From the sequence record NC_041972.1: a stretch of DNA of 64,000 nt, one strand, 5' to 3'. The position numbers and the translations under genes were made by a program. The notes below the pieces were generated by a model. That model was not told the origin of the DNA and did not search any database. It saw only the letters and a program-made list of their open reading frames with translations. Below, one piece after another: positions 1 through 64,000 of this stretch. Positions within the stretch are counted from its first letter, which is position 1, and every line of letters starts with the position of its first letter.

Positions 1-613
1 GTATGATAAGTACATCGAAGCGATCGCCTTGATGTATGGACTGGTGAGTAATAAGAAGGTCAAGACCAAAGGCTTTGGCGGGACGTATAATCACGTCAAG
101 TTTGAGCAGAGCATCATGAAAGACAAGCAGCTGTTGAAGACGTACCTTACGCTCATCAACAAGGTGTTCTCCTTCTTCTTTATTAAAGTGAAGGAACCCG
201 AACAACGCTGCCTCATTTATTGTGCCACGGTCGAGATGTGTTTGTACGTGACGGATTATCTGAGTAGTATTCATGATACCCTGATCGTGCGTAAGTATAC
301 CCAGGAAGACCCGAAAGAATCGTTGTATGAATCTGACGTGAGTGTTTCGACACTGAAGTCAGCCGGTACCGGTGTGGATATCCCAGGACTCCGCACTTGC
401 ATCATGACGATCGCGATTGGGTCACGGCAAGCCAGTGATCAGGCATTGGGACGACTGCGGCGGTTGAAAGACTACCCGGACACCATCCCGACGTTTGTTT
501 ACTTCGCCTGCACGGGTATCGAAGCACACATGAAATACCACAGCAAGAAACTCGAACTCTTCCCAGTGAAGACGTTGAGTCTGCGTGAGGTGAACAGCGG
601 CTTCTCGTTATAA
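1..613 (+). CDS. SF2 (DEAD/UvsW-like) helicase, C-terminal part, truncated by window start (phiKZ gp75-like position)
   Basis: Frame is open from position 2. Motifs STLKSAGTGVDIPGL (motif V) and QALGRLRR (motif VI). Confidence 0.85.
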   Translation, partial: YDKYIEAIALMYGLVSNKKVKTKGFGGTYNHVKFEQSIMKDKQLLKTYLTLINKVFSFFFIKVKEPEQRCLIYCATVEMCLYVTDYLSSIHDTLIVRKYTQEDPKESLYESDVSVSTLKSAGTGVDIPGLRTCIMTIAIGSRQASDQALGRLRRLKDYPDTIPTFVYFACTGIEAHMKYHSKKLELFPVKTLSLREVNSGFSL

Positions 614-623
614 ACTGACTGTG

Positions 624-660
624 TAAAAGACCAGGGGGCTTACTCCTTGGTCTTTTATGC
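624..660 (+). terminator. Hairpin after helicase, followed by TTATGC
   Basis: aaaagaccagggg-cttact-ccttggtctttt then atgc. Confidence 0.7.
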
Positions 661-697
661 TTTCTTTCCTTTTCTTTTTGTTAAGGATACACAGCTT

Positions 698-1024
698 ATG
701 AATGGTAACCGGCCAGTAATGGTGATTGGTGGTATGGGGTTGAGTCCTGCATTGATTGAGCGCTTACGACAGTTAGACGACCTGGAGATCAAGTTGGTGG
801 CCGATGTGGCAATCAGCGATATCCTGGAGTTTGAACCGGGTTATGCTCGCGGCTTGGTTCAGGCGATTCAGCATCAGCAACAACGTGAGTGGAATCCCTT
901 CCGGGAAAGCTACTGGGATAACTTCATTACCCTACGACATAAAGAAGTCGATAGACATACCCGCATCCCGCCTAAGAAAGCCACCTGCAGCTCCCGTCGT
1001 AAGGGACGGAGGTTCAAGGGATGA
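698..1024 (+). CDS. Hypothetical protein with basic C-terminal tail
   Basis: ATG 698 preceded by AAGGA; ends SSRRKGRRFKG; overlaps the next start (ATGA). Confidence 0.7.
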   Translation: MNGNRPVMVIGGMGLSPALIERLRQLDDLEIKLVADVAISDILEFEPGYARGLVQAIQHQQQREWNPFRESYWDNFITLRHKEVDRHTRIPPKKATCSSRRKGRRFKG

Positions 1025-1344
1025 GCGAGATCGATTATCGTGCATTGAAGTATTGTGTCACCAAGGTTAGTCGACGTATCCGCGACGGGGATTCCCGTAA
1101 CGCGTCACGTTGCCTCTTCCAGTATGTTGAGACGCATGCCGCATTACAAGACATGGCCGCCATTGATCGTCTTTTAGCACAGTGCCGAGAAAATAAGGTA
1201 CCCCTAAAAGAGATCAACAAAGTCTCGTTACTGCGTGCATGCTCATGTTTACGCCCCCACCTTACAGAGTATCAGTCGTGTATGGACCTGTGGCGCCAGG
1301 ACATTAAAGCGGCGGGTATGGAAAACTTATTAATAGGATTGTGA
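1021..1344 (+). CDS. Hypothetical protein (107 aa)
   Basis: ORF translationally coupled to both neighbours. Confidence 0.75.
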   Translation: MSEIDYRALKYCVTKVSRRIRDGDSRNASRCLFQYVETHAALQDMAAIDRLLAQCRENKVPLKEINKVSLLRACSCLRPHLTEYQSCMDLWRQDIKAAGMENLLIGL

Positions 1345-1345
1345 T

Positions 1346-1708
1346 ATGTCTGATTATTGTGCGGATATCTTTAAAGCGATCAGTTGCAAAACCCCCACCA
1401 AAGGCAGTGAACTTTACATCGATGATTTCGGTGATCTGTGGATGTTGATTCCCAAGCTTAACCGCTTCGGTGAACAGTCAGTGTTTCGTCAGTATGCCGG
1501 TAACCTTGCGTTGATGGCTGACCGCGGGCAAATGTATCAGGGTCAGTTATATGTGTGTGAGTTGATCCCGGGATATCACTTGGTGTTAACCAACCAAGCC
1601 GTGATGGTCAACCAATACAGCCTGGTGCAGTATGTGAAGACCCGTGCTGCGAAAGTGGAAGCGCGCTACCGTAAGAAACCCAAGCCGATGAGCCGAGCTT
1701 ACGCGTAA
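1346..1708 (+). CDS. Hypothetical protein (120 aa)
   Basis: AGGA RBS; starts 1 nt after the previous stop. Confidence 0.75.
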   Translation: MSDYCADIFKAISCKTPTKGSELYIDDFGDLWMLIPKLNRFGEQSVFRQYAGNLALMADRGQMYQGQLYVCELIPGYHLVLTNQAVMVNQYSLVQYVKTRAAKVEARYRKKPKPMSRAYA

Positions 1709-1738
1709 GAAACCTGACTGACAAGAAAGGATAGACCT

Positions 1739-2248
1739 ATGTTCGAATGGTTCTCTGTGTTATTGATGAAGTGGTTGACCCGAAAGGAAAAGAAACACAA
1801 CAGGGCAGTGCGGGTAGAACCGGTGGTGTTTGAACCGCAACTCAAACCCACCCCGCAGCCGTTGAGTAACGCGTTAAAAGAAGAAGCGCAGCAGATTCGG
1901 GACACCCTGCTGTTTGAGTCGCCGTTGAATAAATCCCGACCGATCCCGACCAAACCCACCTTACGGGTAGTAAGACCCAGTACAAGCTCATCACGCCCAC
2001 ACGGTAAGGCGAACGATGACAGCATGCTAACACATGCCTTATTGATGCAGCAGGTGTTAGCAGACGATACAGCGGCGTCTGATCGTCATCATCGTACCCA
2101 TGCCCCTCAGGATAACCACCGCCATGAAGACCGACCCTCGTACCATTCCACGCCCACTCATCATAGCAGCCCTGGTAGTAGTCGCGATGATGATAACGGG
2201 AGTAATGATTACAGTAGCGGACCTAGTGACAGCGGTTCGTCTGATTAA
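1739..2248 (+). CDS. Hypothetical protein with His/Ser/Asp-rich low-complexity C-terminus
   Basis: AAAGGA RBS; tail DRHHRTH...SSPGSSRDDDNGSNDYSSGPSDSGSSD. Confidence 0.75.
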   Translation: MFEWFSVLLMKWLTRKEKKHNRAVRVEPVVFEPQLKPTPQPLSNALKEEAQQIRDTLLFESPLNKSRPIPTKPTLRVVRPSTSSSRPHGKANDDSMLTHALLMQQVLADDTAASDRHHRTHAPQDNHRHEDRPSYHSTPTHHSSPGSSRDDDNGSNDYSSGPSDSGSSD

Positions 2249-2287
2249 CACCCTCGATTAACCTTACGTAATAAGGAACGCCTCACC

Positions 2288-3196
2288 ATGACAGACCCCC
2301 ACCCCATTCTCGCCGCAGCCATCGGAGAGCCCCAGGATGACGATTGCTGGGATTTTCCGGGCGAGACTGTTGTTGGTCACGGTGACTTGATGTACACCAA
2401 CATCCATAAGCCTCAGGCGTTATGGAACGGTGTTATCCGGTCACTGCGAAAACGTTTCCTTACTGAGCCATCAATTAACCAAAAGGATACTTGTATGACC
2501 GAGCAATACAAGCCATTGCCTGACACCGGGTACCAAAGCCCTTTCTGTGAGCCCGATGTTCTCAACACAAACGACCGGATTTATCCCCGCAAGAGTCTGG
2601 TAGCCTTACTGGAGAAATTCCCCTCCGATAATTTTCGTGGAACGCCCGCAGTTCGCTATCCTTTTATGCGCCGTCTGGCGGTGTTGTTTAAGATAGCGTT
2701 CTTACAGACCAGCCTTGACCAGAAGGCTTTATCCTTGAATACACGCCAGACCGGTAAGCCACGGATCACGCATCATTCATTAACTGGTATCTGTAATTTA
2801 ATGCACCAGCTGCATTATGAGCTCAGAGAGCTTCAGTATCAGAACCCCAATCCGATTGACCTGACCCGTTACCTGAAACTTTTAACCGGTAAGGATGTCT
2901 GGGAGAAGCCAAGTGTGGGTGCGTGGGCTAGTGAATTTACCGAGCTCTATTTTCATAGACATCAAGCAGGTGTTGGTAAGTCAATGTTCTACAACATGCT
3001 ACCAAAGATCAAACTGCACCTGGCGGGTATTCATGCGACGTTCGGTGGCCGACCATGGATCTATGAGAGTAATTGCAGGGGTCCTGCTGGCTTCTGGCCT
3101 GCCACGATTGAATACGGCATGGCGCATAATGGACCGGCCATCACTGCTCAGTTAAATCGCGAGCGTCTGGTGAAACCTAAGAAAGGAAAAGCATAA
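2288..3196 (+). CDS. Hypothetical protein (302 aa; possible internal start at 2495)
   Basis: AAGGA RBS; stop overlaps the next ATG. Confidence 0.75.
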   Translation: MTDPHPILAAAIGEPQDDDCWDFPGETVVGHGDLMYTNIHKPQALWNGVIRSLRKRFLTEPSINQKDTCMTEQYKPLPDTGYQSPFCEPDVLNTNDRIYPRKSLVALLEKFPSDNFRGTPAVRYPFMRRLAVLFKIAFLQTSLDQKALSLNTRQTGKPRITHHSLTGICNLMHQLHYELRELQYQNPNPIDLTRYLKLLTGKDVWEKPSVGAWASEFTELYFHRHQAGVGKSMFYNMLPKIKLHLAGIHATFGGRPWIYESNCRGPAGFWPATIEYGMAHNGPAITAQLNRERLVKPKKGKA

Positions 3197-4335
3197 TGGC
3201 ACTGGATCAAGAGTATTATGAAAAGGCATTGGGCATCCTACTGACCAAAGGTTTCTCTAACCAAGAAGCTGACCAGATCGCCACCACGCTTTCGGTATAT
3301 CTCCCGATGCGTTTCATCAAAGCTGGTGTATGGGCACTCATACCTTACGACCAGCATCCGGCTGATTCCCTGGCATTTAAACACATGCGGCTACTCGACC
3401 GTATCCCTGAGTTAAAGAAACCAGTGATCCTTCAAATGCCGACTGACTTTACTTACACCACGTATGGTCAGGAGTATTGCCCTGGTGCTGATGCACCGAC
3501 ATACACCACAGGGCCCGATGGTTATACACATCATCCGGTTGGTTGGGAAAGTGGGATTACTGGCATGCCAGGCGTAATGGGTCCGGCTGGGGATGACAAT
3601 ATTGAAGTCAGTGATCTGACCTGTGATCACCCCCAAGGCGATTTTAGACTATCGTTACCTGCCGAATCAATGGTTAGTCAGTTTACCGTCGTCATGCGGG
3701 TTGGTGGTAAACCTATTAAAATGACGCTGGAAGAACTCATCCAGGAAATTGGAGGTTATGACAAACTTCCTGCTTCTGCACGTGCTGCGATTGATCGTGT
3801 TATGGAAGAGCATCGCAATGCCCCTGTATCTACCGTATCTGTCCGCACGCCGTTACCAGGCGGAGTATCTCAGGAGCAAGCTAACTATCTGAAACTGGGC
3901 GACCTCAGCGACATCGAAGGGATCAAACGGGCTTACCCGCTCATCGACGAGAAAACAGCTGAACGGATGTCTAAGTTGCATTGTCAGCTTAATCAGCATA
4001 TCGCGCGGGTTCATCGTGAGCCGAGAGACGTTGAGGTATTTGATCTGCTTGCGGGCGATCACTCTCAGCGGATGTTCCAATCTCGTCATGCTAAACGTCA
4101 GTACCCAAACAGTTTGTTTGAGAAGTTCCTGCCGGATCAAGCAGACATCGATGAACCCGAGGGCATGACTGTTAAAATCAAAACCCACAGCGTACGTCAC
4201 TTCGGACACGGTCTTGAAATTAGCACGCCTTTGTTTGGCCAATCCCACAAAAACCCTACTGGACCACAAACCATGCCGGGGCTTGAGAAAGGCCGTGATG
4301 GTAAACGTAAACGTAATAAGAAGGGCAGACGATGA
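3196..4335 (+). CDS. Hypothetical protein (379 aa) with short Gly-X-Y stub and basic tail
   Basis: TAATG coupling; GITGMPGVMGPAG; ends KRKRNKKGRR. Confidence 0.8.
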   Translation: MALDQEYYEKALGILLTKGFSNQEADQIATTLSVYLPMRFIKAGVWALIPYDQHPADSLAFKHMRLLDRIPELKKPVILQMPTDFTYTTYGQEYCPGADAPTYTTGPDGYTHHPVGWESGITGMPGVMGPAGDDNIEVSDLTCDHPQGDFRLSLPAESMVSQFTVVMRVGGKPIKMTLEELIQEIGGYDKLPASARAAIDRVMEEHRNAPVSTVSVRTPLPGGVSQEQANYLKLGDLSDIEGIKRAYPLIDEKTAERMSKLHCQLNQHIARVHREPRDVEVFDLLAGDHSQRMFQSRHAKRQYPNSLFEKFLPDQADIDEPEGMTVKIKTHSVRHFGHGLEISTPLFGQSHKNPTGPQTMPGLEKGRDGKRKRNKKGRR

Positions 4336-5105
4336 TCGATCGCAGTTTTGAAGGTGGCTGGGAGTCTATACTGCAATGGCATGGGTTTGCTGATCGTGCT
4401 AAACAGGGGCTGTCTGAGCACTTTGTTATCGTGGATTACGGAACCCAGGCAGAGGCCGCCGCTTTTGAGCAATTGACAGCGCTGGCGGAGAAAGTGAAGT
4501 ATGTCTCAGTCGAGCGAGTTAAAGCCGTTGACTTTACCCCGACGCTTGTACGTACGCTACATGAACGTGAACATGGCTGGCATTACTGTCATGTCATGGG
4601 GCGATGTGGTTACGGCGGCCACGGGATAATGATCGGTGATAATGGCGGCTGGACAGGCGCGCACGGCGGTGCAGGTGATGCAGGTCAGCCCTCAACACCT
4701 GATGATGGCTCGATACTATACCAGACAGATTACAGTAGTCTCGGTATCCAGGACCGAGGATTTACTACGCTGCAAGACATGATGGAAAATGCCAGCCCTT
4801 ACGATTACCCTCGGGAGATTCGTATAGTAGGGGATCGGCATGACCCGGATGTCAAAGCGTTAACGCAGGCGGTGATAAAGCTTGTTGGGCGTCGAGCTAT
4901 CAAAGTAGTTAGCATACCGCATGCCGACATGATGTATAGACCCGGCCCGCACCGAACGTATAACCTCGCGCCGGAGAAATACCGGGAGCGATTTGACATT
5001 GCTTATAAACAAGCATTAGAAAATGTCAACAAGGCGGCCATCCTACCGTATGCCCGTGGGCCATTGCAGTCTGTTCTGGCGACTCAACGCAAGAAACACT
5101 TTTAA
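4332..5105 (+). CDS. Hypothetical protein (257 aa)
   Basis: ATGA overlap with the upstream gene. Confidence 0.8.
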   Translation: MIDRSFEGGWESILQWHGFADRAKQGLSEHFVIVDYGTQAEAAAFEQLTALAEKVKYVSVERVKAVDFTPTLVRTLHEREHGWHYCHVMGRCGYGGHGIMIGDNGGWTGAHGGAGDAGQPSTPDDGSILYQTDYSSLGIQDRGFTTLQDMMENASPYDYPREIRIVGDRHDPDVKALTQAVIKLVGRRAIKVVSIPHADMMYRPGPHRTYNLAPEKYRERFDIAYKQALENVNKAAILPYARGPLQSVLATQRKKHF

Positions 5106-5132
5106 TCAGTTCCCCTCAACAGGAGAGTAACC

Positions 5133-5438
5133 ATGTGTAACATGCGATCGGATTGGTTTGTAGAAGACGAACCGTCCATGAAGGAAAGTGATCCGCATTT
5201 CGACAACAAAGCAATGGATGGCTTGATGGCAAAGATCCGTGACTTTGTTAAAGAGAGTGATGCGGCGACCTATGTCCCGCAAGCCCTGTTTGGCGAAGCC
5301 GGTAAAGTTAACCTGTCCAAAGTGGCAGCAGTAACCCGTCCGGTCGATCACCTCATTACCCTGAACCCAGTGGCCAATGACGGTGATGTGTACCTGGACT
5401 TCGCGCGAGGGAAGCGACGTGGATATAAACCCCACTGA
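5133..5438 (+). CDS. Hypothetical protein (101 aa)
   Basis: AGGAG RBS upstream. Confidence 0.7.
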   Translation: MCNMRSDWFVEDEPSMKESDPHFDNKAMDGLMAKIRDFVKESDAATYVPQALFGEAGKVNLSKVAAVTRPVDHLITLNPVANDGDVYLDFARGKRRGYKPH

Positions 5439-5649
5439 AGTTAACATCGAGCAGGCCAATCGTTATGAGGGGTCTACCGATGATTTGGTCCAGCAAGCTA
5501 ATGATCGTGGTTTTCTCCAGGGGATTCGTATCACTTCTGGCGAGGACATCGATCCAAGCATTTGGACGCCTGAGAAGATCGAAAAGTTGAAAGCTGCACT
5601 TCGACATATTCGTGACTCAGAACAACGCATCAAAGGTAGCCAGGGGTAA
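5419..5649 (+). CDS. Hypothetical protein (about 76 aa, GTG start inferred)
   Basis: GAGGG RBS before in-frame GTG 5419; followed by a hairpin. Confidence 0.55.
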   Translation: MDINPTEVNIEQANRYEGSTDDLVQQANDRGFLQGIRITSGEDIDPSIWTPEKIEKLKAALRHIRDSEQRIKGSQG

Positions 5650-5668
5650 CACCCTGGCTTTATGCCGG
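5640..5668 (+). terminator. Hairpin plus TTATGCCG
   Basis: ccagggg-taac-accctgg-ctttatgccgg. Confidence 0.6.
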
Positions 5669-5687
5669 TTTAACGAGGACGTGTAAC

Positions 5688-6143
5688 ATGGAATCGAGCG
5701 GTTTGATTACGCTGGCAATGGTCTTTTTAACCTTCGTCATTGGGTTATGTTGTTGGCTGACGCGTTTCATACGCTATCACACCAACCGCTACACCGTTGA
5801 CACCAAGAAGGCGTTAAAGCAATTTGCCTGTAAGCTTGAAAGAGTACTGGATGTCCCGCAGCCGTATTCGCTGGCACAAAGCGAAATGACAAGGCTGGAT
5901 AATGAACTGAACGCTTCTCTCTTCCTCTTTGAAGAGATCACAGGGAAGATCCACGATGAAACCAGTCGACTGTACCTGGAGTCAAGTTTCATGGTGGTGC
6001 GCGGCACTCAACACGATACCCCGATTCGTATCTGTGTGGCGAACACAATCTTCAGCCTGTCAACGACTAACCACAATCACCACAGCGTCATGAAGGTCAT
6101 CAACGACTTTAATAACCGCTTGGCTAAAATTGTAGAAAGTTAA
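5688..6143 (+). CDS. Membrane-anchored hypothetical protein
   Basis: GAGGA RBS; N-terminal hydrophobic helix LITLAMVFLTFVIGLCCWL. Confidence 0.75.
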   Translation: MESSGLITLAMVFLTFVIGLCCWLTRFIRYHTNRYTVDTKKALKQFACKLERVLDVPQPYSLAQSEMTRLDNELNASLFLFEEITGKIHDETSRLYLESSFMVVRGTQHDTPIRICVANTIFSLSTTNHNHHSVMKVINDFNNRLAKIVES

Positions 6144-6206
6144 GCACAGAAAAACTCAGACCTATATCACGCCCGTGATAGACCCCTCAACCCCCATTAA
6201 TCTTAA

Positions 6207-6659
6207 GTGAGTTCAATCATGAAATACGTTTACGCTATTATCGCTGTTCTTGGTTTCTCTTTTGTGTCTGTTGCATTTGCTGCAGATCAAACCAAAGTGG
6301 TGAAAGGCTGGTACGCCGAATACAACACGGCTTCGGTCCTGTATTCTGCTGGGCCAAAGAAAGGACAAGAATTGACCATGGAATGTGTATTAGGTGGTTG
6401 GACGTTTGCGTATGCAGACAAGATGGGCGAGGAGATAAACTCGGTCGATGATGACATGACAATCCTGGTCGACGGTGCAGCCTTTGCTGTGCCGAAGACG
6501 CAGGGTCAACGTGAGAAGTTATACGCCGCCATTCAGCACGCTAAGAGTGGTATTCAATACAAGACCCACGCCTATGGTGCGTCGGTAGTATTCCCAGTGG
6601 ATGGCTTGGCCGAGATGTTTCGTGACCTGCCGTTTGAAGTCAGCCCGTGCATGAGCTAA
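6207..6659 (+). CDS. Secreted/periplasmic hypothetical protein
   Basis: Sec-type signal MKYVYAIIAVLGFSFVSVAFA|ADQ; true start may be ATG 6219. Confidence 0.75.
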   Translation: MSSIMKYVYAIIAVLGFSFVSVAFAADQTKVVKGWYAEYNTASVLYSAGPKKGQELTMECVLGGWTFAYADKMGEEINSVDDDMTILVDGAAFAVPKTQGQREKLYAAIQHAKSGIQYKTHAYGASVVFPVDGLAEMFRDLPFEVSPCMS

Positions 6660-6672
6660 AAGGAAAACAATT

Positions 6673-7374
6673 GTGATGATCCCTACCAAACAAATTAAAC
6701 GTAGCTACCGTCTGATCAAAGTGACTGCCGATGTAACACGGGATAACTGGATCGGGAAAGACATCGATTTCATTGTTCAGCCCAATAAAGACATGATCGA
6801 CGACACCACACGTGGTGGACCTAATCGCCTGCTCGCGACATACATCGTGCTGGGTAACCGTATTCCTGTAACCGTTAACAGCCATGCGACCATTACCCGG
6901 GAAGAAGGCTTGCAGGATCTGCAGGTCAGTATTGTCGATGGTCAGTCAAAATACATTGACATCAGTAATGTGCGTTACGTTGTGTCGTGTGAGTTAGAAG
7001 AGCACTTCACCTACACTCCACCAAAAGAACCTTCGCTACTTGATCAGCTGGTTGGCGGACCAATGGGTGACCCAGCCCATATGTTCATTATCGATGAAAA
7101 CTATAACGTCTTTGTCGGCACAGCGAACGATTCACAGGAAGATTATACCTTGGCTGGTCGTCTGATCAGTAACCTCGGTTCTCATGATGCTGAAGCTAAT
7201 GATTTGGAGATTATCGGCAGTTATCCTGATGACCAAGGTGACCACTATTACGTCTCCATTGACTGGAACAAGTCATTCATTTCCGGGATTTCCAACAACG
7301 AGAAATGCGCATGGTTTAACCAACTCGATGCACTGGTAGCAATGTTACTGGAAAAGATTAAAGTTACAGTGTAA
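6673..7374 (+). CDS. Hypothetical protein (233 aa)
   Basis: AAGGA RBS; followed by a hairpin. Confidence 0.75.
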   Translation: MMIPTKQIKRSYRLIKVTADVTRDNWIGKDIDFIVQPNKDMIDDTTRGGPNRLLATYIVLGNRIPVTVNSHATITREEGLQDLQVSIVDGQSKYIDISNVRYVVSCELEEHFTYTPPKEPSLLDQLVGGPMGDPAHMFIIDENYNVFVGTANDSQEDYTLAGRLISNLGSHDAEANDLEIIGSYPDDQGDHYYVSIDWNKSFISGISNNEKCAWFNQLDALVAMLLEKIKVTV

Positions 7375-7382
7375 GTAATATC

Positions 7383-7415
7383 AGGCAGGGGGACTACTCT
7401 CTGCCTTTATTTTTT
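7383..7415 (+). terminator. Intrinsic terminator
   Basis: aggcagggg-gactac-tctctgcct followed by ttatttttt. Confidence 0.7.
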
Positions 7416-7489
7416 GTGGTATTCTGCCACAGAAAACTACTGGCCATACTGCCAGTGGTATTCACTCAATAGACTGTGAGGAATAAACG

Positions 7490-8047
7490 ATGTTTGATAA
7501 AATTGAAGGATTGGCTGATGTGATCGAGCTGAAGTACGGCTTGCTTGATATCACCTATCACCGCGATAACGACAAAGACCTCTATGCCGATGTCTTTTAT
7601 AAAGACACACGCTTGTCAAGCCGGCGTGACCTGACCGATGCCCTGGACTACGCTTATATCGGTGTGCGGTTGTGTAACCCTCAGTTCGGTGCCTGGTGTT
7701 ATGGTGCTGAGCGTGAGTTGGTCATGTCGCATTTAATGGACGCATTGAGAATGGTGGGTAAGCCTGCACCCAGGGCGGTTGAAGACTCACGGTTAAAGAC
7801 AGGGATTCATCGTACCATTCAGCTGCTTGCCGAGAACGGTAACCTGCATCCGAAAGAGGATGATATCCGCATCACGATCCATCGTGCGGCGCGAGTGGAC
7901 TACGGTTCAACAGATACCATCGAAACAACCATCAGCATGACCAACCATGATATTACTATTAGTAAGCGACGGATTGAGTGTGTTAGTGGTGAGATGCGGG
8001 ATTTACAAGCATGGGCGCGTAAGTTATATGCGAGACACTTTGAATAA
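7490..8047 (+). CDS. Hypothetical protein (185 aa)
   Basis: GAGGA RBS. Confidence 0.75.
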   Translation: MFDKIEGLADVIELKYGLLDITYHRDNDKDLYADVFYKDTRLSSRRDLTDALDYAYIGVRLCNPQFGAWCYGAERELVMSHLMDALRMVGKPAPRAVEDSRLKTGIHRTIQLLAENGNLHPKEDDIRITIHRAARVDYGSTDTIETTISMTNHDITISKRRIECVSGEMRDLQAWARKLYARHFE

Positions 8048-8057
8048 CGAGGTAGCT

Positions 8058-8459
8058 ATGGGTAGTGCGTACTGTAAGGTTGTGGCAATCCACAGCATCT
8101 ATGTGCACAGTGCAGCGATGGAAGCGGTATCCGCTAAATACAGGAGCTGTTTTCGTTTGGCGTATAACTTCGTGAATGCTACGCAGTTAGCCCAACAGCT
8201 ACGGCTTGCCGTGAAGAACAGCGAAATCCTGATTGTCGATACCAGTGACTTTACTCGCCGGGCACTTAACAATCTTAATGAGCAGTTCTACTGCATCTAT
8301 CCGGGTGAGGAACAACATTCCGATATGTCAATCAAGCATCAGCGTAACTGTCGCATGACGCCTGACTGTATTCATATCGAAATTCAAAACCTCAGCGACT
8401 TTGAGCGCTTAAACTGGGAAATTCGACCCGATGCAGGGTTAAGGATATCACGCCGTTAG
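8058..8459 (+). CDS. Hypothetical protein
   Basis: GAGGT RBS before ATG 8058 (track start 7947 overlaps the upstream gene). Confidence 0.65.
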   Translation: MGSAYCKVVAIHSIYVHSAAMEAVSAKYRSCFRLAYNFVNATQLAQQLRLAVKNSEILIVDTSDFTRRALNNLNEQFYCIYPGEEQHSDMSIKHQRNCRMTPDCIHIEIQNLSDFERLNWEIRPDAGLRISRR

Positions 8460-8461
8460 AA

Positions 8462-8512
8462 CGGCATATAGGCCCTCCGTAACGGAGGGCCTTTTATGAC
8501 ATCTTTTTTTTG
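8462..8512. terminator. Hairpin between convergent genes, probably bidirectional
   Basis: cggcata-taggccctccgt-aacggagggcct-tttatgacatc then T-run. Confidence 0.75.
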
Positions 8513-8522
8513 GTTTACAGCG

Positions 8523-8900
8523 TTATACCAGGCGCTGAGTTAACTGCGAACTATATTGAATAGCGTGATAGGTCGCAGGTTTCTCAAGCTGCTCGGTGCA
8601 GCGGTAGACCGGGGTCTTCATAAAAGGACAACCGGCATTCATTAATGCCTCACGGTTGCTGGGCGACTCATCAACGCGAATCACCACATCCGTGGACTGG
8701 AAGCCAAAGACTTCCCGCTTCGTTGCAGTATATTCTGCATCCAGCACCACGATCTTACGGTTGATCACCAGCTTCACGGCCACCGGGTATTTGATTACCA
8801 GGTCTGACCCTAAGCCCGCCAAGACAAACTTAATGACAAACTTCTTAAGTCCATTTAGCAACTGACTCTCACTGGCCCAACTTTTAACAATCTGCAGCAT
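8523..8900 (-). CDS. Hypothetical/virion-associated protein
   Basis: Last gene of the minus-strand operon; ATG 8900 chosen. Confidence 0.65.
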   Translation of the reverse strand: MLQIVKSWASESQLLNGLKKFVIKFVLAGLGSDLVIKYPVAVKLVINRKIVVLDAEYTATKREVFGFQSTDVVIRVDESPSNREALMNAGCPFMKTPVYRCTEQLEKPATYHAIQYSSQLTQRLV

Positions 8901-8975
8901 GTGTGTATTTCCACTCATATAAGGGGAAGTTAAGAAAAGCAACCTGAGGGTCCGTCCGTGATCCCTCATAATGTA

Positions 8976-9440
8976 TTACTTCATACCGTCCAACTGCTTT
9001 TGAAGTTCCTTTAACTGACGGCTTGCATCCGGCGTCTCGGCGTCATGATCTCTGATCGCTTCAATAAACGACTTCCGTTTGCAATAAGGATACTTCATCC
9101 ATTTATCAAATGACAAACCAAATTTGCCCAAGATATCCGCACGCAGATATTCGAGCTCATACTTTCGATACCCAACTAACGCCAGCGAGTCTTCCTGCTC
9201 GACCTGTAAGATTAACGAGAGCGGCGAGGTTTCCACGTTATGGTCAATAATCCCAAACGTGTCATCGTAAAGCTCTGTTAATCGAATTAGTGGATACTCC
9301 CAGTTCTCGGTAAGAAACGTGGGGTTTTCTAACGCGACATCCCAGGCATCGGACCGATCACTTTCGGACAGACCGAAATCCCAATGGATTAGATGTCGGC
9401 TTGATCGAACGTCTGATTCAGTGTATTCGTCATTAGGGTA
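8976..9440 (-). CDS. Probable -1 frameshift extension (gpT/gp51-like part) of the upstream chaperone ORF
   Basis: No credible RBS or start; overlaps the upstream ORF in the -1 frame across GGG-T8. C-terminal FGLSFDKWMKYPYCKRKSFIEAI resembles tail-chaperone T/gp51 helices (by-eye). Confidence 0.55.
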   Translation of the reverse strand, partial: YPNDEYTESDVRSSRHLIHWDFGLSESDRSDAWDVALENPTFLTENWEYPLIRLTELYDDTFGIIDHNVETSPLSLILQVEQEDSLALVGYRKYELEYLRADILGKFGLSFDKWMKYPYCKRKSFIEAIRDHDAETPDASRQLKELQKQLDGMK

Positions 9441-11008
9441 AAAAAAACCCGTGCTACGTTCAGCGGGGTGTACGCAGGGAAGGTATTGCTCACCAGCGGC
9501 TGACGCGCCTGGCAGTTCGGGCATTTCCAACGCGGCACCGCAACCACACCGACCGTTACCCGGTTGATGAACTTGTTCAGCTCTTCAAAGAACGGTTTAC
9601 GCATATCCGGGGTTGCACTGAATTGCTTCAGCAGTAATGCCACGTCATCGGCCGACTCAACATAGTTGCCGTCGTTGAACTCGATCTTGGTCACCCAGTG
9701 GGCGTAACCGCGCATGGAGGACAGCGCTGCCTGTTTGTTGATGTGCTGCTCACGCTGCTCACGCGTCATGCTGTCGTTGAAGCTGTCGGTGATCGCTTGT
9801 TGAATACCGTTGATCCAGGCATAACCCGCTGCATTCTTATCTTCGAGTGATGGCACCCGCAGATAGAACTTCACATCTTTCACAGTGATGACATTGTCTT
9901 TCATCACTTCAAAGCCGGTCTGGTAGGCAATGACCTGCTCGACGGTACGGCCGCTGAAGTGAGACATGTGCGCACGCTGGGTTGGTGACAGACGATTGTT
10001 GTCAATGATCGACAGACGAGAGACGTTAACTTTCGCTGCTTCAACATGCACACACTTCTTCGGATCGGCGGCACAGGCAGTGACCATGTGGTAGCCAGAC
10101 TTAAAGCGTGCGCCCAGGTAGGCGTTAGCGATCAGATCAAGATCCTGCTCTTTGATTAACGGCAGCAGGGTTTTCTTATCGGAGACACCGATGCTGCTGT
10201 CAGTGACCATACCCAACAGGAAGTCAGTCATGTGCTTACGTACCACGACATCCAGGTTGTTAAACACCAGACCGTTGGTGCGACGACCGAGGATCGCTTT
10301 CTCAGCCATGATGGCGGTTTGCATATCCACAAACTCATCATCACCGGCAATCAGCAATGTGACCCAGATACCAGAATGTGGCAGCGGCAGATGGACATAG
10401 TCACCCATGTTCATCACGCCACGTGCCCGCATCACCGCCTGTGGGCCGGTCAGCAGTTTAGTGCCTTCGGTACTGCGCTTCACTGGCGGGCGAGAGACAC
10501 CCTGCACTTTGTTGCTGTCAAGCAGAATACCCTGCAACCACTGCGCACCATCTTGACGAATGGTCAGGTTCAGACCAGAACGGTACGACAGGTTGGTGAT
10601 GGCGTTACTGGCCAGGGATAGCCAGATCATCGCTTTATCAGCACCGTATAGACTGACGATCTCTTTTAAGATCTTCTTGTCTTCGGTGTTGGTGTCGATC
10701 TCATTGATCAGCGCCGTCGCTGCATCGTAATCCTGATGCATAATAGACAGCACACCTTCCGTGCCGACATCCTCCATGGAATTCAGCTTTTCAATGATCG
10801 GGTTCTGATAGAGCGGATCGAATGCCTGCTCAACGGCTTCAGCTTCGGGTGCTTCGGCATCGCCCTGTTGGCCGGCTTCTGCTGGCTCGGGATCGGTGCC
10901 GATAGTACCAGTAGTCGCCGGACGACCTGGATCAACTTCAGGAATACCAGAGTGGTTTTCTTCAACAGGCTCTTGCTGTGACAGAATGGATGGGTTATCA
11001 CCGGACAT
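9389..11008 (-). CDS. Putative tail/baseplate assembly chaperone (T4 gp26-like, CxxC; phiKZ gp77-like position)
   Basis: 539-aa ORF with AAGGA RBS, acidic N-terminus, CAADPKKCVH and WKCPNCQ metal-binding motifs. Confidence 0.55.
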   Translation of the reverse strand: MSGDNPSILSQQEPVEENHSGIPEVDPGRPATTGTIGTDPEPAEAGQQGDAEAPEAEAVEQAFDPLYQNPIIEKLNSMEDVGTEGVLSIMHQDYDAATALINEIDTNTEDKKILKEIVSLYGADKAMIWLSLASNAITNLSYRSGLNLTIRQDGAQWLQGILLDSNKVQGVSRPPVKRSTEGTKLLTGPQAVMRARGVMNMGDYVHLPLPHSGIWVTLLIAGDDEFVDMQTAIMAEKAILGRRTNGLVFNNLDVVVRKHMTDFLLGMVTDSSIGVSDKKTLLPLIKEQDLDLIANAYLGARFKSGYHMVTACAADPKKCVHVEAAKVNVSRLSIIDNNRLSPTQRAHMSHFSGRTVEQVIAYQTGFEVMKDNVITVKDVKFYLRVPSLEDKNAAGYAWINGIQQAITDSFNDSMTREQREQHINKQAALSSMRGYAHWVTKIEFNDGNYVESADDVALLLKQFSATPDMRKPFFEELNKFINRVTVGVVAVPRWKCPNCQARQPLVSNTFPAYTPLNVARVFFTLMTNTLNQTFDQADI

Positions 11009-11025
11009 TATGCTTATCCTTACCT

Positions 11026-11493
11026 TTACTTTTTAGTGGGGTCGACCTGAACCGGGTCATTGAGTTTGCTTGCTGCGCCAGCGGCAACCGCGTTAGCATG
11101 GGCGCTGTCTGACATGGTCAGAATGGCAGCACCGTGACGCTGCATCGCATCCAGCAATTTACTCTGCAGGACGATGTATTGTTCGTGCACACTGAGGAAG
11201 TCAGCGATGGTGCTGTCATGCAAGGCATAACCGGTTTTGCCTTGATGCTGCTGCTTGATCAACGGCAGTGTTTCATCGATCTCTTTGACTACAGCCAGCG
11301 CCGCTTCGATGTGCGAGCTTAACGCAGAGGGGTTTGGCTGAAAGCGAATGATGTTGGTGTTGACGGCCATGAGACAAGTATTGCTCAGCTCATTGCGCAA
11401 ATTAATCGTATAAGTTGCCGCAGAATCCAGGTACTCCCAGAACTGATCGGGCTGATGGACCTCTGGTGCGAGAGGCGGTTCATTGGTTGACAT
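11026..11493 (-). CDS. Conserved hypothetical protein (155 aa)
   Basis: AAGGA RBS; first gene of the minus-strand operon. Confidence 0.75.
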   Translation of the reverse strand: MSTNEPPLAPEVHQPDQFWEYLDSAATYTINLRNELSNTCLMAVNTNIIRFQPNPSALSSHIEAALAVVKEIDETLPLIKQQHQGKTGYALHDSTIADFLSVHEQYIVLQSKLLDAMQRHGAAILTMSDSAHANAVAAGAASKLNDPVQVDPTKK

Positions 11494-11585
11494 AACGGGT
11501 CCTTGAGGTGATTTATCTTGTGGCTTACATATATTGACACTACTAATGTCAACAATTACAACGTTTATACGGAAAAGGCGCGGTC

Positions 11586-12497
11586 ATGAGTGATTTTACT
11601 GACTTAACGAAATTGAAGACCGAATTACCACAAAACATCCAAAAGATTGATGAGCAGGATGATGTGGGTGACTTCAGCGATCTTAACGACTACCTCATGA
11701 CCATCATTCCGGATGAACGGCGTGAGCGCTTGATCGCGATCTGTCAAAACTTGAGCACCCTGCAGTACCATCAAGTCCAGCCCGATGTGGATCGGTTACT
11801 GATGATGGCTAACGACGGTGAAGCGCCGTCGGTACTCGATGACCTGACCCGGTTGTTATTTGAACACGCTTATGACTTAACGAAAAACATGGGCTTTAAC
11901 TGGGCTGATGAGATTGAGTTTGATCAGCTGTTCCTGCTCGGTGATGTAATCGAAGGTGCCATGTTGATTGATGGCATGGAAGACTACGGCGACCTCTCAG
12001 CGATCCTGGATGGCGATGACTCGGTTGAAGAGAAGGTGGTGGATATCTGGGGCCTGGTGCTCGACAAAGACATGCACCATCTCTTTGAACAAATCCAGTC
12101 CATCGAACCGGCAGTGATCAGCGGGATCAAACAAGTCACGACCCGCCCGTATGCCGAAGACGATTATGCAGATGTGCAACGTCCACTTGAGTTCGTGGTT
12201 GAGCGGTTGGTGAAAGTCCGTGAGATGATGAAGACCGATGGCATTGCTTACCAGCATGTGGCCAAGGGCGGGGCATTAGGCGTTGAACTCGATTCACTGA
12301 TTACGCTATACACCCCTGAGTTGAATGCCGTAACCGATCCGATCGAACTGACCGACCTGCTGGTTGCCTTTACCCTGATCAGCAACACCCCAGATGGTTT
12401 GGTGAAATCCACCGCATCCCGGCTGGCAGAAAAATGGATTGATGATATCGAAGTCATCAATGTGGTAGGTAAACATATCGACAGGTATCCCGTGTGA
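11586..12497 (+). CDS. Acidic hypothetical protein (phiKZ gp79-like position)
   Basis: 303 aa, Asp/Glu-rich, GTGA overlap with the RNAP subunit gene. Confidence 0.75.
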   Translation: MSDFTDLTKLKTELPQNIQKIDEQDDVGDFSDLNDYLMTIIPDERRERLIAICQNLSTLQYHQVQPDVDRLLMMANDGEAPSVLDDLTRLLFEHAYDLTKNMGFNWADEIEFDQLFLLGDVIEGAMLIDGMEDYGDLSAILDGDDSVEEKVVDIWGLVLDKDMHHLFEQIQSIEPAVISGIKQVTTRPYAEDDYADVQRPLEFVVERLVKVREMMKTDGIAYQHVAKGGALGVELDSLITLYTPELNAVTDPIELTDLLVAFTLISNTPDGLVKSTASRLAEKWIDDIEVINVVGKHIDRYPV

Positions 12498-13804
12498 ATA
12501 TTCGCGACTATTTAATCATGGCCTTTCGGGCAGGGGCTTACAAGCAACGCCAGTGGGTGTTGAGTGTCATGAGTATCACCCAGACCCCGGATGGTAAATC
12601 CGTAGCAGACAGTATGATCCCGTATCAGGCACACCGCATCAACATCGGCGCGACCCTCGATTGGGCTTACTGGGACGACTTCAACAAAACCTTTGTGCCG
12701 ATTGAGGGAGTGGATGTTAACTTCCCGTTGTTTCGACCCGAGGATCAATACACACTACAACCTGGGGATTTTGCCAATGTCACTGAAGAAGTTACTACTA
12801 CTTTCGGCCGTATTCTGGCTAACCATTATTATTTTATCGATGTGGTCGGTGAACGTGTCCCATTTCAGAACGTAGAATTCAACCGTGGGATGTTGGAGAA
12901 GATCTACAAGGCCCGGGTATTAGAAGACGCCCAGGACTTGCGGCGCTCTGATCCGTTCTACCTGACTGTCGATGAATTCAAACGCTCCGTGGATAACGGC
13001 TTTGCCTTGGGTGGGTTGTCGAAACTTTGTGTACCGACTGCTTGTCCGGAAACCATGTATCCGCCGAAGTTCATCATCGAGATGCGTGACCGTCTGTTTG
13101 AAGAGCACAAGGATGAGCTCAACAACCCGGTGGTCATGGGGCGTATTCAGGATGAGCTGTTAAAGCACTACCGTGAGTTCCTAATGTCCACCCCGTCAGC
13201 CAAGTTCTTTGTGATCAAGAAGACCATCGACCAGGCCTTCAACAACATGTTCTTGACCGGCGGTATTGCCGGGGCTTTTGGTGGTAACACTGTTATTACC
13301 AACTCGCTGTACGAAGGCTGGAACCTGAAGAACTTCCCGGCGTTAGTGAATGGCTCTATCGAAGCTTCCTTTGACCGCGGTGCGGCTACAGCCGATGGTG
13401 GTGAGAAAGTGAAGATGTTGATCCGTGCCACGCAGAACATCCGTATCACCGATGATGATTGCGGCACCCAGCTCGGGGTACCGTGGGTGATTGAAGATGC
13501 CGGCAAAGCCCGCTTCATTAACTCTTACATACTGGATAAAGGTGTGACGATTCTGTTAACTCCGGAGAACATTGATAAGTTCATCGGTAAACCGGTCATG
13601 ACCCGGTCACCTAGCTTCTGTAAGAAATCCCATGGCGACTCCTGTAAGTTCTGTGTCGGGGCACATAACGCCACCAACCCACGCGGGATGTCTTCCGGTA
13701 CCTCGAAAATCGGTTCTACCCTGATGTTGCTCAGTATGAAAGCGATGCATAAAGGCAGTAAGATCGATTTGATCGAATACAACCTGGATGAAGTGTTCAA
13801 CTAA
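12494..13804 (+). CDS. Virion RNA polymerase beta'-like subunit fragment (phiKZ gp80-like)
   Basis: ATADGG..K..IRATQNIRITDDDCGT (bridge-helix/EDDCGT region) and RSPSFC-x6-C-x2-C zinc site typical of beta'. Confidence 0.9.
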   Translation: MNIRDYLIMAFRAGAYKQRQWVLSVMSITQTPDGKSVADSMIPYQAHRINIGATLDWAYWDDFNKTFVPIEGVDVNFPLFRPEDQYTLQPGDFANVTEEVTTTFGRILANHYYFIDVVGERVPFQNVEFNRGMLEKIYKARVLEDAQDLRRSDPFYLTVDEFKRSVDNGFALGGLSKLCVPTACPETMYPPKFIIEMRDRLFEEHKDELNNPVVMGRIQDELLKHYREFLMSTPSAKFFVIKKTIDQAFNNMFLTGGIAGAFGGNTVITNSLYEGWNLKNFPALVNGSIEASFDRGAATADGGEKVKMLIRATQNIRITDDDCGTQLGVPWVIEDAGKARFINSYILDKGVTILLTPENIDKFIGKPVMTRSPSFCKKSHGDSCKFCVGAHNATNPRGMSSGTSKIGSTLMLLSMKAMHKGSKIDLIEYNLDEVFN

Positions 13805-13808
13805 AAGA

Positions 13809-13825
13809 TCTTAGACCTACATTAT
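13809..13825 (+). promoter_or_regulatory. Candidate phage early promoter TCTTAGACCTACATTAT
   Basis: Identical 17-mer at 54037-54053 and a 12-mer core at 63922-63933; each lies in a gap right after a core-gene block. Confidence 0.55.
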
Positions 13826-13858
13826 AAAAAGGATATGATTTAATAAAAGGAGTTCCCG

Positions 13859-14575
13859 ATGTATGGTCTATTGATCTTAGCACTACCCCAGTCACCGTAT
13901 GTCCACATGAGTGCGATGACTGCGGACAGGTTTACTGAACTGCTCCCACAGTTCCAGAAAGAGCTCGATGCAGATATCTTTCCCAACGTCTGTTTCCAAG
14001 GCGCGTTTAACGTCAGCAACACTCGTACTGTAACGCCCTTATTCATTCCGTGTAGTGGTTTGGTATCGGCACGGGAGTTGGGTTACGAACAGATCCGTAA
14101 TATTCTTGCTAACCCAGAGAAAGAGATCCAGCACGTCACCAACATCGGTGATTGGTTAGGTCGTCCGGGTAAGGTGATGTTCGATAATGCGGATGGATCT
14201 GTGGATGAGGGCGTTGTGACCGATATGTACAAATATCTGGTACATGAGAGAAGAGAGCGTTCTGTCTTTCGGTTCAGTCCTGTTGATCTCAGTATCACCG
14301 ATACCGAACCATTGCCAACTCACCTCTACCCGCGTGATCATTTCTACGACCAGGTCTACATCGACAAAGACGGTGAGCGTGCTTTCCTGTCTTACGGGTC
14401 GTGCGGTGAAGAAGGCTGTGCCATAGAGCCAGGCGAAGAGAAACCCGTGCAAGTGTACGGCGTTACCTACTCATCACTGGATGAAGCGGCCCGTTGCTAT
14501 AACCTGCCTGAGCAGTACGTGAAAGAACGCGTTGAGTCTGACAGCCTTGAATGGCTGGAGTGGTCATATTTGTAA
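13859..14575 (+). CDS. Degenerate GIY-YIG-like protein with C-terminal NUMOD/HTH-like DNA-binding domain (paralog 1)
   Basis: YGLLIL..YVHMS..FPNVCFQGAFN..TNIGDW N-domain; PVQVYGVTYSSLDEAARCYNL C-domain. Confidence 0.65.
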   Translation: MYGLLILALPQSPYVHMSAMTADRFTELLPQFQKELDADIFPNVCFQGAFNVSNTRTVTPLFIPCSGLVSARELGYEQIRNILANPEKEIQHVTNIGDWLGRPGKVMFDNADGSVDEGVVTDMYKYLVHERRERSVFRFSPVDLSITDTEPLPTHLYPRDHFYDQVYIDKDGERAFLSYGSCGEEGCAIEPGEEKPVQVYGVTYSSLDEAARCYNLPEQYVKERVESDSLEWLEWSYL

Positions 14576-14703
14576 AAGTATTTGGGGATGAGACGCAGAG
14601 CTGATTCCCATCTACGGTAAGTTGTTCAAGGAAGCAGCAAACCGGTTATAAAAAATGAAAGGGTTTTCGTAAGATAGTCAGTGCTCCGTACCTGAGACAA
14701 TAC

Positions 14704-14901
14704 ATGACCACAAACCCGCAGTTTATTTTCGTGGCTCAGAATTCTGATGCTACACACAGCGTAGAGAAACTGGAAGTAGGACGCGATACCGATACCCAGA
14801 AGAACCTCACGGAACTTCGTAAAGGTTTGCCGTTCGACTTCTCGTTTATCATGTCTGAAGAGGCGATCTATCAACTTCGACAGGCAGGGCACATCAACTA
14901 A
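14704..14901 (+). CDS. Small hypothetical protein (65 aa)
   Basis: ORF in operon context; weak RBS. Confidence 0.55.
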   Translation: MTTNPQFIFVAQNSDATHSVEKLEVGRDTDTQKNLTELRKGLPFDFSFIMSEEAIYQLRQAGHIN

Positions 14902-14916
14902 ACTGCTGAGGTAGTC

Positions 14917-15369
14917 ATGACGAACAAATCGGAGATCTCACACGGTGGTGGCGATCAGCCTATGGAAAAAGAGCAAAGCAACTTATCCGTACTGGTGAAC
15001 TACTCCACAGGTGTGATGGAAGGTGACCGTTTTAATTACTCGGTTGCATTGGCGCTGTTGAAAGACGGCATCAAAGTGAAACGCGAAGACTGGAAGAACG
15101 CTTTCCTGGTGTTCGTCCCGGGTAGTCAGAATGTTGAACTGCCAAAAGGGTCGCCGTATGAAGTCGCACTCCACGGTAAGAAGTCCGTTGCCAATATTCG
15201 TCCGCACATCGATCTGTACACGGAGTACGGTGAATTCGAAGTCGGTTGGACAGCCAACCAGGAAGACACTAACGCCGATGACTGGATGATTGTCTTAGAC
15301 AAGAACACCAATCAAGACGACAGTGCCGACGAAGAGAAAGAGTCCTCAAACGACGACTCGAAGTCATAA
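14917..15369 (+). CDS. DUF2829-family protein (Tad2-like anti-defence sponge candidate)
   Basis: F..ALALLKDGIKVKREDWKNAFLVFVPGS...PHIDL..E.G...W.ANQED..ADDW.IV pattern; GAGGT RBS. Confidence 0.8.
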   Translation: MTNKSEISHGGGDQPMEKEQSNLSVLVNYSTGVMEGDRFNYSVALALLKDGIKVKREDWKNAFLVFVPGSQNVELPKGSPYEVALHGKKSVANIRPHIDLYTEYGEFEVGWTANQEDTNADDWMIVLDKNTNQDDSADEEKESSNDDSKS

Positions 15370-15374
15370 ACCCC

Positions 15375-15403
15375 AGGAGAGCTTCGGCTCTCCTTTTATG
15401 CCC
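15375..15403 (+). terminator. Hairpin plus TTATGCC
   Basis: aggagagc-ttcg-gctctcct-tttatgccc. Confidence 0.75.
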
Positions 15404-15418
15404 ATTAAGGAACATGTC

Positions 15419-15778
15419 ATGAGTGAAAAGAAAGCGTTCGAAGTGGTATTAGACAGTCGTCATGAACCGTACGAGGCTTACCAGTTATTAGTGGCGCGTA
15501 TCAATACGTTATTACGCACCGGTCAAGGCTACCATGAAGTGAAACTCACGAAATGGCAGCTTTACGATAACGGTCTTCTTATCAAAGGAGATGATGATGT
15601 GCATATCTCCTTGTTGCGTCATTTCTATTACGATAAGCAACGCAATACATTTGGTGGTGGCTTCATGACCTTTGAAATCCTGGAAGATCTGGGTCGTTAC
15701 TACAAAGTGTCCGATATCACAGAAGGGATGAGCGAGAACGTTGGTCTCGTCTTTACGATCACGGTAACCACACCATAA
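15419..15778 (+). CDS. T-[AK]-W family paralog 1
   Basis: AAGGA RBS before ATG 15419; EVKLTKWQLYDNGLLIKGDD. Confidence 0.75.
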   Translation: MSEKKAFEVVLDSRHEPYEAYQLLVARINTLLRTGQGYHEVKLTKWQLYDNGLLIKGDDDVHISLLRHFYYDKQRNTFGGGFMTFEILEDLGRYYKVSDITEGMSENVGLVFTITVTTP

Positions 15779-15785
15779 GGAAACT

Positions 15786-16154
15786 GTGATGAAACCACTC
15801 TTCGCCATGAAGTTTGATACCCGGGATGCGGGATTAGGGGATCAGCTCGATCTCTTGCAATCACGGGTTAAGGCTTATTCTAAACACGGCACCATGATCA
15901 AGGATGTAGCGGTGACGGCCTGGGTGGTCTGTTCGGATAACATGCCGGTTGCCGGTGATGACCCTGCTCATGTCAGCATTATCCACCGTTACCGTTACGA
16001 CATCGAACAACAGTGTGTGGTCGGTGGGGTCAGTGCCATGGATGCTCTGCGTGAGATCTGGTCGGCGTATGGTCCTGACTCTACCCTCCCGCCGTTCAGC
16101 CGGATACCCGGTGCTGTCGATATGCAATTTACCTTAACTGTGTTCACTATTTAA
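15786..16154 (+). CDS. T-[AK]-W family paralog 2
   Basis: DVAVTAWVVCSDNMPVAGDD; AAGGA RBS. Confidence 0.75.
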   Translation: MMKPLFAMKFDTRDAGLGDQLDLLQSRVKAYSKHGTMIKDVAVTAWVVCSDNMPVAGDDPAHVSIIHRYRYDIEQQCVVGGVSAMDALREIWSAYGPDSTLPPFSRIPGAVDMQFTLTVFTI

Positions 16155-16167
16155 AGGAGATACCCGT

Positions 16168-16560
16168 ATGGGAGTTTCTACTGCTGCTGCTCGTCGTTCT
16201 AAAGAAGGGGTGTTTACCCGGAGTATTGAAGTGCGTCATGATCACTGGAAACGGGACATCACGGATTTAGGACTGGATGTCCATAACCTGGTGTTGTGTA
16301 AACAGGAGATCGTATCCGTTACCCTCACTGCCTGGCGGGCGTATGATGAGTGCGGTGTATTGCGCGGCAGTGCCAAAGAGTTGAAGTTAGACATTACGGA
16401 ATGGTTCCTCGGTGACAAAGGCCCGGTCATTAATGATGCGATCAAACCTCTCACGTTTGCCTTCATCATTAATCAACAACGCAGCCAACGCACGCCCTGG
16501 GTAAAAGATGTCCGCTTAGGGCTTAACCTGTCCATTGTCTACAAGAGGATTCAGCAATAA
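16168..16560 (+). CDS. T-[AK]-W family paralog 3
   Basis: SVTLTAWRAYDECGVLRGSA; AAGGAG RBS. Confidence 0.75.
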   Translation: MGVSTAAARRSKEGVFTRSIEVRHDHWKRDITDLGLDVHNLVLCKQEIVSVTLTAWRAYDECGVLRGSAKELKLDITEWFLGDKGPVINDAIKPLTFAFIINQQRSQRTPWVKDVRLGLNLSIVYKRIQQ

Positions 16561-16904
16561 TGGAAATTGTCCACCAACTCGATCTTAGCCATGGCTGGGA
16601 ACCCTTCAACCGCCTGAAAGCCGCCTTTGCCAAGAAACCCCCGGAGGCGATCCACATCACTGCCTGGGTCGCTCATGGCTATAAAGGAAACCTCATCGGC
16701 GATGAGCAAGTGGTGAAAGGGTCGTGCCAGGAGTGTCGGATTGATGTGACCCACATCTTCTTTCCCAGTCGGCCTGAGATCTTGATTGGTTTGTCGAGCT
16801 TCATTAACACCATTAATCGTGACGGGCCGGTGAAGATCCCGGCCTGGACCGGATCGATTACTCTTTGTCTTGAATTAGCGATAAGTTATACAGATAGAAT
16901 TTAA
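16560..16904 (+). CDS. T-[AK]-W family paralog 4
   Basis: AIHITAWVAHGYKGNLIGDE; TAATG coupling. Confidence 0.75.
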   Translation: MEIVHQLDLSHGWEPFNRLKAAFAKKPPEAIHITAWVAHGYKGNLIGDEQVVKGSCQECRIDVTHIFFPSRPEILIGLSSFINTINRDGPVKIPAWTGSITLCLELAISYTDRI

Positions 16905-17011
16905 TCGGCATATATTCTGTCTCGTTAGCGTAAGCTCGCTAAAAACCCTTTTAAAGTTTTGTATAACAAACTATCAACTTTGTAGAAAGAAACAAATAGG
17001 AAATTAATCTC

Positions 17012-17722
17012 ATGTTGCATGAAAACTTTGAAGCCTTAGTGGCGAACATCGCCAACCAAATCAATCAGCTGGAACCAGAGGATCTGCCGTCACTGATCCT
17101 GACCAAGAGCGAGGTCTACATCAACGACAAGCGACACGATCGCACGCGTCTACTGCTGAACCTGTTTACCCCACAACCCGGGCACACGCACGACGTGACC
17201 TTCGATCAAGAGCTGCAGGATGCTTTCGCTCACAACAACCTGGAGTTTATCAAAGTCGGCGAGGGGATCGCCTACGGACTACTGCGTACCAGTATCGTTA
17301 ACAACGAACCCGCGGTGTTCTGGATTCACGCCGATGTCTCCGATGATGCATCATTACTGAAGCAAGCCTGGGACATCATCACCGACCTGAAGAAGAATGC
17401 GGGTTACCCCCAGGCGTTTAACATTGACCTGCTCGACGTAAGCTGGCATGCGTTAAGCTGGGCACAACTGCTGGGGACTTTGCTTGACCGCACTGACCCG
17501 ACCCGCCGGTTCCGTTTGGCAACTAACCCCGATTACGATTTTGTGTTATCCCAGAAAGCCATCACGTACTACCAGGAGACGTTGAGTAAACGTCCGATGG
17601 CACCGGTTGCTTACCTCGATGACACTAACCTGTTTAATGGTGGCGACTTTAACGACAGTGATCGCAACTGGGCAATCGCCCCGAACGACAGCACCCGCCC
17701 TATCGTGAAGGTGTATGTTTAA
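17012..17722 (+). CDS. Hypothetical protein (236 aa)
   Basis: AGGA RBS after an AT-rich gap. Confidence 0.75.
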   Translation: MLHENFEALVANIANQINQLEPEDLPSLILTKSEVYINDKRHDRTRLLLNLFTPQPGHTHDVTFDQELQDAFAHNNLEFIKVGEGIAYGLLRTSIVNNEPAVFWIHADVSDDASLLKQAWDIITDLKKNAGYPQAFNIDLLDVSWHALSWAQLLGTLLDRTDPTRRFRLATNPDYDFVLSQKAITYYQETLSKRPMAPVAYLDDTNLFNGGDFNDSDRNWAIAPNDSTRPIVKVYV

Positions 17723-17780
17723 ATAAACACAAGCTCCAGATGGTATACTTGGAAACATTTATTGATCTGGAGCCCCAGCC

Positions 17781-18080
17781 ATGCAAAACAATGACGATGT
17801 GGTGCCGATGCACTATAACCACAACGTGGACATGAATAACCCGCTTGACGTGGATGAAGAGGCGTTAAAGGTTCGCTTCGCTGCGCGCCTGTGCAGCTTC
17901 CTTGATCTTGCCGAGCAACTGAATAAGGATGACTTAACCCAAAACGATATCAGTCAGTTCACCGTCGGTATCGTAAACTTAGTGTGTGACTCAATGGGCA
18001 GTAGTCCCAAACGAGACCTTTACAGGAGACAGATGGTTGACAAACTTGAACCTGTTCTGTCGAGGCATCTGATTAAATAG
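17781..18080 (+). CDS. Hypothetical protein (99 aa)
   Basis: GGAG RBS. Confidence 0.7.
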   Translation: MQNNDDVVPMHYNHNVDMNNPLDVDEEALKVRFAARLCSFLDLAEQLNKDDLTQNDISQFTVGIVNLVCDSMGSSPKRDLYRRQMVDKLEPVLSRHLIK

Positions 18081-18124
18081 TCGGAGGCGTGACGGAACGC
18101 GACTACATTGCAGTATAAAAGGAT

Positions 18125-18907
18125 ATGGCTATGACGTTCGAAAAAGAAGGGGACACGTTGCACATTGTGCGACTGAGAACCAAGGGCTGGTACCACATGA
18201 CGGTAACCAGCGATCCTGATGCGAGTATGGATATCGTTAACACGAACTTACGTCAGGGCACTTTTACTGATCCACTTTTACAACACCAGTACGACATCTG
18301 TAAAAAAGAGATGGGGCAAGATCCCAATCCAAATGACATCGTTTTCCACCAGTTCGTGACCACGCCAGACCAGACCGGGTATCAGTCTGGCCACTGGATG
18401 ATTCGTGATCACATTCGCCACGGCTATTCACTGAAGTGCCTGACTAACATCGGTGACTGGCTTTCGACCGCAGCCTATCTTTATATCCCAGACCCTGATG
18501 ATAAAGAGGGCGGTGAGAGAAAATACAAAGTAACTGACTTAGGTAAGTATCTCGACAAGGAAGAGTTATTGGGTCATTCTGACCACCTGCCGATGTATTT
18601 CTTGCCTGATGAGGAACCGGGTGACAGCTATGATGAGTTGATTGAAACCCATCGTCTTCCGCAACCTGACAAAGGTTACTCTTGTGTGGCCATCAAGAAC
18701 GGTATGTCGTTTAGTTTGCTGACGTACAACAACTCCAAGCGGGTGCTTTCAGAAGAGGAAGAACTGCAAACCACAACCGTCCCAGTCAGGGCAGATGGTT
18801 TGCTGTACAGCTCCGTCTTAGAGTTGGCTATGGCTAAGAACGCCCCAGTCTGGTTTGTCTTGGAGATGCTAACCTCCGAAACCGACCCAAACTGGCATTT
18901 CGTCTAA
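18125..18907 (+). CDS. Degenerate GIY-YIG-like protein with C-terminal HTH-like domain (paralog 2)
   Basis: TLHIVRLRTKGWYHMT..LRQGTFTDPLLQHQYD..LTNIGDWL; C-terminal VPVRADGLLYSSVLELA..PNWHFV. Confidence 0.65.
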   Translation: MAMTFEKEGDTLHIVRLRTKGWYHMTVTSDPDASMDIVNTNLRQGTFTDPLLQHQYDICKKEMGQDPNPNDIVFHQFVTTPDQTGYQSGHWMIRDHIRHGYSLKCLTNIGDWLSTAAYLYIPDPDDKEGGERKYKVTDLGKYLDKEELLGHSDHLPMYFLPDEEPGDSYDELIETHRLPQPDKGYSCVAIKNGMSFSLLTYNNSKRVLSEEEELQTTTVPVRADGLLYSSVLELAMAKNAPVWFVLEMLTSETDPNWHFV

Positions 18908-18995
18908 CCGAGATTGGCTGTGGGGAATCCTATGCAATTGCAAAGTGTAGAGAGAACCACGGCCAATCGTAAGCTGTATCATAAGGAGAGAGATT

Positions 18996-20576
18996 GTGAG
19001 TGAAGCTAACCAGAACATCGTAGAAAGCTACGACGACCTGCCGAAGAACGCGCAGAAAGGTGATCGCTATACCGTGCGTGAAGACGCGATCGTTTACGAA
19101 CTCCAGGAAGATGGTTCTTGGAAAGACGTAGACATCAACGAACAGGTTGATCAGGAAAACGAAGAGCAGGCGCAGACCGAAGATGGTCAGCAGTCTGACA
19201 CCGGCGCAACTGATCAGCCAGCCTCTGATGAAGAGAGCGATGCTGATTCGTCTGAAACGGCAGCTACCGATGAAGAAGACCAGGTAGATGACAACGGCGA
19301 TGACAAGCAGACTCCGGCTGAAGAGAAGCAGGAAGAAGCAGCGCAGGCGGTTGATGAAACCCAACCACGTGATGACCCTTACGTACGAGGAGCGAACAGC
19401 GATGCCAATCCGGCACAACCTGAAGATGCGAATCAAACGCAAGATCAGACTGACGAAGCAGGACAAACTCCTGATTCTTCTGACGATACCAACGCGCAGC
19501 AGGAAAGCACTGATGGCGTTGCGACGCAGGATGCGAAAGAGCAGGCTAACATCCCGGAAGGGGTAGATCCTGAAGAAGCGCAACCTGACAACCAGCCACT
19601 GGCGGTAGCGCCGGTTGAACAACCCCCTGTCCAGCACGAAGCGGTCGCGGTTGATCCTAACGCCGACCAACCATCACCTGAAGCGCGTCCAGACAGCAAG
19701 ATCGAAGAAGCAGCTGAACTGAACGCACAGAAAGAAGATGCGGCTCGTGATGAGATCGCTGAAGCCGGTGCCGATGCACAAGCTGCGACCTCTGCTGAGC
19801 AGACTGACGCTGGCAAAGCCAAAGAAGACGCACAGGCTGAAGGCCAGTTGCCGAACGATGGTGCTGCTGATGATGTCGCCGCTGGTAAACCACGTAATGA
19901 CCAGACCTACACCGAAGATCAGAAAGCGGCGAACACGCCAGCGCCTGAAATCGTGCAGGCTCAGGAAAACCATACGTCAGAGCCAGACCCGGTAGTCAGC
20001 CAGGAAGAGATCCATGTGCAGAACGCCACGGACCCTGACCAGCCGACTATTATCCCGCAGGAAGCGAAGTCTGAATCACTGGCGCATCAAGCGGCTGATC
20101 CAACGCAGGAAACTGTGTTTGTTAAGCAGGATGAAAACCTGGACCCGGAAGTGCGTGTGCTGCAACAGCGCATTGAAGAGTACATCGGCAACATGGGTGT
20201 GAACGGTAAGCACGATCGCCGTGACGGTCCGAAGTATCAGGCTCGCCTGTACAAAGACCTGCACTCCATCATGGCGCTGGAGCCAGTGAAGTTCAAGCAA
20301 GTGATGGACTACCTGCTGAACCGTGTGTATGAAGAACGTGCCGGTGCTTTCTCCGACACCTATACGCGCCGTTACTTCGATCAGCTGTCACCGATGCACA
20401 TGCAGACCGATCGCGTGCGTGAGTTTGACAACATCCTGTCGCTGGTAACTACTGTGGGTCATTCCAAAAACCGCAGTCGTGCCCTGCAGCAGGTTGATCT
20501 GCAACGCGCCCTGAAGAACATTCAGGATGCCGGTAAGCAGCAGCGTATGGCAGCGTACTTTGATGCTCTGCGTTAA
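18996..20576 (+). CDS. Acidic low-complexity protein with N-terminal fibre-like module and folded C-terminal domain
   Basis: About 330 aa of D/E/Q/A/P-rich sequence, then an ordinary-composition domain of about 150 aa; AGGAG RBS. Confidence 0.8.
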   Translation: MSEANQNIVESYDDLPKNAQKGDRYTVREDAIVYELQEDGSWKDVDINEQVDQENEEQAQTEDGQQSDTGATDQPASDEESDADSSETAATDEEDQVDDNGDDKQTPAEEKQEEAAQAVDETQPRDDPYVRGANSDANPAQPEDANQTQDQTDEAGQTPDSSDDTNAQQESTDGVATQDAKEQANIPEGVDPEEAQPDNQPLAVAPVEQPPVQHEAVAVDPNADQPSPEARPDSKIEEAAELNAQKEDAARDEIAEAGADAQAATSAEQTDAGKAKEDAQAEGQLPNDGAADDVAAGKPRNDQTYTEDQKAANTPAPEIVQAQENHTSEPDPVVSQEEIHVQNATDPDQPTIIPQEAKSESLAHQAADPTQETVFVKQDENLDPEVRVLQQRIEEYIGNMGVNGKHDRRDGPKYQARLYKDLHSIMALEPVKFKQVMDYLLNRVYEERAGAFSDTYTRRYFDQLSPMHMQTDRVREFDNILSLVTTVGHSKNRSRALQQVDLQRALKNIQDAGKQQRMAAYFDALR

Positions 20577-20591
20577 TTGATCATTTGATCA

Positions 20592-20641
20592 GCATAAGGA
20601 GAGGCTTCGCGCCTCTCCTGTTTATGCCGTCTTTTTTTTTT
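20592..20641. terminator. Hairpin plus TTATGCCG and T-run between convergent genes
   Basis: gcata-aggagaggc-ttcgc-gcctctcct-gtttatgccgtc then T-run. Confidence 0.8.
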
Positions 20642-21143
20642 ACACTAAAATGCCGTTAAAAGCCACCGGGTCATTAGCCAGGAATGGGTTGTACCGAACC
20701 ACAGACTCTAGCGTGTAATCGTAGTAGATAAAGTCCAAGCATTGTGCACCCTGGTAGGTAGTCCATGACTTTGATAGATAACCATTGCGGTCTAACGCAA
20801 CGTAAGCTGGACGGCTCGCCAACGTAGTAAACTTCATCAACACTTGTGGTTGGTTATTAAGGTTATTTGTAAATACAGGCAGGGAAGGATGCGCATGCCT
20901 TGCAATCGAACACAACCAAGAGTCGTAGGTAAACCACTCTTTATACGGCGTGCCATACATGTTGTTGGATGTGTTTAACGCGATATTAACATATTTACCG
21001 GCAGTAGCAGACATGCTGGTACTTGCGTTCGCTACCTTTGTATATTTAGCGGTATTAGCTGCAAGCCACTCCTGGAATTGCGCATAGGTCATTTTGGTGC
21101 CTATCTGCGGCTGTGACTTGCTGCCCATTAACATCTCTAACAT
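20640..21143 (-). CDS. MLE(L/M)LM-start putative virion accessory protein, paralog A
   Basis: Clear paralog of 21156-21665 (GTPY, IARHA, RNGY, LDFIYYD, FNG); GGAG RBS. Confidence 0.75.
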   Translation of the reverse strand: MLEMLMGSKSQPQIGTKMTYAQFQEWLAANTAKYTKVANASTSMSATAGKYVNIALNTSNNMYGTPYKEWFTYDSWLCSIARHAHPSLPVFTNNLNNQPQVLMKFTTLASRPAYVALDRNGYLSKSWTTYQGAQCLDFIYYDYTLESVVRYNPFLANDPVAFNGILV

Positions 21144-21155
21144 GGTAACTCCTGA

Positions 21156-21665
21156 TTAGAGCAACACCCCGTTAAACGGTACCGGTGTGCCGCCATTTAA
21201 CGGAGTCCACCGCATCACAACACCCTGGGTATTGTCGTAGTAAATAAAGTCAAGCACAGTACGGCCGTTAAATGATCCGTAAGACAAGCTGGTGTAACCG
21301 TTACGATTGAGGCCTGAATAGGCACTTTTGGTAACATAAGGTCCAAGCTTCATTAAACAAAACTGTTTATTCGCCAACATGTAATCAAACATCGTTTGTG
21401 CCGGACACGCATGTCGTGCGATCCTTGCCCAAGTTGAATCGTGAGTACAGGAGTTTAAATAGGGGGTACCCCACATGTTACCGCCATCAGCCGTCATGGA
21501 GATCCTGGCATAGCCGTTCGTAAACGTGGTGGACGAAGGGGTGCCTGTATTCGACGCTGCACTGACCGCACTGTACTTAGTGGTATTGGTATTTAACCAA
21601 GTAACAAAATCCGCATAGCTCATCTTTACAGTTTTCTTGCCAGCGTACATTAATAACTCGAGCAT
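21156..21665 (-). CDS. MLE(L/M)LM-start putative virion accessory protein, paralog B
   Basis: Tandem paralog of 20640-21143; GGAG RBS. Confidence 0.75.
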   Translation of the reverse strand: MLELLMYAGKKTVKMSYADFVTWLNTNTTKYSAVSAASNTGTPSSTTFTNGYARISMTADGGNMWGTPYLNSCTHDSTWARIARHACPAQTMFDYMLANKQFCLMKLGPYVTKSAYSGLNRNGYTSLSYGSFNGRTVLDFIYYDNTQGVVMRWTPLNGGTPVPFNGVLL

Positions 21666-21735
21666 AACTCCACCTCAAAATAAAATCCCGTTAGCAAGGG
21701 TTCTGGTTCTCTAATACATGACTTATAGGATTTAG

Positions 21736-21768
21736 CCGGCATAACGGAGCAGGCAACGCCTACTCCTG
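21736..21768 (-). terminator. Hairpin plus TTATGCCG (minus strand)
   Basis: Minus strand reads caggagtaggc-gtt-gcctgctccg-ttatgccgg. Confidence 0.7.
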
Positions 21769-21806
21769 AATCCTGGTGTGAATAACGGTTGGTCGATTGG
21801 GGTATT

Positions 21807-22784
21807 TTAACCCGCTGTAGTTTGATCTGGGTAACCTCGACCTGTCCCCCAGACAATACGAACAATACCATCAGCACCACTACCTAACAAACTGGTGCCG
21901 TCACTCTTGTACTGACTTGCCCCGCCGCCGCCTGCGCCCCCACCTGGAATCGCGGTAGGTATCCCCGCCCCTGATCCTGGCATATCCTTGATACGTCCTG
22001 TCGATTTAATTCCCCCACCACCTCGACCAGTATAGATCTTGGTAGTGCCTTGGGTCGTCAGGGTAACATTCCCGCCATAACCCGCTCCCGTATCCGCAGG
22101 GTTAGTGGGGGTTGCACCATAAGCACATCCTGTGCCGCCATCGCCCATGTAACCGCCTGCACCGCCACCGCCGACCGCACGTGTCGTTAATGACCCGGTG
22201 CCACCCTTTCCACCTGTACCACCCCCAACAATAGGTTTGGTAGCAGGGTTCTGGATAGGGTTGTTCGCGATCCCGGCTAACACACCGCCGACGACATTTA
22301 ACAGCCCGCCGACCAAACCGCCTACTAATCCCCCTACTATATCCACCAATACCAGATCCAGGAGATTACCGGAAAGTCCATTCGACTGCGGCATGACGGT
22401 AACTGCCGTGTTACCGGATGCGTCCTCCCCGCCACCCACTGCTTTTAACAGATAAGTGCCATTACGCGCTATCCCGGAGAAAGACCCTTTATTCGCCGTG
22501 AAGGCGGTTTTAACGGGTGTTGGCGTACCAATCCCACCTTGCCCTACCACAACCGTCATCTTCTCACCAGGAGTCACAGGGATCGCATTACGATAACGTA
22601 ACGTTCCGCCATTCCCGCCGGTGTGTACAAGGGTAGTGCTACTGGCTGATTGCCCACCCCCTACTGCGACGGCACTCATGCTCGTTGCCCCTTCTGGCAC
22701 AATCAGTTCGTACACCCCCGCCTTTGTGAAGAGCGTCTCTAGGGGTAACTTAATGTGTGTCTTGTTTAACAATAACCCAATCAT
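21807..22784 (-). CDS. Glycine-rich domain protein (tail-fibre/virion accessory type)
   Basis: FTKAGVYELIVPEG..AVAVGGG..GGNGG..PVTPGEKMTVVVGQGG..GADGIVRIVW pattern. Confidence 0.7.
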   Translation of the reverse strand: MIGLLLNKTHIKLPLETLFTKAGVYELIVPEGATSMSAVAVGGGQSASSTTLVHTGGNGGTLRYRNAIPVTPGEKMTVVVGQGGIGTPTPVKTAFTANKGSFSGIARNGTYLLKAVGGGEDASGNTAVTVMPQSNGLSGNLLDLVLVDIVGGLVGGLVGGLLNVVGGVLAGIANNPIQNPATKPIVGGGTGGKGGTGSLTTRAVGGGGAGGYMGDGGTGCAYGATPTNPADTGAGYGGNVTLTTQGTTKIYTGRGGGGIKSTGRIKDMPGSGAGIPTAIPGGGAGGGGASQYKSDGTSLLGSGADGIVRIVWGTGRGYPDQTTAG

Positions 22785-22840
22785 GCATCATCCTTCTAGA
22801 ATGAGTACCTTGACGACCTACTCGCGTCATAGCATTCCAG

Positions 22841-22866
22841 CCGGCATAAGGGGGTGGATACCCTGA
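22841..22866 (-). terminator. Short hairpin plus TTATGCCG downstream of DNA polymerase
   Basis: Minus strand reads tcagggtatccacccccttatgccgg. Confidence 0.55.
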
Positions 22867-22893
22867 CCGTAGCCAAGGTATCCACGTGGTGCG

Positions 22894-24615
22894 TCAAGCC
22901 GCAGCCATGAAATCGATCTCGATGTGTTTTTCTACCATAAAGTCTTTCAGTAACGTAATGGTCTCAGGTGCTTTGTACAACTTACGTGCAAGTTCACCGG
23001 CATTGTTCATACCGCCGGCTGCCAGGTTTACTGCCACCTGACGATATTCGGTATCATCCAATCCTTCGATCTGGGTCATCTCAATCCAGGTGGTTTGTTT
23101 CCCCACATTCATGATAACCGTACCGGTCGGGTATGCCCCTTCTACGTCGATGTCGTTCGTACCGGTGCGCACATAGGACTTGACATTCGGCAGTTCTTTA
23201 AACATCGCTTTGCCGTTTAAAGCAACCAGCTCTGTTGGGAGCATGACGATCCAGCCACCCAGCCCCTGAATGTGATCATCCAGTTCGGTACGCATCTGAT
23301 CTGATGTGGTACCCCAGATATACCCTTCTTTCATCACATCGTAATGCATCGCCTCAGCGATACGTGTCGGCTGCGATATAAAGTTACGGTAGTCTGACAC
23401 CCCGCAGAACGTTGGAACCGCTACAGAGAGATCTGAGGTCTTCTCGTCCATCATTTCAACCACGATGCAGTCGAAGATGTTATACATCACATATTCGTAC
23501 TTGTAGTTGCTCTGCATGAACTCATGCCAGTCCGCCCCGTGGTACCCTTCAGCTTCACTGAACTTCATCTTGGTCACACCGAGTACTTTCTCAGCGATGT
23601 TATCCAGTTTGTAGTTCAGCTCTTTACCGTTCATGGTACGCAGGTAGTAATAGGCTGACATCGATTCAGCCCAACGGAACGACGCAGGGGCATTGACGTA
23701 AGGCCACTTCTCATAGTTAGCTAATGATGTCTTGGTGACTTCTTTGCCATCATTTTTTACTTTGTGGGTTTTGCCCTCGTAGTAATAAACGTTACGGTAC
23801 TCTTGCGGTACCGAGGGATCGCAAATAACGTCAGCAGGGTTGATGCCGGCATTAGTTAATGTTTGGGTAAGAACCTTGTAGTCGAACTCGAGTACGTTCC
23901 AGCCAGTGATGAAATCGGGCATCCACTCATGGGCACGTTCAAACAGTTTGACAAAGCCATCTGCAGCGCTGTCAACCAACACAAACTCCGGGTTGGTGAT
24001 GCTGCGTTTGGTTGCCCACTCGCCCAGGTATTTATCCCAGGCCAGTTTCAGCTTCTGATGAATACGCTCATCCGCTTCCCCGCCGAAGTAGCGACGGATC
24101 ACAAAGGTAAAGGTGCGTTCTTTAAAGGTTAAGGATGCCATGATCGGCTCACCCTTATACCGCTCGTCTACCATTTCGGTTTCGATATCGAACACACTGA
24201 TTTTGTACGGAGTAAAGGTATCAGGAAACTTCGCTTCGTACATCGCTTTGACAATCGAAGAGGGTTCGATGTCAGCGCCATACACGTACGGACTGCGACA
24301 TACCCGACGCAACTGCTGATCAGTAGCGCCTTTTCCCAGCATCTTTGAGATGTGGTTAGGAAGATCCCACTGTGGGCAACTGAACTTCTGCAGCTTGGAC
24401 AGCTCTTCGTAATCTTTCTTATCCTGGTGATTGCGGTACGCCGGTTTGGTAAGGTAGTAATCACGCTTCATGTCTTTGATGATGCGGGTGTGGGGTTTGC
24501 TGTTCCCGTTCTCGTCAATCACATTCTCTTTCACGAAGATGATGTCTGATTTGCCGCGCAGAGAAAGGGTATAGATCGCGTGCTTGCATTCGAAACGAAG
24601 GTTATTGCTGCTCAT
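22894..24615 (-). CDS. Family B DNA polymerase, exonuclease plus motif A half (phiKZ gp82-like split polymerase)
   Basis: ExoI VFDIETE, ExoII ITGWNVLEFD, ExoIII YNIFDC, Pol motif A DIDVEGAYP; ORF ends before motifs B and C. Confidence 0.88.
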   Translation of the reverse strand: MSSNNLRFECKHAIYTLSLRGKSDIIFVKENVIDENGNSKPHTRIIKDMKRDYYLTKPAYRNHQDKKDYEELSKLQKFSCPQWDLPNHISKMLGKGATDQQLRRVCRSPYVYGADIEPSSIVKAMYEAKFPDTFTPYKISVFDIETEMVDERYKGEPIMASLTFKERTFTFVIRRYFGGEADERIHQKLKLAWDKYLGEWATKRSITNPEFVLVDSAADGFVKLFERAHEWMPDFITGWNVLEFDYKVLTQTLTNAGINPADVICDPSVPQEYRNVYYYEGKTHKVKNDGKEVTKTSLANYEKWPYVNAPASFRWAESMSAYYYLRTMNGKELNYKLDNIAEKVLGVTKMKFSEAEGYHGADWHEFMQSNYKYEYVMYNIFDCIVVEMMDEKTSDLSVAVPTFCGVSDYRNFISQPTRIAEAMHYDVMKEGYIWGTTSDQMRTELDDHIQGLGGWIVMLPTELVALNGKAMFKELPNVKSYVRTGTNDIDVEGAYPTGTVIMNVGKQTTWIEMTQIEGLDDTEYRQVAVNLAAGGMNNAGELARKLYKAPETITLLKDFMVEKHIEIDFMAAA

Positions 24616-24715
24616 GATGAATGATAATCCTATGTCAAAACACTACAAAGTGCACCAGTGTTTAATACGCGTTATAACATCAGGCGTGCAACTACATTTA
24701 TACAAAGGAGATCAC

Positions 24716-25978
24716 ATGATCCTATCTAGCGGTCTGGAAGCGATTAGCTTTCAAAAGAATCCGCTCTTTTACAAACAGTTGGTTGTCGAATTCTGCCGTC
24801 TGATGGAACTTGCTAAAGCCAACGGTAAGAAGCGCCTGACCGAAGAGATGATGGCGCAGTCTAACCTGGCGAAGATCACCATGGCGAACACCGGCATCAA
24901 AGTCTCACCTGGGGTGGATACCCGCATGCAGTGTAATGCGTACGTTATGATCCCGAGCATCAACTCCTATCACGTCTTCAATGATCGCATGCGTCAGATC
25001 TTCTCAGGGTATGCCGAATCGTTTGAGCAGTTTCGTAGAGCCAACGATGTGTTGATTGGGTTGGTTGATCTGCAGAACTCCAAAGTGGGCGGGGTCTTCT
25101 CGACTATTGATCACCGCATCTGTCTGTCGTACGATATGATGACCGACTACGACATGACCCCGGGTGAAGTCGCAGCCATTTACATGCATGAAGTCGGCCA
25201 TGCCTTTACCTTCCTGGAGATGCTGCACTATACCGCTACCACCAACCTGGTGCTGACCGCTGGCATTGAAGCGATCATCAAATCAGAAACTTCTCGTAAG
25301 CATGTCATCTTAAGTGATATCGAAAACTCCTTAGGGATTAAGATTGATAATAAAGATGAACTGGTCGCTTACGACAAGTATGAAGATTATGCTGTCACGA
25401 TCCTGTCGAAGTACAATCGCACCTTAGCGGCGGCCCTGGGTTCACCGGCACACGATGAATCGATGTCTGAGCAGATGGCAGATATGTTTGCCACCCGACA
25501 TGGCGCGGGATTGGATCTGGCGCGGGGATTGTCCCGTATTCACAAATATTACAATTCACCGAAGTTCAAGTTTGCCCGCTATCTGGAGATCTTTGTCGGC
25601 ATCCTGCAGACCATGGGCTTGTCCCTGGTGTTCGATGTGCTGGGAGTAATCGTTGTCCTGACTGTCGGTAACTTCTTTGGTGGGACGTATGACCGGGCGA
25701 AAGACCGTTTCATCCGCATGCGTAACGAAATCGTGGTCGGCCTGAAAGATGAAGAGATCAGTGCAGCTGACCGCAAACTCTTGATCAGTCATATCGCCGA
25801 GCTGGACAAGATCATTGCCCAGGCCAAAAACGAAAGCTCCTTTGTCGAGCAGCTGTCTCTGGTGGTGCGCGCCAGCCAGCGTGAGCGGTATGCCAGCAAG
25901 TACCTGCAAAAGGACCTTGAAGCCCTTCTTAATAATCCGCTCTATGTCAGTGCGGCCAAACTGAAAACATTGCAATAA
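24716..25978 (+). CDS. Head/ejection protein with zincin HExxH motif (phiKZ gp84 / SPN3US gp45-like position)
   Basis: AAGGAG RBS before ATG 24716; N-terminal SGLE|A protease site; YMHEVGH and EQMADMFA. Confidence 0.75.
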   Translation: MILSSGLEAISFQKNPLFYKQLVVEFCRLMELAKANGKKRLTEEMMAQSNLAKITMANTGIKVSPGVDTRMQCNAYVMIPSINSYHVFNDRMRQIFSGYAESFEQFRRANDVLIGLVDLQNSKVGGVFSTIDHRICLSYDMMTDYDMTPGEVAAIYMHEVGHAFTFLEMLHYTATTNLVLTAGIEAIIKSETSRKHVILSDIENSLGIKIDNKDELVAYDKYEDYAVTILSKYNRTLAAALGSPAHDESMSEQMADMFATRHGAGLDLARGLSRIHKYYNSPKFKFARYLEIFVGILQTMGLSLVFDVLGVIVVLTVGNFFGGTYDRAKDRFIRMRNEIVVGLKDEEISAADRKLLISHIAELDKIIAQAKNESSFVEQLSLVVRASQRERYASKYLQKDLEALLNNPLYVSAAKLKTLQ

Positions 25979-25991
25979 GGATTCATCAGAA

Positions 25992-26498
25992 ATGATTATT
26001 GACGTAGCAGAATTAAAGAAACAGATCGTGTCGGTGCGTTCTATTGCAGAGATCCCAACTACCCTGCGTACTAAACTGATTGAAACCGGTCTGGCCCGTG
26101 CGGTAGCGTATGGTGTTGATCTGCCAAAAGAGCTGGTCGGTAACCCGGTCTCCTATTTCGCCAGCAACGCCACTGATGCTAAGCAGGCACTGGCGGTGAT
26201 CAACGAAACCAACGTGATCAACATCTCCCGTATCCTGTCACTCGCCACCATCATCTGGCAGGCGCGCTACAACATGGTTTATCTGCCAGCCACTCGCGAG
26301 TCCATGGAGTTGACTCATCAGGTACTATCCGATCAGCGTGAATGGTTGTTCGATGCAGAGCAGCAGGATTTCCTGTCAGCGACCATTGGCGACGGTACCG
26401 TGCAAGACAGCCTGAAGCTGGCCCTGTTAAACTTCACCTGCCCGGCTGTGATCAACCCTAACCAGGTAGCACCAGTCACCACCGCTGACGAGGAGTAA
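25992..26498 (+). CDS. Virion head protein (168 aa)
   Basis: AAGGA RBS; lies within the head operon. Confidence 0.7.
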   Translation: MIIDVAELKKQIVSVRSIAEIPTTLRTKLIETGLARAVAYGVDLPKELVGNPVSYFASNATDAKQALAVINETNVINISRILSLATIIWQARYNMVYLPATRESMELTHQVLSDQREWLFDAEQQDFLSATIGDGTVQDSLKLALLNFTCPAVINPNQVAPVTTADEE

Positions 26499-26500
26499 TC

Positions 26501-27967
26501 ATGTCTATTGATCTGATCGCTTCCTTTATCGACGATTCGGGCAATGTCCCGATGACGGCGCTGACCGTGGTAAAGAAAGAGAACGACGAGGCCAACGCAC
26601 AACTGCCGAAACAGGTAGCGATGCTGAAAGCCTCTAATGAACGTATCGTTGAACTTCAGTCTGTGATCGAACGCGTACGTCGTGAAGGCATGAGTCGTGA
26701 AGTTGCCGCGATCGTTGCCTCGATTGCACCCGAAGCGTTGCCGGTTGGCTACGGTGCTGAAGGTTTCACTGAGCAACCCTCAAAGCTTGGGATGGCTGCT
26801 GGTCTGGAATCGATCACCGCCTATGTGATTGATGGTATCAAACGTCTGATCGCGTTCCTGATTGATAAGGCCAAGAAAGCCGCTGCCTTTATTGTGGATC
26901 AGTATCGTCGACTGACGGGCATTGCTCCCACTGCGTACAAGATCGATCGTCGTGCTGCTTATCTTACGGCGATGTCTGCCCGGTTTGCTCAGCACTTCGG
27001 TACGGATCTGGCGACCCTGTTAGAGCAGGATATCAATGCTGGCTTTACCAGTATCGAAAGCACCCGCATGGTATTGAGCGGTATGTTTGCTGATGCGGAA
27101 GTACTGCAGGCGGATCTGTCTAAATATGGCAAGCACATCAATGTCATGTCCAAACAGATCGAAGCGTTACTGGCAGATGCGCCAGCACGTGTGGTGCGGG
27201 TCAATGCGATTGTTAATGATGTCACGGTATCGCGCAATGGCAGCAACGATCGCAGTGCAGAGATCCTGCGTCTGATCGACACCCGTAACCTCGATGCCCT
27301 GGTCAGTACCTTGCGCAGCGTCAGTAAGTTACTGGTCAGCAGCCCGATGTACAAATCCACTGGCACTGGTAAAGACGGCAAAATCAAACAGACTATCCTT
27401 GAGCAGTTAAACAGCGATGGTTTCCGTGAGATGATGTCCGGCCTTTCCATGGCTGCTAATGCTGGCATGACCCACACCATGGACATGACGGATGCCTCGG
27501 CGATCATTCGTTCACGTAATCTGGCTGAGGCTGTTAAAGAGCTCACCAATTACGAAGAAGTGAAGAAGCGTTCACTGGATGACCTCAAGTCTGCTACTGG
27601 TTCGATCAACAGCAACAAATATGTGCAGGCCGCTGAACAGTCACCGGGTGATGACCCGACCATGGCAGCTGTGGTGCAGTTTAACCAATACTGGGATGAT
27701 GTCACGACCGCCGTAAAAGTGGCACAGGACATCACCACCGCCTACGCGGAGACGGTATTCAAACTGCAGCTGTTCTCGGTGCGTTGTCAGGATCTGGCGC
27801 TGGTACAGTGGTCCGCTAACCCAGCCAATGCCGGTCTGGCAGAAGCCAATGCCGCGACTGAACGTCTGCAAGCGGTGGTCAAGCAGTATCTGGATAAGGT
27901 CGTGAAGAACACCACGGGCTTGAAAGGTGCGCTGGATGACCTCGGCAAACTGGTCAATCAACTGTAA
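26501..27967 (+). CDS. Inner-head protein with cleavable propeptide
   Basis: YGAE|G and AGLE|S sites followed by amphipathic IKRLIAFLI. Confidence 0.75.
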   Translation: MSIDLIASFIDDSGNVPMTALTVVKKENDEANAQLPKQVAMLKASNERIVELQSVIERVRREGMSREVAAIVASIAPEALPVGYGAEGFTEQPSKLGMAAGLESITAYVIDGIKRLIAFLIDKAKKAAAFIVDQYRRLTGIAPTAYKIDRRAAYLTAMSARFAQHFGTDLATLLEQDINAGFTSIESTRMVLSGMFADAEVLQADLSKYGKHINVMSKQIEALLADAPARVVRVNAIVNDVTVSRNGSNDRSAEILRLIDTRNLDALVSTLRSVSKLLVSSPMYKSTGTGKDGKIKQTILEQLNSDGFREMMSGLSMAANAGMTHTMDMTDASAIIRSRNLAEAVKELTNYEEVKKRSLDDLKSATGSINSNKYVQAAEQSPGDDPTMAAVVQFNQYWDDVTTAVKVAQDITTAYAETVFKLQLFSVRCQDLALVQWSANPANAGLAEANAATERLQAVVKQYLDKVVKNTTGLKGALDDLGKLVNQL

Positions 27968-27976
27968 GGAAATCGC

Positions 27977-29233
27977 ATGGAATCCACATTACTTCAAACG
28001 ATCAATGAAACCACGGAGTTGTGTGACTCTTTGATTTCGTTGTCACAACGTCTTGAGATGTTGGGTCCCATTGCTGCTGAGTCCGTTAACTTCGCAAAGA
28101 TCCACGAATCGATTAACCTGAAGGTGGCGAAGATTGCCGCTTCGATGGAGTCGATTGAAGCTAACGGCATCAACCAGGAGGCAGTGTTAGAAATCAATAC
28201 TGCCATGCCTGGTATCATTCCCAACACCATCCCTCTTAATGGATACACCAAAGCCCGCAGTCAGATGAATGTGGGGTTTGCCTTAGAGTCGTTGGAGTCA
28301 GGTAAAGCAGCAATGATCTCCGGTTCAGTAACAGGGATCGTGGCCGTGATCGTTAAACTGTTTCGTTGGGTTGTCATGACCATCAAGCAGTATGTCAAAT
28401 CACGCCGTGATGCGAACCGTCTCGGTGTCTCTGTGACACAAGCGCTGCAACGTGCGGGGACGATCAACGAATACCTGTTAGAGCAGTTGGCGAAAACCCC
28501 TGAAGCCAAAGCCGCTCGTCCGGGCTTTGAATGGCTGGTATCGATCTGGCGTCCGCAGGCTGGGATCTTTAAGTTCAATGAAGATGCACTGGTACAGTGG
28601 TGGCCAGAACTCGTCAATGAACTGGAGTACGAATACAACCAGATCAGCAAGGCGTTTGAAACACTGCGTAGCGGTGGGTCGTTTGTCCCGAACATTGCGA
28701 AAGCGCACCAGTCTCCCTCCATGAAGCGTTTCTTTGAAGCCTTACCGCAAGGGACGGATCGTCAAGGGAATATCGTTGAGGTAGAGCTGGCGAAGAAGCA
28801 ATTTCAGGAGAACCCACAGCGTGCGTTGTTCCAGCTGGCTGAACGTCTGCGCTACATGATCATGCGCGAGCCTAAATCAAAAGGTACTGACTTTGGACAA
28901 GAGCTGATTTCAGTAGGTCGCAGTATTGAAGCCTACACCAATGTGGATCGTCTGGTGTTTGATCAGCTGAATACCTACGACACCAACAACCGATTAGGGA
29001 AACTGGAAGAGGCGTTTGGTGCGTTGTATAAGCAAGTCCAAGCCACACGCTACACTGCAGACAAAGCCCTGGTTGATGAGTTCGTGGGTTACCTGAACCG
29101 TTATTCAGAAAAGCTTAACTGTTTCGTGCAACTGATCACCATTGTGAGTTACCTGGATAGCTGTAGTTTCCAGATCCTTGACAATGTATCCAAAGCCACC
29201 ATGAAGTACGTTGATATTGCTGCCAGTAATTAA
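27977..29233 (+). CDS. Inner-head protein with cleavable propeptide
   Basis: AAE|S, SME|S and ALE|S sites; same propeptide layout as the upstream gene. Confidence 0.75.
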   Translation: MESTLLQTINETTELCDSLISLSQRLEMLGPIAAESVNFAKIHESINLKVAKIAASMESIEANGINQEAVLEINTAMPGIIPNTIPLNGYTKARSQMNVGFALESLESGKAAMISGSVTGIVAVIVKLFRWVVMTIKQYVKSRRDANRLGVSVTQALQRAGTINEYLLEQLAKTPEAKAARPGFEWLVSIWRPQAGIFKFNEDALVQWWPELVNELEYEYNQISKAFETLRSGGSFVPNIAKAHQSPSMKRFFEALPQGTDRQGNIVEVELAKKQFQENPQRALFQLAERLRYMIMREPKSKGTDFGQELISVGRSIEAYTNVDRLVFDQLNTYDTNNRLGKLEEAFGALYKQVQATRYTADKALVDEFVGYLNRYSEKLNCFVQLITIVSYLDSCSFQILDNVSKATMKYVDIAASN

Positions 29234-29235
29234 AT

Positions 29236-29287
29236 CGGCATAAAGGCCTGGCCCTCCGCAAGGAAGGCCAGAGCCTTGCTTATGCCG
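29236..29287. terminator. Bidirectional hairpin closed by CGGCATAA...TTATGCCG
   Basis: Perfect 8-bp inverted ends; lies between convergent genes. Confidence 0.8.
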
Positions 29288-32237
29288 TTAAGCTTGACTT
29301 CGCTGAGGTATGCTTCAGGAAGGTGATGGAGATGTCTTCTTTCACCGTTAAGGTTTCATCCGACGCCACATCTACCCGTTTCTTGATGGCACACCGCATG
29401 GTGTCATCTAATGCGGTCATGACTTTGATGTCACCGTTCACCCCGAGTGCTTTAAACTCGATGTCAACCACATCAGACGTTCGATACGGTTTCAGCGCAT
29501 CAACCAGATCTGTCAGACCAAAGGTCGCCCGGGCAATTACTGCGGCAATCGCCGGACTCACTTTCGCTGACAGGTTGTCACGCAACGAGGTGTTCTTGTA
29601 ACCGTTGTCGGTCATGTAGAAGGTTACGTCAAAACCAATCGCGGCGGAGATCTGACGAGACTCTCGTGCATTGGCAATCACATCGATCAAGCCCAGGGTT
29701 TGTTTCGGTCGTAACGACACCGTGGTCTTCTCAAGCAACTGCCGCTTCACCGTGACCATATCTTGCGTCACCCAGTCAACCAGATCAGAGATCACATCAG
29801 TGATGTATGTCTTATCCAGCGGGTTACCGGTAAAGTAGTAGACACCGTCCAGACCCACCACATCGATCTCACGCACCACCACACGTTCATTAAGCGGGAT
29901 AGGGTTACCTTGCTCATCCGACTTAATGTCACCCACCCGATAACGATAGATGATGTTGTTATCAGCGTCATACATGATGTCGCCTTTGGCATGCAGGATG
30001 ATCGGTTGGTTGTTGCTGTCAAACACCAATTGGTTAGTGATCGCATCACGCTGATACACCGTCTCTGCATAACGCCATGGTACATCGACATCGTACTTCT
30101 GATACTCGATGTCAGACACCACTGAACGCGAACGCTGATACAGATAGGTCAGGGCTTTACCCATCACCACATCGTAGGACTGCTCCGTCACCACCACGAA
30201 CTGCTGATCCAGGTAGAAACTCCCCAGCTTCTTATCGCTGTCGCTGTACACCACATCGTTCGGTGATTTGGCCACGGCAATACAGTTCAGCAGGATGAAG
30301 TTCTTTTCCAGTACCGAGCGCAACTTAGACGGCGCATTACCAAACTGACCAAAGGAGGTCAGGATGATCTCGTCCTCGTTGGTGATGTCGAGATTACTGT
30401 CAATGTCAAACTGCCAGACACGTTCGCGGGTTGCTGTCCGACCGATCATCACGCCATTGAGGTAGCCGTAGTTGCTTTCCCCTTCTGGTATGAACAGTAA
30501 CTGACACGCCACATCGCTGTCTGCCAGGTCTTTGTAGTAATCACCTGAACTTGTCACCACGGTTGCTCTAAAGCCATTGGTGGTTTTGGTAAAGGTAAAA
30601 CTGTCCGCCACAAGTTCAACACCGATGGAGTTGTTCTCATAGCTGAATACCCGACCTGCTACAGAAGGACGATCCAGATCATAGACCCGAGTGGTAAACG
30701 CATCGTTATTCGCATCCAACACCATGTAGAAAGGTGAGAACATGAACACGTTGTTGTTGACCGTCAAGGCACGACTGTCTAATCCCGCACCGTTGATCGT
30801 AGCCAGCTCCGCATCGGATACCATGTTGTAGATGCCGTTGACCAACCGGTATAAGGCGGTCGGGGTGATAGTGATGCGATTGCCGTTATCACGCACTGCG
30901 GTATTACTGACCAACTGCAACATCGATGACTGCAGGGTAATGATCCCGGTACCGGCCGGCGTGTTGATACCAGACTTGTTGGTCTGCGGATTCAGCGACC
31001 GGGTCGCATGGTAAATACGTTGCGTCACTGTGTCTTCTGATTTCAATGCCCCGTAGCCTAAATCGACCAGGGTTTGTGAGACCTGCGCTTCAGTAATCGG
31101 TAAGACCGTTTTGTTGGCCGAATAGATCACCGCTTCACGCAACGCTTCAACACTGAGACCGTTCACCCCACCGCTGACACCGCTGCTGATCGACATGGTC
31201 TTTTCATTAAAGACGGTCAATGGGGTAGAGTACTTATCCAACACCCGATCTTCGTAATTGAAGTCACGGTAGACCGCACTGATCGAAGAAGACTGCAGCG
31301 CCAGGGTTTCGATAACCAGGTTACCTTTACTGGTGTAGACATCTGCCCGCACCTGACGACCTACTGCCAGATTGTTGGAGATGTAGATTTCCGGTAACAC
31401 AACCTTCACTGAGTCTTCTAACACCTGGGCGACGAAGGTCAGCTTGGTGTTGTCATAGACCAGGTCATCATGGGTGACGTACGCCTCTTCCCACTCATCG
31501 GTCACATTCGCCCGCGTAAAGACGCGCAGGTAATAGAACTGATCACCTTTTAATGGATAGGTATTGCGATACCCACTCATGCTGGTAATCTGACCGTAAT
31601 AAGGCTGGGCTTTGAACTGACGTAAAGGTACCGTGATGTAGAGCAGTTCAACCCCGTTGAAGATCGCAGTCCGCCAGGTTAACTGGTTGGTTTCAACCGT
31701 CAGGAGTGGGCTGGGTTGCGACACATCGTACACCACCACAAAGCCGCCATGTTTCATCACTCGGATTTCAATCGGATACTCCAGACTGAAGGTGACATCC
31801 ATCACTGTGATTTCCGTGTTGCGTGGAATCACCATCTTCGAGTAGATGCTGTCGATGTCATCGCTGCCACTGCTGTCGAGTTGCACTGCTCGTGCCCGAA
31901 TCTCATCGGCATTGAAAATGAAGTTGGTGGTGATACGCGACGGAGTACAGAAACGGTTCTTGTAATCCTCATCACTCATGTTGCGATACAGATCTTCATA
32001 CGTCCGCGCCATCTTCGGGTAGTACGCCGTATAAAGGTCTTCATGGTTTTGCATCACTGCTGAACCGGTCAGGGCAACCAGCTCAAAAGCAAACATCGCA
32101 GGGTTGGTGGCATTCATGATATCAATCGTGCCGTCCATGTTTTGGTCTAACAGATCGAGTGTGTAGTCCATCATCAACGATGGATCATTACGCAGGTCGA
32201 TCATTTTCTGTTTACGTACGTCGATGCTGTCGCTCAT
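29280..32237 (-). CDS. Large virion protein, probable baseplate wedge (phiKZ gp87-like)
   Basis: 985 aa; GGVNGLSVEALRE..ITEAQ resembles baseplate J/T4 gp6 region; syntenic position. Confidence 0.6.
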   Translation of the reverse strand: MSDSIDVRKQKMIDLRNDPSLMMDYTLDLLDQNMDGTIDIMNATNPAMFAFELVALTGSAVMQNHEDLYTAYYPKMARTYEDLYRNMSDEDYKNRFCTPSRITTNFIFNADEIRARAVQLDSSGSDDIDSIYSKMVIPRNTEITVMDVTFSLEYPIEIRVMKHGGFVVVYDVSQPSPLLTVETNQLTWRTAIFNGVELLYITVPLRQFKAQPYYGQITSMSGYRNTYPLKGDQFYYLRVFTRANVTDEWEEAYVTHDDLVYDNTKLTFVAQVLEDSVKVVLPEIYISNNLAVGRQVRADVYTSKGNLVIETLALQSSSISAVYRDFNYEDRVLDKYSTPLTVFNEKTMSISSGVSGGVNGLSVEALREAVIYSANKTVLPITEAQVSQTLVDLGYGALKSEDTVTQRIYHATRSLNPQTNKSGINTPAGTGIITLQSSMLQLVSNTAVRDNGNRITITPTALYRLVNGIYNMVSDAELATINGAGLDSRALTVNNNVFMFSPFYMVLDANNDAFTTRVYDLDRPSVAGRVFSYENNSIGVELVADSFTFTKTTNGFRATVVTSSGDYYKDLADSDVACQLLFIPEGESNYGYLNGVMIGRTATRERVWQFDIDSNLDITNEDEIILTSFGQFGNAPSKLRSVLEKNFILLNCIAVAKSPNDVVYSDSDKKLGSFYLDQQFVVVTEQSYDVVMGKALTYLYQRSRSVVSDIEYQKYDVDVPWRYAETVYQRDAITNQLVFDSNNQPIILHAKGDIMYDADNNIIYRYRVGDIKSDEQGNPIPLNERVVVREIDVVGLDGVYYFTGNPLDKTYITDVISDLVDWVTQDMVTVKRQLLEKTTVSLRPKQTLGLIDVIANARESRQISAAIGFDVTFYMTDNGYKNTSLRDNLSAKVSPAIAAVIARATFGLTDLVDALKPYRTSDVVDIEFKALGVNGDIKVMTALDDTMRCAIKKRVDVASDETLTVKEDISITFLKHTSAKSSLTA

Positions 32238-32246
32238 CGTAGCCTC

Positions 32247-33272
32247 TTATTTTTGATCCTTCGGAACCCACCACTGGAATTCGTTCGTCATCACGTCGAT
32301 ATAAGGATAACCAATAAAGTTGTAGCGCTGCATTTCACCCGGGGAGATTTTGCGGAAGAACGTGTTACGGTTCGCGGCTTTCATCTGCGGGTTAAATAAC
32401 TCGACACAACTGTTGAAATCCAGGATCAGGGATTGCGTGTTATAGCGCCAGCCCACACACTGCCAGTTACAACTGATTTGGTTATTGTTCTTGATCAGTG
32501 GGGTGTCTTTGGTGGTGCCAAAGTCAAACGCATTACCAATCGGGTTGGTGGTACAGATTGCTGCGTAGGGTGCACCGATCTTCGTCACATAGCGTGAAGT
32601 CTGATCCAGGATGATGCGATAGAAGCGCATGGTGTAATCAATATAGTTGTTAACAATGGCGTCCCAATAGGGAACCATGTCGCCAAGGTATACCGATGAG
32701 CTGTACGTTTGCAGCAGATCCAGGATCATGGTGATCGGGTCACCTGAGATGTTGGTGTGCGTTGATGTCACCTGATAGGCTTCATTAAACTCCGACTGAC
32801 CATCAACCATCGACCAGGTTTCTTTACGTGAGCCTGGTGGTGCAGTAAAGGTATCAATCACGATATCGGGAAAACCGGTCATCGATTCCAGGGTGTTTGA
32901 TAAAATGGACACGAAGGCCTGTTGGTTATCAAACAGTCTGGAGTAGCTTTTTCGATCAATTGTACCGGTCGCATCAAACATCGAACGGATCGCACCTGGG
33001 ATCGTATCAGCGTTGTTTGAAGCAAGCGAAAGCAGCTTTTCTTGTCGATTCAGATTATCGTATGACAGGTTAAGGATTGGGCGTGTGAAAAAGGTATACC
33101 CCATGACGTCTTTGTTGATGGGTAGAAAGGCGCTACGGTTACTGAATTTGTTCAAACCCCAATAGTTATGCGCAAGCGATGAGGTTACACTACCATACCC
33201 GGACTCCCTTGCAGCCGAGTCAATACTCTCGGTCCACAACCCAGGATTGTAGTCGTCATTGTCATTGGCCAT
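32247..33272 (-). CDS. Virion protein, probable baseplate tube-like protein (phiKZ gp88-like)
   Basis: YTFFTRPILNLSYDN motif; beta-rich C-terminal half; synteny. Confidence 0.55.
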   Translation of the reverse strand: MANDNDDYNPGLWTESIDSAARESGYGSVTSSLAHNYWGLNKFSNRSAFLPINKDVMGYTFFTRPILNLSYDNLNRQEKLLSLASNNADTIPGAIRSMFDATGTIDRKSYSRLFDNQQAFVSILSNTLESMTGFPDIVIDTFTAPPGSRKETWSMVDGQSEFNEAYQVTSTHTNISGDPITMILDLLQTYSSSVYLGDMVPYWDAIVNNYIDYTMRFYRIILDQTSRYVTKIGAPYAAICTTNPIGNAFDFGTTKDTPLIKNNNQISCNWQCVGWRYNTQSLILDFNSCVELFNPQMKAANRNTFFRKISPGEMQRYNFIGYPYIDVMTNEFQWWVPKDQK

Positions 33273-33325
33273 TACTCATCACCTCTTTGAAATAGAATAT
33301 CCGTTGAATCCATAGGAGTACTTTT

Positions 33326-34492
33326 ATGTTACCATTAGTTACGGGGGCGATTACACTGGCCAGTTCGCTTGCGCTTGTCGCCGAACGTATTCTGGCAGCC
33401 AAGAAAGCTGCTGGTGAAGTCGCTGGTACTGTTGACAATACGTTGGCCACGTTAGGCCAGATGGGCACACGTGATTTGGTAACCTTTACCAAAGTGACCC
33501 GCATGGAACCTCTGGTGTTGTTAGATGATCGTTTGAAGTTTGATCCTTCGACCCCGGAGATCCTGCAAGTACTGACCAGTTTGATTGCCGGCTACTATAC
33601 CCAGGCGTTTGCCCTGCTGGGCCAGGTCGACGGTATTGACGTCATTGGCACCCTGGATAAGCTGAACCCGTCACGTACTGGTATTGGCCTGAACAACTTT
33701 GAAGGTGATCTTGAGAAAGACGGCCTCCATAAATTTAGTAACCAGTCAAATACCCCTCTCTATAGTATCGGGCTGGAAGCACTGACTGAAGTGCAGAGCG
33801 CCGAGAACAAGCCGGTTAAAATCCAGACCGATAAAAATGTCGTGGCTGATATTTCGGCACCGACTAACCTGGCGCTGGGTAAGATGATCAAGGTGACCTT
33901 GTCAGCTAATGGCAACACCATCGAGATCCCAATCACCATCCGTGTGAAACCTGTCACCACCGGTAGCGATGCCGTTACAGCGATCCTGGCCATCGGTACC
34001 ACGAAGAACACCGTGGCTGAGCGCTGGAACCGTTTCAAAGCTGGTGAGCTGACCTTCACTAACCTGGCCACTGGCGATGACGTGATTCGTCAACACAAGA
34101 AGATCCTGGTGCAGGATACCTCTGGCTTCTATGCCGAGATCACCCGCCGTGCCCGTGGTAATGCGAAGAAAGGTGCCCTGTCCGGTAACCTGTCGCTGGC
34201 TACGGATTCTAACGTGGTAATGATCTCTTCAGCCACGGCGCTGGATGTGGGTCGTGAGCTTGGTGGTGAGCTGTCCAACTTCCGTATCCGTGAAGCGATG
34301 TTCGCCAAGGTGTACTCTAACATGCTGATCATCGTGGATGACCTGCGTGGCATGGTCTCCTTCTACTACCGCGGTGAGTCATTGCCAAACGTGCTGTCGC
34401 TGCAGGATATCAAACTGTATAACAAAGGCAGCGGTCCAGACATCATGTCGATCTTCAGTGCGTTTGCTGAAAACAAAATCCCTTCCCTTTAA
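33326..34492 (+). CDS. Abundant head protein (phiKZ gp89-like)
   Basis: 388 aa; AGGAG RBS; internal IGLE|A site; synteny. Confidence 0.7.
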   Translation: MLPLVTGAITLASSLALVAERILAAKKAAGEVAGTVDNTLATLGQMGTRDLVTFTKVTRMEPLVLLDDRLKFDPSTPEILQVLTSLIAGYYTQAFALLGQVDGIDVIGTLDKLNPSRTGIGLNNFEGDLEKDGLHKFSNQSNTPLYSIGLEALTEVQSAENKPVKIQTDKNVVADISAPTNLALGKMIKVTLSANGNTIEIPITIRVKPVTTGSDAVTAILAIGTTKNTVAERWNRFKAGELTFTNLATGDDVIRQHKKILVQDTSGFYAEITRRARGNAKKGALSGNLSLATDSNVVMISSATALDVGRELGGELSNFRIREAMFAKVYSNMLIIVDDLRGMVSFYYRGESLPNVLSLQDIKLYNKGSGPDIMSIFSAFAENKIPSL

Positions 34493-34504
34493 GGATCTCG
34501 TTCG

Positions 34505-35398
34505 ATGAACATTTTTAACTACGTCAAAGGCCTGATTGGTACGGTTGACAAACGCGATGTCCTAAGCGAGATCGATGCCCTGCGTGATGAGCTCACCCGG
34601 TTCACCATTAACAACTATGCGAAAGCCATGGATGTTAATGTCAACACCGACGGCAGTAATTACTACGTAAAACAGATCAGCCGTGAATTCGCGAAAGTGA
34701 AACAGGTTGAAGGTTTACGTGGTCAGAACCTGATCGCTCAAACGTACATCTCCTTAAAGCAGCTGACCCTGACCCTGGAGTGGATGCGCAAACAGGTTGA
34801 GCGTGAGTACGGCGGTCGTATTGCCCGCGAAGCCGTTGACTTTAAACAAGCCAACTTCCTGCGCTATATCGACTCGATCGACTTCTACCTGCGTTACGCT
34901 CGCTCCATGCTGCTCGTGGTGACGTCCCTGAATGCTAACCCATCAGCGGATATCACCAAAGGCTTCACGGTGCATGAGATCCGTTTCCTGACCGATACTG
35001 CTGTGCACTTCATCTACCTGACCTCGCTGTTCTCACAGCCGGTGAGCGTGACTGAGAAAGTGTTCGATGCGGTGCCATCGGTTGTGGTCTCCGATGCGGA
35101 TCAGCAAGCGATCGAAGCAGTACTGGGTAACAAGACCGATGTGGCGAGGTCTAACTTCATCCCACTGGGTTACAACCCGTTCTTCCTGATTGGTCGTCTG
35201 CGTGCTGAACGTCGTGTGAAACGCCTGCGGGCAGCTGAAGCGGCAGCCATTGCCACTGAGCTGACCTTGAGCAAGCTCATGGACAAACAAGCAGGCGGGT
35301 CAGAAGACCCCACCATTCAGAAACAAATTGATCATTATCAGAATCAGTTGAACCGACTGAACTTTGAGATCGATCAGATCAAATCCGAAGTCGAGTAA
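34505..35398 (+). CDS. Head protein (phiKZ gp90-like)
   Basis: 297 aa with C-terminal coiled coil; AAGGA RBS. Confidence 0.7.
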   Translation: MNIFNYVKGLIGTVDKRDVLSEIDALRDELTRFTINNYAKAMDVNVNTDGSNYYVKQISREFAKVKQVEGLRGQNLIAQTYISLKQLTLTLEWMRKQVEREYGGRIAREAVDFKQANFLRYIDSIDFYLRYARSMLLVVTSLNANPSADITKGFTVHEIRFLTDTAVHFIYLTSLFSQPVSVTEKVFDAVPSVVVSDADQQAIEAVLGNKTDVARSNFIPLGYNPFFLIGRLRAERRVKRLRAAEAAAIATELTLSKLMDKQAGGSEDPTIQKQIDHYQNQLNRLNFEIDQIKSEVE

Positions 35399-35408
35399 GG
35401 AGTCCGTC

Positions 35409-35948
35409 ATGGCAGATCGTGTTAGTACCGGTGCAGAGATTATCTACGGCACCGGCTTTACCTCCCATGGCGGTCCAGGACAGCAAGGTGTAAAGATCAA
35501 CGTCGACAACAACGTCATTGATCTTTACCAGCGTTTGGCAGGCAACATCACGCTCGCCGGTAACTTTAACTTCCGAAAAGAAGTGTGTGTTACTGCTGCA
35601 CGACTGTTACTGCCATTGCCAAACTGGCTCCTGGCCACCCGTAGCAATTACCTGCACTCCAAACACGCGCTGCTGTTCGCCCGTGACCTGGGGTTGATTG
35701 CAATGGGTAAGAGTCCGGACATGAGTGTGATGACGCGCATGCGTCTGTTTTCACCCAGTTCTGTGAAGTCCAACCCGGGTGAGCTGAATGCGTCGAATTA
35801 CGATGCACTCTCGTTGATCCCTAATAAGTTCATTGATGAGCTGCGTACCTATTCCAACGGTACACAGCTGGCTAACCTGACCCGCGACGCACAGCATGTG
35901 AAAGACCTGGTCACGTCATTATATGTCATGTTTGGTTCTGTTGAATAA
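35409..35948 (+). CDS. Virion protein (179 aa)
   Basis: AAGGAG RBS before ATG 35409. Confidence 0.7.
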   Translation: MADRVSTGAEIIYGTGFTSHGGPGQQGVKINVDNNVIDLYQRLAGNITLAGNFNFRKEVCVTAARLLLPLPNWLLATRSNYLHSKHALLFARDLGLIAMGKSPDMSVMTRMRLFSPSSVKSNPGELNASNYDALSLIPNKFIDELRTYSNGTQLANLTRDAQHVKDLVTSLYVMFGSVE

Positions 35949-35985
35949 CAGGCCTCAAAATCGGAATGTAGAGGATACGTAAAAA

Positions 35986-37575
35986 ATGAGTAAAGCATAC
36001 CTCCATACCCTGCTGACTGCAGGTAATGAAGCGTTTGATGCAGCCGGCGAACCAGTGGGTGTGACTGTGGTTGATGCCCCGATCGAAGTGCCTGTTGTTG
36101 CAGACCCAGCAGTTGAGCCAGAAGCCCCAGCGGTAACTGACGCGCCGGTGGTTACGCAGGACCCGGTTGAGCCTGATCCAGAACCAGCAGCGGTCGTCGT
36201 TGCCATCAACGAAGATGAGAAAGAGCTGGTCATTGCGTCTACTGAAGCGGCTGCGGCCGAAGTGGTTGTGATCGAATCTGATTGCGCGCTGGAAGAAGTC
36301 GAAGACCTGCTCGACGACCAGATCCAGGTTGTAGCGGAAACTGAAAACATCGTCGCCTCTATGGAATCGTTCGTCGGTTCTGCGATGACCATGCAGGATG
36401 CGCAAGCCCTGCAGCAGTGGGTGCATAACGCCACCCGTGGTCAGTATGACCAAGCTAAAGTTGTCGGCTCTCTGGAAGCGTTCGGTAACGACGTCTCTAC
36501 CGATGATGCGCTGAACGCTGGCCTGGAAGGGATCGGTGAGTTCCTGAAAGCCGCCCGTAACAAAGCAGCTGATCTGCGTAAAGTCATGGTTGCGCGCTGG
36601 AACGCATTCTTCAAAGATGTGTTCGTGGGCTTTGATAAAGTCGCACGTCGTGCTGATGCGCTGGGTAAACTGGCGAAAGGTACTTCAGGCGAATCCAATT
36701 CCTCTACTATTCAGCTGCCGCTGGATACAGCCTGGCGTCTGGTGAAAGATGGTAAGGTTTCTCAGAACCTGCCGAAAGATCTGGGTGACCTGGGTAAATT
36801 TGCCAAGGCGGTCTTTAAAGACAACCCGGAAGCGCTGCTGGTTCATCGTAAGAAACTGGTTGACATCGCTGTTCGTCTGTCTACTGCTGACTATGACGAC
36901 GCGCTGAAGATCGGCAAAGAGCTGGTGAACTTCGAACTGCCAAGCGTTGGCGTGTGCAAAACCAAAGTGGTCAACAACTCCAACACGGTTGATGTGTATC
37001 GCTCTGATGAGTTCCTGGGTGCGCTGTCTATTTTCTATTGCAAACCTGTTGACAAAATCAATGCGCAGTTACCACTGCCGCGTCAGCTGTCTGACAAGTT
37101 CAACTCCATCATTGCGATCGATGTGAGCGTGTCTGAAACCGGTAAGAAAACACCGAAGCTGGATGTCTCTATTGATACCCTGCAGCCGGCTGAAATCGCC
37201 AAAGTGGCTGATGATGTTAACGCTATCCTGGGTGACATCCGTCAGTACCGCACCAACTACGGCGAGTGGTATGCGGCGAACAGCGATCTGGATCGTGTGA
37301 TCGGTATCCTGGCGAACGTACCGTGGTCTGGCGATGCTGGCACCACTACTGTCGACAGCACCACTGATGCCGAGGGTAATACCTCAACCATCGTGAACAT
37401 CATCGGTCTGAACCGTGACCTGGCGGATGTGATTGAAGGCATGCATGACATGTATAGCTACCTGTCTGTAAGCCCGATCCGTGTCCTGTCTGCTGAACTG
37501 CTGCCAATCCTGAACCGTGCACTGGAAGTGGGTGAACGTTCTCTGGCAACCTACAGCGACAACAACCTGGCGTAA
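35986..37575 (+). CDS. Inner-head/ejection protein, gp93-97-like paralog 1
   Basis: Acidic P/V/A/E propeptide with AGNE|A, SME|S, SLE|A and GLE|G sites. Confidence 0.8.
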   Translation: MSKAYLHTLLTAGNEAFDAAGEPVGVTVVDAPIEVPVVADPAVEPEAPAVTDAPVVTQDPVEPDPEPAAVVVAINEDEKELVIASTEAAAAEVVVIESDCALEEVEDLLDDQIQVVAETENIVASMESFVGSAMTMQDAQALQQWVHNATRGQYDQAKVVGSLEAFGNDVSTDDALNAGLEGIGEFLKAARNKAADLRKVMVARWNAFFKDVFVGFDKVARRADALGKLAKGTSGESNSSTIQLPLDTAWRLVKDGKVSQNLPKDLGDLGKFAKAVFKDNPEALLVHRKKLVDIAVRLSTADYDDALKIGKELVNFELPSVGVCKTKVVNNSNTVDVYRSDEFLGALSIFYCKPVDKINAQLPLPRQLSDKFNSIIAIDVSVSETGKKTPKLDVSIDTLQPAEIAKVADDVNAILGDIRQYRTNYGEWYAANSDLDRVIGILANVPWSGDAGTTTVDSTTDAEGNTSTIVNIIGLNRDLADVIEGMHDMYSYLSVSPIRVLSAELLPILNRALEVGERSLATYSDNNLA

Positions 37576-37593
37576 CCGTCATAAGGCAAAGAG

Positions 37594-38979
37594 ATGTCTT
37601 TACACCAAAAGCTCCTCTCTGCCGGGCTGGAGGCGTTTGACGCGCCTCCGGCTGCCCCGGTAGTAGCGGCAGTAGTACCTGCTCCATTTGATAACAACGC
37701 CCCGGTTAGCGAAGACCCGGAACTGATTCGTGAAGAGACTGCTGCCCGTTTAGCGCTCGTGTCGATCATCGAAGCGGAACGTGACGAAGAAGACTCTCGG
37801 TCTGCGGTTTATGAACTGCGTCGTCTGTCTGATGGTTTGGAAGGGTTGATGGTTGAGATTCAAAACGTCAACAACCCAGAAGAACCGACTGAAGACGAAA
37901 TGGCGATGTTGAAAGCCACCGCCCAGCAAGTACGTAAAGAGCTGCTGGAAGATGGTGAGCAAGAACTCGTCATCAATGTCGAAAACGGCATTCTGGTTGG
38001 TTCACAGGAAGGCCTGGCTGACGCCCTCAGTAATGTGGCGAAGAAGATCGGTTTTGCATTAGGTAATGCCGCGAAAGGTTTACTGAGCAAAGGCGAGCAG
38101 GCGAAAGCGCCGTTGTCTTATAACCGTAAACTGACAGCTGAACTGAAAGCGAAAATCGATAAGCTCGGCACGACTGAATTTGACTTTACCATGCCAGCTG
38201 ATCTGGTCCGTCAGATTCGTGTGAGCGATACCGGTCCGGTTGATGCACTCAAAGCAGTAGCAGACTTCCCAGCAGCACTTGATGCCTGGTATCTGACCCC
38301 TGCTGATGCAGCAATGAACCTGTTTGAAAAACACGCCAACATCGTGCAGGCGATTGCCGGTAGCAAGACTCTCGAAGAGTTCAACACGAACTATGCGAAG
38401 CTCGGCTCCCTAACACCACCACTTCCTGCGGGCGCTAAACGTCTTGATCCGATTAACACGCGGGATTATATCTTCGATGTTAGTGAACATCACCCAAGCA
38501 TGGGTCGTGTGGCTCGCTACTATTATGTTGCGCGTCCGGATGTGGGTAAAACGCCTGAAGATAAAGCGCTGGATAATGTCATTGCTTTGGCGCAGTATTC
38601 GACCGGGATCTATCCGTTCGATAAGATCTCTAAACGTAAAGCAACTGATGAGCAGGTGAAGTTCAGTGCGGCTGAAGTCAAAGGCTTGCTGGATGACATG
38701 CTGAAAGCGTGTGACGTGGTTGATAAGTACCTTTCACGTCTTGCAGTCGCCAGCACAATGGATAAGCGCTACAACGCTCTGGTTGATTTACTCAATAGCG
38801 ACTTGCGTAAACAAGAGTGGTGTTCCACAGAAGTCAACCGCATGGCACGCGTTGCGTTGATTTCAATGGATGCGTATTATTCGTACGGGTTTGCTTATAC
38901 CAGCCGTGCTTACGAACTGATGGATGTGATCGTCAAGTTGGTGAAGAAAGCCGTGTATAAATCTGACCTCAGTAAGTAA
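37594..38979 (+). CDS. Inner-head/ejection protein, paralog 2
   Basis: AGLE|AFD start motif shared with neighbours; GLE|G and SQE|G sites. Confidence 0.8.
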   Translation: MSLHQKLLSAGLEAFDAPPAAPVVAAVVPAPFDNNAPVSEDPELIREETAARLALVSIIEAERDEEDSRSAVYELRRLSDGLEGLMVEIQNVNNPEEPTEDEMAMLKATAQQVRKELLEDGEQELVINVENGILVGSQEGLADALSNVAKKIGFALGNAAKGLLSKGEQAKAPLSYNRKLTAELKAKIDKLGTTEFDFTMPADLVRQIRVSDTGPVDALKAVADFPAALDAWYLTPADAAMNLFEKHANIVQAIAGSKTLEEFNTNYAKLGSLTPPLPAGAKRLDPINTRDYIFDVSEHHPSMGRVARYYYVARPDVGKTPEDKALDNVIALAQYSTGIYPFDKISKRKATDEQVKFSAAEVKGLLDDMLKACDVVDKYLSRLAVASTMDKRYNALVDLLNSDLRKQEWCSTEVNRMARVALISMDAYYSYGFAYTSRAYELMDVIVKLVKKAVYKSDLSK

Positions 38980-38990
38980 ACGGAGAAAAC

Positions 38991-40361
38991 ATGTCCGCGA
39001 TTAATGACTTTCTATTTACTGCGGGCATGGAGGGGTTTAACGACCCCTCCTCTATACCGCCCGTTGGTATAGTTGTGCCCTTTTTTGGTGTTGAAGAGTT
39101 CGCTGAAGCGGATGCTGAACAATCTGTACGTATGACAGAGATGAACCAGCAAGCTGAAGCAATTCAACGTCTGCAACAAACGCTGGTCTACATCAACGCT
39201 CACCGCCCAACCTTTGACCGTGAGAACGCCGCTGTCGTGCAGCAAGCGCTGGGTGAAGTACAGGTACTGATGCCTGACATGGAAGACCCGGTCACCATCA
39301 TGGGGTCGCTGGAGCATTATACCCCGGCTTACACCAACCACTTGCTTGCGCACGGTATTGAAGGCATTGGTGATAAGATCCTGAGCGTGGTCAAGAAGAT
39401 CATCGAACTCTTGAAGAAAGGTTATGCCTTCTTGAGTAAAGCCATCCAGGCAAAGGGTGTGGTCTTCGGTAAACAGAAGCGCGAACTCGATGAGCTCAAT
39501 GCATGGTTTAAAGATCAACGCAAAAGCAACGATAAACCCGCTACCACCACCGGTAATGAACCTAAGGTTGTTACGGTCACTGCCCCGACCTATCTGTACA
39601 CCGTCGACAGTAACAAACCGTTAGCGGCGGATCGCTTAGCAAGCGAAGTGGCGAAGTACAACAAATTCCTGCAGGCCTTCTCGGTTGATTTCATCCGGGC
39701 GCATATTACCCTGGGTGATCTCTATATTCGTGCACTGGGCAGTCTGGATATCGCCAGCACCAGTAACGAAGAGTTGTTCACCAAGATGTTTAAGGGTCAG
39801 TTTAAATACCAGGCCTCGGGTGCATCGCTGTACACCAAACGCAACGGCGAGATGTGTGATATCGAAACAGTCGGGTTGATTGGCGGGATTGGCTTTAAAG
39901 CCTCCATCGCGAATATCCTGGTCGCACCGCTTGAGATGACTGCAGACGGTTCTAACCAGCGTAAGTTCTTCAAGCAGATGAACGGGTTATACAACTACAG
40001 TTTTGTCTCCAAAATAAAAATGGATGGCAGTACGGTAGGGAATACCCCAATCTATGCTTGCAGTCTCGCTGACGCTGAGCGGTTGGTGAATCAACTTGAT
40101 ATGTTGACCAACTGGATGATTAACAGTCAACACGACGAAGAGATCCGTGACTTTAATAAGCGGGTGACTGAGTGTGTGGATAAGCTGGCTGATCGTGCCG
40201 GTCGTCTGGGTAATGACCGCAGTGATTTTATCACTACTGTGATCAACGCCTTGTCTGGTATCTCCAGTGGTCTGGAAAATGTGTCTCGTGGCATGAATCA
40301 GCAAACGAACACATTGATCAACAACTTGCGTGAGTACGTTACCAAATCCACGAAAGCGTAA
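38991..40361 (+). CDS. Inner-head/ejection protein, paralog 3
   Basis: AGME|GF, SLE|H and GIE|G sites, then IKKIIELL-type helix. Confidence 0.8.
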   Translation: MSAINDFLFTAGMEGFNDPSSIPPVGIVVPFFGVEEFAEADAEQSVRMTEMNQQAEAIQRLQQTLVYINAHRPTFDRENAAVVQQALGEVQVLMPDMEDPVTIMGSLEHYTPAYTNHLLAHGIEGIGDKILSVVKKIIELLKKGYAFLSKAIQAKGVVFGKQKRELDELNAWFKDQRKSNDKPATTTGNEPKVVTVTAPTYLYTVDSNKPLAADRLASEVAKYNKFLQAFSVDFIRAHITLGDLYIRALGSLDIASTSNEELFTKMFKGQFKYQASGASLYTKRNGEMCDIETVGLIGGIGFKASIANILVAPLEMTADGSNQRKFFKQMNGLYNYSFVSKIKMDGSTVGNTPIYACSLADAERLVNQLDMLTNWMINSQHDEEIRDFNKRVTECVDKLADRAGRLGNDRSDFITTVINALSGISSGLENVSRGMNQQTNTLINNLREYVTKSTKA

Positions 40362-40454
40362 ATTATTATATGTGTTAACGGCCCTGCAGGAAACGCGGGG
40401 CCTTATCACAATACGATCGTATTTAATTTCATGAAATTAAGGTAGAGACTCACT

Positions 40455-41810
40455 ATGTCTATTCAAGCATTTTTAAACCTCGGCGCCGAGGCTTTCGAAG
40501 ACGCACCGGTTGTTGAAGAAGCACCGGTTGTAGTTGTTGCACCAGTACCAGAAGAAGTGATCGAGCTGATTGCCGAGCGTGATGATTCGAACATCGCCCT
40601 GGCTATTGCTCAGGATGCGGCGGCAATGTCTGCTGCTGAGCGTCAGGTGGAAGAGTTTGCTTCCGCAATCGAGCGCGTTGAAAATGTCCAGGCATCAATG
40701 GAGCACTTCATCGAAGCGGGCCTGTCGCAGAAATCAGCAATGATGCTGCATCGCCAGATCTCAACAGTTATGGCATCTGTCGGCAAGGATGGCAGCGCCA
40801 TCGGTGGCGGTCTGGAAAACTTCGACAACGAAGAAGCCAGCATTGCACTGCTGACCGCTGGTCTGGAAGCACTGGATGCCGAGAAAGCCGATCTGTCCTC
40901 CCGTGCCGGTGCATCTATTGCCGGTATCGCTGGTAACATTAAAAGCTTTCTGGGCAACATCAGTACTCAGGCCGGTCGTTATAAACTGCGTGCTGAAGCG
41001 ATCGTTAAATCTGCTGACGGCGCTGAAGCCAAGTCCGGTACTGTTGAAGTAAAAGATAAACACCTGGTTGTAAAAGGTGGCAATCCATCAACTAACCTGA
41101 AAGGCGATCTGGGTAACTTCAGCAAGCTGGTTGGTGCGGCAATCGCTACCTTCATCGAAGGCGATATCGTTAAAGAAGGCAGCGCCCTGGCAAAAGCTGG
41201 CGAGACCATCATTAAAGCGACTACCGCTGATGTGGCAGTGAAAGCTGCAATGGGTGTGAAACACAATCCATTCCCGGGCGCAACCATCGCAGTGCAGGAC
41301 AAAGACACCTTCAGTATCAAACGTACTGAAGTGGTTCTCGGCGGCTATGCGGTATTCGATCTGCAATATAAAGCCACCGGCGGCGAAGGTGCTGAAGCAG
41401 CTGTTGCGCATCTGAATGCACTGAGCAAAAACCGCGTTACTCTTCGTCAGGCTCCAGTTGAAGCTGGTAGCGAGAAAGTATTCTCTGCCACTATGTCTCC
41501 GGCCGATGGCGCAGCACTGGCGAAAGATGTTATCGCAATGCTGGACAACATCACAGCGGTCAATAACCGTAGCCTGGGTGCGGTAAGTGGTGCACTGGCC
41601 CGTCTGGGTACCAGCGTTGTGTTGAAAGGTGCTGTGGCGAAAGACGCAGACAAAGACGTGAAGAAAATTGCTGGTGCCATGGGTAAAACCCTGGTTGGTT
41701 CTATCCAGGCTGTTAACAGTCTGCCACGCGATGCCCTGAGCGCTGCGCTGAAAGTGTCTGATGCTGTACTGAAAGTTGCTAAGAAAGCTGCTGCAGGTCA
41801 AGTAGACTAA
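40455..41810 (+). CDS. Inner-head/ejection protein, paralog 4 (strongly biased codons, probably high copy)
   Basis: GAE|AFE, SME|H, GLE|N and GLE|A sites; Ala/Gly-rich mature part. Confidence 0.8.
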   Translation: MSIQAFLNLGAEAFEDAPVVEEAPVVVVAPVPEEVIELIAERDDSNIALAIAQDAAAMSAAERQVEEFASAIERVENVQASMEHFIEAGLSQKSAMMLHRQISTVMASVGKDGSAIGGGLENFDNEEASIALLTAGLEALDAEKADLSSRAGASIAGIAGNIKSFLGNISTQAGRYKLRAEAIVKSADGAEAKSGTVEVKDKHLVVKGGNPSTNLKGDLGNFSKLVGAAIATFIEGDIVKEGSALAKAGETIIKATTADVAVKAAMGVKHNPFPGATIAVQDKDTFSIKRTEVVLGGYAVFDLQYKATGGEGAEAAVAHLNALSKNRVTLRQAPVEAGSEKVFSATMSPADGAALAKDVIAMLDNITAVNNRSLGAVSGALARLGTSVVLKGAVAKDADKDVKKIAGAMGKTLVGSIQAVNSLPRDALSAALKVSDAVLKVAKKAAAGQVD

Positions 41811-41828
41811 TCGAGTAACTTGACAACC

Positions 41829-41865
41829 TTAGGGGGAGAGGGGTTTCCCTCTCCTCTTATACCGA
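41829..41865 (+). terminator. Hairpin plus TTATACCG variant
   Basis: agggggagagggg-ttt-ccctctcctc-ttataccga. Confidence 0.7.
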
Positions 41866-41881
41866 CCAAGAAGGTGAATGC

Positions 41882-44224
41882 ATGTCAACCATGACAGAAC
41901 TGGGTCCGTCACAAGGCACACTCCTTGCGGATGAGAAAGCAGTACACGATGACGCGGCCACCGAAGCCACCGAAGTTGCACTCCACGTATTAAAGAAGAT
42001 TGGTAAGAAGAAAGAGAAAGATGACGAGGATGAAGAGGTCGTGCTCTCCTTTGGTAGCGAAGGCTATGCCATGCTCACCAGTATGTCATTTGATCTGACT
42101 GAGAACTCCGATCTGGCCGTACAGGAACTCCTGGATAAGATCACCACCATCGTCATTGAAGCAAATGGCAATCTCACGCAGAAAGATCTGGAGAAGATCA
42201 AGAGTGTGGGGAATGAGTCGTTATTAGGCGATGGGAATGAAGACTATAAAGAAGTCGTCACCATGGTCATGAAACGGATCATGCAATTCATTCGCTGGGC
42301 GATCAACCAGGGTAAGGAAGGGATCAAACGGGTTGCTGACCGCTTGAGTCGTCTGAGCGTGAAGACGATGTATGTTGAGCGTAAGATCGATATCTCCACT
42401 GACAACTCATTGCCGACTGACAAGTTTGTGTTACCGCGCAGCTATCCAATGCTGATGATGGTGAACAAACCACCGGCCAATGCCATGGAAGTGATTAACG
42501 CCGTCAACCGCACCAAGTATCTCTTCACCACGCTACATAACGACTACCAAGGCTTCCAGGCGTTGTTTAAGGCAGCGGTAGCCACTGGCTCTCGGGCTGA
42601 CACCTTAGAGATGATCAACAACTATCTCAACGGGTTGATCAGTAAGCTCTCAGCACGCCCTAACCCACTGTTCGATAACCGCAATACCTTTAACCAGTTA
42701 CCGGGTGGGTATCGTCTGGTGTTCTCAGAAGGTCAGTCGTTTGCGGATTGTGGGGCAACGATCCTGCGTACGCCGGAGAAATACGAAGCCGCACCGGCGG
42801 TTCAGCGTCCAGATAAAGCGAGTCTGGTACGGTTGGTCAGTGAGATCAAAACCTACCTGCGGGTGATTAACGAAGTCTACGGTAAAGTCTCCAGTCGGTT
42901 GGAGGTTGATTTCCGTAACATCGTGAAAGCCGCTGAGAAAGAAGTGAAGGGGTTTGATTCAACAGCAGATATCCGCACTGCCTCGACCACCATCGAATGG
43001 TTCACCGAACAGCAGTCACGCCTGTATACCCGCTCAATGATGCTCTCTTGTACGGTATTGAATGCCGCGCTTGATTACTGTCTGGGTGCCATTGGGGCGA
43101 AACCGGCTGTCGGGACCGAAAGCTTTGATATCCTTGATACCTCATCAATGGGTTATGCGATCGAGTCGCTGGGCGAGCAAATGGAACGGCTTGACGCTGG
43201 CTTGTGTGAACTGGAGATCGATGCCCGTACTATGCAGTCGATTACCGATGTCAAAGAGATGGTAGATGTCGATAACGATCACGTCATCCAGCTTCTGATG
43301 CAACAGCGCCCAAGCAGCTATTTCAATCCACCGGATGGACTGTCAGAGTACTCGCTGGGTGATGCCTTTAACGGCAGTGCTACGGCACGTTATATTGGCA
43401 GGCGTTTAACCAGTATCGTTAACCTCACGAATCAGCTCTCAGGCACCACGGATTTGATGAAAGGGTTATTGGCTGAAATGCCAACGGGTGAGATCAAGCC
43501 AGGCAGTGATGCGGATGTAATCGAGCGTAACTCGTTGCTTGACCGGGAGATGTTTGAAGGTCATCCCCTGTGTGCGTTCCTGCATCGGGTAGACCGGGAA
43601 GGTATCTACGCCACCGATGTGATTCGCTATGTTACTGACACCTATGAGAAACTGCGTCAAGTGCGCACGACTCTGGCGGTTCAGGCTGAGCAGATGACAC
43701 TAACAGTGGCTGATGGTGAGATGAACGTGAGCTTGTTGAAAGAGTTCCTGTTTAACGCCCCTCAGGAGCCCTTCACGGACAGCGTACTCTGTGGTGGATT
43801 CAGACTACAACCTGTAGCAGAAAAGCTCGGAGAACTCGTTATACACGGTGCTGTGATGGATTCCCCTCCACCACTGAAACCGATGACGACTATCCATCGC
43901 CCAAGCTACGACGAGTATAATGGTGTCAACCAGCTGGCAAGCCTGTTCGGTAATGAACTGCGGGAACTGGCTAAGATCGCAGAGCGGCTACAAATCGGCA
44001 CAGGGTATTTGCGCTACATCACAACCTCAGTAGCGGACAACCTCAATGAGGATGGCTTGAAAGGGGGTGGTGATGGTTGGTTCAATACTGCACTTGAGTA
44101 CTTGGCGGTGTCAGCACGCCAGTATCGCTGGATGTATCGCCTAACTGTTCAGTTGGCGGTGTATGAACACACCATGATCAATGCCCTGCGTCACTACAAC
44201 AACTCAGGAGGCTGGCATGACTGA
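41882..44224 (+). CDS. Inner-head protein, double-unit paralog 5 (phiKZ gp97-like)
   Basis: 780 aa; N-terminal GSE|G and GNE|S sites, internal GTE|S and AIE|S sites. Confidence 0.75.
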   Translation: MSTMTELGPSQGTLLADEKAVHDDAATEATEVALHVLKKIGKKKEKDDEDEEVVLSFGSEGYAMLTSMSFDLTENSDLAVQELLDKITTIVIEANGNLTQKDLEKIKSVGNESLLGDGNEDYKEVVTMVMKRIMQFIRWAINQGKEGIKRVADRLSRLSVKTMYVERKIDISTDNSLPTDKFVLPRSYPMLMMVNKPPANAMEVINAVNRTKYLFTTLHNDYQGFQALFKAAVATGSRADTLEMINNYLNGLISKLSARPNPLFDNRNTFNQLPGGYRLVFSEGQSFADCGATILRTPEKYEAAPAVQRPDKASLVRLVSEIKTYLRVINEVYGKVSSRLEVDFRNIVKAAEKEVKGFDSTADIRTASTTIEWFTEQQSRLYTRSMMLSCTVLNAALDYCLGAIGAKPAVGTESFDILDTSSMGYAIESLGEQMERLDAGLCELEIDARTMQSITDVKEMVDVDNDHVIQLLMQQRPSSYFNPPDGLSEYSLGDAFNGSATARYIGRRLTSIVNLTNQLSGTTDLMKGLLAEMPTGEIKPGSDADVIERNSLLDREMFEGHPLCAFLHRVDREGIYATDVIRYVTDTYEKLRQVRTTLAVQAEQMTLTVADGEMNVSLLKEFLFNAPQEPFTDSVLCGGFRLQPVAEKLGELVIHGAVMDSPPPLKPMTTIHRPSYDEYNGVNQLASLFGNELRELAKIAERLQIGTGYLRYITTSVADNLNEDGLKGGGDGWFNTALEYLAVSARQYRWMYRLTVQLAVYEHTMINALRHYNNSGGWHD

Positions 44225-44564
44225 TAACAGTAACAAGGCGTTGTATAATGCAGCGCGCTTGCCTGTTCTTTACGAGTACCCGCATGACTTCACCCCGTAT
44301 GCCCGTTTACTGGCTAACGAGAAGCAAGGCGCACAACCTTCGCAGGCGTTTGCTGAGATGCTGGCTAAGGTAACGGGCGATCCCTGGACGCTGACCCCTA
44401 AGCAGCCGTATACCCTGTACGGTGCTAAGGTGACGTTGATTGGTGAGAACCAACCCAACTTCCCAACCAGTAAACGGTTCCCTTACGTCCTGGTGTTGCA
44501 GTTGAGTACCCGGTATCAAGAACGCAAGTTATACCTGAGTTTTAAGATCTTGAAATCGAGCTGA
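44217..44564 (+). CDS. Small virion-associated protein
   Basis: AGGAGG RBS before ATG 44217. Confidence 0.7.
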   Translation: MTDNSNKALYNAARLPVLYEYPHDFTPYARLLANEKQGAQPSQAFAEMLAKVTGDPWTLTPKQPYTLYGAKVTLIGENQPNFPTSKRFPYVLVLQLSTRYQERKLYLSFKILKSS

Positions 44565-44601
44565 GCATAAGGAGAGGGCGTTTGCCCTCTCCTCTATGCC
44601 G
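44565..44601. terminator. Bidirectional hairpin GCATA...TATGCCG
   Basis: gcata-aggagagggc-gttt-gccctctcct-ctatgccg between convergent genes. Confidence 0.8.
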
Positions 44602-45303
44602 TTATGCTTGTGGTGTTTCGCCACTGCCATCAGCTGGCGTGGTATCATCTTCACTGAACGTGTTGGGAATACGAGGCAGATCACCAATCACGGTTGCAGA
44701 GGTTACCGCGTTCTTGAAAGTCCAATAACGCTCAAGGTACGCATTATAAGACTCCAGCAGACGCTCAACCACGTCGATCACTTCAACCGGTAGGAGTTCA
44801 ACCATTTGCCCGTCAACAGTACGCAGACGGAATTTGGTTTCATCGGATGCCCCGACACGTTTCTCACCGACCACACGCATACCCATCAGGTTAGCGCGTT
44901 CTTCAGCGGTCATCACCACTTTGTAGTCTGTGTTGTCATGGGTAAATGCAATACCGGTGTTAAGATCATTACTGATGATCTCTTTGGCACTTTGCAGCGA
45001 CATGTCTTTACCCATTGCCAGGTTGGCTGCGAGCTCTTCTTCGTTATAAGCCCGCACATCCCAGAACTGGTAATAAAGACCGTCATCACCTTTAACCGGT
45101 GTGCCTTCGGTCACCACATCACCATCCGGCCGATCAACCATGTTGACCATGGCGTAAGGACGAGGAAGGTTCAGCAGCTTCTCAGACTCGATGGTGCTAC
45201 CCCAGCTGGTCTGCATGTTGTCCTGGCGGGCATCATACATGTACTTCGGGTAAGCCATATCCTCGATACGGACGAGGGGTGTAGAATTCGTTACTGTAGT
45301 CAT
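44602..45303 (-). CDS. Tail-fibre assembly/chaperone-like protein (DUF4376-like C-terminal part)
   Basis: Directly downstream of the fibre; QFWDVRAYNEEELAANL..GIAFT..EERANLMG pattern; AAGGAG RBS. Confidence 0.55.
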   Translation of the reverse strand: MTTVTNSTPLVRIEDMAYPKYMYDARQDNMQTSWGSTIESEKLLNLPRPYAMVNMVDRPDGDVVTEGTPVKGDDGLYYQFWDVRAYNEEELAANLAMGKDMSLQSAKEIISNDLNTGIAFTHDNTDYKVVMTAEERANLMGMRVVGEKRVGASDETKFRLRTVDGQMVELLPVEVIDVVERLLESYNAYLERYWTFKNAVTSATVIGDLPRIPNTFSEDDTTPADGSGETPQA

Positions 45304-45351
45304 TACGACTCCTTGAAGAATGCTGGGGCTTTCACCCCAGCACAGACGCCG

Positions 45352-48459
<3,108 letters not shown>

Positions 48460-48518
48460 TACAAACCTCTTTTAGTAACTATATTGCTGTTTAGTGTAAA
48501 CGGGTTCACACTCGTGTG

Positions 48519-49052
48519 TTATGCCACGCTTTCAAGCTTCAGTGGCTGGCCGTCTTCAGTTGTGAGCCATTGACCACTTTCAGTCAGCAGGACAGGCTGC
48601 TGCGTCGCACCGGTGTTAATCAGTACCGCAAGGGTACCTTCATAGACGAGGCTGCCTTGGAAGACGATGTCGTGCATGATACGACCTTCGCTGTCCGTGT
48701 TGTTCGCGTCAATGGTGCGATCTGAAATGTCATTGGCTGTGACCTGCAAGCCGTAACGACCGTTTAACGTCGCCAGCAGATCTTTAGTTGTGGATGGAGT
48801 ACTAACAGTGAGTTCTGGAACAATGCCAAAAAACAACGTCGATACCTTGAGTCGGTCGAGGTTGACGATATTGCTCCCAACGTACCCTTTGTCAGCTACA
48901 GCAATAACAGGGATGTCGGTATCGCGTTTACCCGCTCCTGTCACTGGCGTAGGGACACCAAAGTTAATTTGATCAGCCTGGATAGTAAGATTATTATCCT
49001 GGTTAATTTGATCAACGATGATTTGGGCCGATGGCTGATTCAGGATGGTCAT
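48519..49052 (-). CDS. Virion structural protein (fibre-associated)
   Basis: 177 aa, IIVDQINQDN..LLATLNGRYGL; upstream of the fibre in the same operon; GGAG RBS. Confidence 0.65.
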   Translation of the reverse strand: MTILNQPSAQIIVDQINQDNNLTIQADQINFGVPTPVTGAGKRDTDIPVIAVADKGYVGSNIVNLDRLKVSTLFFGIVPELTVSTPSTTKDLLATLNGRYGLQVTANDISDRTIDANNTDSEGRIMHDIVFQGSLVYEGTLAVLINTGATQQPVLLTESGQWLTTEDGQPLKLESVA

Positions 49053-49183
49053 ACTTTTCTCCCGTAAGCGCCGTTTCTGATGATCATATAATAATTTCTT
49101 TTCTACAAAACTAACCTAATCAAATAGGTATTCTGTGGTGAAATCGTATAGACATTAAAAGAAAGGGGATTGAGGATTACATC

Positions 49184-50740
49184 ATGCCCATTGTGACTGA
49201 AGCTACACCTGAGCAACACAAGTCGATTATTCGCCCGGTGGTCATTGAAGTCGTCAACCAGATTCTGCCTGTCATGCGCTTAAGTAATGACGACGAATTG
49301 ATCTTCAATGGTTTTGCGGATATTGCCATGTTGTCAAATTCCATGATCGGTGTGAACCGTAACCCTGACTCGCCCATTCGTCCACCGGGTCCAAGTCAGA
49401 TCATGGTTAATATCGAGGAGAGTGCAACCAGCACCACCTCACCTGAGATGGCGGTACTTTATCCTGAGAACCGGTTTATCATACGTGATGCTCGCCTGGG
49501 GATTGGTATCCGTCCGGTTCGTAAACGCACCTTACTCAACATCACCTTTAATAAACGCTTTCGCTCCAAAGCCGCTGCTGACCGTTGGCATTCCAACATG
49601 GAACAGTTGATGGCCCGTTATGTGCAGGATTATATCCACACCCTGGATTACCACTACAACATCCCTGACGGTATGCTGGTGATGCTCAGTGAGTTCTGGA
49701 AGCTGCGTGAAGCACAAGCACCGTATAACCAGAACTTCGGTGAATGGCTCTCCTCGTGCATGGCGCCGTACCAGACGGTCACCACTAACCAGGCGGGTAA
49801 ACAAGCACAGTTGTCATTTGCTGAATCGTTAGATAACGTGCAGGGGTGGTGGGATTTCGATGTGGTACCCTACCCGGTCCGTGAGAACACCCGTGGGAAC
49901 TGGCAAGTCACCTTCGATTACAAAGTCGAATTTGATAAGGTGATTGAGTTGGTGATGAACTACCCGATCATCATTCATAACCAGATGCTTCCCCCGGAGA
50001 TGATCCCTCAGCCACGCTTACCGAGCTATCGCAACAAAGTATATCAGAAGAACGCGATGATGTATCGGGCCGAAGCCGTACAACAGGAAGTAGAGCCAGC
50101 AAACTACAGCTTGCGTGATTACCTGTGCTACCCGGTGTACGACGACTGGATACCGGAATACATCCCACCGTATCAGATCGTGCAATACACTGCCCAGCTT
50201 GCTGTTGATCCGGCTGACCTGCGGTTGGTGGTTAACTTAAAAGAGTTGGGGGATTATGAGTTCACGGGAGCGGCACTGGAGTACTTGCGCTATGTGAAGA
50301 ACCGGGCTTTCGTCAATACCCGTTCGGTGATTCAGCTGAAGGTGTATGAAGAGGATGTGCTGATCGATTCGGAGAAGCTCACCCTGGACAGTAACCTGGA
50401 TGTGCACTGCGCCTTTGATCTGAACCTGCGTAAATCTTACCACATCATGGTCACCATCGACTCCGACCTGGCAAAACTGTCTGAACAGACCGTCAGTGAG
50501 TTAAAAGAAGATGGCTGGTTTACTGAGAATGTCTTGCAGGTGATCTACCCGCAGTATCTCAATACCCCGGTTTGGCCAAAACCCAATGACCGGGGGACGA
50601 TCTCTGATCTTGCCTGGGATCGGTTTGTGGCGGCACTCTACCCGACCAACCAATGGTACCGCAAGCCGGACATCGCCCAGCTAACGATTGGACAGTTTAC
50701 CATTCTTGCTAAGAAGAGAAACGATCATGGCTATCGCTAA
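49184..50740 (+). CDS. Virion structural protein (neck/tail region)
   Basis: 518 aa; GAGGA RBS; syntenic with phiKZ gp99-101 region (recall). Confidence 0.65.
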   Translation: MPIVTEATPEQHKSIIRPVVIEVVNQILPVMRLSNDDELIFNGFADIAMLSNSMIGVNRNPDSPIRPPGPSQIMVNIEESATSTTSPEMAVLYPENRFIIRDARLGIGIRPVRKRTLLNITFNKRFRSKAAADRWHSNMEQLMARYVQDYIHTLDYHYNIPDGMLVMLSEFWKLREAQAPYNQNFGEWLSSCMAPYQTVTTNQAGKQAQLSFAESLDNVQGWWDFDVVPYPVRENTRGNWQVTFDYKVEFDKVIELVMNYPIIIHNQMLPPEMIPQPRLPSYRNKVYQKNAMMYRAEAVQQEVEPANYSLRDYLCYPVYDDWIPEYIPPYQIVQYTAQLAVDPADLRLVVNLKELGDYEFTGAALEYLRYVKNRAFVNTRSVIQLKVYEEDVLIDSEKLTLDSNLDVHCAFDLNLRKSYHIMVTIDSDLAKLSEQTVSELKEDGWFTENVLQVIYPQYLNTPVWPKPNDRGTISDLAWDRFVAALYPTNQWYRKPDIAQLTIGQFTILAKKRNDHGYR

Positions 50741-51998
50741 GACACCCGCATCGAAGGTTCCAAACCCTGTGCAGAACCCGGTGATCAAATCACCGGAGGT
50801 TAGAAACGAAGTGGTCGATTCCACTTATAACCCCCGTAAGTCGTTAATGACCTTTGTCGGAGGGTCGTCTTGGGTCATCACCTATTACAGTCAGGTCTTG
50901 GGTGAGGGCAGTGAACCCATGGCCTTGCAGCATGACGAGCAAGGGACCACACAGCAGTACCTGCGTATTCGTCGCAATGTCATGAAAGTCTCCACCCCAC
51001 TGAACCATAACCCCGAGAAAGACCAGGGGCAGATGGAAATCACCGGGGCTGGTTATCTGATGCCAGGGATTGTGCCGAACCAAGGCGACATGTTTGTGGC
51101 TGATGTGGGTGATGGTCGTGCTGGACTCTTTACCATCAACGATATCGAGATCATGTCCATCTATAACGACACCGCGTATCAGGTGACGTATGAGATGACG
51201 GACTTCTGGGATACGGCTATCCAGAAGCTGCTCGATGACAAGACGGTGCAAGACACAGTCTATGACATGGACTTTGCCCGTACGGGTAAGAACCCGATCA
51301 TCGCCTCGGAAGACTTCTTTAACCGTGAGCGCATGATGGGGCTGGAGGCCTCGTTAATCCATCACTTCTTCATGACGTTTTACGATAACGAGTTCAACAC
51401 CTTCTTACTCCCGGGGCAGTTGCGCACTACTTACGACCCGTACCATGCCCGGTTTGTGGATAAGTTGATTGACTACGATTCACGCCCAGGTCATGCCCGG
51501 GTTAACATCTACGACGAGTCACTCAAGGGTAATGCAAAACCCACCACGATCTGGGACCTGTTAGTTGCACAAGACCCACTGATGTTTAAGTACATCACCA
51601 AACAGATGCAAGTCTTGCCCGCAACGTACTTTCGCAGCGCCACCGCACTGTACGGGGCAATTGCGTATGCAGGTATCTACGGGGTGGTCTATCCGGTCAG
51701 TACCGATATCTTCATTAATACCGATATCGCCATTCCAGTTACTCCCATCAACCCCTTGCTGTTCAGTGGGATTGGGATCAACAAGACCTACGTGCTGAGT
51801 GAGGCCTTCTATCTGCAGCAGCCGCATCTGATGAGCGAACTGGAGCGGCAGGTGTATAACCTTATTACCGGCTTACCCATCAACGTGGAGAAGCTGATCG
51901 ATTTGGTGGATGCCTACTTCGAGGCAGCGCCATTGGTACAATACTACGCATTTCCCCTATTAGTGTGTTTGTGCCGAACCGCACGTTATCGTTTATAG
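50727..51998 (+). CDS. Virion structural protein (phiKZ gp101-like)
   Basis: ATG 50727; PGIVPNQGDMFVADVGDGRAGLF motif; synteny. Confidence 0.65.
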   Translation: MAIAKTPASKVPNPVQNPVIKSPEVRNEVVDSTYNPRKSLMTFVGGSSWVITYYSQVLGEGSEPMALQHDEQGTTQQYLRIRRNVMKVSTPLNHNPEKDQGQMEITGAGYLMPGIVPNQGDMFVADVGDGRAGLFTINDIEIMSIYNDTAYQVTYEMTDFWDTAIQKLLDDKTVQDTVYDMDFARTGKNPIIASEDFFNRERMMGLEASLIHHFFMTFYDNEFNTFLLPGQLRTTYDPYHARFVDKLIDYDSRPGHARVNIYDESLKGNAKPTTIWDLLVAQDPLMFKYITKQMQVLPATYFRSATALYGAIAYAGIYGVVYPVSTDIFINTDIAIPVTPINPLLFSGIGINKTYVLSEAFYLQQPHLMSELERQVYNLITGLPINVEKLIDLVDAYFEAAPLVQYYAFPLLVCLCRTARYRL

Positions 51999-52005
51999 GT
52001 GTTCT

Positions 52006-52635
52006 ATGACCCAGGTGATACATAGCACGGAATTTCTAAAGAGTGAACTGGAGCGTTTACAAGTGGTGCTGTTCGAGTGCCGCTATGAATGTCGTATCCG
52101 CCAACGCGATCTCTACGATGTTGACTATCTGCAAAACGTGGGACTGCCATCATCTGGGATAGCTTGGCTCGATCAGGAGATGGACAACCAGTTAGTGGAT
52201 ATGTTCCTTACCATTAACAAGATGACCGAGTGTGTGAAGAACGGGTATAACTTCTACATCAACTACCCGGAGACCTACGCAGGGATCATCTACAAAGCGA
52301 TCACCGACTACATCCGCTATTACGGCGAGCTCTCGGACCGTTTCCCGAACTTACCGTTACCGGATCAGGATGACTTTGAAATCCTGGACCAGACCGCCAG
52401 TAAGATCTATACAGTCTATCGCTGCTACGAGAAACCGGAAGAGCTCTCGGGGATTGTCGGTCGTCTGCGTCGACGTCGTCGCTCCTTCGATCTGCAGAAC
52501 CCGGTGGCCGAAGTTGAGCTGCAGCGTGATGAAGACGGTAACGTGATTGCGAAGGAACATAACTCGATGCTGGATATGTTTGCTGACCGCATGACCGTGA
52601 AGAGGATTCCAAAGCATGAATTTGGAGAAGAGTAG
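52006..52635 (+). CDS. Conserved hypothetical protein (209 aa)
   Basis: Operon position; overlaps the next gene. Confidence 0.7.
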   Translation: MTQVIHSTEFLKSELERLQVVLFECRYECRIRQRDLYDVDYLQNVGLPSSGIAWLDQEMDNQLVDMFLTINKMTECVKNGYNFYINYPETYAGIIYKAITDYIRYYGELSDRFPNLPLPDQDDFEILDQTASKIYTVYRCYEKPEELSGIVGRLRRRRRSFDLQNPVAEVELQRDEDGNVIAKEHNSMLDMFADRMTVKRIPKHEFGEE

Positions 52636-53977
52636 TCTTTATAATGAAATCATCGCGATCGGGACCAAAGGCGGGCGCAGTGTCTACCGAATAAAGGCGG
52701 AGATCTTTTTTGATACCACCGTCTGTTCAGTATTCCGGGTACGCAGCCTCAATCGCTTTGATGACTTCATGAACCGCTATAGTGAAGAGCTGAACATTGA
52801 AGTGGCAATGTCGGAGGGGGTGTACAACCAACAGATCATCCCCAATGCCACGCGGCTTAAGATGCACCTGGTGATTAACAAGTACGAACCGGGACAAGAA
52901 CCGGTCAGTACACGCTACACACTTCGGGTGTTTCCTAAAACTGGATATGACCCGCAGTTGACACAACAACGGGCCGCGGATATCAACCAGGCTGCGATTG
53001 CTGCAACCTCCTTGCAGTTCTATCAGTTCCAGTTGTTTACCTCTGCGATTGAACAACTCAGTGCAACGCCGTGTGCCGGGATCTTTCCTACTACCTCACC
53101 GGCGGCGTTAATTCGGGTGTTACTAGGCGGGGTGTCGGAAGGGCTGGAGTTACCGTTAGAGGAAAAGCCGCTGGGGATGGAGATGTACCCGGTGGATGCG
53201 GTGACGCCAGATGGCAAAGAGATCATCAAGAACCATGTGGTGGTCAAGCCGATTCAGTTGTGTGACTTGCCGGGCTTTCTGCAGCATGAGTACGGGTTGT
53301 ACAAGACAGCGATTGGGTCGTATTACCATAAGCAGTACTGGCATATCTGGCCGCTCTATAACACCAAACGGTTTGAACTGGTACGCAAGAACCTGATCGT
53401 CGTCAACGTTCCTAAGGATAAGTTCCCCAACATGGAACACACCTATGAGATGCGTGGCTCGAGTCTGTGTGTCTTGGCGACCGGTGATACTGCAGTGCAC
53501 GACACGTCGAACCTGGCGCAATACCAGGAAGGCAATGGCGTCAGGGCAACCCGGTCCTCTGCGATGAGTGGCGATGAGGGGATGGAGGTGAAGCAGGGGC
53601 AAGTGGTGCTGCAGCGTGGTGCGACTAACTCTGAGTTCATTACCAATACCCGTCAAGGTGCAGTTAACTTTGCCCCCATGGCTGGTGAGATCACAGACAA
53701 CAGTTATCGCATTGTGTCAAAGACAGCGGTTAATAACGGATCTACTATTCAGGTGACCTGGCAGAACGCCGACCCTGAGCTGATCTTCCCCGGCATGCCG
53801 GTGAAGTACCTCTACATGAAGTCGACGGGTGTTGAACAACGCTACGGGACGCTGGTGATGGCAGAGGCGCATTATCGACTGGCACAGGACGGGTTAGCTG
53901 ATGAGGTGATGTTGTGTGATATGGCCTTAACCTTGTTCATTGATACCGCCGACGAAACCGCCAACAGTTCATTGTAA
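52616..53977 (+). CDS. Virion structural protein, possible baseplate hub
   Basis: 453 aa, beta-rich; function is inference only. Confidence 0.5.
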   Translation: MNLEKSSLYNEIIAIGTKGGRSVYRIKAEIFFDTTVCSVFRVRSLNRFDDFMNRYSEELNIEVAMSEGVYNQQIIPNATRLKMHLVINKYEPGQEPVSTRYTLRVFPKTGYDPQLTQQRAADINQAAIAATSLQFYQFQLFTSAIEQLSATPCAGIFPTTSPAALIRVLLGGVSEGLELPLEEKPLGMEMYPVDAVTPDGKEIIKNHVVVKPIQLCDLPGFLQHEYGLYKTAIGSYYHKQYWHIWPLYNTKRFELVRKNLIVVNVPKDKFPNMEHTYEMRGSSLCVLATGDTAVHDTSNLAQYQEGNGVRATRSSAMSGDEGMEVKQGQVVLQRGATNSEFITNTRQGAVNFAPMAGEITDNSYRIVSKTAVNNGSTIQVTWQNADPELIFPGMPVKYLYMKSTGVEQRYGTLVMAEAHYRLAQDGLADEVMLCDMALTLFIDTADETANSSL

Positions 53978-53981
53978 TTAG

Positions 53982-54030
53982 TGACATTCATCCCTAGTCT
54001 TATGAGCTCCTGGCTCATAGGCTAGGATGG
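53982..54030 (+). terminator. Long hairpin ending the tail operon
   Basis: catccctagtctatgagc-tcctg-gctcataggctaggatg. Confidence 0.65.
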
Positions 54031-54036
54031 ATTTAT

Positions 54037-54053
54037 TCTTAGACCTACATTAT
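54037..54053 (+). promoter_or_regulatory. Candidate phage early promoter (second copy)
   Basis: Identical to 13809-13825. Confidence 0.55.
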
Positions 54054-54086
54054 CGAGATGATCCAATAAATTATAAGGACTTCACC

Positions 54087-55565
54087 ATGAGTCGCAATTT
54101 CTCGTTGACCACCCTCATCAATCTCCTTCAAGCTGAGCTCGATTGGTACTCTACCCAGTTTCCTGAGTTTGAAGCCGATGTGCTGGACATTGTTAATAAC
54201 ACCATCAGCGGTAAGTTAACCGCCAGTGACTTTGGCTGGACTTATAATCGCCTGATCTCTAAGTTTGGTCTGGTGATGCAGGATACCGGCAACCCGCGGG
54301 CAAGGTTCTTGCGCTGCATCGTACCGAACTGCACCCACGGCATTATCCCACAGCTACAGAGTATTCGTAATTACGGTGATCAACACATCGACCGTGATCA
54401 CATCATGGCCAGTGCTGTAGAGATCTTGTTGGGAAATTCCGTCGCCCCGATTATCAGCAGTTTTTATAAAAGCATCAAGCAGGGTGGTGATAGTGCGCCA
54501 TGGGAGCGTGAAGGCTATTATGAACTGTTGTATATGCGCCTGCGCAACAACCGCCATCAATTCCCTTCAGGCTTTCAGGTACTGCAACCCCAACCGCGCT
54601 TGACGGATGAACTCTCCACTGAGATCTATCGTCGCTTTGATGAGATTGTTGGCACCCTGGAGAAGTTTAACAGCGACCCACAATACGCGTCAGAGAACTA
54701 CATCCTGCACGGCCTGCAAGATCCGTGGACTCATGCCGGGACTCGGGGCGATACCATGGCAGCGAAGTTGTGCCGTGCAATTGATGGCGAACGCCCCCAC
54801 CACTACGACGAAGATGAAGACGAGGAGCTTTCGTTTAACCTCACGCCCTATAACCCGGAAGCGGATTTAGTGAGCACGCTGAATAACGTGCATCATCTTC
54901 AGCCGATTGTGAAAGCCATCATCAGTGCGGCAGCCACCAAAGAGTCCGCTGATGGTACTTATCCGTTTCGTCAACCTCACGGTGTGCTTCAGTTGGTGCA
55001 GAAAGGTTACTTCGACGGCCTGACCCCAAAGCACCTCAATGAGATCTACAGCACCGATCTCACGATCCCTGCGATCCACAACGTATTAAGTAAGATAACT
55101 TACTATAGTCGCGATGACCACGCACAGCTTGAACTCGACCAGAACGGCAACATTCCTGATCGTCAGATCAACCCGGTGATCACTAACTTTAACCAAGCTT
55201 TAAATCGTGCATACCCAACCAATATCCCGTTACTGACCATTCCGATGCCGGTGGCCATGAACGAAGAGCTCGACTTCTCAACCCTCGCGAAGACCGAGAT
55301 CAGAAGCTATAACCGGGATGGGTATCTGTGGTTGTTGCTCGGTATCGTCTTTGACATCAGTAAGATGACCGTCACGTATCGCCGTCAACTGAACCGCATC
55401 AAAGGCGTGCCGTTACGTAAGGTGTGGGAATTGCCTCTGATCGTCACACCGCATCGCACCATCGAAGAGATCTTTGCTGATCTTGGTTATGAAATCTTAG
55501 AGGTAACTGATCCAAATGCCAAAACAGAAGCTCCAGTTCGAAAACCTGGTGGCAAGCGTAAATGA
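54087..55565 (+). CDS. Hypothetical protein (about 492 aa)
   Basis: AAGGA RBS before ATG 54087. Confidence 0.75.
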   Translation: MSRNFSLTTLINLLQAELDWYSTQFPEFEADVLDIVNNTISGKLTASDFGWTYNRLISKFGLVMQDTGNPRARFLRCIVPNCTHGIIPQLQSIRNYGDQHIDRDHIMASAVEILLGNSVAPIISSFYKSIKQGGDSAPWEREGYYELLYMRLRNNRHQFPSGFQVLQPQPRLTDELSTEIYRRFDEIVGTLEKFNSDPQYASENYILHGLQDPWTHAGTRGDTMAAKLCRAIDGERPHHYDEDEDEELSFNLTPYNPEADLVSTLNNVHHLQPIVKAIISAAATKESADGTYPFRQPHGVLQLVQKGYFDGLTPKHLNEIYSTDLTIPAIHNVLSKITYYSRDDHAQLELDQNGNIPDRQINPVITNFNQALNRAYPTNIPLLTIPMPVAMNEELDFSTLAKTEIRSYNRDGYLWLLLGIVFDISKMTVTYRRQLNRIKGVPLRKVWELPLIVTPHRTIEEIFADLGYEILEVTDPNAKTEAPVRKPGGKRK

Positions 55566-55911
55566 TTTCGCTGGTCAACTGGGTCAGGTAGCTGTGCTGA
55601 TCGAAGGCTTTGATGGGGGCGCTAAGCGCCCCTACTTAGCGTTTGCTCTCCATATGCTCCTTTCATCAGACGCGTCCGAGCGACTGGGTGCCGGTTGGTA
55701 CCTGTTACTCATTCGGGCTATGTACAACGAACTCGGTCATGAGTTCACTACCGTCGATGAGTTAGATGACTTCATCGATACCTTTTATGACTTGTTTGAT
55801 GCGCACAACATCGAACTGAACGACACCGTCGTGAACGAACTGAATATCGCTTTCGACATGTTTGAAGAGTCACTCGACCTGGGTGATGCCACCGACGAGT
55901 ACGACGACTAA
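55516..55911 (+). CDS. Acidic hypothetical protein
   Basis: GAGGT RBS; D/E-rich C-terminus. Confidence 0.7.
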   Translation: MPKQKLQFENLVASVNDFAGQLGQVAVLIEGFDGGAKRPYLAFALHMLLSSDASERLGAGWYLLLIRAMYNELGHEFTTVDELDDFIDTFYDLFDAHNIELNDTVVNELNIAFDMFEESLDLGDATDEYDD

Positions 55912-55940
55912 TTCCTATCCTTAATTAACCGAGACGTAAA

Positions 55941-56162
55941 ATGAAAAAGAACATCCTGCTGGCTGTGGTCCTGTTGTCTGCACTTCCTTCTGTAAAGGCA
56001 TCCATGGATGTCCCGCCAGACCCGTACACCATTCAGTGTTTATCGGAGACTGAATGCTTTTATGCTAATGGACGTAAAGTGACTGAGCAGGAACTTCAGA
56101 AACTGGCGCTCCTGATTCAACAAGAGGAACAAAATGAGTCAAGTCAAAACAATGACGGCTGA
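55941..56162 (+). CDS. Small secreted protein
   Basis: Signal peptide MKKNILLAVVLLSALPSVKA|S; two Cys. Confidence 0.65.
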   Translation: MKKNILLAVVLLSALPSVKASMDVPPDPYTIQCLSETECFYANGRKVTEQELQKLALLIQQEEQNESSQNNDG

Positions 56163-56916
56163 AGAGATCAGAAAGGCGATGTGGATCTATGATGCATTGT
56201 CTAACAGCCATCGTGGTCTGTATGTCAAAGCAGAAGGTCCGGATGGTTCGGGTAAGTCAACCTTTGTGAAACTGTTAACGGAATGGTTACAGACACAGTT
56301 AGGTAATAGTCGGGCGGTAATGACCCGTGAAATGGGCGGCACTGCACAAGGTCGTGTCTTTCGTGAAATGGTGCTCTTCCCTAAAGAGACCCAAGAGCTG
56401 GATCTGCAAACTGAAACGCTGCTGTGTTGGGCTGATCGGGTTGAAGGTCAGAAGCAAGTTAAAGCCTGGTTAAACGCCGGGATCGCTGTGGTTCAGGATC
56501 GCACCTACTTCTCCACCTACGCTTATCAAGGCATGCTGTACGGACAGTCACCGTTGGTAAGCAAGATTCATTCCGGCCTGGACATCATGAACGCGGATAT
56601 CGTGTTTGTGTTGGACGTTGACCCAGAAGACATTCTGGCACGCGTAGGTCGTCGTGAAGCAAAGGGTAATGAAGATCCAACGGGTAATGACCGGATGGAT
56701 GTGATGACCGACCGGCAGCTAAAAGACCTCTGCTACTTTTACCGAGGTATTGAGCACCAGATGCCCGCCTGTGCCAATATCAAACAATCTAAAGTCATCC
56801 ACCTGGATGGCCGGCAAACGCAGGAGCAACTGCTGCAGGATGCCATTGTTCACTTAACCCGTTTTCTGGATGAGAAGGAACGCGAAGCAAATGACCTCTG
56901 TCGTGCTATTTGCTAA
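56134..56916 (+). CDS. tmk: Thymidylate (dTMP) kinase
   Basis: P-loop EGPDGSGKST, TREMGGT, WADR and DRTYFSTYAYQG motifs. Confidence 0.93.
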   Translation: MSQVKTMTAEEIRKAMWIYDALSNSHRGLYVKAEGPDGSGKSTFVKLLTEWLQTQLGNSRAVMTREMGGTAQGRVFREMVLFPKETQELDLQTETLLCWADRVEGQKQVKAWLNAGIAVVQDRTYFSTYAYQGMLYGQSPLVSKIHSGLDIMNADIVFVLDVDPEDILARVGRREAKGNEDPTGNDRMDVMTDRQLKDLCYFYRGIEHQMPACANIKQSKVIHLDGRQTQEQLLQDAIVHLTRFLDEKEREANDLCRAIC

Positions 56917-57202
56917 TGTGACCGAACCGCTGTTACTGAAACTCAAAGAGGTGAATGAAGCGGTTGACCTCGAGTGGTTGATTGAACAGGGTAAGATGGT
57001 CAGTCTTATTCGTAAGAACGTCGTGCGTGCTGAACGTGACGACGGTGCGTCTGTGCATGTGATGGTGTTTCCCCGCGAGTATCTTCTGAACCTCGCTGAC
57101 CGCCATGACGATGCGCAATATCAGGCCTGGTTAATCGAAAGCAAGATCAAGCCTTTTAAAGAGCATTACGCTCACGGTAGTCTCAGTATGTACGTGTACT
57201 AA
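56891..57202 (+). CDS. Hypothetical protein
   Basis: AAGGA RBS before ATG 56891. Confidence 0.7.
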   Translation: MTSVVLFANVTEPLLLKLKEVNEAVDLEWLIEQGKMVSLIRKNVVRAERDDGASVHVMVFPREYLLNLADRHDDAQYQAWLIESKIKPFKEHYAHGSLSMYVY

Positions 57203-57205
57203 CTT

Positions 57206-57240
57206 TAAGCAGGAGTAAGGAAACTTACTCCGCTTATGCC
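57206..57240 (+). terminator. Hairpin plus TTATGCC
   Basis: taagcaggagtaag-gaaa-cttactccgcttatgcc. Confidence 0.75.
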
Positions 57241-57265
57241 AATTTAATTTAACCGGACGTGTATC

Positions 57266-57676
57266 ATGAAATTAGGCTTTTATTACGCATTAGTAAAGAA
57301 CCATGTGTCAGGTAAACGTGAGATCTTATCTATCCAACGTGAGAGTGTCGCAGAACTCTTCCCAGTGTGTTATACGCGACTCTGTAAAGAGATTGAGGAA
57401 AACCACAGTGGTAAGTACGAAACCTCAGCATTGGCCTTTGGTGCGCTTAAAATCGAGTATCATGCAGCCAGTCAGTTGGGAACGGTATGGATTGGACATA
57501 CCAAGGTCGGAATCATTACCCCGAAAGCCACGTTGATCTCGGTAGGCGTGGAGTATCCGATTGGGACTTTCTATTTATCCCCACCACCAAGTCTGCAGAT
57601 TGGTGACCCGGAATTGATTCAGTTACGGGATGTGGTGGCCAGTGTAATTGGCGATGCAACATGGGTGATGAACTAA
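57266..57676 (+). CDS. Hypothetical protein (136 aa)
   Basis: ORF coupled to the next gene by TAATG. Confidence 0.7.
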   Translation: MKLGFYYALVKNHVSGKREILSIQRESVAELFPVCYTRLCKEIEENHSGKYETSALAFGALKIEYHAASQLGTVWIGHTKVGIITPKATLISVGVEYPIGTFYLSPPPSLQIGDPELIQLRDVVASVIGDATWVMN

Positions 57677-58173
57677 TGGCGAAGATCAATGTCTCGAATG
57701 CCACGACCTATAAGTTCTTTAAAGAACGTGCAAGCCATACACTGCGTCAGTTTGCCCAAGATCTTGATCCGGGTATTCTGCCAGTCGTAAGAGAGCTTAA
57801 CGCAATAGAAGGGATCGCCCCTGTCTGGAGTTGTGAGTCACACCCTAAAGGCAAAAGTACGGCTGACCGTGACGCTTACGTTACTTGTGTGGTCACCGGC
57901 CGTGGAATGGATAAGATAGAAGAGATCTACAAAGAGTGGATGCGGTTGCTAGACCAAGATCAATTATCCTGGCATAGTGGCGACAGTGCTCAACGGCGCA
58001 GAAAACGAGTGTATGCTCACCAGGTAATGATCAAAACACGCCGCCGGACTTGGCCCGATGATTTCTCTCGCCATTATATTTCGGTGTGGCTGGGGTATAG
58101 CGGGGTCAATGCTCTCAACAAGCGCTTGGTGCTTCTGTCGTTTGAACAAGCTATCCGTAACGTAACCTTTTAA
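57676..58173 (+). CDS. Hypothetical protein with TYW3-like N-terminal motif
   Basis: LDPGILPVVRELNAIEGIAPVWSCESH. Confidence 0.6.
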   Translation: MAKINVSNATTYKFFKERASHTLRQFAQDLDPGILPVVRELNAIEGIAPVWSCESHPKGKSTADRDAYVTCVVTGRGMDKIEEIYKEWMRLLDQDQLSWHSGDSAQRRRKRVYAHQVMIKTRRRTWPDDFSRHYISVWLGYSGVNALNKRLVLLSFEQAIRNVTF

Positions 58174-58180
58174 ACTTAAT

Positions 58181-58248
58181 CGGCATAACCCCCTGAGAGA
58201 GAAGCGCAATGCTTCTCTCTCAGGGATGCCTGAATCTCTTTTTTTTTA
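58181..58248. terminator. Hairpin flanked by CGGCATAA and a T-run between convergent genes
   Basis: cggcataa-ccccctgagagagaagc-gcaat-gcttctctctcaggg-atgcc. Confidence 0.8.
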
Positions 58249-58447
58249 GTCTGGTTAAATATAGTGGATAGAGAATTAACTTGAATAACAAAAAATAAAG
58301 CAAAGTAATATCAACGCCGGTAAGGGCTACAACAGTTGTTCTAATTTTCAGGCACGTAGCCTAGGAGAAAAAAAAAGGAGGAAGCAGCTTATCCAGTTAC
58401 TTCCTCAAAAACGTTATTTCTCGTCGTCCCCATTCTGGGACATAGTA

Positions 58448-59980
58448 TTACCCAAACCACGGAGCTCCACCGCCATCAGAGTTTGTCTCTCCGGCAACGT
58501 GCTTACGGGATTTGTCCTTTCCATTCACATCATCAAGAATACCGACTCCAGGTTCGAACTTGTAAACGCAATATTTATCACGCTCAGGTGTAATCGAAAT
58601 GGTGCGATGTTTACCGCGCTGAATGCACAGATAAGACTCTTCACCAACACGGACAATATGGATAATCATTTCCACATCGACTTCTTGGTCGATCTTGGTA
58701 CAGTTATCCCAATAACCTTTATTCGCTGTTTCACGTGGAAGGTCTTCTTCGAGACCGTTACGGACCAGCATCTTCGCAGCAGGACTCAACTGATGCGGGG
58801 TAATGACACAGATACCACGAGCAGACGTAAAGTTACGGACACGACGGAAAAGATCACGGTACTCTTGTCCCGCAACACCTTTCTCGCAACCTTCTTTACT
58901 GAACATCCCCAGGTAGTCGATGGTTAATAGATGAATCTCATAGCCCATGTTCTCAAAGTGCTTGATACGCTCAAAGAGATTACGGTAACCAAACTGCGAC
59001 GGGTTAACACGACAGAAGTTGACTTCATAACCGTTAATAGACAAGGCGGCTAAGACTTCACGGGCTGCTTCCGCTTCATCTACTGTCTGATGGTTATGAT
59101 CCAGGCCATCGATGTTTGCTTTGATCTTCTTCCACCACAGAACCATGTTGTCGGTCATGTTGTTTTCAGAAGAGATGTGCATGATCATTGGTTTCTTCTT
59201 CGGATCACGCATGTACGGTTTGTTAAAGGTAGCGATCTGACGTGTCAGGTCCATGGTGAAACCGGTCTTGTTGTTGTGCTGCAATGCACCAATCAAGACG
59301 AACTCACTGCGACGGAACCCGCCCACTTCACCCAGCATGCGGTTGATACCGGTGTAACCTGTCTTTAATACCCCAAGCGTAGAAGACTCTTCTTTCGCTT
59401 GCTTAAAGATCTTACCCACTTCTTCCAGGTTACTGACTGTAATGTCAGAGATCACCGCGGGGTCAAACTGTTCAGAGACGCCGATGTTAACCGTTTCGAT
59501 CTCTTCTAAGAGCTTGACCACCGCAGAATCCATGTCGATGTCTTCACCGCCAAAGATGATAGGTGCTGCAAACCGCTTGATGATGGCCTTCGCCCGACGG
59601 TGCTGATCCCACTTACGCAGTTCACGTCCAATGGCAACCACAGACTGTTTGGCTTTGTAAGGATCATCCTCGGTGCTGCTGACACCCATTTCTAAGGCTT
59701 GGTAAGTTGCCGCGTCATGGCCGCAGTCAGTTAACAAGCGTTGAAGCAGATCAGTTTTATCCAGTGGTTGATTCTTAGGACGACTAATCATCCAGCGAAT
59801 AGTACGACGTAAAGCCAGCTGTACATTGCGGGATTCGTCATCACCTGTACCTTCAACAGGGGTCGGAATGTTATCCAGGAGCTCATCAACGAACTCACTG
59901 CTGTCATCGCTGTCAGTGCCAACAATGGACTCTTGATAAAATAACGTAATAATCTTTATGAGTAATAGAACGGTTTCCAT
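58448..59980 (-). CDS. dnaB: DnaB-like replicative helicase (phiKZ gp118-like)
   Basis: TGYTGINRMLG..GGFRRSEFVLIGALQHNNKTGF (variant Walker A), LLTIDYLGM (Walker B), ITPHQLS; GAGGGG RBS before ATG 59980. Confidence 0.88.
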   Translation of the reverse strand: METVLLLIKIITLFYQESIVGTDSDDSSEFVDELLDNIPTPVEGTGDDESRNVQLALRRTIRWMISRPKNQPLDKTDLLQRLLTDCGHDAATYQALEMGVSSTEDDPYKAKQSVVAIGRELRKWDQHRRAKAIIKRFAAPIIFGGEDIDMDSAVVKLLEEIETVNIGVSEQFDPAVISDITVSNLEEVGKIFKQAKEESSTLGVLKTGYTGINRMLGEVGGFRRSEFVLIGALQHNNKTGFTMDLTRQIATFNKPYMRDPKKKPMIMHISSENNMTDNMVLWWKKIKANIDGLDHNHQTVDEAEAAREVLAALSINGYEVNFCRVNPSQFGYRNLFERIKHFENMGYEIHLLTIDYLGMFSKEGCEKGVAGQEYRDLFRRVRNFTSARGICVITPHQLSPAAKMLVRNGLEEDLPRETANKGYWDNCTKIDQEVDVEMIIHIVRVGEESYLCIQRGKHRTISITPERDKYCVYKFEPGVGILDDVNGKDKSRKHVAGETNSDGGGAPWFG

Positions 59981-60008
59981 TATGCCCCTCGTTATAAGGT
60001 AATTAACC

Positions 60009-60638
60009 ATGTACAATGAAAAGTTGGTAATTGTGCCAGCGCCAATCCTTCGGGCTATTCACAATGCAAAAGAAAGTGAAGCAATTTTAACGTGTCCGAA
60101 AAGAATGCTTTCCATATTATCCAGACGTGATGTCATTTTCTACTACGTGGTGAATACTCTTCTTTGTGACTATTCCTATAAAGCAGACCCAGCCAACCCA
60201 GAACCACCATTGGTGTCGGCACTGCGGGATCTGTTGTCACACACTAACGGCGTAATGAATGCCTTTACCTCGCCGGCGTGGGTTGCGTTTGTTGATGAGA
60301 ACGACGCTGATATCCAAAGCGAGCGTCGACTGAAAGCGCGTAGTATCTATGAGTACCTGACTGGTGAACCGTATGCATGGAATTCAACAGAAGGTGACGA
60401 TTCTTTAAGCTATATCTATGACACCCAGGCGAAAGTCGTGGGAGGTGAAGCCGTTGCAGTGTTGATTAATGCTGTGAAGGAGAACGATAGTTACAATATC
60501 ATCAGTCATCAACGTTTATTCGAACAAACCATTCTGGCGTTCACTACACTGACAGCAGACACCAAAAGCTTTGCTTCCCTTTATAAAGGCTTTTGTGAAC
60601 TGGTTTACCAAGACTCGCTAATCCGACGTTTTGTGTAA
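60009..60638 (+). CDS. Conserved protein upstream of MCP (phiKZ gp119-like position)
   Basis: AAGGT RBS; synteny. Confidence 0.65.
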   Translation: MYNEKLVIVPAPILRAIHNAKESEAILTCPKRMLSILSRRDVIFYYVVNTLLCDYSYKADPANPEPPLVSALRDLLSHTNGVMNAFTSPAWVAFVDENDADIQSERRLKARSIYEYLTGEPYAWNSTEGDDSLSYIYDTQAKVVGGEAVAVLINAVKENDSYNIISHQRLFEQTILAFTTLTADTKSFASLYKGFCELVYQDSLIRRFV

Positions 60639-60780
60639 GAATCTATGTAATAGTATGTAAATTGCCATTTCGATGGCGGCGTACTGTTATGACCGTGTGT
60701 TAGCGCGACACAACCCCCTGTTTATGTACATAGACAGGTAATATCGAAAACTTATATAAGTTATTGAAGGAAACAACGAA

Positions 60781-63048
60781 ATGGCATTGAAACTTCTGCA
60801 TGTAGCTAAAACCGCCGACATGCTGTCACGCATCCAATCTCAGATCAATGGCGGCCATGCATCAGGCGACGCTACCGCGGTTAAAAGCTACGGTATGGAG
60901 TCGCTTGACGGCACCAGTCTGGGCGCGCAGGAAACCGCCATCAAAAATGGTATCTCTGTCATTACCGACGTGATCGCTCAGGGCACTGCATCTCAGGGCC
61001 AGAGCTACGCCGGTAACGGTCTGGAAGGTTTCTCTGATGCACAGATCCAAGCGGCATCAATCGCACTGACTATCGGTGGTGACTTCCAGGGTTACATCGG
61101 TGCACTGAAAAACAACTCTAACCGTGCCATGTCTGCATCTGACCTGAGCCTGGTTTCCGGTAGCCGTTACGGCTCTGCTAACATGAAGCAGGGTTACGGT
61201 ACCGAAGCTTTCGAACAGGCGCAGAGCTTTGTTCCTCAGCAGAACGCAACGGTTGAATACAACCTGAAAGCGGCTAAGCAGGATGCCGTTGGTGAAGCCT
61301 TCTTCCCAACTACTACCCTGACGCCAAACGACATCGGCCTGAGCGTAACTGTGCCGGTTGACATCGTTGAACCTTTCATCAAGCACAAAGCAAATGGCGA
61401 AGTGACGGATTGGCAGCGTAAGAAGCTCATCAACGCAATGCGTGACCCGACCATTCTGCGTAACGACGCGATCAAGCTGATTCCTTATCGTCCACTGGAC
61501 GGCAGCAACGACGCACAGTTCGCAGTAGGCGTGCCGAAGTTCAACGAAATTCAGGGCGGCGAAGAAGTACCAACTGGTGCACTGAAGCCTGGTATCAAAA
61601 TCGGTTTCATGGGTCTGTGCTCTACTCCGTCTCTGGTTCAGGCCGGCGCGCTGGAAGCATCTGATCAGATCGACACCGGTGCTCGTCTGCAGTACATCTG
61701 GATCGAAGTAGCTAACGCCTCTGGTACCAAAGAGCTGTTCAAGCTGCGTACTGATCACCTGGATCGTTCTACTTTCCAGAAATCTCAGGAAGGCGATAAG
61801 TTCGAGACGTCTCTGGACTTCTCTAACATCACCATCGCGCTGAATGACCTGAACAAAACCACCGACAACACCGATTCAGCTCTGCTGGCTCCGTTGGTGA
61901 CTTCTGGTCAGCAAGCGATCCTGGCGCTGGATATCAAAGGCACCATGAACCACGAGAAAGGCAGCCTGGTAGTTAACTCGCTGACTAACCCGTCTATCAT
62001 CCGTGTTTACGATACCGTGGCTAAAGAAGATGCGAACACCAAGTCTGGTGCTCTGCGTGACGCAATCGACGCTCTGACGATCACCTTCAAAGGTTACTTC
62101 GTCCGCGCTAACCTGCGTAACAGCAACTTCCGTACCCGCGAGCAGCGTGTTGACCGCCAGACCTCCATGTACAAGTACATGGTACAGCTGGGCGCACCAA
62201 TCACTGCTATCGCTCCAGTAACTGACGCATGGGGCCCGAAAGAGTCTATCGCAGTTGAAACCCTGAGCAACGCAACGTATGCACGTAACTCCGCAATGGC
62301 TATCAGCCGTCTGCTGGACTACGTTGAAACCATCCGTGATGCAGGCGTGACCAACAACGGTCTGTGGCAGCGTTACGATGAGAACAGCATCGAAGGCGTT
62401 GGTAAAGCTGTAGTTGATCCATGGTACGGCGAAGGTAGCTTTGACATCTCTAAAGTTGTCAACGGTGTTAAATCTTCTCAGACCCGCGACGACGTTTCTG
62501 AAAAGATCCTGAACATCCTGCGTACCTACGCATACCGCATGAACGCCGAGTCTGGCTACAACGTTGCACTGCAGATGCTGTACAACGAAGTTCAGCCAAC
62601 GCTGGTTATCGCAACCGACAACATCATCGCGCAGTACCTGATGGAAGTTGGTGACCTCCGCACAGCTGGTATCAGCTTCAAAGTGCACGTGGCCACCACC
62701 AACAACATCGAGATGCGCGGCAAGATCATCATGACCCTGTCTCGTATGAAGTCAGGCGGTCTGGATCTGCTGACGTTCGGTATGCACCTGTGGGTGCCTG
62801 AGATCGTAGCAACTGTTAACGTAATGCGTAACGGTACCTACATCGAAGAAACCATGGTGCAGCCGCGTAACCTGCACGTAGTGGTTTGCCCAATCGTGGC
62901 GAACATCACCATCACCGGTCTGGAAGAAGCATACACCGGCAAGATCACTGTCCCTGTTGACATCGTGAGCGAGCCTGAGTCTGCTGGCGCCCAAGACCTG
63001 GGTGGTCTGAACACTACTCCGGCAACTACTACCAACCCTGCTGCGTAA
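60781..63048 (+). CDS. Major capsid protein precursor (phiKZ gp120-like)
   Basis: 755 aa with strong codon bias; propeptide with GME|S, GLE|G and GTE|A sites; AAQDAVGEAFFPT..T and GMHLWVPE motifs; follows DnaB and gp119-like genes. Confidence 0.9.
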   Translation: MALKLLHVAKTADMLSRIQSQINGGHASGDATAVKSYGMESLDGTSLGAQETAIKNGISVITDVIAQGTASQGQSYAGNGLEGFSDAQIQAASIALTIGGDFQGYIGALKNNSNRAMSASDLSLVSGSRYGSANMKQGYGTEAFEQAQSFVPQQNATVEYNLKAAKQDAVGEAFFPTTTLTPNDIGLSVTVPVDIVEPFIKHKANGEVTDWQRKKLINAMRDPTILRNDAIKLIPYRPLDGSNDAQFAVGVPKFNEIQGGEEVPTGALKPGIKIGFMGLCSTPSLVQAGALEASDQIDTGARLQYIWIEVANASGTKELFKLRTDHLDRSTFQKSQEGDKFETSLDFSNITIALNDLNKTTDNTDSALLAPLVTSGQQAILALDIKGTMNHEKGSLVVNSLTNPSIIRVYDTVAKEDANTKSGALRDAIDALTITFKGYFVRANLRNSNFRTREQRVDRQTSMYKYMVQLGAPITAIAPVTDAWGPKESIAVETLSNATYARNSAMAISRLLDYVETIRDAGVTNNGLWQRYDENSIEGVGKAVVDPWYGEGSFDISKVVNGVKSSQTRDDVSEKILNILRTYAYRMNAESGYNVALQMLYNEVQPTLVIATDNIIAQYLMEVGDLRTAGISFKVHVATTNNIEMRGKIIMTLSRMKSGGLDLLTFGMHLWVPEIVATVNVMRNGTYIEETMVQPRNLHVVVCPIVANITITGLEEAYTGKITVPVDIVSEPESAGAQDLGGLNTTPATTTNPAA

Positions 63049-63075
63049 GCACCAGGCGCGAGAGTAATCCGTAGC

Positions 63076-63115
63076 GCATAAACAGAGGAGGAGCATTGCT
63101 CCTCCTCTTATGCCG
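63076..63115 (+). terminator. Hairpin plus TTATGCCG after MCP
   Basis: gcataaac-agaggaggagc-att-gctcctcctct-tatgccg. Confidence 0.8.
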
Positions 63116-63153
63116 TGTGATTTTATAGAGGCACACACCAGGGGCGGATAGTA

Positions 63154-63867
63154 ATGCTTGAATTACTAATGATAGGAAGGAAGAAAGCAACAGGGGGCGG
63201 GATACCTGCGGATCTTGGACCAGGACCTGCCTCCATGCTTGGGTATTACGAGCGACCGGATGGCGGTAACTCAGGGTACTTCGGTACCTTTACTAATTTT
63301 GTTTCAACAGCTGGGTTATGTCAATCTATCGGGTTAACTGCAGGCTATCAACAAACTGAGAATGCCACTTGGCATAAGTTTCTGTTAGATGGTAAGATCC
63401 TCTTTATACCAACCAACTATATAGTGCGTAACCTCCATTGGAACTACATTTATAATGCCGGGGCAGTATATGGGGATGACAGTTTTGGTCTTTATCAAAG
63501 CCCAACGCCAACAGCACAGAGTGCCAAGCATGTGACGGTGGATGGTCGGGTTTATCGCGTGCGGTTAGTATCTATCTCAAATGGCGATCCGGCTCTGACA
63601 GGCCAAATCGATAAAACCACCGAATGGGGTCGGTTGATGTATCCGATTGATCCAACGGTAGATGCTAGTAATACTGAAGCGGGTAAGAAATGGGGTAACG
63701 TGGGACTGCTTTTGAGTTCAACGCAGATTCTGGCAAAGGAGACCTACGCCAGCACACCTGCTAGCAGCCTGGTTGTGGTTACGAATTCTACGACACGCTC
63801 CGCTCAATCTAAATCAACCGCACCCAGTAACTGTACCTGGCGTCCTATTCTTGAACTTGTGCAGTAA
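63154..63867 (+). CDS. MLELLM-start virion protein of the phiKZ-like tail paralog family
   Basis: GPGP..GYFG..GL..G..WHKFLLDGKILFIP..W..IYNAGAVYG..WRPILELV pattern. Confidence 0.7.
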   Translation: MLELLMIGRKKATGGGIPADLGPGPASMLGYYERPDGGNSGYFGTFTNFVSTAGLCQSIGLTAGYQQTENATWHKFLLDGKILFIPTNYIVRNLHWNYIYNAGAVYGDDSFGLYQSPTPTAQSAKHVTVDGRVYRVRLVSISNGDPALTGQIDKTTEWGRLMYPIDPTVDASNTEAGKKWGNVGLLLSSTQILAKETYASTPASSLVVVTNSTTRSAQSKSTAPSNCTWRPILELVQ

Positions 63868-63871
63868 GCTC

Positions 63872-63906
63872 TAAGAGGAGGGGTAATCCCCCCCCCTCTT
63901 ATGCCG
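63872..63906 (+). terminator. Hairpin plus TTATGCCG
   Basis: taagaggagggg-taat-C-run-tcttatgccg. Confidence 0.75.
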
Positions 63907-63921
63907 ATCTGAAAGAATTAC

Positions 63922-63933
63922 AGACCTACATTA
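63922..63933 (+). promoter_or_regulatory. Candidate early promoter core AGACCTACATTA (third copy)
   Basis: Matches 13813-13824 and 54041-54052; lies just after a terminator. Confidence 0.5.
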
Positions 63934-64000
63934 CTAACTAGATGTAACAGCGACGCTAGTGTTTAGTTGAAGCCTTACATCTATGTGGAGTTAGGCGCGT

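Follow-up and report, generated by a model that had tools for sequence, protein, structure and literature searches.

Organization of the gp273-gp272 locus

The window analyzed here, a 64-kb stretch of DNA taken at its full length, originates from Erwinia phage Deimos-Minion (Agricanvirus). The locus under study contains the following features:

11026-11493, minus strand: gp274, co-oriented upstream gene, counterpart of phiKZ gp078 by position
9389-11008, minus strand: gp273, the 0-frame gene (539 aa, from the ORF reading), Chimalliviridae core gene cg18
9441-9530, minus strand: portion of ORF 8976-9530, and of annotated gp272, upstream of the slip site, -1 frame
9440-9447, minus strand: T8 run, proposed -1 slip site
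9440-9446, minus strand: in-frame slippery heptamer U_UUU_UUU (last base of Val521 and two Phe codons)
9389-9439, minus strand: dual-frame overlap (16-codon 0-frame tail with TAA, and first 17 codons of the -1 extension)
8976-9440, minus strand: -1-frame extension, 154 codons plus TAA (8976-8978), within GenBank gp272

Codons 520-524 of gp273 read CGG GTT TTT TTT ACC on the minus strand, and the 0-frame stop, a TAA at 9389-9391, is located 16 codons past the second Phe codon. A preliminary description of this DNA had reported the 539-aa ORF, the T8 run, the in-frame heptamer and the 16-codon distance to the stop, all of which were found to be exact on re-reading. ORF 8976-9530 is in the -1 frame relative to gp273, and base 9440 is read in both the 0 and the -1 frames. 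A -1 slip at this position would join 523 residues of gp273 to the 154 residues of the extension, giving a computed length of 677 residues, which agrees with the fusion size proposed earlier.

The only early start codons of ORF 8976-9530 are a TTG at 9530 and an ATG at 9524, the latter being the GenBank start of gp272. Both overlap the Lys-Cys codons of the gp273 CxxC motif, and no Shine-Dalgarno-like sequence was found at a usable distance from either of them, bearing out the previous remark that this ORF has no usable ribosome binding site. In close relatives the equivalent of positions 9441-9530 contains -1-frame stops, which in four relatives are located one codon before the T-run; this portion is most probably not translated in the -1 frame. 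In the dual-frame overlap, substitutions among relatives are evenly distributed over codon positions, as expected for dual coding.

Homologues of gp273 are phiKZ gp077 (tblastn, E = 6e-36), Goslar gp081 and RAY gp267 (99% identity), with conserved synteny; the gene is listed as cg18 in a supplementary table of the core-genome preprint, and phrog_4585 and phrog_8054 were matched by 28 of 28 relatives. In total, 221 phage records gave tblastn matches. The neighbours of cg18 code for hypothetical proteins and an RNA-polymerase beta subunit and, in relatives, also for a helicase. All annotated relatives have the counterpart of gp274 immediately upstream of cg18; this gene is genomic context and lies outside the recoding signal.

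Five A/T runs of at least 7 nt were observed in the window, against about 5.7 expected from its composition, so that the T-run by itself is not beyond chance. The T8 at 9440-9447 is the only one of the five that is located within a long ORF. Chance falls far short of explaining why all relatives keep both the T-run and the -1 ORF.

Conservation of the slippery site

Orthologous loci were compared in a sample of 35 non-redundant relatives representing 24 clades, with identities down to about 16-20%. The sample includes phiKZ (gp077), PhiPA3, Goslar, SPN3US, PCH45, phages of Ralstonia, Vibrio and Bacillus, and metagenomes. An in-frame T-rich site was present at the same Phe-Phe position in 35 of 35 loci, the codons being NNT or NNG, followed by TTT and then by TTT, TTC or TTA. 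The slippery site noticed in a single phage is therefore kept family-wide. An in-phase X_XXY_YYZ heptamer occurs in 31 of the 35 loci and G_UUU_UUU in the other four. The latter belong to two clades, PhiPA3 and three 201phi2-1-like metagenome contigs, in which the heptamer is imperfect because the six T's are preceded by G and not by T.

Every sequence of an 11-sequence alignment has the Phe-Phe pair (F522, F523), and at least 90% of a set of 28 retain it. This conserved peptide accounts for part of the conservation at the nucleotide level, but not for the codon choice. All 24 clade representatives use TTT for the first Phe codon, while TTC dominates elsewhere in the same ORFs (log10 P = -12.8 from each ORF's own usage); in the RSL2 ORF, TTT is used elsewhere 0 times versus 18 for TTC. 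In 22 of the 24 clades the codon before Phe-Phe has T as its third base (background 0.31, P = 7e-10). The heptamer closes with T in 18 clades, with C in five and with A in one; G never occurs there, in keeping with the re-pairing rules. In Bacillus phage AgentSmith, Phe-Phe is replaced by Phe-Leu and the slippery heptamer is retained (GTT TTT TTA), which suggests that selection acts on the nucleotides and not on the peptide.

Some sequencing chemistries tend to make errors in homopolymer runs, and the T8 could be due to a sequencing error or the split to a recent frameshift mutation in a single gene. We regard this explanation as practically negligible. The frame relation is shared by 35 independent loci, from isolates and metagenomes sequenced in many laboratories, and the 0-frame tail and its stop keep their alignment position within clades. 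All independently sequenced Agricanvirus genomes among the matches listed in both tblastn searches have the same arrangement, with the same 49-nt overlap of the two tblastn matches, and it is also found in phage AH06 (80% nucleotide identity) and in metagenome contigs. This repetition upholds the T8 and excludes a sequencing error, which the preliminary description had named as a possible refutation. In addition, an exhaustive HMM search, in which the downstream domain was found in 79 protein clusters, all of 72-186 aa, yielded no in-frame fusion of this domain to a protein of about 540 aa.

The -1 frame and the downstream domain

The -1 frame was found to be open for 123-161 codons past the 0-frame stop in every one of the 35 loci. 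The +1 frame never gave a match to the downstream domain and was mostly open for 1-36 codons past the stop (68 in RSL2). Upstream of the site, stops make up 2-18% of the -1-frame codons, the nearest one being located at a median distance of 7.5 codons from the site and only one codon away from it in four metagenomic relatives. Between the site and the 0-frame stop, no -1 stop was found in 479 codons summed over clades (log10 P = -21).

Depending on the locus, the first ATG, GTG or TTG of the -1 frame occurs 8 to 101 codons past the site, so no start codon is conserved. The check for an independent start in orthologues thus revealed no conserved one for the downstream ORF. In phage AH06, the -1 frame runs for 85 codons without any start codon; substitutions between AH06 and Deimos-Minion in this start-less stretch numbered 6/4/19 and were mostly in third positions. 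The start-less -1 ORF is coding, and its products can be aligned over their entire length across the family. The extension corresponds to a conserved helical domain (phrog_13274, phrog_12109, phrog_7580), phrog_12109 being matched by 27 of 28 of the -1 products.

These results bear on the alternative that the locus contains two ordinary genes, the downstream ORF being translated by re-initiation past the upstream stop or from a start that is internal or non-canonical, and the T-run representing the Phe-Phe codons only. All GenBank records annotate two genes, the metagenomic relative L006 has an ATG 18 nt past the upstream stop, and the Phe-Phe pair is conserved as protein and is found near the end of T4 gp26 too. 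However, the annotated starts are inconsistent, giving products of 68 to 182 aa for one and the same domain, and translation from the first possible start would lose conserved coding sequence that varies in third positions. An independent downstream gene would not need an open -1 overlap, so the open frame from the site to the upstream stop in all clades counts against two genes. The choice of TTT opposes each genome's own codon bias, and the ATG at 9524 of Deimos-Minion is not conserved, its equivalent in close relatives being cut off from the T-run by a -1 stop. Two separate genes are therefore considered very unlikely.

Probable recoding at the T-run

The best explanation for the locus, and in our view a likely one, is a programmed -1 ribosomal frameshift in gp273, resulting in isoforms of 539 and about 677 aa. 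Most ribosomes would pass straight through the T8 and stop 16 codons further on, releasing the 539-aa protein. A fraction of the ribosomes would slip back one base on the in-frame U_UUU_UUU, where both Phe tRNAs could re-pair with UUU, and would then read 154 more codons in the -1 frame, through the annotated gp272. The long product would have the same first 523 residues followed by a different, conserved and mostly helical C-terminal domain. The recoding proposed for one phage is supported across the phiKZ-like/Chimalliviridae group, in which both the site and the start-less -1 ORF are found.

In E. coli genes, UUUUUUU is under-represented whatever the frame; as a shift site, U_UUU_UUU is recognised and of moderate efficiency (PMC4066793, PMC5009743). 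Folding z-scores revealed no family-wide conserved hairpin or pseudoknot 5-9 nt downstream of the site; the scores were mostly unremarkable, with lineage-specific exceptions (Goslar -2.45, L021 -1.9 and a few others). A recurring hairpin about 40 nt downstream of the site is weak, with a single covarying pair, and no conserved upstream Shine-Dalgarno-like stimulator was found. A stimulatory RNA structure is not obligatory for frameshifting. As no family-wide stimulatory structure was found, we infer that the long form is the minor product; both isoforms are presumably needed.

The main rival to a ribosomal frameshift is slippage of the RNA polymerase. The phage or host enzyme would stutter on the T-run and produce a subpopulation of mRNAs with an altered U-run, on which the two ORFs are joined in one frame; the same two isoforms would result, recoding taking place during RNA synthesis. 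Homopolymeric A/T runs are known slippage sites, and phiKZ-like jumbo phages transcribe with their own unusual multisubunit RNA polymerases. In 22 of the 24 clades the third-position T before Phe-Phe makes the run longer, which is compatible with selection on its length, and the lack of a conserved ribosomal stimulator is also in line with this explanation. Slippage has been suggested as one reason for the under-representation of homopolymers (PMC4066793).

On the other hand, the run never exceeds 8 T's and is limited to 6 in four clades (PhiPA3, the 201phi2-1-like contigs, BONAISHI and Yong MS32), which is short for bacterial-type polymerases. When the second codon is TTC (five clades) or TTA (one clade), the run is shortened and a legal in-phase X_XXY_YYZ is kept. 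The codon after the site does not start with T in any locus, so that the run is never extended on the 3' side; the evidence is weak, as the protein constrains that codon. Transcriptional slippage is accordingly considered unlikely, and we infer that the slip takes place on the ribosome.

No published description of a cg18 frameshift was found in the literature, in agreement with the earlier impression that it had not been described in this group. Published reports contained no junction peptide or two-band pattern for cg18, and a literature search on SPN3US genetics led to no protein evidence on cg18 either. The cg18 protein is not listed in the published crude-lysate mass spectrometry of RAY and Deimos-Minion; the "gp273" in that table was rejected as cg18, since it appears in the RAY column and cg18 of RAY is gp267.

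Sequence features and possible function of the cg18 products

The N-terminus of gp273 is acidic and variable. Four cysteines (C312, C319, C496 and C499) occur without exception in the 11-sequence alignment and are retained in at least 90% of the 28 sequences, which makes a four-Cys zinc site in cg18 likely.

Sequence searches of the PDB for both parts, using single proteins and 28-sequence profiles, gave noise only; matches to WD-repeat designs, de novo TIM barrels and chitinases were dismissed as such. The NCBIfam search gave nothing meaningful. AlphaFold2 models reached a mean pLDDT of 44.6 for the 539-aa part (13-sequence alignment) and of 48.4 for the 154-aa part (6 sequences); with such values and shallow alignments the models are too poor for a fold search.

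The homologue of cg18 in phage Churi is listed among the early-expressed proteins (proteomics). Goslar gp81 and gp82, the homologues at the cg18 locus, are not mentioned in the Goslar virion structure paper. The proteins called "gp77" in that paper and in the PCH45 transposon study share only the number with phiKZ gp077 and are unrelated to it.

The function is the weakest step of the explanation. The four-Cys site and a distant, sub-threshold likeness to T4 gp26/gp51 (see below) would tentatively fit an assembly factor made as two forms in a fixed ratio; a role early in infection is equally open.

Significance of the locus

cg18 is one of roughly 70 genes common to all nucleus-forming jumbo phages. 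Should it be recoded, then the locus is at present misannotated in every one of these genomes: in each of the about 30 annotated records examined, the downstream "gene" is truncated and given an arbitrary start. A conserved domain would also be missing from the core-genome tally, and studies by knock-down, transposon or localisation in which the two ORFs count as separate genes would be misread. It would also represent a deeply conserved -1 frameshift outside the tail-chaperone and transposase paradigms, kept in phages whose hosts range from Pseudomonas to Bacillus and apparently dispensing with a conserved RNA stimulator. As a functional lead, the locus suggests an assembly factor present in two forms at a fixed ratio, perhaps kin to the T4 hub chaperones.

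Comparison with known systems

The lambda proteins gpG and gpGT are a -1 frameshift pair with a common N-terminus, an arrangement that is conserved despite sequence divergence. The cg18 locus resembles it in having one start for two products, the products being predicted from the signal, and a heptamer a few codons before the 0-frame stop. It differs in the size of the upstream product (539 aa versus about 140 aa) and of the shared part (523 aa versus about 130 aa), in its location between RNA-polymerase-subunit and helicase genes with no adjoining tape-measure gene, and in the early detection of the Churi homologue. Neither part matched a tail-assembly-chaperone family in Pfam, NCBIfam, PHROGs or the PDB. 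The lambda G/GT-like chaperone identity advanced in the preliminary description is therefore unsupported, family searches, size, neighbours and timing in Churi all being against it.

In E. coli dnaX, as proposed for cg18, a -1 shift on a homopolymeric heptamer gives two isoforms with different C-termini in a set ratio (PMC5009743). The shifted product is short in dnaX and long in cg18; in addition, the A-rich heptamer of dnaX has a Shine-Dalgarno-like element on its upstream side and a hairpin on its downstream side, whereas no conserved stimulator of this kind was found in cg18. In the IS3-family OrfA/OrfAB pair, a -1 shift fuses a start-less downstream ORF to the upstream one, whose product is also made alone (PMC4066793). 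Unlike these elements, cg18 has neither a transposase or mobile-element context nor a downstream pseudoknot.

The phage T4 proteins gp26 and gp51 are listed as hub assembly chaperones (PMC3004832), and both belong to PF12322 (T4_baseplate). This family did not match gp273 itself at E values up to 1; one of 28 relatives, L021, scored 23.3 bits, below the cut-off of 24.5. The "baseplate hub" family phrog_150 was matched by two of 28 relatives (E = 3e-6 and 4e-3) and not by gp273 itself. The comparison of cg18 with a gp26/gp51 homologue alignment by hhalign gave probabilities of 13%, 14% and 1.4%, which are not significant, although the aligned segments are collinear with the shared motifs. The tail/baseplate role suggested at the outset thus retains one sub-threshold PF12322 relative and two phrog_150 relatives in its favour, without significant hhalign backing. 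Taken together, these matches are suggestive of a distant likeness of cg18 to the T4 chaperones.

The motifs occur in T4 gp26 in the same order: a Cys pair, a beta-strand-like motif ending in Pro, a CPxC pair and Phe-Phe near the end. T4 gp26 ends just past Phe-Phe, like the cg18 short form, and gp51 continues for about 45 more residues after the equivalent motif, like the long form. T4 gene 26 likewise gives two products, but through an internal start (26'). The systems differ in the about 300 extra N-terminal residues of cg18, in the use of two genes and no frameshift in T4, and in location, the hub chaperone genes lying between genes 25 and 27 in T4 while no baseplate gene adjoins cg18. No likeness could be detected between the -1 domain and the residues by which T4 gp51 is extended at its C-terminus (hhalign 0.4% and 0.07%; no phrog_634 match), and their equivalence is kept only as speculation.

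A broader proposal, which we consider improbable, would be that the short and long forms of cg18 are the equivalents of gp26 and gp51, respectively, made through an obligatory -1 frameshift with the slip site at the boundary where the paralogues diverge, the ratio of the two being a conserved control point of the life cycle. If so, the frameshift ratio would control an essential and conserved step of the Chimalliviridae, and could be tuned by phage-encoded ribosome-binding proteins.

Sequence of the locus and its overlapping frames

The window region was 100% identical to Erwinia phage vB_EamM_Deimos-Minion (KU886225, genus Agricanvirus), 98-99% identical to fifteen further Agricanvirus genome records and 80% identical to Erwinia phage AH06. 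In GenBank both overlapping ORFs are labelled as hypothetical proteins, gp273 and gp272. The codons, T-run, stop, -1 ORF and starts were re-read from the sequence, and the preliminary description of the locus was right in every detail.

Features of the locus
9389-11008, minus strand: 0-frame ORF (gp273); CGG GTT TTT TTT ACC are codons 520-524
9440-9447, minus strand: T8 run; the codon-phased heptamer is 9440-9446
9389-9391, minus strand: 0-frame stop, 16 codons past the second Phe codon
8976-9530, minus strand: -1 frame ORF; the annotated gp272 start is the ATG at 9524

The early starts of the -1 ORF (TTG 9530, ATG 9524) fall within the CxxC-motif codons of the upstream protein, and no ribosome-binding sequence was found at a usable distance from either.

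The window contains five A/T runs of at least 7 bases, about the number expected from composition, and the T-run alone is unremarkable; the T8 at 9440-9447 is the only one located within a long ORF. Each of the other four, 8-10 bases long (8504-8511, 20632-20641, 58239-58247 and 58368-58376), is located either outside any long open frame or right at the beginning of one, which makes it probable that they are terminator tails or spacers close to ribosome-binding sites. Two GGAG-like motifs flank the run at 58368-58376.

Pro, Glu and Ala are abundant in the N-terminus of gp273 (10815-11008, minus strand; residues 1-65), a segment that differs among relatives in both length and sequence and was modelled at a pLDDT near 25. 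The N-terminus of Simmy50 differs by three residues (542 vs 539 aa), and SPN3US-like phages carry more than 100 additional residues there.

The slippery site is conserved among relatives

The upstream protein is homologous to phiKZ gp077 and occurs in 221 phage records. The supplementary table of a core-genome preprint lists this protein as cg18 (Goslar gp081, phiKZ gp077, RAY gp267), a hypothetical protein. For comparison, 35 non-redundant loci were gathered and grouped into 24 clades for statistics; they include phiKZ, PhiPA3, 201phi2-1-like phages, Goslar, SPN3US, Wellington, Huxley, EarlPhillipIV, PCH45, Moabite, KpZh_LPS_45, Ralstonia phages RP12 and RSL2, Vibrio phages BONAISHI and Yong MS32, Halocynthia phage JM-2012, Bacillus phage AgentSmith and IMG/VR contigs.

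The preliminary description had proposed looking for the slippery site in Chimalliviridae orthologues. The site, together with the -1 ORF, was kept in all 35 loci at a conserved Phe-Phe position of the C-terminal region, where TTT is followed by TTT, TTC or TTA; AgentSmith encodes Phe-Leu instead and nonetheless has the heptamer. The first Phe codon was TTT in 24/24 clades, even though these ORFs otherwise favour TTC (log10 P = -12.8), and the preceding codon ended in T in 22 of them (P = 7e-10). Strict independence does not hold between the clades, but with protein identities of 16-25% their synonymous positions are saturated. The final heptamer base was T, C or A, never G, in these clades.

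The T8 is retained in AH06, as is the 16-codon tail. In the -1 frame of AH06 a stop precedes the T-run, and 85 codons without ATG, GTG or TTG follow; despite this start-less stretch its -1 product shares 80% identity with the one encoded in the window. SA002 (Salmonella), pEa_SNUABM_37 (Erwinia) and Proteus phage 10, at only 39-42% protein identity, carry GCT TTT TTT ACC or GTT TTT TTT ACC at the equivalent place, with the stop 16 codons on. Four metagenomic relatives have a -1 frame TAA one codon before the T-run, so that their open -1 frame begins precisely at the proposed slip site.

The -1 frame encodes a conserved domain

In all 35 loci the -1 frame extends 123-161 codons past the 0-frame stop, and the +1 frame of these loci gave no match to the downstream domain. 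Upstream of the site, 2-18% of -1 frame codons are stops; between the site and the 0-frame stop there were none in 479 codons summed over clades (log10 P = -21). The -1 products of 28 loci could be aligned over their whole length, and 27 of the 28 matched phrog_12109. Between close relatives, most substitutions affected the third codon position of the -1 frame (6/4/19 and 14/4/31); within the overlap region all codon positions were affected evenly, as dual coding would predict.

Orthologues with an independent start and without the heptamer, named beforehand as evidence against frameshifting, were not encountered: every locus had the site, and the first possible -1 frame start lay anywhere from 8 to 101 codons past it, so that the annotated products for one domain vary from 68 to 182 aa. 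Annotation covers only the last 80 codons in phiKZ (PHIKZ076.4; locus L014:3625-4140), the last 68 in AH06 (locus L002:5206-5733), 109 in Goslar (locus L016:3604-4125) and 182 in Deimos-Minion, where the annotated product starts upstream of the slip site. As a consequence, the conserved domain is split over four PHROG families (13274, 34704, 12109 and 7580).

When 1.84 billion representative proteins were searched exhaustively with a profile, 79 clusters with the downstream domain emerged, all of 72-186 aa, none of which (0/79) joined it in frame to the upstream protein. Judged from sequence, the downstream ORF codes for protein and is start-less. The alignment of -1 products, the positions of the starts and the cluster search together indicate that neither a simple fusion of the two parts nor a clear separation into two genes occurs; in the loci examined they always stand in a -1 relation across the slippery site.

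Probable mechanism of the proposed frame change

This pattern fits programmed -1 ribosomal frameshifting. Polymerase slippage on the T-run, which could also change the frame, is the main rival and less likely: the run is down to six T's in the Vibrio phages (TAT TTT TTC) and in PhiPA3 and its relatives (G TTT TTT), and the phase-specific heptamer survives there, which favours the ribosome over the polymerase. No stimulatory RNA structure common to the whole family was found, and the dnaX heptamer is reported to be more shift-prone in E. coli than U_UUU_UUU (PMC5009743); for these two reasons the long form predicted from ribosomal frameshifting would be the minor product.

A small hairpin surrounds the 0-frame stop codon (9372-9400, minus strand) and recurs in nine Agricanvirus-like relatives, with 8 pairs, -6.4 kcal/mol and one covarying pair only. 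At about 40 nt past the slip site it is too distant to be a classical stimulator, and both of its arms also encode a conserved segment of the -1 product. In some lineages a stable hairpin starts 9-10 nt past the heptamer, as in Goslar (L016:3655-3690; z = -2.45) and an AT-rich metagenome clade (locus L021:3622-3650; z = -1.9); such hairpins may stimulate the shift in those lineages.

Possible function of cg18

The preliminary description had taken the two products for a tail or baseplate chaperone pair. The two parts were searched and modelled separately; neither gave a match in Pfam, NCBIfam or PDB searches, and AlphaFold models of both were of low confidence. In the shared part four cysteines show no variation across an 11-sequence alignment, and in 28 sequences their conservation is at least 90%. 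One relative fell just short of the Pfam cut-off for PF12322, and two matched phrog_150, "baseplate hub". T4 gp26 and gp51, listed as hub assembly chaperones in PMC3004832, are members of both families. The suggested profile-profile comparisons of cg18 with the gp26/gp51 families were not significant, and no likeness of the -1 domain to the gp51 extension was detected.

The cg18 neighbourhood contains RNA-polymerase and helicase genes, the Churi homologue belongs to the early-expressed set detected by proteomics, and the paper on the Goslar virion structure makes no mention of the homologues in that phage. All three points speak against a late role in the tail module, although absence from the virion paper would also fit a chaperone outside the particle. 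Since the comparisons were also non-significant, an assembly chaperone made in two forms is a lead rather than a finding.

Comparison with known systems

In T4, genes 26, 26' and 51 (locus L045:7803-9229) include the paralogues gp26 and gp51, both PF12322, and 26' is annotated as an internal product of gene 26. The motif order of gp26 is that of cg18, with Phe-Phe three residues before its end; gp51 continues for about 45 residues beyond the equivalent motif. This short and long pair parallels the two predicted cg18 isoforms.

Full-text literature searches that paired frameshifting with phiKZ, jumbo phage or Chimalliviridae brought up nothing about cg18, in agreement with the earlier remark that such an arrangement was not known to have been described in this group. 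Lambda G/GT, dnaX and IS3 OrfAB have a similar working arrangement, but the cg18 locus belongs to none of these families; it would be a new, deeply conserved instance of an already-known type of recoding.

Follow-up and report, generated by a model that had tools for sequence, protein, structure and literature searches.

A divergent Tad2-family protein with a shortened lid in Erwinia phage Deimos-Minion, a candidate signal sponge of altered specificity

Nucleus-forming jumbo phages evade DNA-targeting defences, yet they stay exposed to cytoplasmic signalling immunity, and the locus described here raises the question of whether a small phage protein could neutralise such signalling. The window, that is, the whole stretch of 64,000 nucleotides analysed (NC_041972.1), is the final 64 kb of the genome of Erwinia phage vB_EamM_Deimos-Minion (273.5 kb, Agricanvirus). 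This phage shares its genus with RAY, a demonstrated nucleus-forming phage (PMC10299810), in agreement with the context assumed in an earlier sequence-only reading of the same DNA. According to a 2026 review, no anti-defence protein other than phiKZ Tad1 has been described in jumbo phages (PMC13282480). A conserved and expressed protein of the Tad2 type from the Agricanvirus/RAY model system would add a second sponge family to such phages. The role proposed below resembles that of Tad1 in phiKZ, likewise a nucleus-forming jumbo phage, where a sponge neutralises cytoplasmic signalling and the DNA is kept shielded; the two proteins differ in fold and family, and Tad1 is reportedly co-injected with the phage DNA. 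Phages such as Deimos-Minion are in addition candidate agents of fire-blight biocontrol, and determinants of their host range are of practical value.

The gene in question and its putative ribosome-binding site are as follows.

14917..15369 (stop codon included), plus strand: gp279 coding sequence, Tad2-like (PF11195), 150 aa (ORF list, GenBank, Pfam and PHROG)
14908..14911, plus strand: GAGG Shine-Dalgarno-like motif, 5 nt 5' of the gp279 ATG (sequence read directly)

The product (YP_009605422, ATG start) is named 'hypothetical protein' in GenBank, and it is clearly a true, if divergent, Tad2-family protein. Positions 2-73 of the 73-position Pfam profile PF11195 ('Tad2-like', formerly DUF2829) aligned with residues 40-126, at a score of 53.2 bits (curated cut-off, 25 bits) and an E value of 4.6e-14, far beyond chance, so that the DUF2829/Tad2-like assignment previously proposed for this plus-strand ORF was confirmed, and the predicted fold agrees with it. 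The score is lower than those of the four longer relatives examined (71-94 bits). PHROG 1048 (E 2e-47) and PHROG 872 also matched, phmmer searches of the PDB recovered SptTad2 (1e-5) and ModTad2 (3e-5), and a family profile that included relatives recovered every solved Tad2 protein, at E values of 1e-22 to 1e-30. The Arg before the lid (R56), the two ligand-stacking Trp (W59 and W111), the pocket Asp (D117), and the C-terminal D-W (D122 and W123) are all present, each being found in 148-151 of the 151 representatives from an unbiased HMMER search. The 'complete DUF2829 pattern' noted earlier therefore holds for these near-invariant residues but not for the commonest motif, GWNGKG, which is replaced by DW-KNA with a deletion of two residues. 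The family assignment itself is not new: the Simmy50 ortholog is a 'Thoeris anti-defense 2-like domain-containing protein' in UniProt, and DUF2829 was already noted in the 2014 GenBank record of Ea35-70, so the novelty is modest.

Structure prediction pointed to the same family, within a core bounded as follows.

15031..15297, plus strand: Tad2-like core, aa 39-127, comprising helix alpha1, an antiparallel beta-sheet, and the C-terminal pocket helix (AF2 and Foldseek)

The AlphaFold2 model has a mean pLDDT of 81, with block means of 92-97 over aa 41-120, and contains a helix at residues 41-49, six short strands, and a helix at 115-119. The elements that define the Tad2 fold, namely an N-terminal helix, an antiparallel five-stranded sheet, and a C-terminal helix between the last strands, are all found in it. 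In a Foldseek comparison with the PDB, 24 of the 24 matches with E<=0.001 were Tad2 structures (including 8wjd, 9eib, 8v3e, 8wje, 8kbj, and 8smf), the next match lying at E 0.16; the other significant matches were viral Tad2-like models. Helix alpha1, which is the tetramerisation helix in Tad2, is well conserved (YSVALALLKDG vs FGEALEALKKG), a similarity that is only suggestive of homotetramer formation.

SPO1 Tad2 (Gp34.65; PDB 8sme/8smf/8smg), the founding member of Thoeris anti-defence 2 and a sponge for both 1''-3' and 1''-2' gcADPR, shares with gp279 the Pfam family and the predicted fold (Foldseek E 1e-5 to 1e-6, target-normalised TM 0.7-0.8) as well as a short beta2-beta5 insertion (24 aa, vs about 29 aa in gp279), and its W25, W73, D79, and T65 correspond to W59, W111, D117, and T102. 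On the other hand, identity is about 25%, the SPO1 lid GWNGKN becomes DWKN with loss of N26, S76, T78, D67, and H71 are replaced by Asn, Glu, Tyr, and Glu, and gp279 adds a 38-aa N-terminal arm and a 23-aa acidic tail to a protein that has 89 aa in SPO1. HgmTad2 and SptTad2 (PDB 8kbi-8kbm, 8wjd) bind gcADPR plus cyclic dinucleotides; of the solved proteins, SptTad2 matches gp279 best in both sequence and structure (phmmer 1e-5, Foldseek 2e-7), and W21, W87, and D93 of HgmTad2 are conserved in gp279, whereas the long insertion domain of these proteins (41 aa) is lacking. ModTad2, also called MoTad2 (PDB 9eib, 8v3e), illustrates how specificity can switch between family members, its ligands being His-ADPR (type II Thoeris) and cUMP (Pycsar) and not gcADPR. 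It shows the highest identity to gp279 among solved Tad2 proteins (30-33% over the aligned Foldseek region), and the helices of both depart from WLASQTD (WTPSVSD in ModTad2, WTANQED in gp279); unlike gp279, it keeps the canonical GWNGKG lid and lacks terminal arms.

Two segments of the predicted pocket depart from the canonical form.

15088..15102, plus strand: shortened lid loop, aa 58-62 DWKNA, replacing the canonical GWNGKGM (alignments)
15244..15285, plus strand: pocket helix region, aa 110-123 GWTANQEDTNADDW (clade alignment)

In the solved sponges, the main ligand contacts are W25/W73/D79 in SPO1 Tad2 and W21/W87/D93 in HgmTad2, the phosphate-binding lid residues are N26 and N22/G23, respectively, and a W21A/N22A mutant of HgmTad2 no longer binds its ligand. 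The canonical lid GWNGK[GN] is present in all five solved Tad2/AcrIIA7 proteins. In gp279, the beta1-beta2 lid reads EDW-KNAF, two residues shorter than GWNGKG and with Asp in place of G58, and the canonical gcADPR-type lid, in which Asn/Gly bind the diphosphate from both protomers, is thus absent. The pocket helix likewise differs from the canonical gcADPR type, in which Ser/Thr contact water and adenine: WTANQED keeps W, Q, and D of WLASQTD, and Ser is changed to Asn and Thr to Glu. Pocket residues of the Tad2 structures, which the sequence-only reading had proposed for comparison, are therefore retained in part, the two Trp and the Asp being kept while the diphosphate-binding Asn/Gly have been lost by deletion and Glu stands in place of the Thr that contacts adenine.

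Such short lids are not rare among relatives, since 117 of the 151 sequences in the unbiased HMMER search (150 nearest relatives) have a canonical lid length and 29, or about a fifth, are shorter. The notion of a short lid unique to the gp279 clade, as 69 of 69 relatives in an IMG/VR sample were canonical, was rejected on this basis; that sample was biased, its scan pattern having demanded G-x-K-[VI]-x-R-x-[GD]-W-[NK]. Short lids were accompanied by a changed helix motif in 28 of 29 cases, compared with 48 of the 122 other relatives (Fisher 6e-9), and this co-variation fits a pocket that has been reshaped rather than one that has decayed. Within the clade, lid position 60 is K, N, or S, and in the helix region W111, Q115, D117, A120, D122, and W123 are kept while 112-114, 116, 118-119, and 121 vary. 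The lid and helix, a segment defined post hoc, hold 8 of the 20 variable clade positions (Fisher p 3e-4), and of the 12 residues homologous to published contacts, 4 vary (p 0.10).

Among isolates of the phage group, the protein is highly conserved. It is identical in five isolates (Deimos-Minion, RAY, Ea35-70, Desertfox, and Mortimer), the codon differences summed over the ten isolate pairs being 26 synonymous and 0 non-synonymous, and it is 85% identical in a 287-kb metagenomic relative, the highest value among the 12 neighbouring genes compared (RNAP subunit, 77%; neighbours, 39-77%). The lack of non-synonymous changes and the high identity in the distant relative indicate strong purifying selection. 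Moreover, the RAY ortholog gp273 has been detected by LC-MS/MS (PMC6690015); the sample was a crude lysate in which virion proteins predominated, and detection there does not show packaging.

Based on these data, gp279 is most likely a signal sponge with altered or not yet known specificity, to which we give a probability of roughly 55%. While family membership, fold, conservation, and ortholog expression are directly supported, we infer the tetramer, the sponge activity, and the ligand class. By analogy with the solved Tad2 proteins, gp279 would most likely assemble into a homotetramer with two pockets between non-dimeric protomers, in which the stacked W59/W111 and D117 would be joined by the C-terminal helix and the beta1-beta2 lid. 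In the cytoplasm of the host, the pockets may hold back an immune signal derived from a nucleotide, and the abortive-infection effector would then stay off. A nucleus-forming phage, with its DNA already protected, would be well served by such a role. With a lid that lacks the Asn/Gly clamping the gcADPR diphosphate and with the helix WTANQED, the ligand is probably not bound canonically; it may be an ADPR-derived (TIR-type) signal for which the specificity has changed, or one that has yet to be discovered.

Two short-lid homologs bear directly on this point. Tad2_79 and Tad2_72 have shortened non-canonical lids (KWSKDVV and AWPKNVF) that resemble DWKNAF of gp279, although both are distant in sequence and without an N-arm or acidic tail. 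In Table S2 of Hadary et al. 2025 (10.1101/2025.08.24.671296), whose cells 'n, N/A, y' are read here by interpretation, Tad2_79 is marked 'y' for types I and IV Thoeris and Tad2_72 in the type I validation column, which indicates that a short lid is compatible with sponge activity. These positives stand for a sponge together with the retained ligand-contact Trp/Asp, the purifying selection, and the detection of the ortholog by mass spectrometry. On the other side stand the deleted phosphate-binding lid residues and the Glu at the adenine contact (T92/T78), and several of the non-canonical homologs in the same study inhibited 0 of 7 systems. In addition, DefenseFinder reported no tad2 in 227 Erwinia phages (PMC13480210). 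The perfect conservation of gp279 also contrasts with the defences of its hosts, since a survey of 317 E. amylovora genomes leaves Thoeris unmentioned and touches only briefly on CBASS-I and Pycsar, both probably rare (PMC13480210).

The proposal of the sequence-only reading, a canonical type I anti-Thoeris sponge that binds 3'cADPR/2'cADPR (gcADPR) as SPO1 Tad2 does, is a possible but rather doubtful alternative. The main stacking and polar contacts W59, W111, and D117 are conserved together with T102 and L100 (homologues of T65 and I63 in SPO1 Tad2), Li et al. predicted the gcADPR site to be functional in about 99% of short Tad2 proteins, and the non-canonical lids of Tad2_79 and Tad2_72 are marked positive for type I Thoeris. 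However, the lid deletion removes the phosphate-binding Asn/Gly, the equivalents of S90 and T92 in HgmTad2 are Asn and Glu, and ModTad2, with a canonical lid but a changed helix motif, fails to inhibit type I Thoeris at all, showing that small pocket changes switch specificity. The lack of any report of Thoeris in the E. amylovora pangenome survey also argues against this alternative.

A second alternative, unlikely but still to be taken seriously, is that the Tad2 fold has been put to another use, either as an RNA or protein binder or as a virion-delivered or nucleus-related accessory protein whose N-arm makes a protein contact. The two terminal extensions are as follows.

14917..15030, plus strand: N-terminal arm, aa 1-38, mildly acidic and almost invariant across the Agricanvirus-type clade (clade alignment)
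15298..15366, plus strand: acidic low-complexity C-terminal tail, aa 128-150 (charge, pLDDT, and clade alignment)

Both extra arms are indeed acidic, as had been noticed before (net charge -3 and -6, respectively). The tail has block-mean pLDDT values of 55-69, and its length and sequence vary, with different tails in P0002-P0004, AH06, and L011. Only 4 of the 38 N-arm positions vary among six clade members (80-99% identical overall), unlike what would be expected of a mere linker; the arm is modelled with a pLDDT of about 50-65 and a low-confidence helix at aa 20-30, its SVLVNYSTG is weakly similar to a GYLVEYSDG segment of two-domain relatives, and inspection by eye revealed no prohead-protease-type cleavage motifs in it. 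A precedent is provided by pdAcrIIA7 (PDB 9kzr; PMC13133391), a Tad2-fold tetramer that binds tracrRNA rather than a small molecule, a point against a sponge in its own right. It acts through a surface groove and not the small-molecule pocket, and its N-terminal head domain of about 48 aa, which precedes the Tad2 core as the 38-aa arm does in gp279, modulates activity. The location of gp279 next to a virion-RNAP subunit gene, the detection of its ortholog in a lysate dominated by virion proteins, and its perfect conservation where matching host defences appear rare are also in line with another function. Nevertheless, pdAcrIIA7 has a basic groove (K58, K66, and K71) and a canonical GWNGKG lid, whereas gp279 is strongly acidic (whole-protein net charge -13, pI 4.5), and the three essential RNA-binding Lys correspond to K49 (kept), E57 (charge reversed), and K60 (Asn/Ser in clade relatives), a pattern that leans against RNA binding. 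In addition, the CRISPR systems in hosts of Deimos-Minion and related phages are of type I and do not use Cas9. Furthermore, such a function would not need the invariance of the ligand-stacking Trp/Asp, and detection in a crude lysate does not demonstrate packaging.

A bolder form of the sponge reading, which we consider quite unlikely as a whole, holds that the short-lid Tad2 subfamily binds a signal captured by no known sponge (a new TIR- or cyclase-derived molecule made by defence systems of Erwinia/Pantoea) and that the N-arm may direct gp279 into the virion for a delivery like that of phiKZ Tad1. Sponges have repeatedly been used as bait to discover new signals, and if this reading were true, purified gp279 could act as bait for the molecule and its defence system. 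The reshaped pocket would in any case be a useful probe for the signals of Erwinia and Pantoea hosts.

Sequestration of a non-ADPR signal, either cyclic dinucleotides (CBASS) or cUMP/cCMP (Pycsar), at the intra-dimer pocket of HgmTad2/MoTad2 appears improbable. That interface accommodates cGG and cGAMP in HgmTad2 and SptTad2 and cUMP in MoTad2, and CBASS-I and Pycsar are the signalling systems named in the E. amylovora survey, where both are probably rare. The binding of cyclic dinucleotides mentioned by the sequence-only reading is weakened as a proposal by the absence of an HgmTad2-type pocket: R31 and N85 are both Val (V67 and V109), F70 is Ile (I94), S47 is without an equivalent, and the beta2-beta5 insertion is about 29 aa, compared with the 35-41 aa that dinucleotide binding requires. 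Finally, a decaying, non-functional remnant of a two-domain DUF2829 protein, as might be suggested by the low Pfam score (53 vs 71-94 bits), the deleted lid, and the resemblance of the N-arm to part of the N-terminal domain found in longer relatives, is effectively refuted by the selection pattern (0 non-synonymous vs 26 synonymous pairwise differences; 85% identity in the distant relative vs 39-77% for neighbours), along with the detection of the protein and the high-confidence folded core.

The genomic context of gp279 includes a partner gene and two candidate transcription signals.

14704..14901, plus strand: gp278, 65 aa, upstream partner gene of unknown function (15-nt gap to gp279; PHROG 11788)
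15375..15394, plus strand: 8-bp GC-rich hairpin with a UUCG loop just 3' of the gp279 stop, terminator-like (folding vs shuffles)
15396..15402, plus strand: TTATGCC motif within the invariant TTTATGCCCATTA, promoter-like, containing TATG, 17 nt 5' of the gp280 start (motif counts)

The adjacency of gp278 and gp279 is kept in every relative examined, and the pair is conserved in AH06 and the 287-kb contig with 80% and 85% identity. Among the neighbours gp277-gp287, no Pfam match exceeded the cut-off, NCBIfam and ESM Atlas gave nothing usable, and PHROG matches were to families of unknown function only; the leads were a weak T5orf172/GIY-YIG-like score for gp278 (0.88) and a sub-threshold I-TevI DNA-binding match for gp277. 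The earlier suggestion of counter-defence functions for the neighbouring genes is not supported by these results. As to timing, gp279 lies just downstream of the virion-RNAP subunit gene, and such genes belong to the middle class in phiKZ. No early-promoter-like motif was found upstream of gp278/gp279 by k-mer enrichment, and the earlier description of the gene as early-expressed is thus not borne out. A sigma-70 promoter scan gave 6 sites vs 10.4 in shuffles, which tells nothing about a phage that encodes RNAPs of its own.

The hairpin has a dG of -14.2 kcal/mol (z -4.0), and none of 200 shuffles folded as well. RAY, Mortimer, and AH06 share it; the 287-kb metagenomic relative preserves the stem through several paired changes and has a GAAA loop. 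The TTATGCC motif occurs at 17 sites in the window vs 6.4 expected, a number reached by none of 100 shuffles; 11 of the 17 sites directly follow a strong hairpin, and the motif at gp280 is invariant in five genomes. In phiKZ, the late promoter consensus is TATG, with transcription beginning at the G (PMC4666361). In Deimos-Minion, gp280-283 are set apart from gp279 by the conserved terminator-like hairpin followed by this TATG-type promoter-like motif.

With 100% identity, the window corresponds to the final 64 kb in the 273.5-kb genome of Erwinia phage vB_EamM_Deimos-Minion (NC_041972, genus Agricanvirus), where the Tad2-like gene is gp279 (YP_009605422), annotated as 'hypothetical protein'. 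Its ATG start codon has GAGG five bases upstream and lies 15 nt after gp278.

Features around the Tad2-like gene
13859-14575, gp277, paralog of gp286 (PHROG 6749)
14704-14901, gp278, 65 aa, always adjoins the Tad2-like gene
14917-15369, + strand, gp279, Tad2-like, 150 aa
15375-15394, 8-bp hairpin directly after the gp279 stop (dG -14.2, z -4.0)
15789-16154, gp281, hypervariable among five otherwise near-identical isolates
18125-18907, gp286, paralog of gp277 (PHROG 6749)
18996-20576, gp287, 526 aa, with a long acidic low-complexity N-terminal half

The DUF2829 pattern that the sequence-only reading had described at 14917-15369 was borne out. Pfam PF11195 ('Tad2-like', formerly DUF2829) matched residues 40-126 over profile positions 2-73 of 73 (E 4.6e-14, 53 bits against a cut-off of 25), and PHROG 1048 matched at E 2e-47. 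By phmmer against PDB sequences, SptTad2 (1e-5), ModTad2 (3e-5) and, weakly, SPO1 Tad2 were detected, and a profile of gp279 and 70 IMG/VR relatives matched every solved Tad2/AcrIIA7 at 1e-22 to 1e-30. The AlphaFold2 model based on the same alignment had a mean pLDDT of 81 (block means 92-97 for residues 41-120); in a Foldseek search of the PDB, all 24 hits at E<=0.001 were Tad2 chains, the next hit having an E of 0.16. Membership of the Tad2 family is thus practically certain. The acidic arms are also real, with net charges of -3 for the N-arm (aa 1-38) and -6 for the C-tail (aa 128-150), in a protein of net charge -13 and pI 4.5. This correct assignment was already derivable from databases: DUF2829 is noted for the ortholog in the 2014 GenBank record of Ea35-70, and the Simmy50 ortholog is named 'Thoeris anti-defense 2-like domain-containing protein' in UniProt. 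No paper discussing a gp279-type protein or its orthologs was found, and a 2026 review lists Tad1 as the sole anti-defence protein described in jumbo phages (PMC13282480). gp279 is a divergent, short-lid Tad2 member in a chimallivirus, and the added value of the finding lies in its reshaped pocket, invariant N-arm, proteomic detection and jumbo-phage context.

In SPO1 Tad2 bound to 1''-3' gcADPR, W25 and W73 make van der Waals contacts, N26 and D79 make polar contacts, and T78 touches the adenine (10.1101/2023.05.01.538930). The equivalent HgmTad2 residues are W21, N22, G23, W87, L88, S90, T92 and D93, and binding is lost in the W21A/N22A and S90A/T92A/D93A mutants (10.1101/2023.11.15.567273). 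Pocket residues of gp279 were mapped through HMMER alignments to solved Tad2 proteins. Both pocket Trp residues and the Asp are retained, and the near-invariant family residues R56, W59, W111, D117, D122 and W123 are all present. The lid (beta1-beta2 loop) reads R-E-D-W-K-N-A-F versus the canonical R-x-G-W-N-G-K-G-M-F, with a two-residue deletion, loss of the phosphate-binding Asn/Gly and replacement of the Gly before Trp by Asp, and the pocket helix reads W-T-A-N-Q-E-D versus W-L-A-S-Q-T-D. By this alignment, gp279 keeps the Trp/Asp residues of the ligand pocket but departs from the canonical gcADPR-binding type in the lid and in part of the helix motif. Binding of gcADPR itself is possible but rather doubtful.

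A first sample had suggested that the short lid was unique to the clade (GWNG in 69/69 relatives); this idea was dropped, as the scan pattern had biased the sample. Because the claim rested on absence, an exhaustive HMMER search was then run. The Agricanvirus-type clade forms one 50%-identity cluster, whose representative (P0002) is 86% identical to gp279, and the closest relative beyond it is just 51% identical (E 2e-14). Among gp279, P0002 and the next 149 representatives, the lid has canonical length in 117 and is shorter in 29, 16 of them as short as gp279 (examples of short lids are W-KN-AY, W-KG-AF and W-TT-MW). Of the 29 short lids, 28 come with an altered helix motif (usually W-x-P-[TNS]-Q), versus 48 of the 122 others (Fisher 6e-9, not corrected for phylogeny). 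By this comparison, gp279 belongs to a 'short-lid' form that recurs as a minority within the family, and since lid and helix change together while the Trp/Asp scaffold stays, the pocket looks reshaped rather than decayed.

Published screening indicates that non-canonical-lid forms can be active. Hadary et al. (Table S2, 10.1101/2025.08.24.671296) give a positive mark to Tad2_79 (lid KWSKDVV) for Thoeris types I and IV, and to Tad2_72 (lid AWPKNVF) in the type I validation column; the non-canonical homologs 69, 75, 78 and 80 inhibited 0/7 systems (10.1101/2025.08.24.671296). Specificity can be switched by small pocket changes, MoTad2 binds His-ADPR and cUMP without blocking type I Thoeris, and 19 of 84 tested sponges were active against none of the known systems (10.1101/2025.08.24.671296; 10.1101/2024.01.03.573942). 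A signal sponge of some specificity is the reading favoured here, with a probability of about 0.55.

A Tad2 fold serving another role is an unlikely but serious alternative. It has a precedent in pdAcrIIA7 (PDB 9kzr). This Tad2-fold protein is a tetramer, carries an N-terminal head domain of 48 aa and binds tracrRNA in a basic groove, for which K58, K66 and K71 are essential (PMC13133391). gp279 likewise consists of an N-extension and a core. Its strong acidity, the Glu in place of K66 and the variability at the K71 position make an RNA-binding role unlikely, though the N-arm may still have a protein-binding role. HgmTad2-type dinucleotide binding is very improbable. The cyclic-dinucleotide pocket of HgmTad2/SptTad2 requires a 35-41 aa insertion with R31, S47, F70 and N85 (10.1101/2023.11.15.567273), whereas the gp279 insertion is ~29 aa and the HMMER alignment indicates that this pocket is absent (R31 and N85 replaced by Val, F70 by Ile), so that gp279 falls outside this type too. 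That gp279 is a non-functional remnant is hardly credible.

The gp279 protein is identical over 150/150 residues in Deimos-Minion, RAY, Ea35-70, Desertfox and Mortimer, and its 26 codon differences (summed over ten pairs of the five isolates) are all synonymous. Its 85% identity to a 287-kb metagenomic relative is the highest of 12 neighbouring genes compared, against 77% for gp276 (RNAP subunit), 39-53% for gp280-282 and no match for gp283. Six sequences of the wider clade differ at 20 of 127 positions, and eight of these (60, 112-114, 116, 118, 119 and 121) fall in the lid and pocket-helix segment (Fisher p 3e-4 for this post hoc segment; p 0.10 for the stricter published-contact homologues). 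The N-arm (38 residues) hardly varies, which speaks against a mere linker, and the C-tail is free to vary. Peptides of the RAY ortholog, gp273, were found by LC-MS/MS in crude lysate at 18.7% coverage (Sharma et al. 2019, PMC6690015, Table 3), so the protein is made, a crude lysate being uninformative on packaging. As a separate observation, many Tad2-like proteins in IMG/VR (loci L013, L016, L021, L023, L024, L027, L040, L046, L053, L077 and L083) carry a ~75-aa N-terminal domain with the motif DEGYLVEY-DGG...GYISWSPK-VF--AY, for which no Pfam model was found in the two proteins scanned (L023, L016); 'SVLVNYSTG' in the gp279 N-arm may be a remnant of it.

RAY, a member of the same genus, has been experimentally shown to build a phage nucleus (PMC10299810), and the premise that Deimos-Minion is nucleus-forming is reasonable given their close relatedness. 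A DefenseFinder survey covering E. amylovora (317 genomes) and Erwinia phages (227) reported RM, type I-E CRISPR, toxin-antitoxin and many rare systems; CBASS-I and Pycsar are briefly mentioned and so probably rare, Thoeris is never mentioned, and the phage anti-defence genes include acb1, NARP1, dam and others, with no tad2 (PMC13480210). The known host thus shows no evident canonical Tad2 target, although gp279 is tightly constrained. This combination favours one of three explanations: the ligand is altered or unknown, the natural host range is broader (Pantoea, E. billingiae), or the protein has another role.

Early expression, as proposed from sequence alone, is unsupported. A search among sequencing runs turned up no RNA run containing this sequence. 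The upstream gp276 corresponds to RAY gp270, a virion-RNAP subunit that localises with capsids (Prichard et al., PMC10299810), and virion-RNAP genes of phiKZ are middle genes (PMC4666361). No conserved promoter-like element was found upstream of gp278/gp279 among the relatives compared, and in AH06 the gap ahead of the gp278 homolog is just 26 nt. The hairpin after gp279 is followed by TTTATGCCCATTA. Including Deimos-Minion, five genomes keep this element, the other four being RAY, Mortimer, AH06 and the 287-kb metagenomic contig; in that contig, several paired, compensatory substitutions maintain the stem, and the loop is GAAA instead of UUCG. TTATGCC occurs at 17 sites in the window versus 6.4 expected, 11 of them directly 3' of a strong hairpin, with ATG or GTG triplets within tens of bases downstream of the hairpin-linked sites (17 nt for gp280). 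The phiKZ late-promoter consensus is TATG, with transcription starting at G (PMC4666361). As TTATGCC contains TATG, each hairpin-motif module is a candidate for a combined Agricanvirus terminator and nvRNAP promoter; by analogy, gp279 would end one transcription unit and gp280-283 would begin a new late-type one. More generally, a strong GC-rich hairpin (-14 to -28 kcal/mol) with TTATGCC within 1-5 nt recurs between genes (15375-15402, 5660, 20622, 21738(-), 22843(-), 29237(-)/29280(+), 57234, 58182(-), 63108 and 63899). Another motif, TTAGACCTACATTA (core AGACCTACATTA), has three intergenic copies (13810-13826, 54038-54054 and 63919-63935), lies upstream of a + strand gene at 13813 and 54041, and is a candidate second promoter class.

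The suggestion that the neighbours are counter-defence genes found no support either: none exceeded a Pfam cut-off or matched an NCBIfam model or a PHROG family of known function, and the hairpin/TATG element separates gp280-283 from gp279. gp280/281 and gp282/283 are diverged paralogs. gp281 shows 16.6% nucleotide divergence per site among the five isolates (flanking genes 0.3-5%), with 196 non-synonymous versus 234 synonymous codon differences over ten pairs, a pattern suggestive of recombination or of diversifying selection in a single gene of the gp280-283 array; this is compatible with a host-interaction gene and proves nothing. For gp278, an ESM Atlas feature search returned weak T5orf172/GIY-YIG-like fragments (0.88, below a useful threshold), and gp278 could be either the remnant of a nuclease or a partner of gp279. 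gp277 and gp286, which bracket the Tad2-like gene and paralog array, are 26% identical over 227 aa, share an NIGDWL motif and have a sub-threshold I-TevI DNA-binding-like C-terminus (E 0.0045 for gp277); they may be homing-endonuclease-derived. The 287-kb relative, a metagenomic jumbo-phage contig (IMGVR_UViG_3300013104_000001, loci L003 / L011), is the one relative of this Agricanvirus Tad2-like clade that does not come from an isolate; its order is gp275-276, gp278-279, paralog array and gp284-287, with gp277 (missing at the equivalent position) and gp283 lacking. In published lysate proteomics, gp287 is among the highest-ranked proteins (RAY gp281 at retrieval rank 6, Deimos-Minion gp287 at rank 61).

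Follow-up and report, generated by a model that had tools for sequence, protein, structure and literature searches.

The gene array and its surroundings

The window, by which we mean the whole 64-kb stretch of DNA analysed, belongs to the Erwinia phage vB_EamM_Deimos-Minion, a jumbo phage of Agricanvirus that forms a nucleus. The initial annotation had described four adjacent open reading frames here; all four are present and correspond to gp280-gp283, each annotated as hypothetical. Gene A (gp280, 15419..15778, plus strand; ORF and annotation) encodes a 119-aa protein of subfamily A that matches phrog_6658 (7.8e-60), and gene B (gp281, 15789..16154, plus strand, with an alternative GTG start at 15786) encodes 121 aa of subfamily B, matches the same PHROG (5.6e-66) and is dimorphic within the genus. 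Gene C (gp282, 16168..16560, plus strand) specifies subfamily C, a 130-aa protein with a basic N-terminal extension and a pI of 9.5 (phrog_11644, 4.7e-91), and gene D (gp283, 16560..16904, plus strand) specifies subfamily D, a 114-aa protein with a CxxC at residues 56-59 (phrog_11536, 2.9e-80). C is basic; the other three products range from acidic to neutral. The start of D overlaps the stop of C (TAATG).

The upstream neighbour of the array, gp279 (14917..15369, plus strand, 150 aa), is a Tad2-like gene (Pfam PF11195, 4.6e-14, 53 bits against a cut-off of 25) and not a member of the family; comparison of A-D with a local Tad2 alignment by hhalign gave P of at least 0.38. Between its stop and gene A lies a GC-rich, terminator-like hairpin that contains TATG (15375..15402, plus strand; AGGAGAGC-TTCG-GCTCTCCT, then TTTATGCC). 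The hairpin and its T-run are found in every relative having both genes, and RNAalifold on seven relatives predicts nine pairs, five of them with compensatory changes. Similar hairpin sites occur 13 times in the window, including the one before gene A. A scan for sigma-70 promoters and terminators returned no more sites than in shuffles and missed the hairpin at 15375-15394. The late promoters of phiKZ have TATG as their consensus (PMC4666361), and the hairpin was considered as a phiKZ-type late promoter; this candidate was downgraded, as in most such hairpins the TTATGC arm is largely complementary to the (G)CATAA arm opposite, which makes them extended palindromes or bidirectional terminators.

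Further upstream, the conserved 65-aa gene gp278 (14704..14901, plus strand; phrog_11788) is 75-100% identical in protein between relatives and lies before Tad2 or, in phages that lack Tad2, immediately before the array. The variable island is flanked by two paralogs of one BLAST cluster, gp277 on the left (13859..14575, plus strand; phrog_6749, 5.3e-134) and gp286 on the right (18125..18907, plus strand; phrog_6749, 1.9e-121), and gp277 has a weak, sub-threshold Pfam match to the I-TevI DNA-binding domain (E 0.0045). Erwinia and Salmonella relatives retain the slot directly downstream of the RNA polymerase (RNAP) beta' gene, and across relatives this slot houses an HD_4 phosphohydrolase as well as the Tad2-like gene. 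The position 'right after Tad2', from which the initial annotation argued, does not hold up as a conserved linkage: family members occur in the relative L005, in pEa_SNUABM_37 and in Salmonella phage SA002, none of which has a Tad2 gene, and the terminator-like hairpin intervenes where both are present. Guilt by association with Tad2 is therefore weak.

One diverged paralog family

The four products share the T-[AK]-W motif first described for them. The expression [VILMF]x[VILMF]T[AK]Wx(9-10)G[DS], run on the six-frame translation of the window, gave exactly four matches, one in each of the ORFs A-D; 200 codon shuffles averaged 0.01 matches and never gave more than one. Other identity is as low as had been claimed, at 25% for A-B, about 26% for C-D and below the BLAST twilight zone for A/B against C/D. 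Profile-profile similarity by hhalign lies far above controls, with P values of 1.2e-21 for A-B, 6.6e-9 for C-D (probability 95.8%), 4.1e-5 for A-C, 4.5e-4 for B-C and 1.6e-6 (90%) for the combined AB-CD comparison, whereas all 35 control pairs from neighbouring unrelated families had P of at least 0.02; A and B, and likewise C and D, are nearest paralogs. Also, a C/D profile searched against the whole 273.5-kb Deimos-Minion genome matched C, D and A only (A at E 1.5e-3), and in pEa_SNUABM_37 its sole match was the A-like gene. A, B, C and D are thus one diverged paralog family, as the initial annotation had proposed.

The family is also unrecognised, in keeping with the original reading. Scans of all four proteins with Pfam, NCBIfam and PADLOC gave no matches (in Pfam, none at E <= 1), a sequence-profile search of the PDB gave nothing below E 0.97, and the best structural Z was 5.4. 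In the ESM Atlas feature search A scored 0.75 and C 0.50, both under the tool's stated noise level of 0.8; a DUF7698 lead from that search was dropped for want of Pfam support.

Predicted fold

The AlphaFold model of A (pLDDT 86, pTM 0.78) has the predicted elements b1-a1-b2-b3-b4-b5-a2-a3-b6, and the model of C (pLDDT 76) has them in the same order, so that both follow a common beta-alpha-beta-beta-(hairpin)-alpha-beta course. The T-x-W motif is part of beta2, the long central strand, and the alternating motif at the C-terminus noted at the outset corresponds to the last beta-strand of both models (residues 108-118 of A and 116-127 of C); the two motifs are therefore hallmarks of a shared fold. 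From the alignment, the conserved Thr and Trp (Thr44 and Trp46 in A) are on the other side of beta2 from its hydrophobic stripe.

In the viral structure library, where orthologues of B, C and D were assigned from phage and length, the model of A matched a 121-aa RAY protein taken as the B orthologue (TM 0.80, E 3.6e-9), a 130-aa RAY protein taken as the C orthologue (TM 0.69/0.64) and a 114-aa Simmy50 protein taken as the D orthologue (probability 0.99, TM 0.58/0.61). Four nameless proteins were matched too (TM 0.55-0.74), three of which have the lengths of the SA002 array genes, and for all subsequent matches TM by query was 0.42 or below. These matches, together with the agreement between the directly modelled A and C, support a common predicted fold for A-D.

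Both models have the same weak neighbours in the PDB. The best Foldseek matches were to Y-family polymerases for A (E 0.22) and C (E 0.011), and VIA-align against 48,161 chains gave best Z values of 5.4 and 4.6, compared with a background best Z of 7-8 stated for the tool. The ferredoxin-like neighbours (Z 4-5.4, 82-108 aligned residues, rmsd 3.5-4.5) are likewise below this background, and the best TM in the ESM Atlas structure search was 0.54. Solved anti-defence proteins (Acr, Tad1/Tad2, Acb, Gad and others) were not among the PDB matches listed by Foldseek and VIA-align; where anti-CRISPR complex entries were listed, the aligned chains, of about 300 residues, were those of the CRISPR surveillance complex and not the anti-CRISPR.

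The alternative that the motif is a coincidence, with A/B and C/D being two unrelated families, draws on the placement of A-D in three PHROGs and on the weak pairwise BLAST similarity between A/B and C/D (best E 0.001). It is at odds with profile-profile statistics far outside the control range, with a genome-wide profile search that added A as its only extra match, and with the agreeing element order and reciprocal structural matches of TM 0.58-0.69; we consider it already largely refuted and hardly credible.

Distribution and turnover

So far the family has turned up only in a single clade of jumbo phages that infect Erwinia and Salmonella and form a nucleus. Among 1.84 billion representative proteins, an A/B profile (full HMMER) found only three cluster representatives, all from the family itself, and the C/D profile found 10 clusters. 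In phage databases all matches were to Erwinia phages, except that a diverged member also matched one Salmonella jumbo phage, and in profile searches the family was absent from the remaining nucleus-forming phages, which share the polymerase.

Within this clade the copy number ranges from one to four, and the arrays read A-B-C-D, A-B-C, B-C or B-like-C, or consist of one A-like gene, in some cases accompanied by a second diverged array. Gene D occurs only in Agricanvirus proper, namely Deimos-Minion, its close relatives and AH06; a 143-aa Cys-rich protein that takes its place in several relatives is unrelated to the family (hhalign). In the second array of pEa_SNUABM_37, a 124-aa protein has modest profile support (P 8e-5 against C/D), while the support for the 103- and 108-aa proteins consists of viral-library matches to counterparts of SA002 length. 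The 118-aa protein of the same array (L002 6048-6404) had neither profile nor structural support and was rejected as a member.

Within the genus, gene B occurs as two types of allele. The B alleles in MadMel, Ea35-70 and the relative L010 show 45 nonsynonymous and 52 synonymous differences, compared with 0-5 nonsynonymous differences in neighbouring genes, and this swap amounts to a 26% protein difference, against 97-100% identity for A, C and D. The identities of single genes do not follow the backbone: L010 has 98-100% protein identity in the flanking genes but 74% in B, and in the relative L008, with a backbone of about 78%, A has 87% and B 41%. Further, a contig from a public run joins 15405 to 15776, an exact removal of gene A. 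The array is thus diversified in the sense first claimed, with copy-number change, replacement of the B allele and natural loss of gene A between relatives.

The genes are under purifying selection, with dN/dS of 0.00-0.14 across all four (0.04-0.10 for gene A within the genus) and about 0.13 between the divergent alleles. This points to divergent alleles that are old lineages exchanged by recombination, and not to fast positive selection.

Possible roles of the array

In the working model drawn from these features, gp280-gp283 are four anciently diverged paralogs of one soluble alpha+beta protein of about 115-130 aa, with a putative ferredoxin-like element order of beta1-alpha1-beta2-beta3-(beta hairpin)-alpha2-beta6, and the array occupies a plastic accessory slot downstream of the RNA polymerase beta' gene. 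Subfamilies A, B, C and D are separate orthologous lineages under purifying selection, which makes the copies specialised and not redundant, and the gene set is altered between phages via gain, loss and recombinational allele replacement. The proteins may be non-virion intracellular binders, each for a different host or competing-phage factor, and may act in host takeover or counter-defence as separate modules instead of one fixed complex. We give a probability of roughly 50% to the reading that gp280-gp283 form such a diverged repertoire of small intracellular binders for host takeover or counter-defence. That relatives swap, lose and add copies would fit dispensable host-interaction genes. 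The counter-defence or host-takeover role taken by itself is a best guess from genomic context, and a tentative one. Of the initial interpretation, the diverged, unrecognised and diversifying paralog array stands, and the conserved placement after Tad2 has been given up.

In favour of the binder reading are the Tad2-like and HD_4 genes that share the slot across relatives, and A-D are not named in the part examined of a crude-lysate mass-spectrometry table of RAY and Deimos-Minion (PMC6690015). Against it, the Tad2 neighbour lies beyond the terminator-like hairpin and is missing in several relatives, purifying rather than positive selection on the divergent alleles is not the classic arms-race signature, and the models lack likeness to solved anti-defence proteins (best PDB Z 5.4 against a background of 7-8). 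A search for an infection transcriptome found none; the sole RNA-labelled run was a wastewater metatranscriptome containing a fragment of a relative's gene C, which says nothing about timing.

If A-D were instead subunits of one hetero-oligomer, for example A/B and C/D pairs joined via beta-sheets, the array would serve to supply them in fixed ratios. The genes are tightly packed on one strand, 10 and 13 nt apart and with a C/D overlap typical of translational coupling; this would suit such an assembly, as would the mutual nearest-paralog relation of A with B and of C with D. Membership, however, ranges from one to four, one natural variant cleanly lacks gene A, and a B allele differing by 26% has been substituted with no matching change in A, C and D; the swap of B while the other three stay 97-100% identical argues against an obligate A/B/C/D complex. 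We regard this as unlikely; a prediction of the A+B+C+D complex scored 0.00, which is the tool's 'no answer' and weighs neither way. The conserved position beside an RNAP subunit gene could mean a phage-internal role instead, in which A-D would be regulators linked to the neighbouring polymerase gene, binding nucleic acid or polymerase and tuning middle or late transcription or mRNA fate. The retention of this slot in Erwinia and Salmonella relatives, a ferredoxin/RRM-like fold that weakly matches the little finger of Y-family polymerases and ribosomal protein S6, the basic character of C and the position of the conserved Thr and Trp across beta2 from its hydrophobic stripe would all accord with it. 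Against this, the other three proteins are acidic to neutral, the family is absent from other nucleus-forming phages despite their common polymerase, copy number varies and gene A can be lost, and the structural matches are at background level; such a role seems quite unlikely.

A target in other phages rather than in the host, through superinfection exclusion or inter-phage competition, would produce the same accessory and mosaic behaviour, and the paralogs on either side of the island weakly match a homing-endonuclease DNA-binding domain, such genes being agents of inter-phage competition. Nothing specific favours this proposal, and A-D resemble neither known exclusion proteins nor any PADLOC defence model; we judge it improbable. 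The preferred reading, a repertoire of separate host-directed binders, can be extended to a family that forms a new fold class of counter-defence proteins, in which the paralogs A, B1/B2, C and D and the Salmonella-phage members would each neutralise a different immune component or sequester a different signal, and the slot downstream of the RNAP gene would be an exchangeable site for anti-defence cassettes in Erwinia and Salmonella nucleus-forming phages. This extension is conceivable but doubtful.

Nucleus-forming jumbo phages carry many accessory genes whose function is unknown, and the locus offers a compact, well-defined candidate set, probably one new small fold in four specialised copies. 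Natural variants are at hand (the two-allele gene B, the variant without gene A and relatives with one to four copies), and the host is tractable, with GFP localisation already done there for 24 other RAY proteins. Should the proteins turn out to inhibit host immunity or to act as sponges for it, they would form a new structural class of anti-defence proteins and would help to explain host-range differences among fire-blight biocontrol phage candidates; as phage-internal factors, they would be a lineage-specific addition to the transcription or replication machinery of the phage. For annotation, the gain is one family in place of three PHROG families and several orphans.

Comparison with known systems

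Full-length membership in PHROGs assigns A and B to phrog_6658, C to phrog_11644 and D to phrog_11536, all of 'unknown function'. PHROGs thus treats as three unrelated families what the present evidence indicates is a single fold family, to which diverged members in pEa_SNUABM_37 and, probably, in Salmonella phage SA002 belong without a PHROG match. Tad2 (PF11195, Thoeris anti-defence 2) resembles A-D in being a small phage accessory protein from the same variable slot, but it has no sequence or profile similarity to them, a conserved hairpin lies between, and the co-occurrence is not constant.

The best structural neighbours of both models are ferredoxin-like domains, namely PF19278 (the C-terminal domain of hydantoinase/acetone carboxylase beta; 5svb_B and 5l9w_B), the little finger of Y-family polymerases and ribosomal protein S6. 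They share the beta-alpha-beta-beta-alpha-beta layout, at scores that are at or below the background for a model without a true relative, and have no sequence signal or functional residues in common with the phage proteins, which have an additional beta hairpin and a short third helix.

Small diverged paralogs in tandem are a general phenomenon among other jumbo phages. The present array resembles such arrays in its head-to-tail small genes of one fold and in its slot-by-slot conservation, and it is set apart by its alpha+beta fold, its much smaller size of one to four copies, and the allele replacement and gene loss seen between near-identical genomes.

Four homologous genes

Between 14900 and 17000 the window is 100% identical to vB_EamM_Deimos-Minion (KU886225, 273.5 kb, genus Agricanvirus) and 93-98% identical to RAY, Special G, Simmy50, Ea35-70 and other members of the genus, of which RAY has been shown experimentally to be a nucleus-forming Chimalliviridae phage (PMC10299810). 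Four adjacent genes in this stretch, gp280 (A, 15419-15778), gp281 (B, 15789-16154), gp282 (C, 16168-16560) and gp283 (D, 16560-16904), all carry the record label 'hypothetical protein'. They are separated by gaps of 10 and 13 nt, with the start of D overlapping the stop of C. Upstream of the array come gp276, an RNA polymerase beta' fragment gene (phrog_2962), then gp277, the 65-aa gene gp278 and the Tad2-like gp279. The products of the four genes are soluble and free of hydrophobic segments; C is basic, the other three acidic to neutral.

The initial annotation had described a shared motif, hydrophobic-x-hydrophobic-T-[AK]-W-x(9-10)-G-(D/S), in the four ORFs, and this was borne out. Written as a regular expression and run against all six frames of the 64-kb window, it finds just the four ORFs, with one match in each, against a mean of 0.01 matches in 200 codon shuffles. 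In pairwise BLAST, A-B is the only supported pair (E 9e-13), with A-C (0.001) and C-D (0.004) borderline. PHROGs assigns A and B to phrog_6658, C to phrog_11644 and D to phrog_11536, all of function unknown, and cross-matches between these families are faint and limited to C/D.

Subfamily alignments were built with orthologues from AH06, pEa_SNUABM_37, seven metagenomic/Logan contigs and large protein collections. Profile-profile comparison linked A to B (P 1.2e-21), C to D (6.6e-9, 95.8%), A to C (4.1e-5), B to C (4.5e-4), A to D (0.008) and B to D (0.006). The merged AB and CD profiles matched over 89 columns (P 1.6e-6, 90%), and P stayed at >= 0.02 in 35 of 35 control pairs that included an unrelated neighbouring family. 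As an unbiased test, a six-frame search of the complete Deimos-Minion genome with the C/D profile recovered C, D and one other gene, A (E 1.5e-3), and a search of pEa_SNUABM_37 recovered the A-like gene alone (E 3.9e-3). Together, these comparisons show that A, B, C and D are homologous and that their motif did not arise by chance. Three PHROG families and several orphans are hence joined into one family.

D carries a CxxC (C56, C59; 16725-16736), with C103 further along. The CxxC is kept in AH06 and missing from A, B and C, and may be a subfamily-specific metal or redox site.

A common predicted fold

A was modelled by AlphaFold2 on the A/B alignment and C on the C/D alignment. The A model is confident (pLDDT 86, pTM 0.78), with strands at 4-12, 40-50, 53-58, 69-72, 77-80 and 108-118 and helices at 17-33, 84-92 and 97-101. 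The C model (pLDDT 76, pTM 0.67) begins with a short N-terminal extension and then repeats this order. In the models, beta2, a long strand, carries the T-x-W motif, and the alternating beta-strand motif at the C terminus forms the last strand.

A orthologues ranked first when the viral structure library BFVD was searched with the A model. Next came matches whose orthology was assigned from phage and length: the RAY 121-aa protein for B (E 3.6e-9, TM 0.80), the RAY 130-aa protein for C (E 1e-4, TM 0.69/0.64) and the Simmy50 114-aa protein for D (probability 0.99, TM 0.58/0.61). Four nameless proteins of 156, 115, 103 and 108 aa also matched, the last three being as long as the three genes of the Salmonella phage SA002 array; all other matches listed had a TM by query of at most 0.42. 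Differing folds would, by the initial annotation, have spoken against the family; the A and C models and the BFVD matches agree on a common one. We consider it very likely that family and fold are both real.

Distribution of the family

A full HMMER search of 1.84 billion representatives with the A/B profile returned three clusters, all the family itself, and ten clusters came from the C/D profile. Phage-database matches to A and C are confined to Erwinia jumbo phages; a diverged pEa_SNUABM_37 member also matches Salmonella phage vB_SalM_SA002, which has three small genes in the corresponding position after the RNA polymerase gene. The 124/115-aa type shared by these two phages is supported at the profile level (P 8e-5 versus C/D). 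Profile support is absent for the 103- and 108-aa types, which would belong to the family only through model-based BFVD matches to proteins of equal length. The 118-aa protein of pEa_SNUABM_37 was also considered as a member and lacks support.

Turnover of the array

Copy number and content vary among the relatives compared, in keeping with the diversified array first proposed. Its placement after the Tad2-like gene gp279 (14917-15369, + strand; PF11195 at 53 bits, cut-off 25) is not conserved. Tad2 is present in Agricanvirus proper (A-B-C-D), in L007 and L008 (A-B-C, then a Cys-rich 143-aa protein replacing D), in L014 (A-B-C, a 162-aa protein and the Cys-rich protein) and in L013 (B-like, C). 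It is absent from L005 (B-C) and from pEa_SNUABM_37 (one A-like gene and a second diverged array).

An HD_4 (PF13328) metal-dependent phosphohydrolase gene occurs in the same variable slot (L005 4080-4700; L014 3922-4542; L002 4776-5402), replacing Tad2 in L005 and pEa_SNUABM_37 and standing beside it in L014; this too is a candidate accessory gene for nucleotide-signal degradation. The Cys-rich protein (phrog_8344; L005 6263-6697; L007 5805-6236; L008 6319-6750; also in L013 and L014) has a very acidic tail, is unrelated to D, occupies the D slot outside Agricanvirus proper and may be zinc-binding. On either side of the variable island lie the phrog_6749 paralogs gp277 (13859-14575) and gp286 (18125-18907), the left copy being missing in some relatives. 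gp277 varies unusually strongly between members of the genus (14-24 nonsynonymous changes) and has a weak, sub-threshold match to the I-TevI DNA-binding domain. Beyond gp286, gp287 (18996-20576) encodes 526 aa, extremely acidic and of low complexity in the first two-thirds; a mass-spectrometry study of RAY/Deimos-Minion lysates detected it among its 'novel hypothetical proteins' (RAY gp281/DM gp287; PMC6690015).

Protein identity to Deimos-Minion is discordant between single genes and the backbone. L010 has flanks of 98-100% and A at 97% with B at 74%, AH06 a backbone of 85-90% with C at 34%, and L008 a backbone of about 78% with A at 87% and B at 41%. The second B allele, found in MadMel, Ea35-70 and L010 (5001-5366 in L010; 4289-4654 in both L017 and L018), shares 74% protein identity with the first on otherwise near-identical Agricanvirus backbones. 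Between the two there are 45 nonsynonymous and 52 synonymous differences, against 0-3 nonsynonymous changes in A, C and D; dN/dS is 0.00-0.14 in all genes and about 0.13 between the B alleles. Judged by these patterns, the B alleles are a clean case of recombinational allele replacement. Contigs of the public run X12 join 15405 to 15776 over 7 shared bases, removing A exactly, and the shared bases belong to stretches of similar sequence that precede the ribosome-binding sites of A and B. Another public run has a diverged block within B. The array thus appears to be made up of ancient lineages under functional constraint, which recombination shuffles, removes and adds, and not to reflect rapid point-mutational diversification.

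A hairpin before gene A

The Tad2-like gene ends with its stop at 15367-15369, and before A begins there is a GC-rich hairpin with a UUCG loop (15375-15394); downstream of it come TTTATGCC and the ribosome-binding site AAGGAA, in that order. The hairpin is kept in 7 of 7 relatives, where the stem varies in sequence and the loop is GAAA or UUCG. Compensatory changes affect five of its nine pairs, and L005 has the hairpin despite lacking Tad2. Hairpins of this class occupy at least 13 sites in the window, most between genes, with (G)CATAA and TTATGC(C) arms; GC-rich examples are at 15375-15402, 653, 5659, 8492, 20597/20621, 21744, 29244, 44570, 57234 and 63082/63108. The most economical reading of the one before A would be a factor-independent terminator or RNA-end element, and the class probably represents terminators for the phage's own RNA polymerases. 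TATG at the site coincides, in sequence only, with the consensus of phiKZ late promoters for the non-virion RNA polymerase (PMC4666361). With a terminator or a promoter at the hairpin, the array would not simply be the tail of the Tad2 transcript.

Possible function and comparison with known systems

The four genes are not mentioned in the RAY core-genome paper (PMC10299810) or named among the proteins in the examined part of the RAY/Deimos-Minion crude-lysate proteome table (PMC6690015), and a search for an infection transcriptome found none. The initial annotation had guessed at small binders inhibiting host defence, or a hetero-oligomer, and its interpretation finds support in part. We tentatively favour, at a probability of roughly 0.35, a repertoire of specialised intracellular binders, each its own module, that would serve host takeover or counter-defence, because the family is clade-confined and losable, turns over in modules under purifying selection and shares its slot with Tad2-like and HD-family phosphohydrolase genes.

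The same proteins might instead assemble into a hetero-oligomer, for which the predicted complex of A, B, C and D scored 0.00, rated by the tool as no answer. Alternatively, they could form a phage-internal regulator tied to the RNA polymerase gene. Proteins for inter-phage competition are a further rival to the binder repertoire, and the locus offers unusually good natural variants for testing function.

Foldseek found no PDB match at E <= 0.001 for the A and C models, and none of the solved anti-defence proteins resembles them in the PDB comparisons. In an independent VIA-align comparison with 48,161 chains, the best Z-scores (5.4 for A, 4.6 for C) lie below the tool's stated background. For both models the top match is acetone carboxylase/hydantoinase beta, in its C-terminal domain; little-finger domains of Y-family polymerases and ribosomal protein S6 come next. 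An ESM Atlas search gave a TM of 0.54 to this same Hydant_A_C domain, also below the stated background, and TM by query never exceeded 0.42 in the AlphaFold DB cluster search. Such matches say only that the predicted layout is ferredoxin-like with an inserted hairpin. The modelled fold is one without known relatives, and gp280-gp283 belong to a familiar kind, that of diverged small accessory paralogs in jumbo phages.
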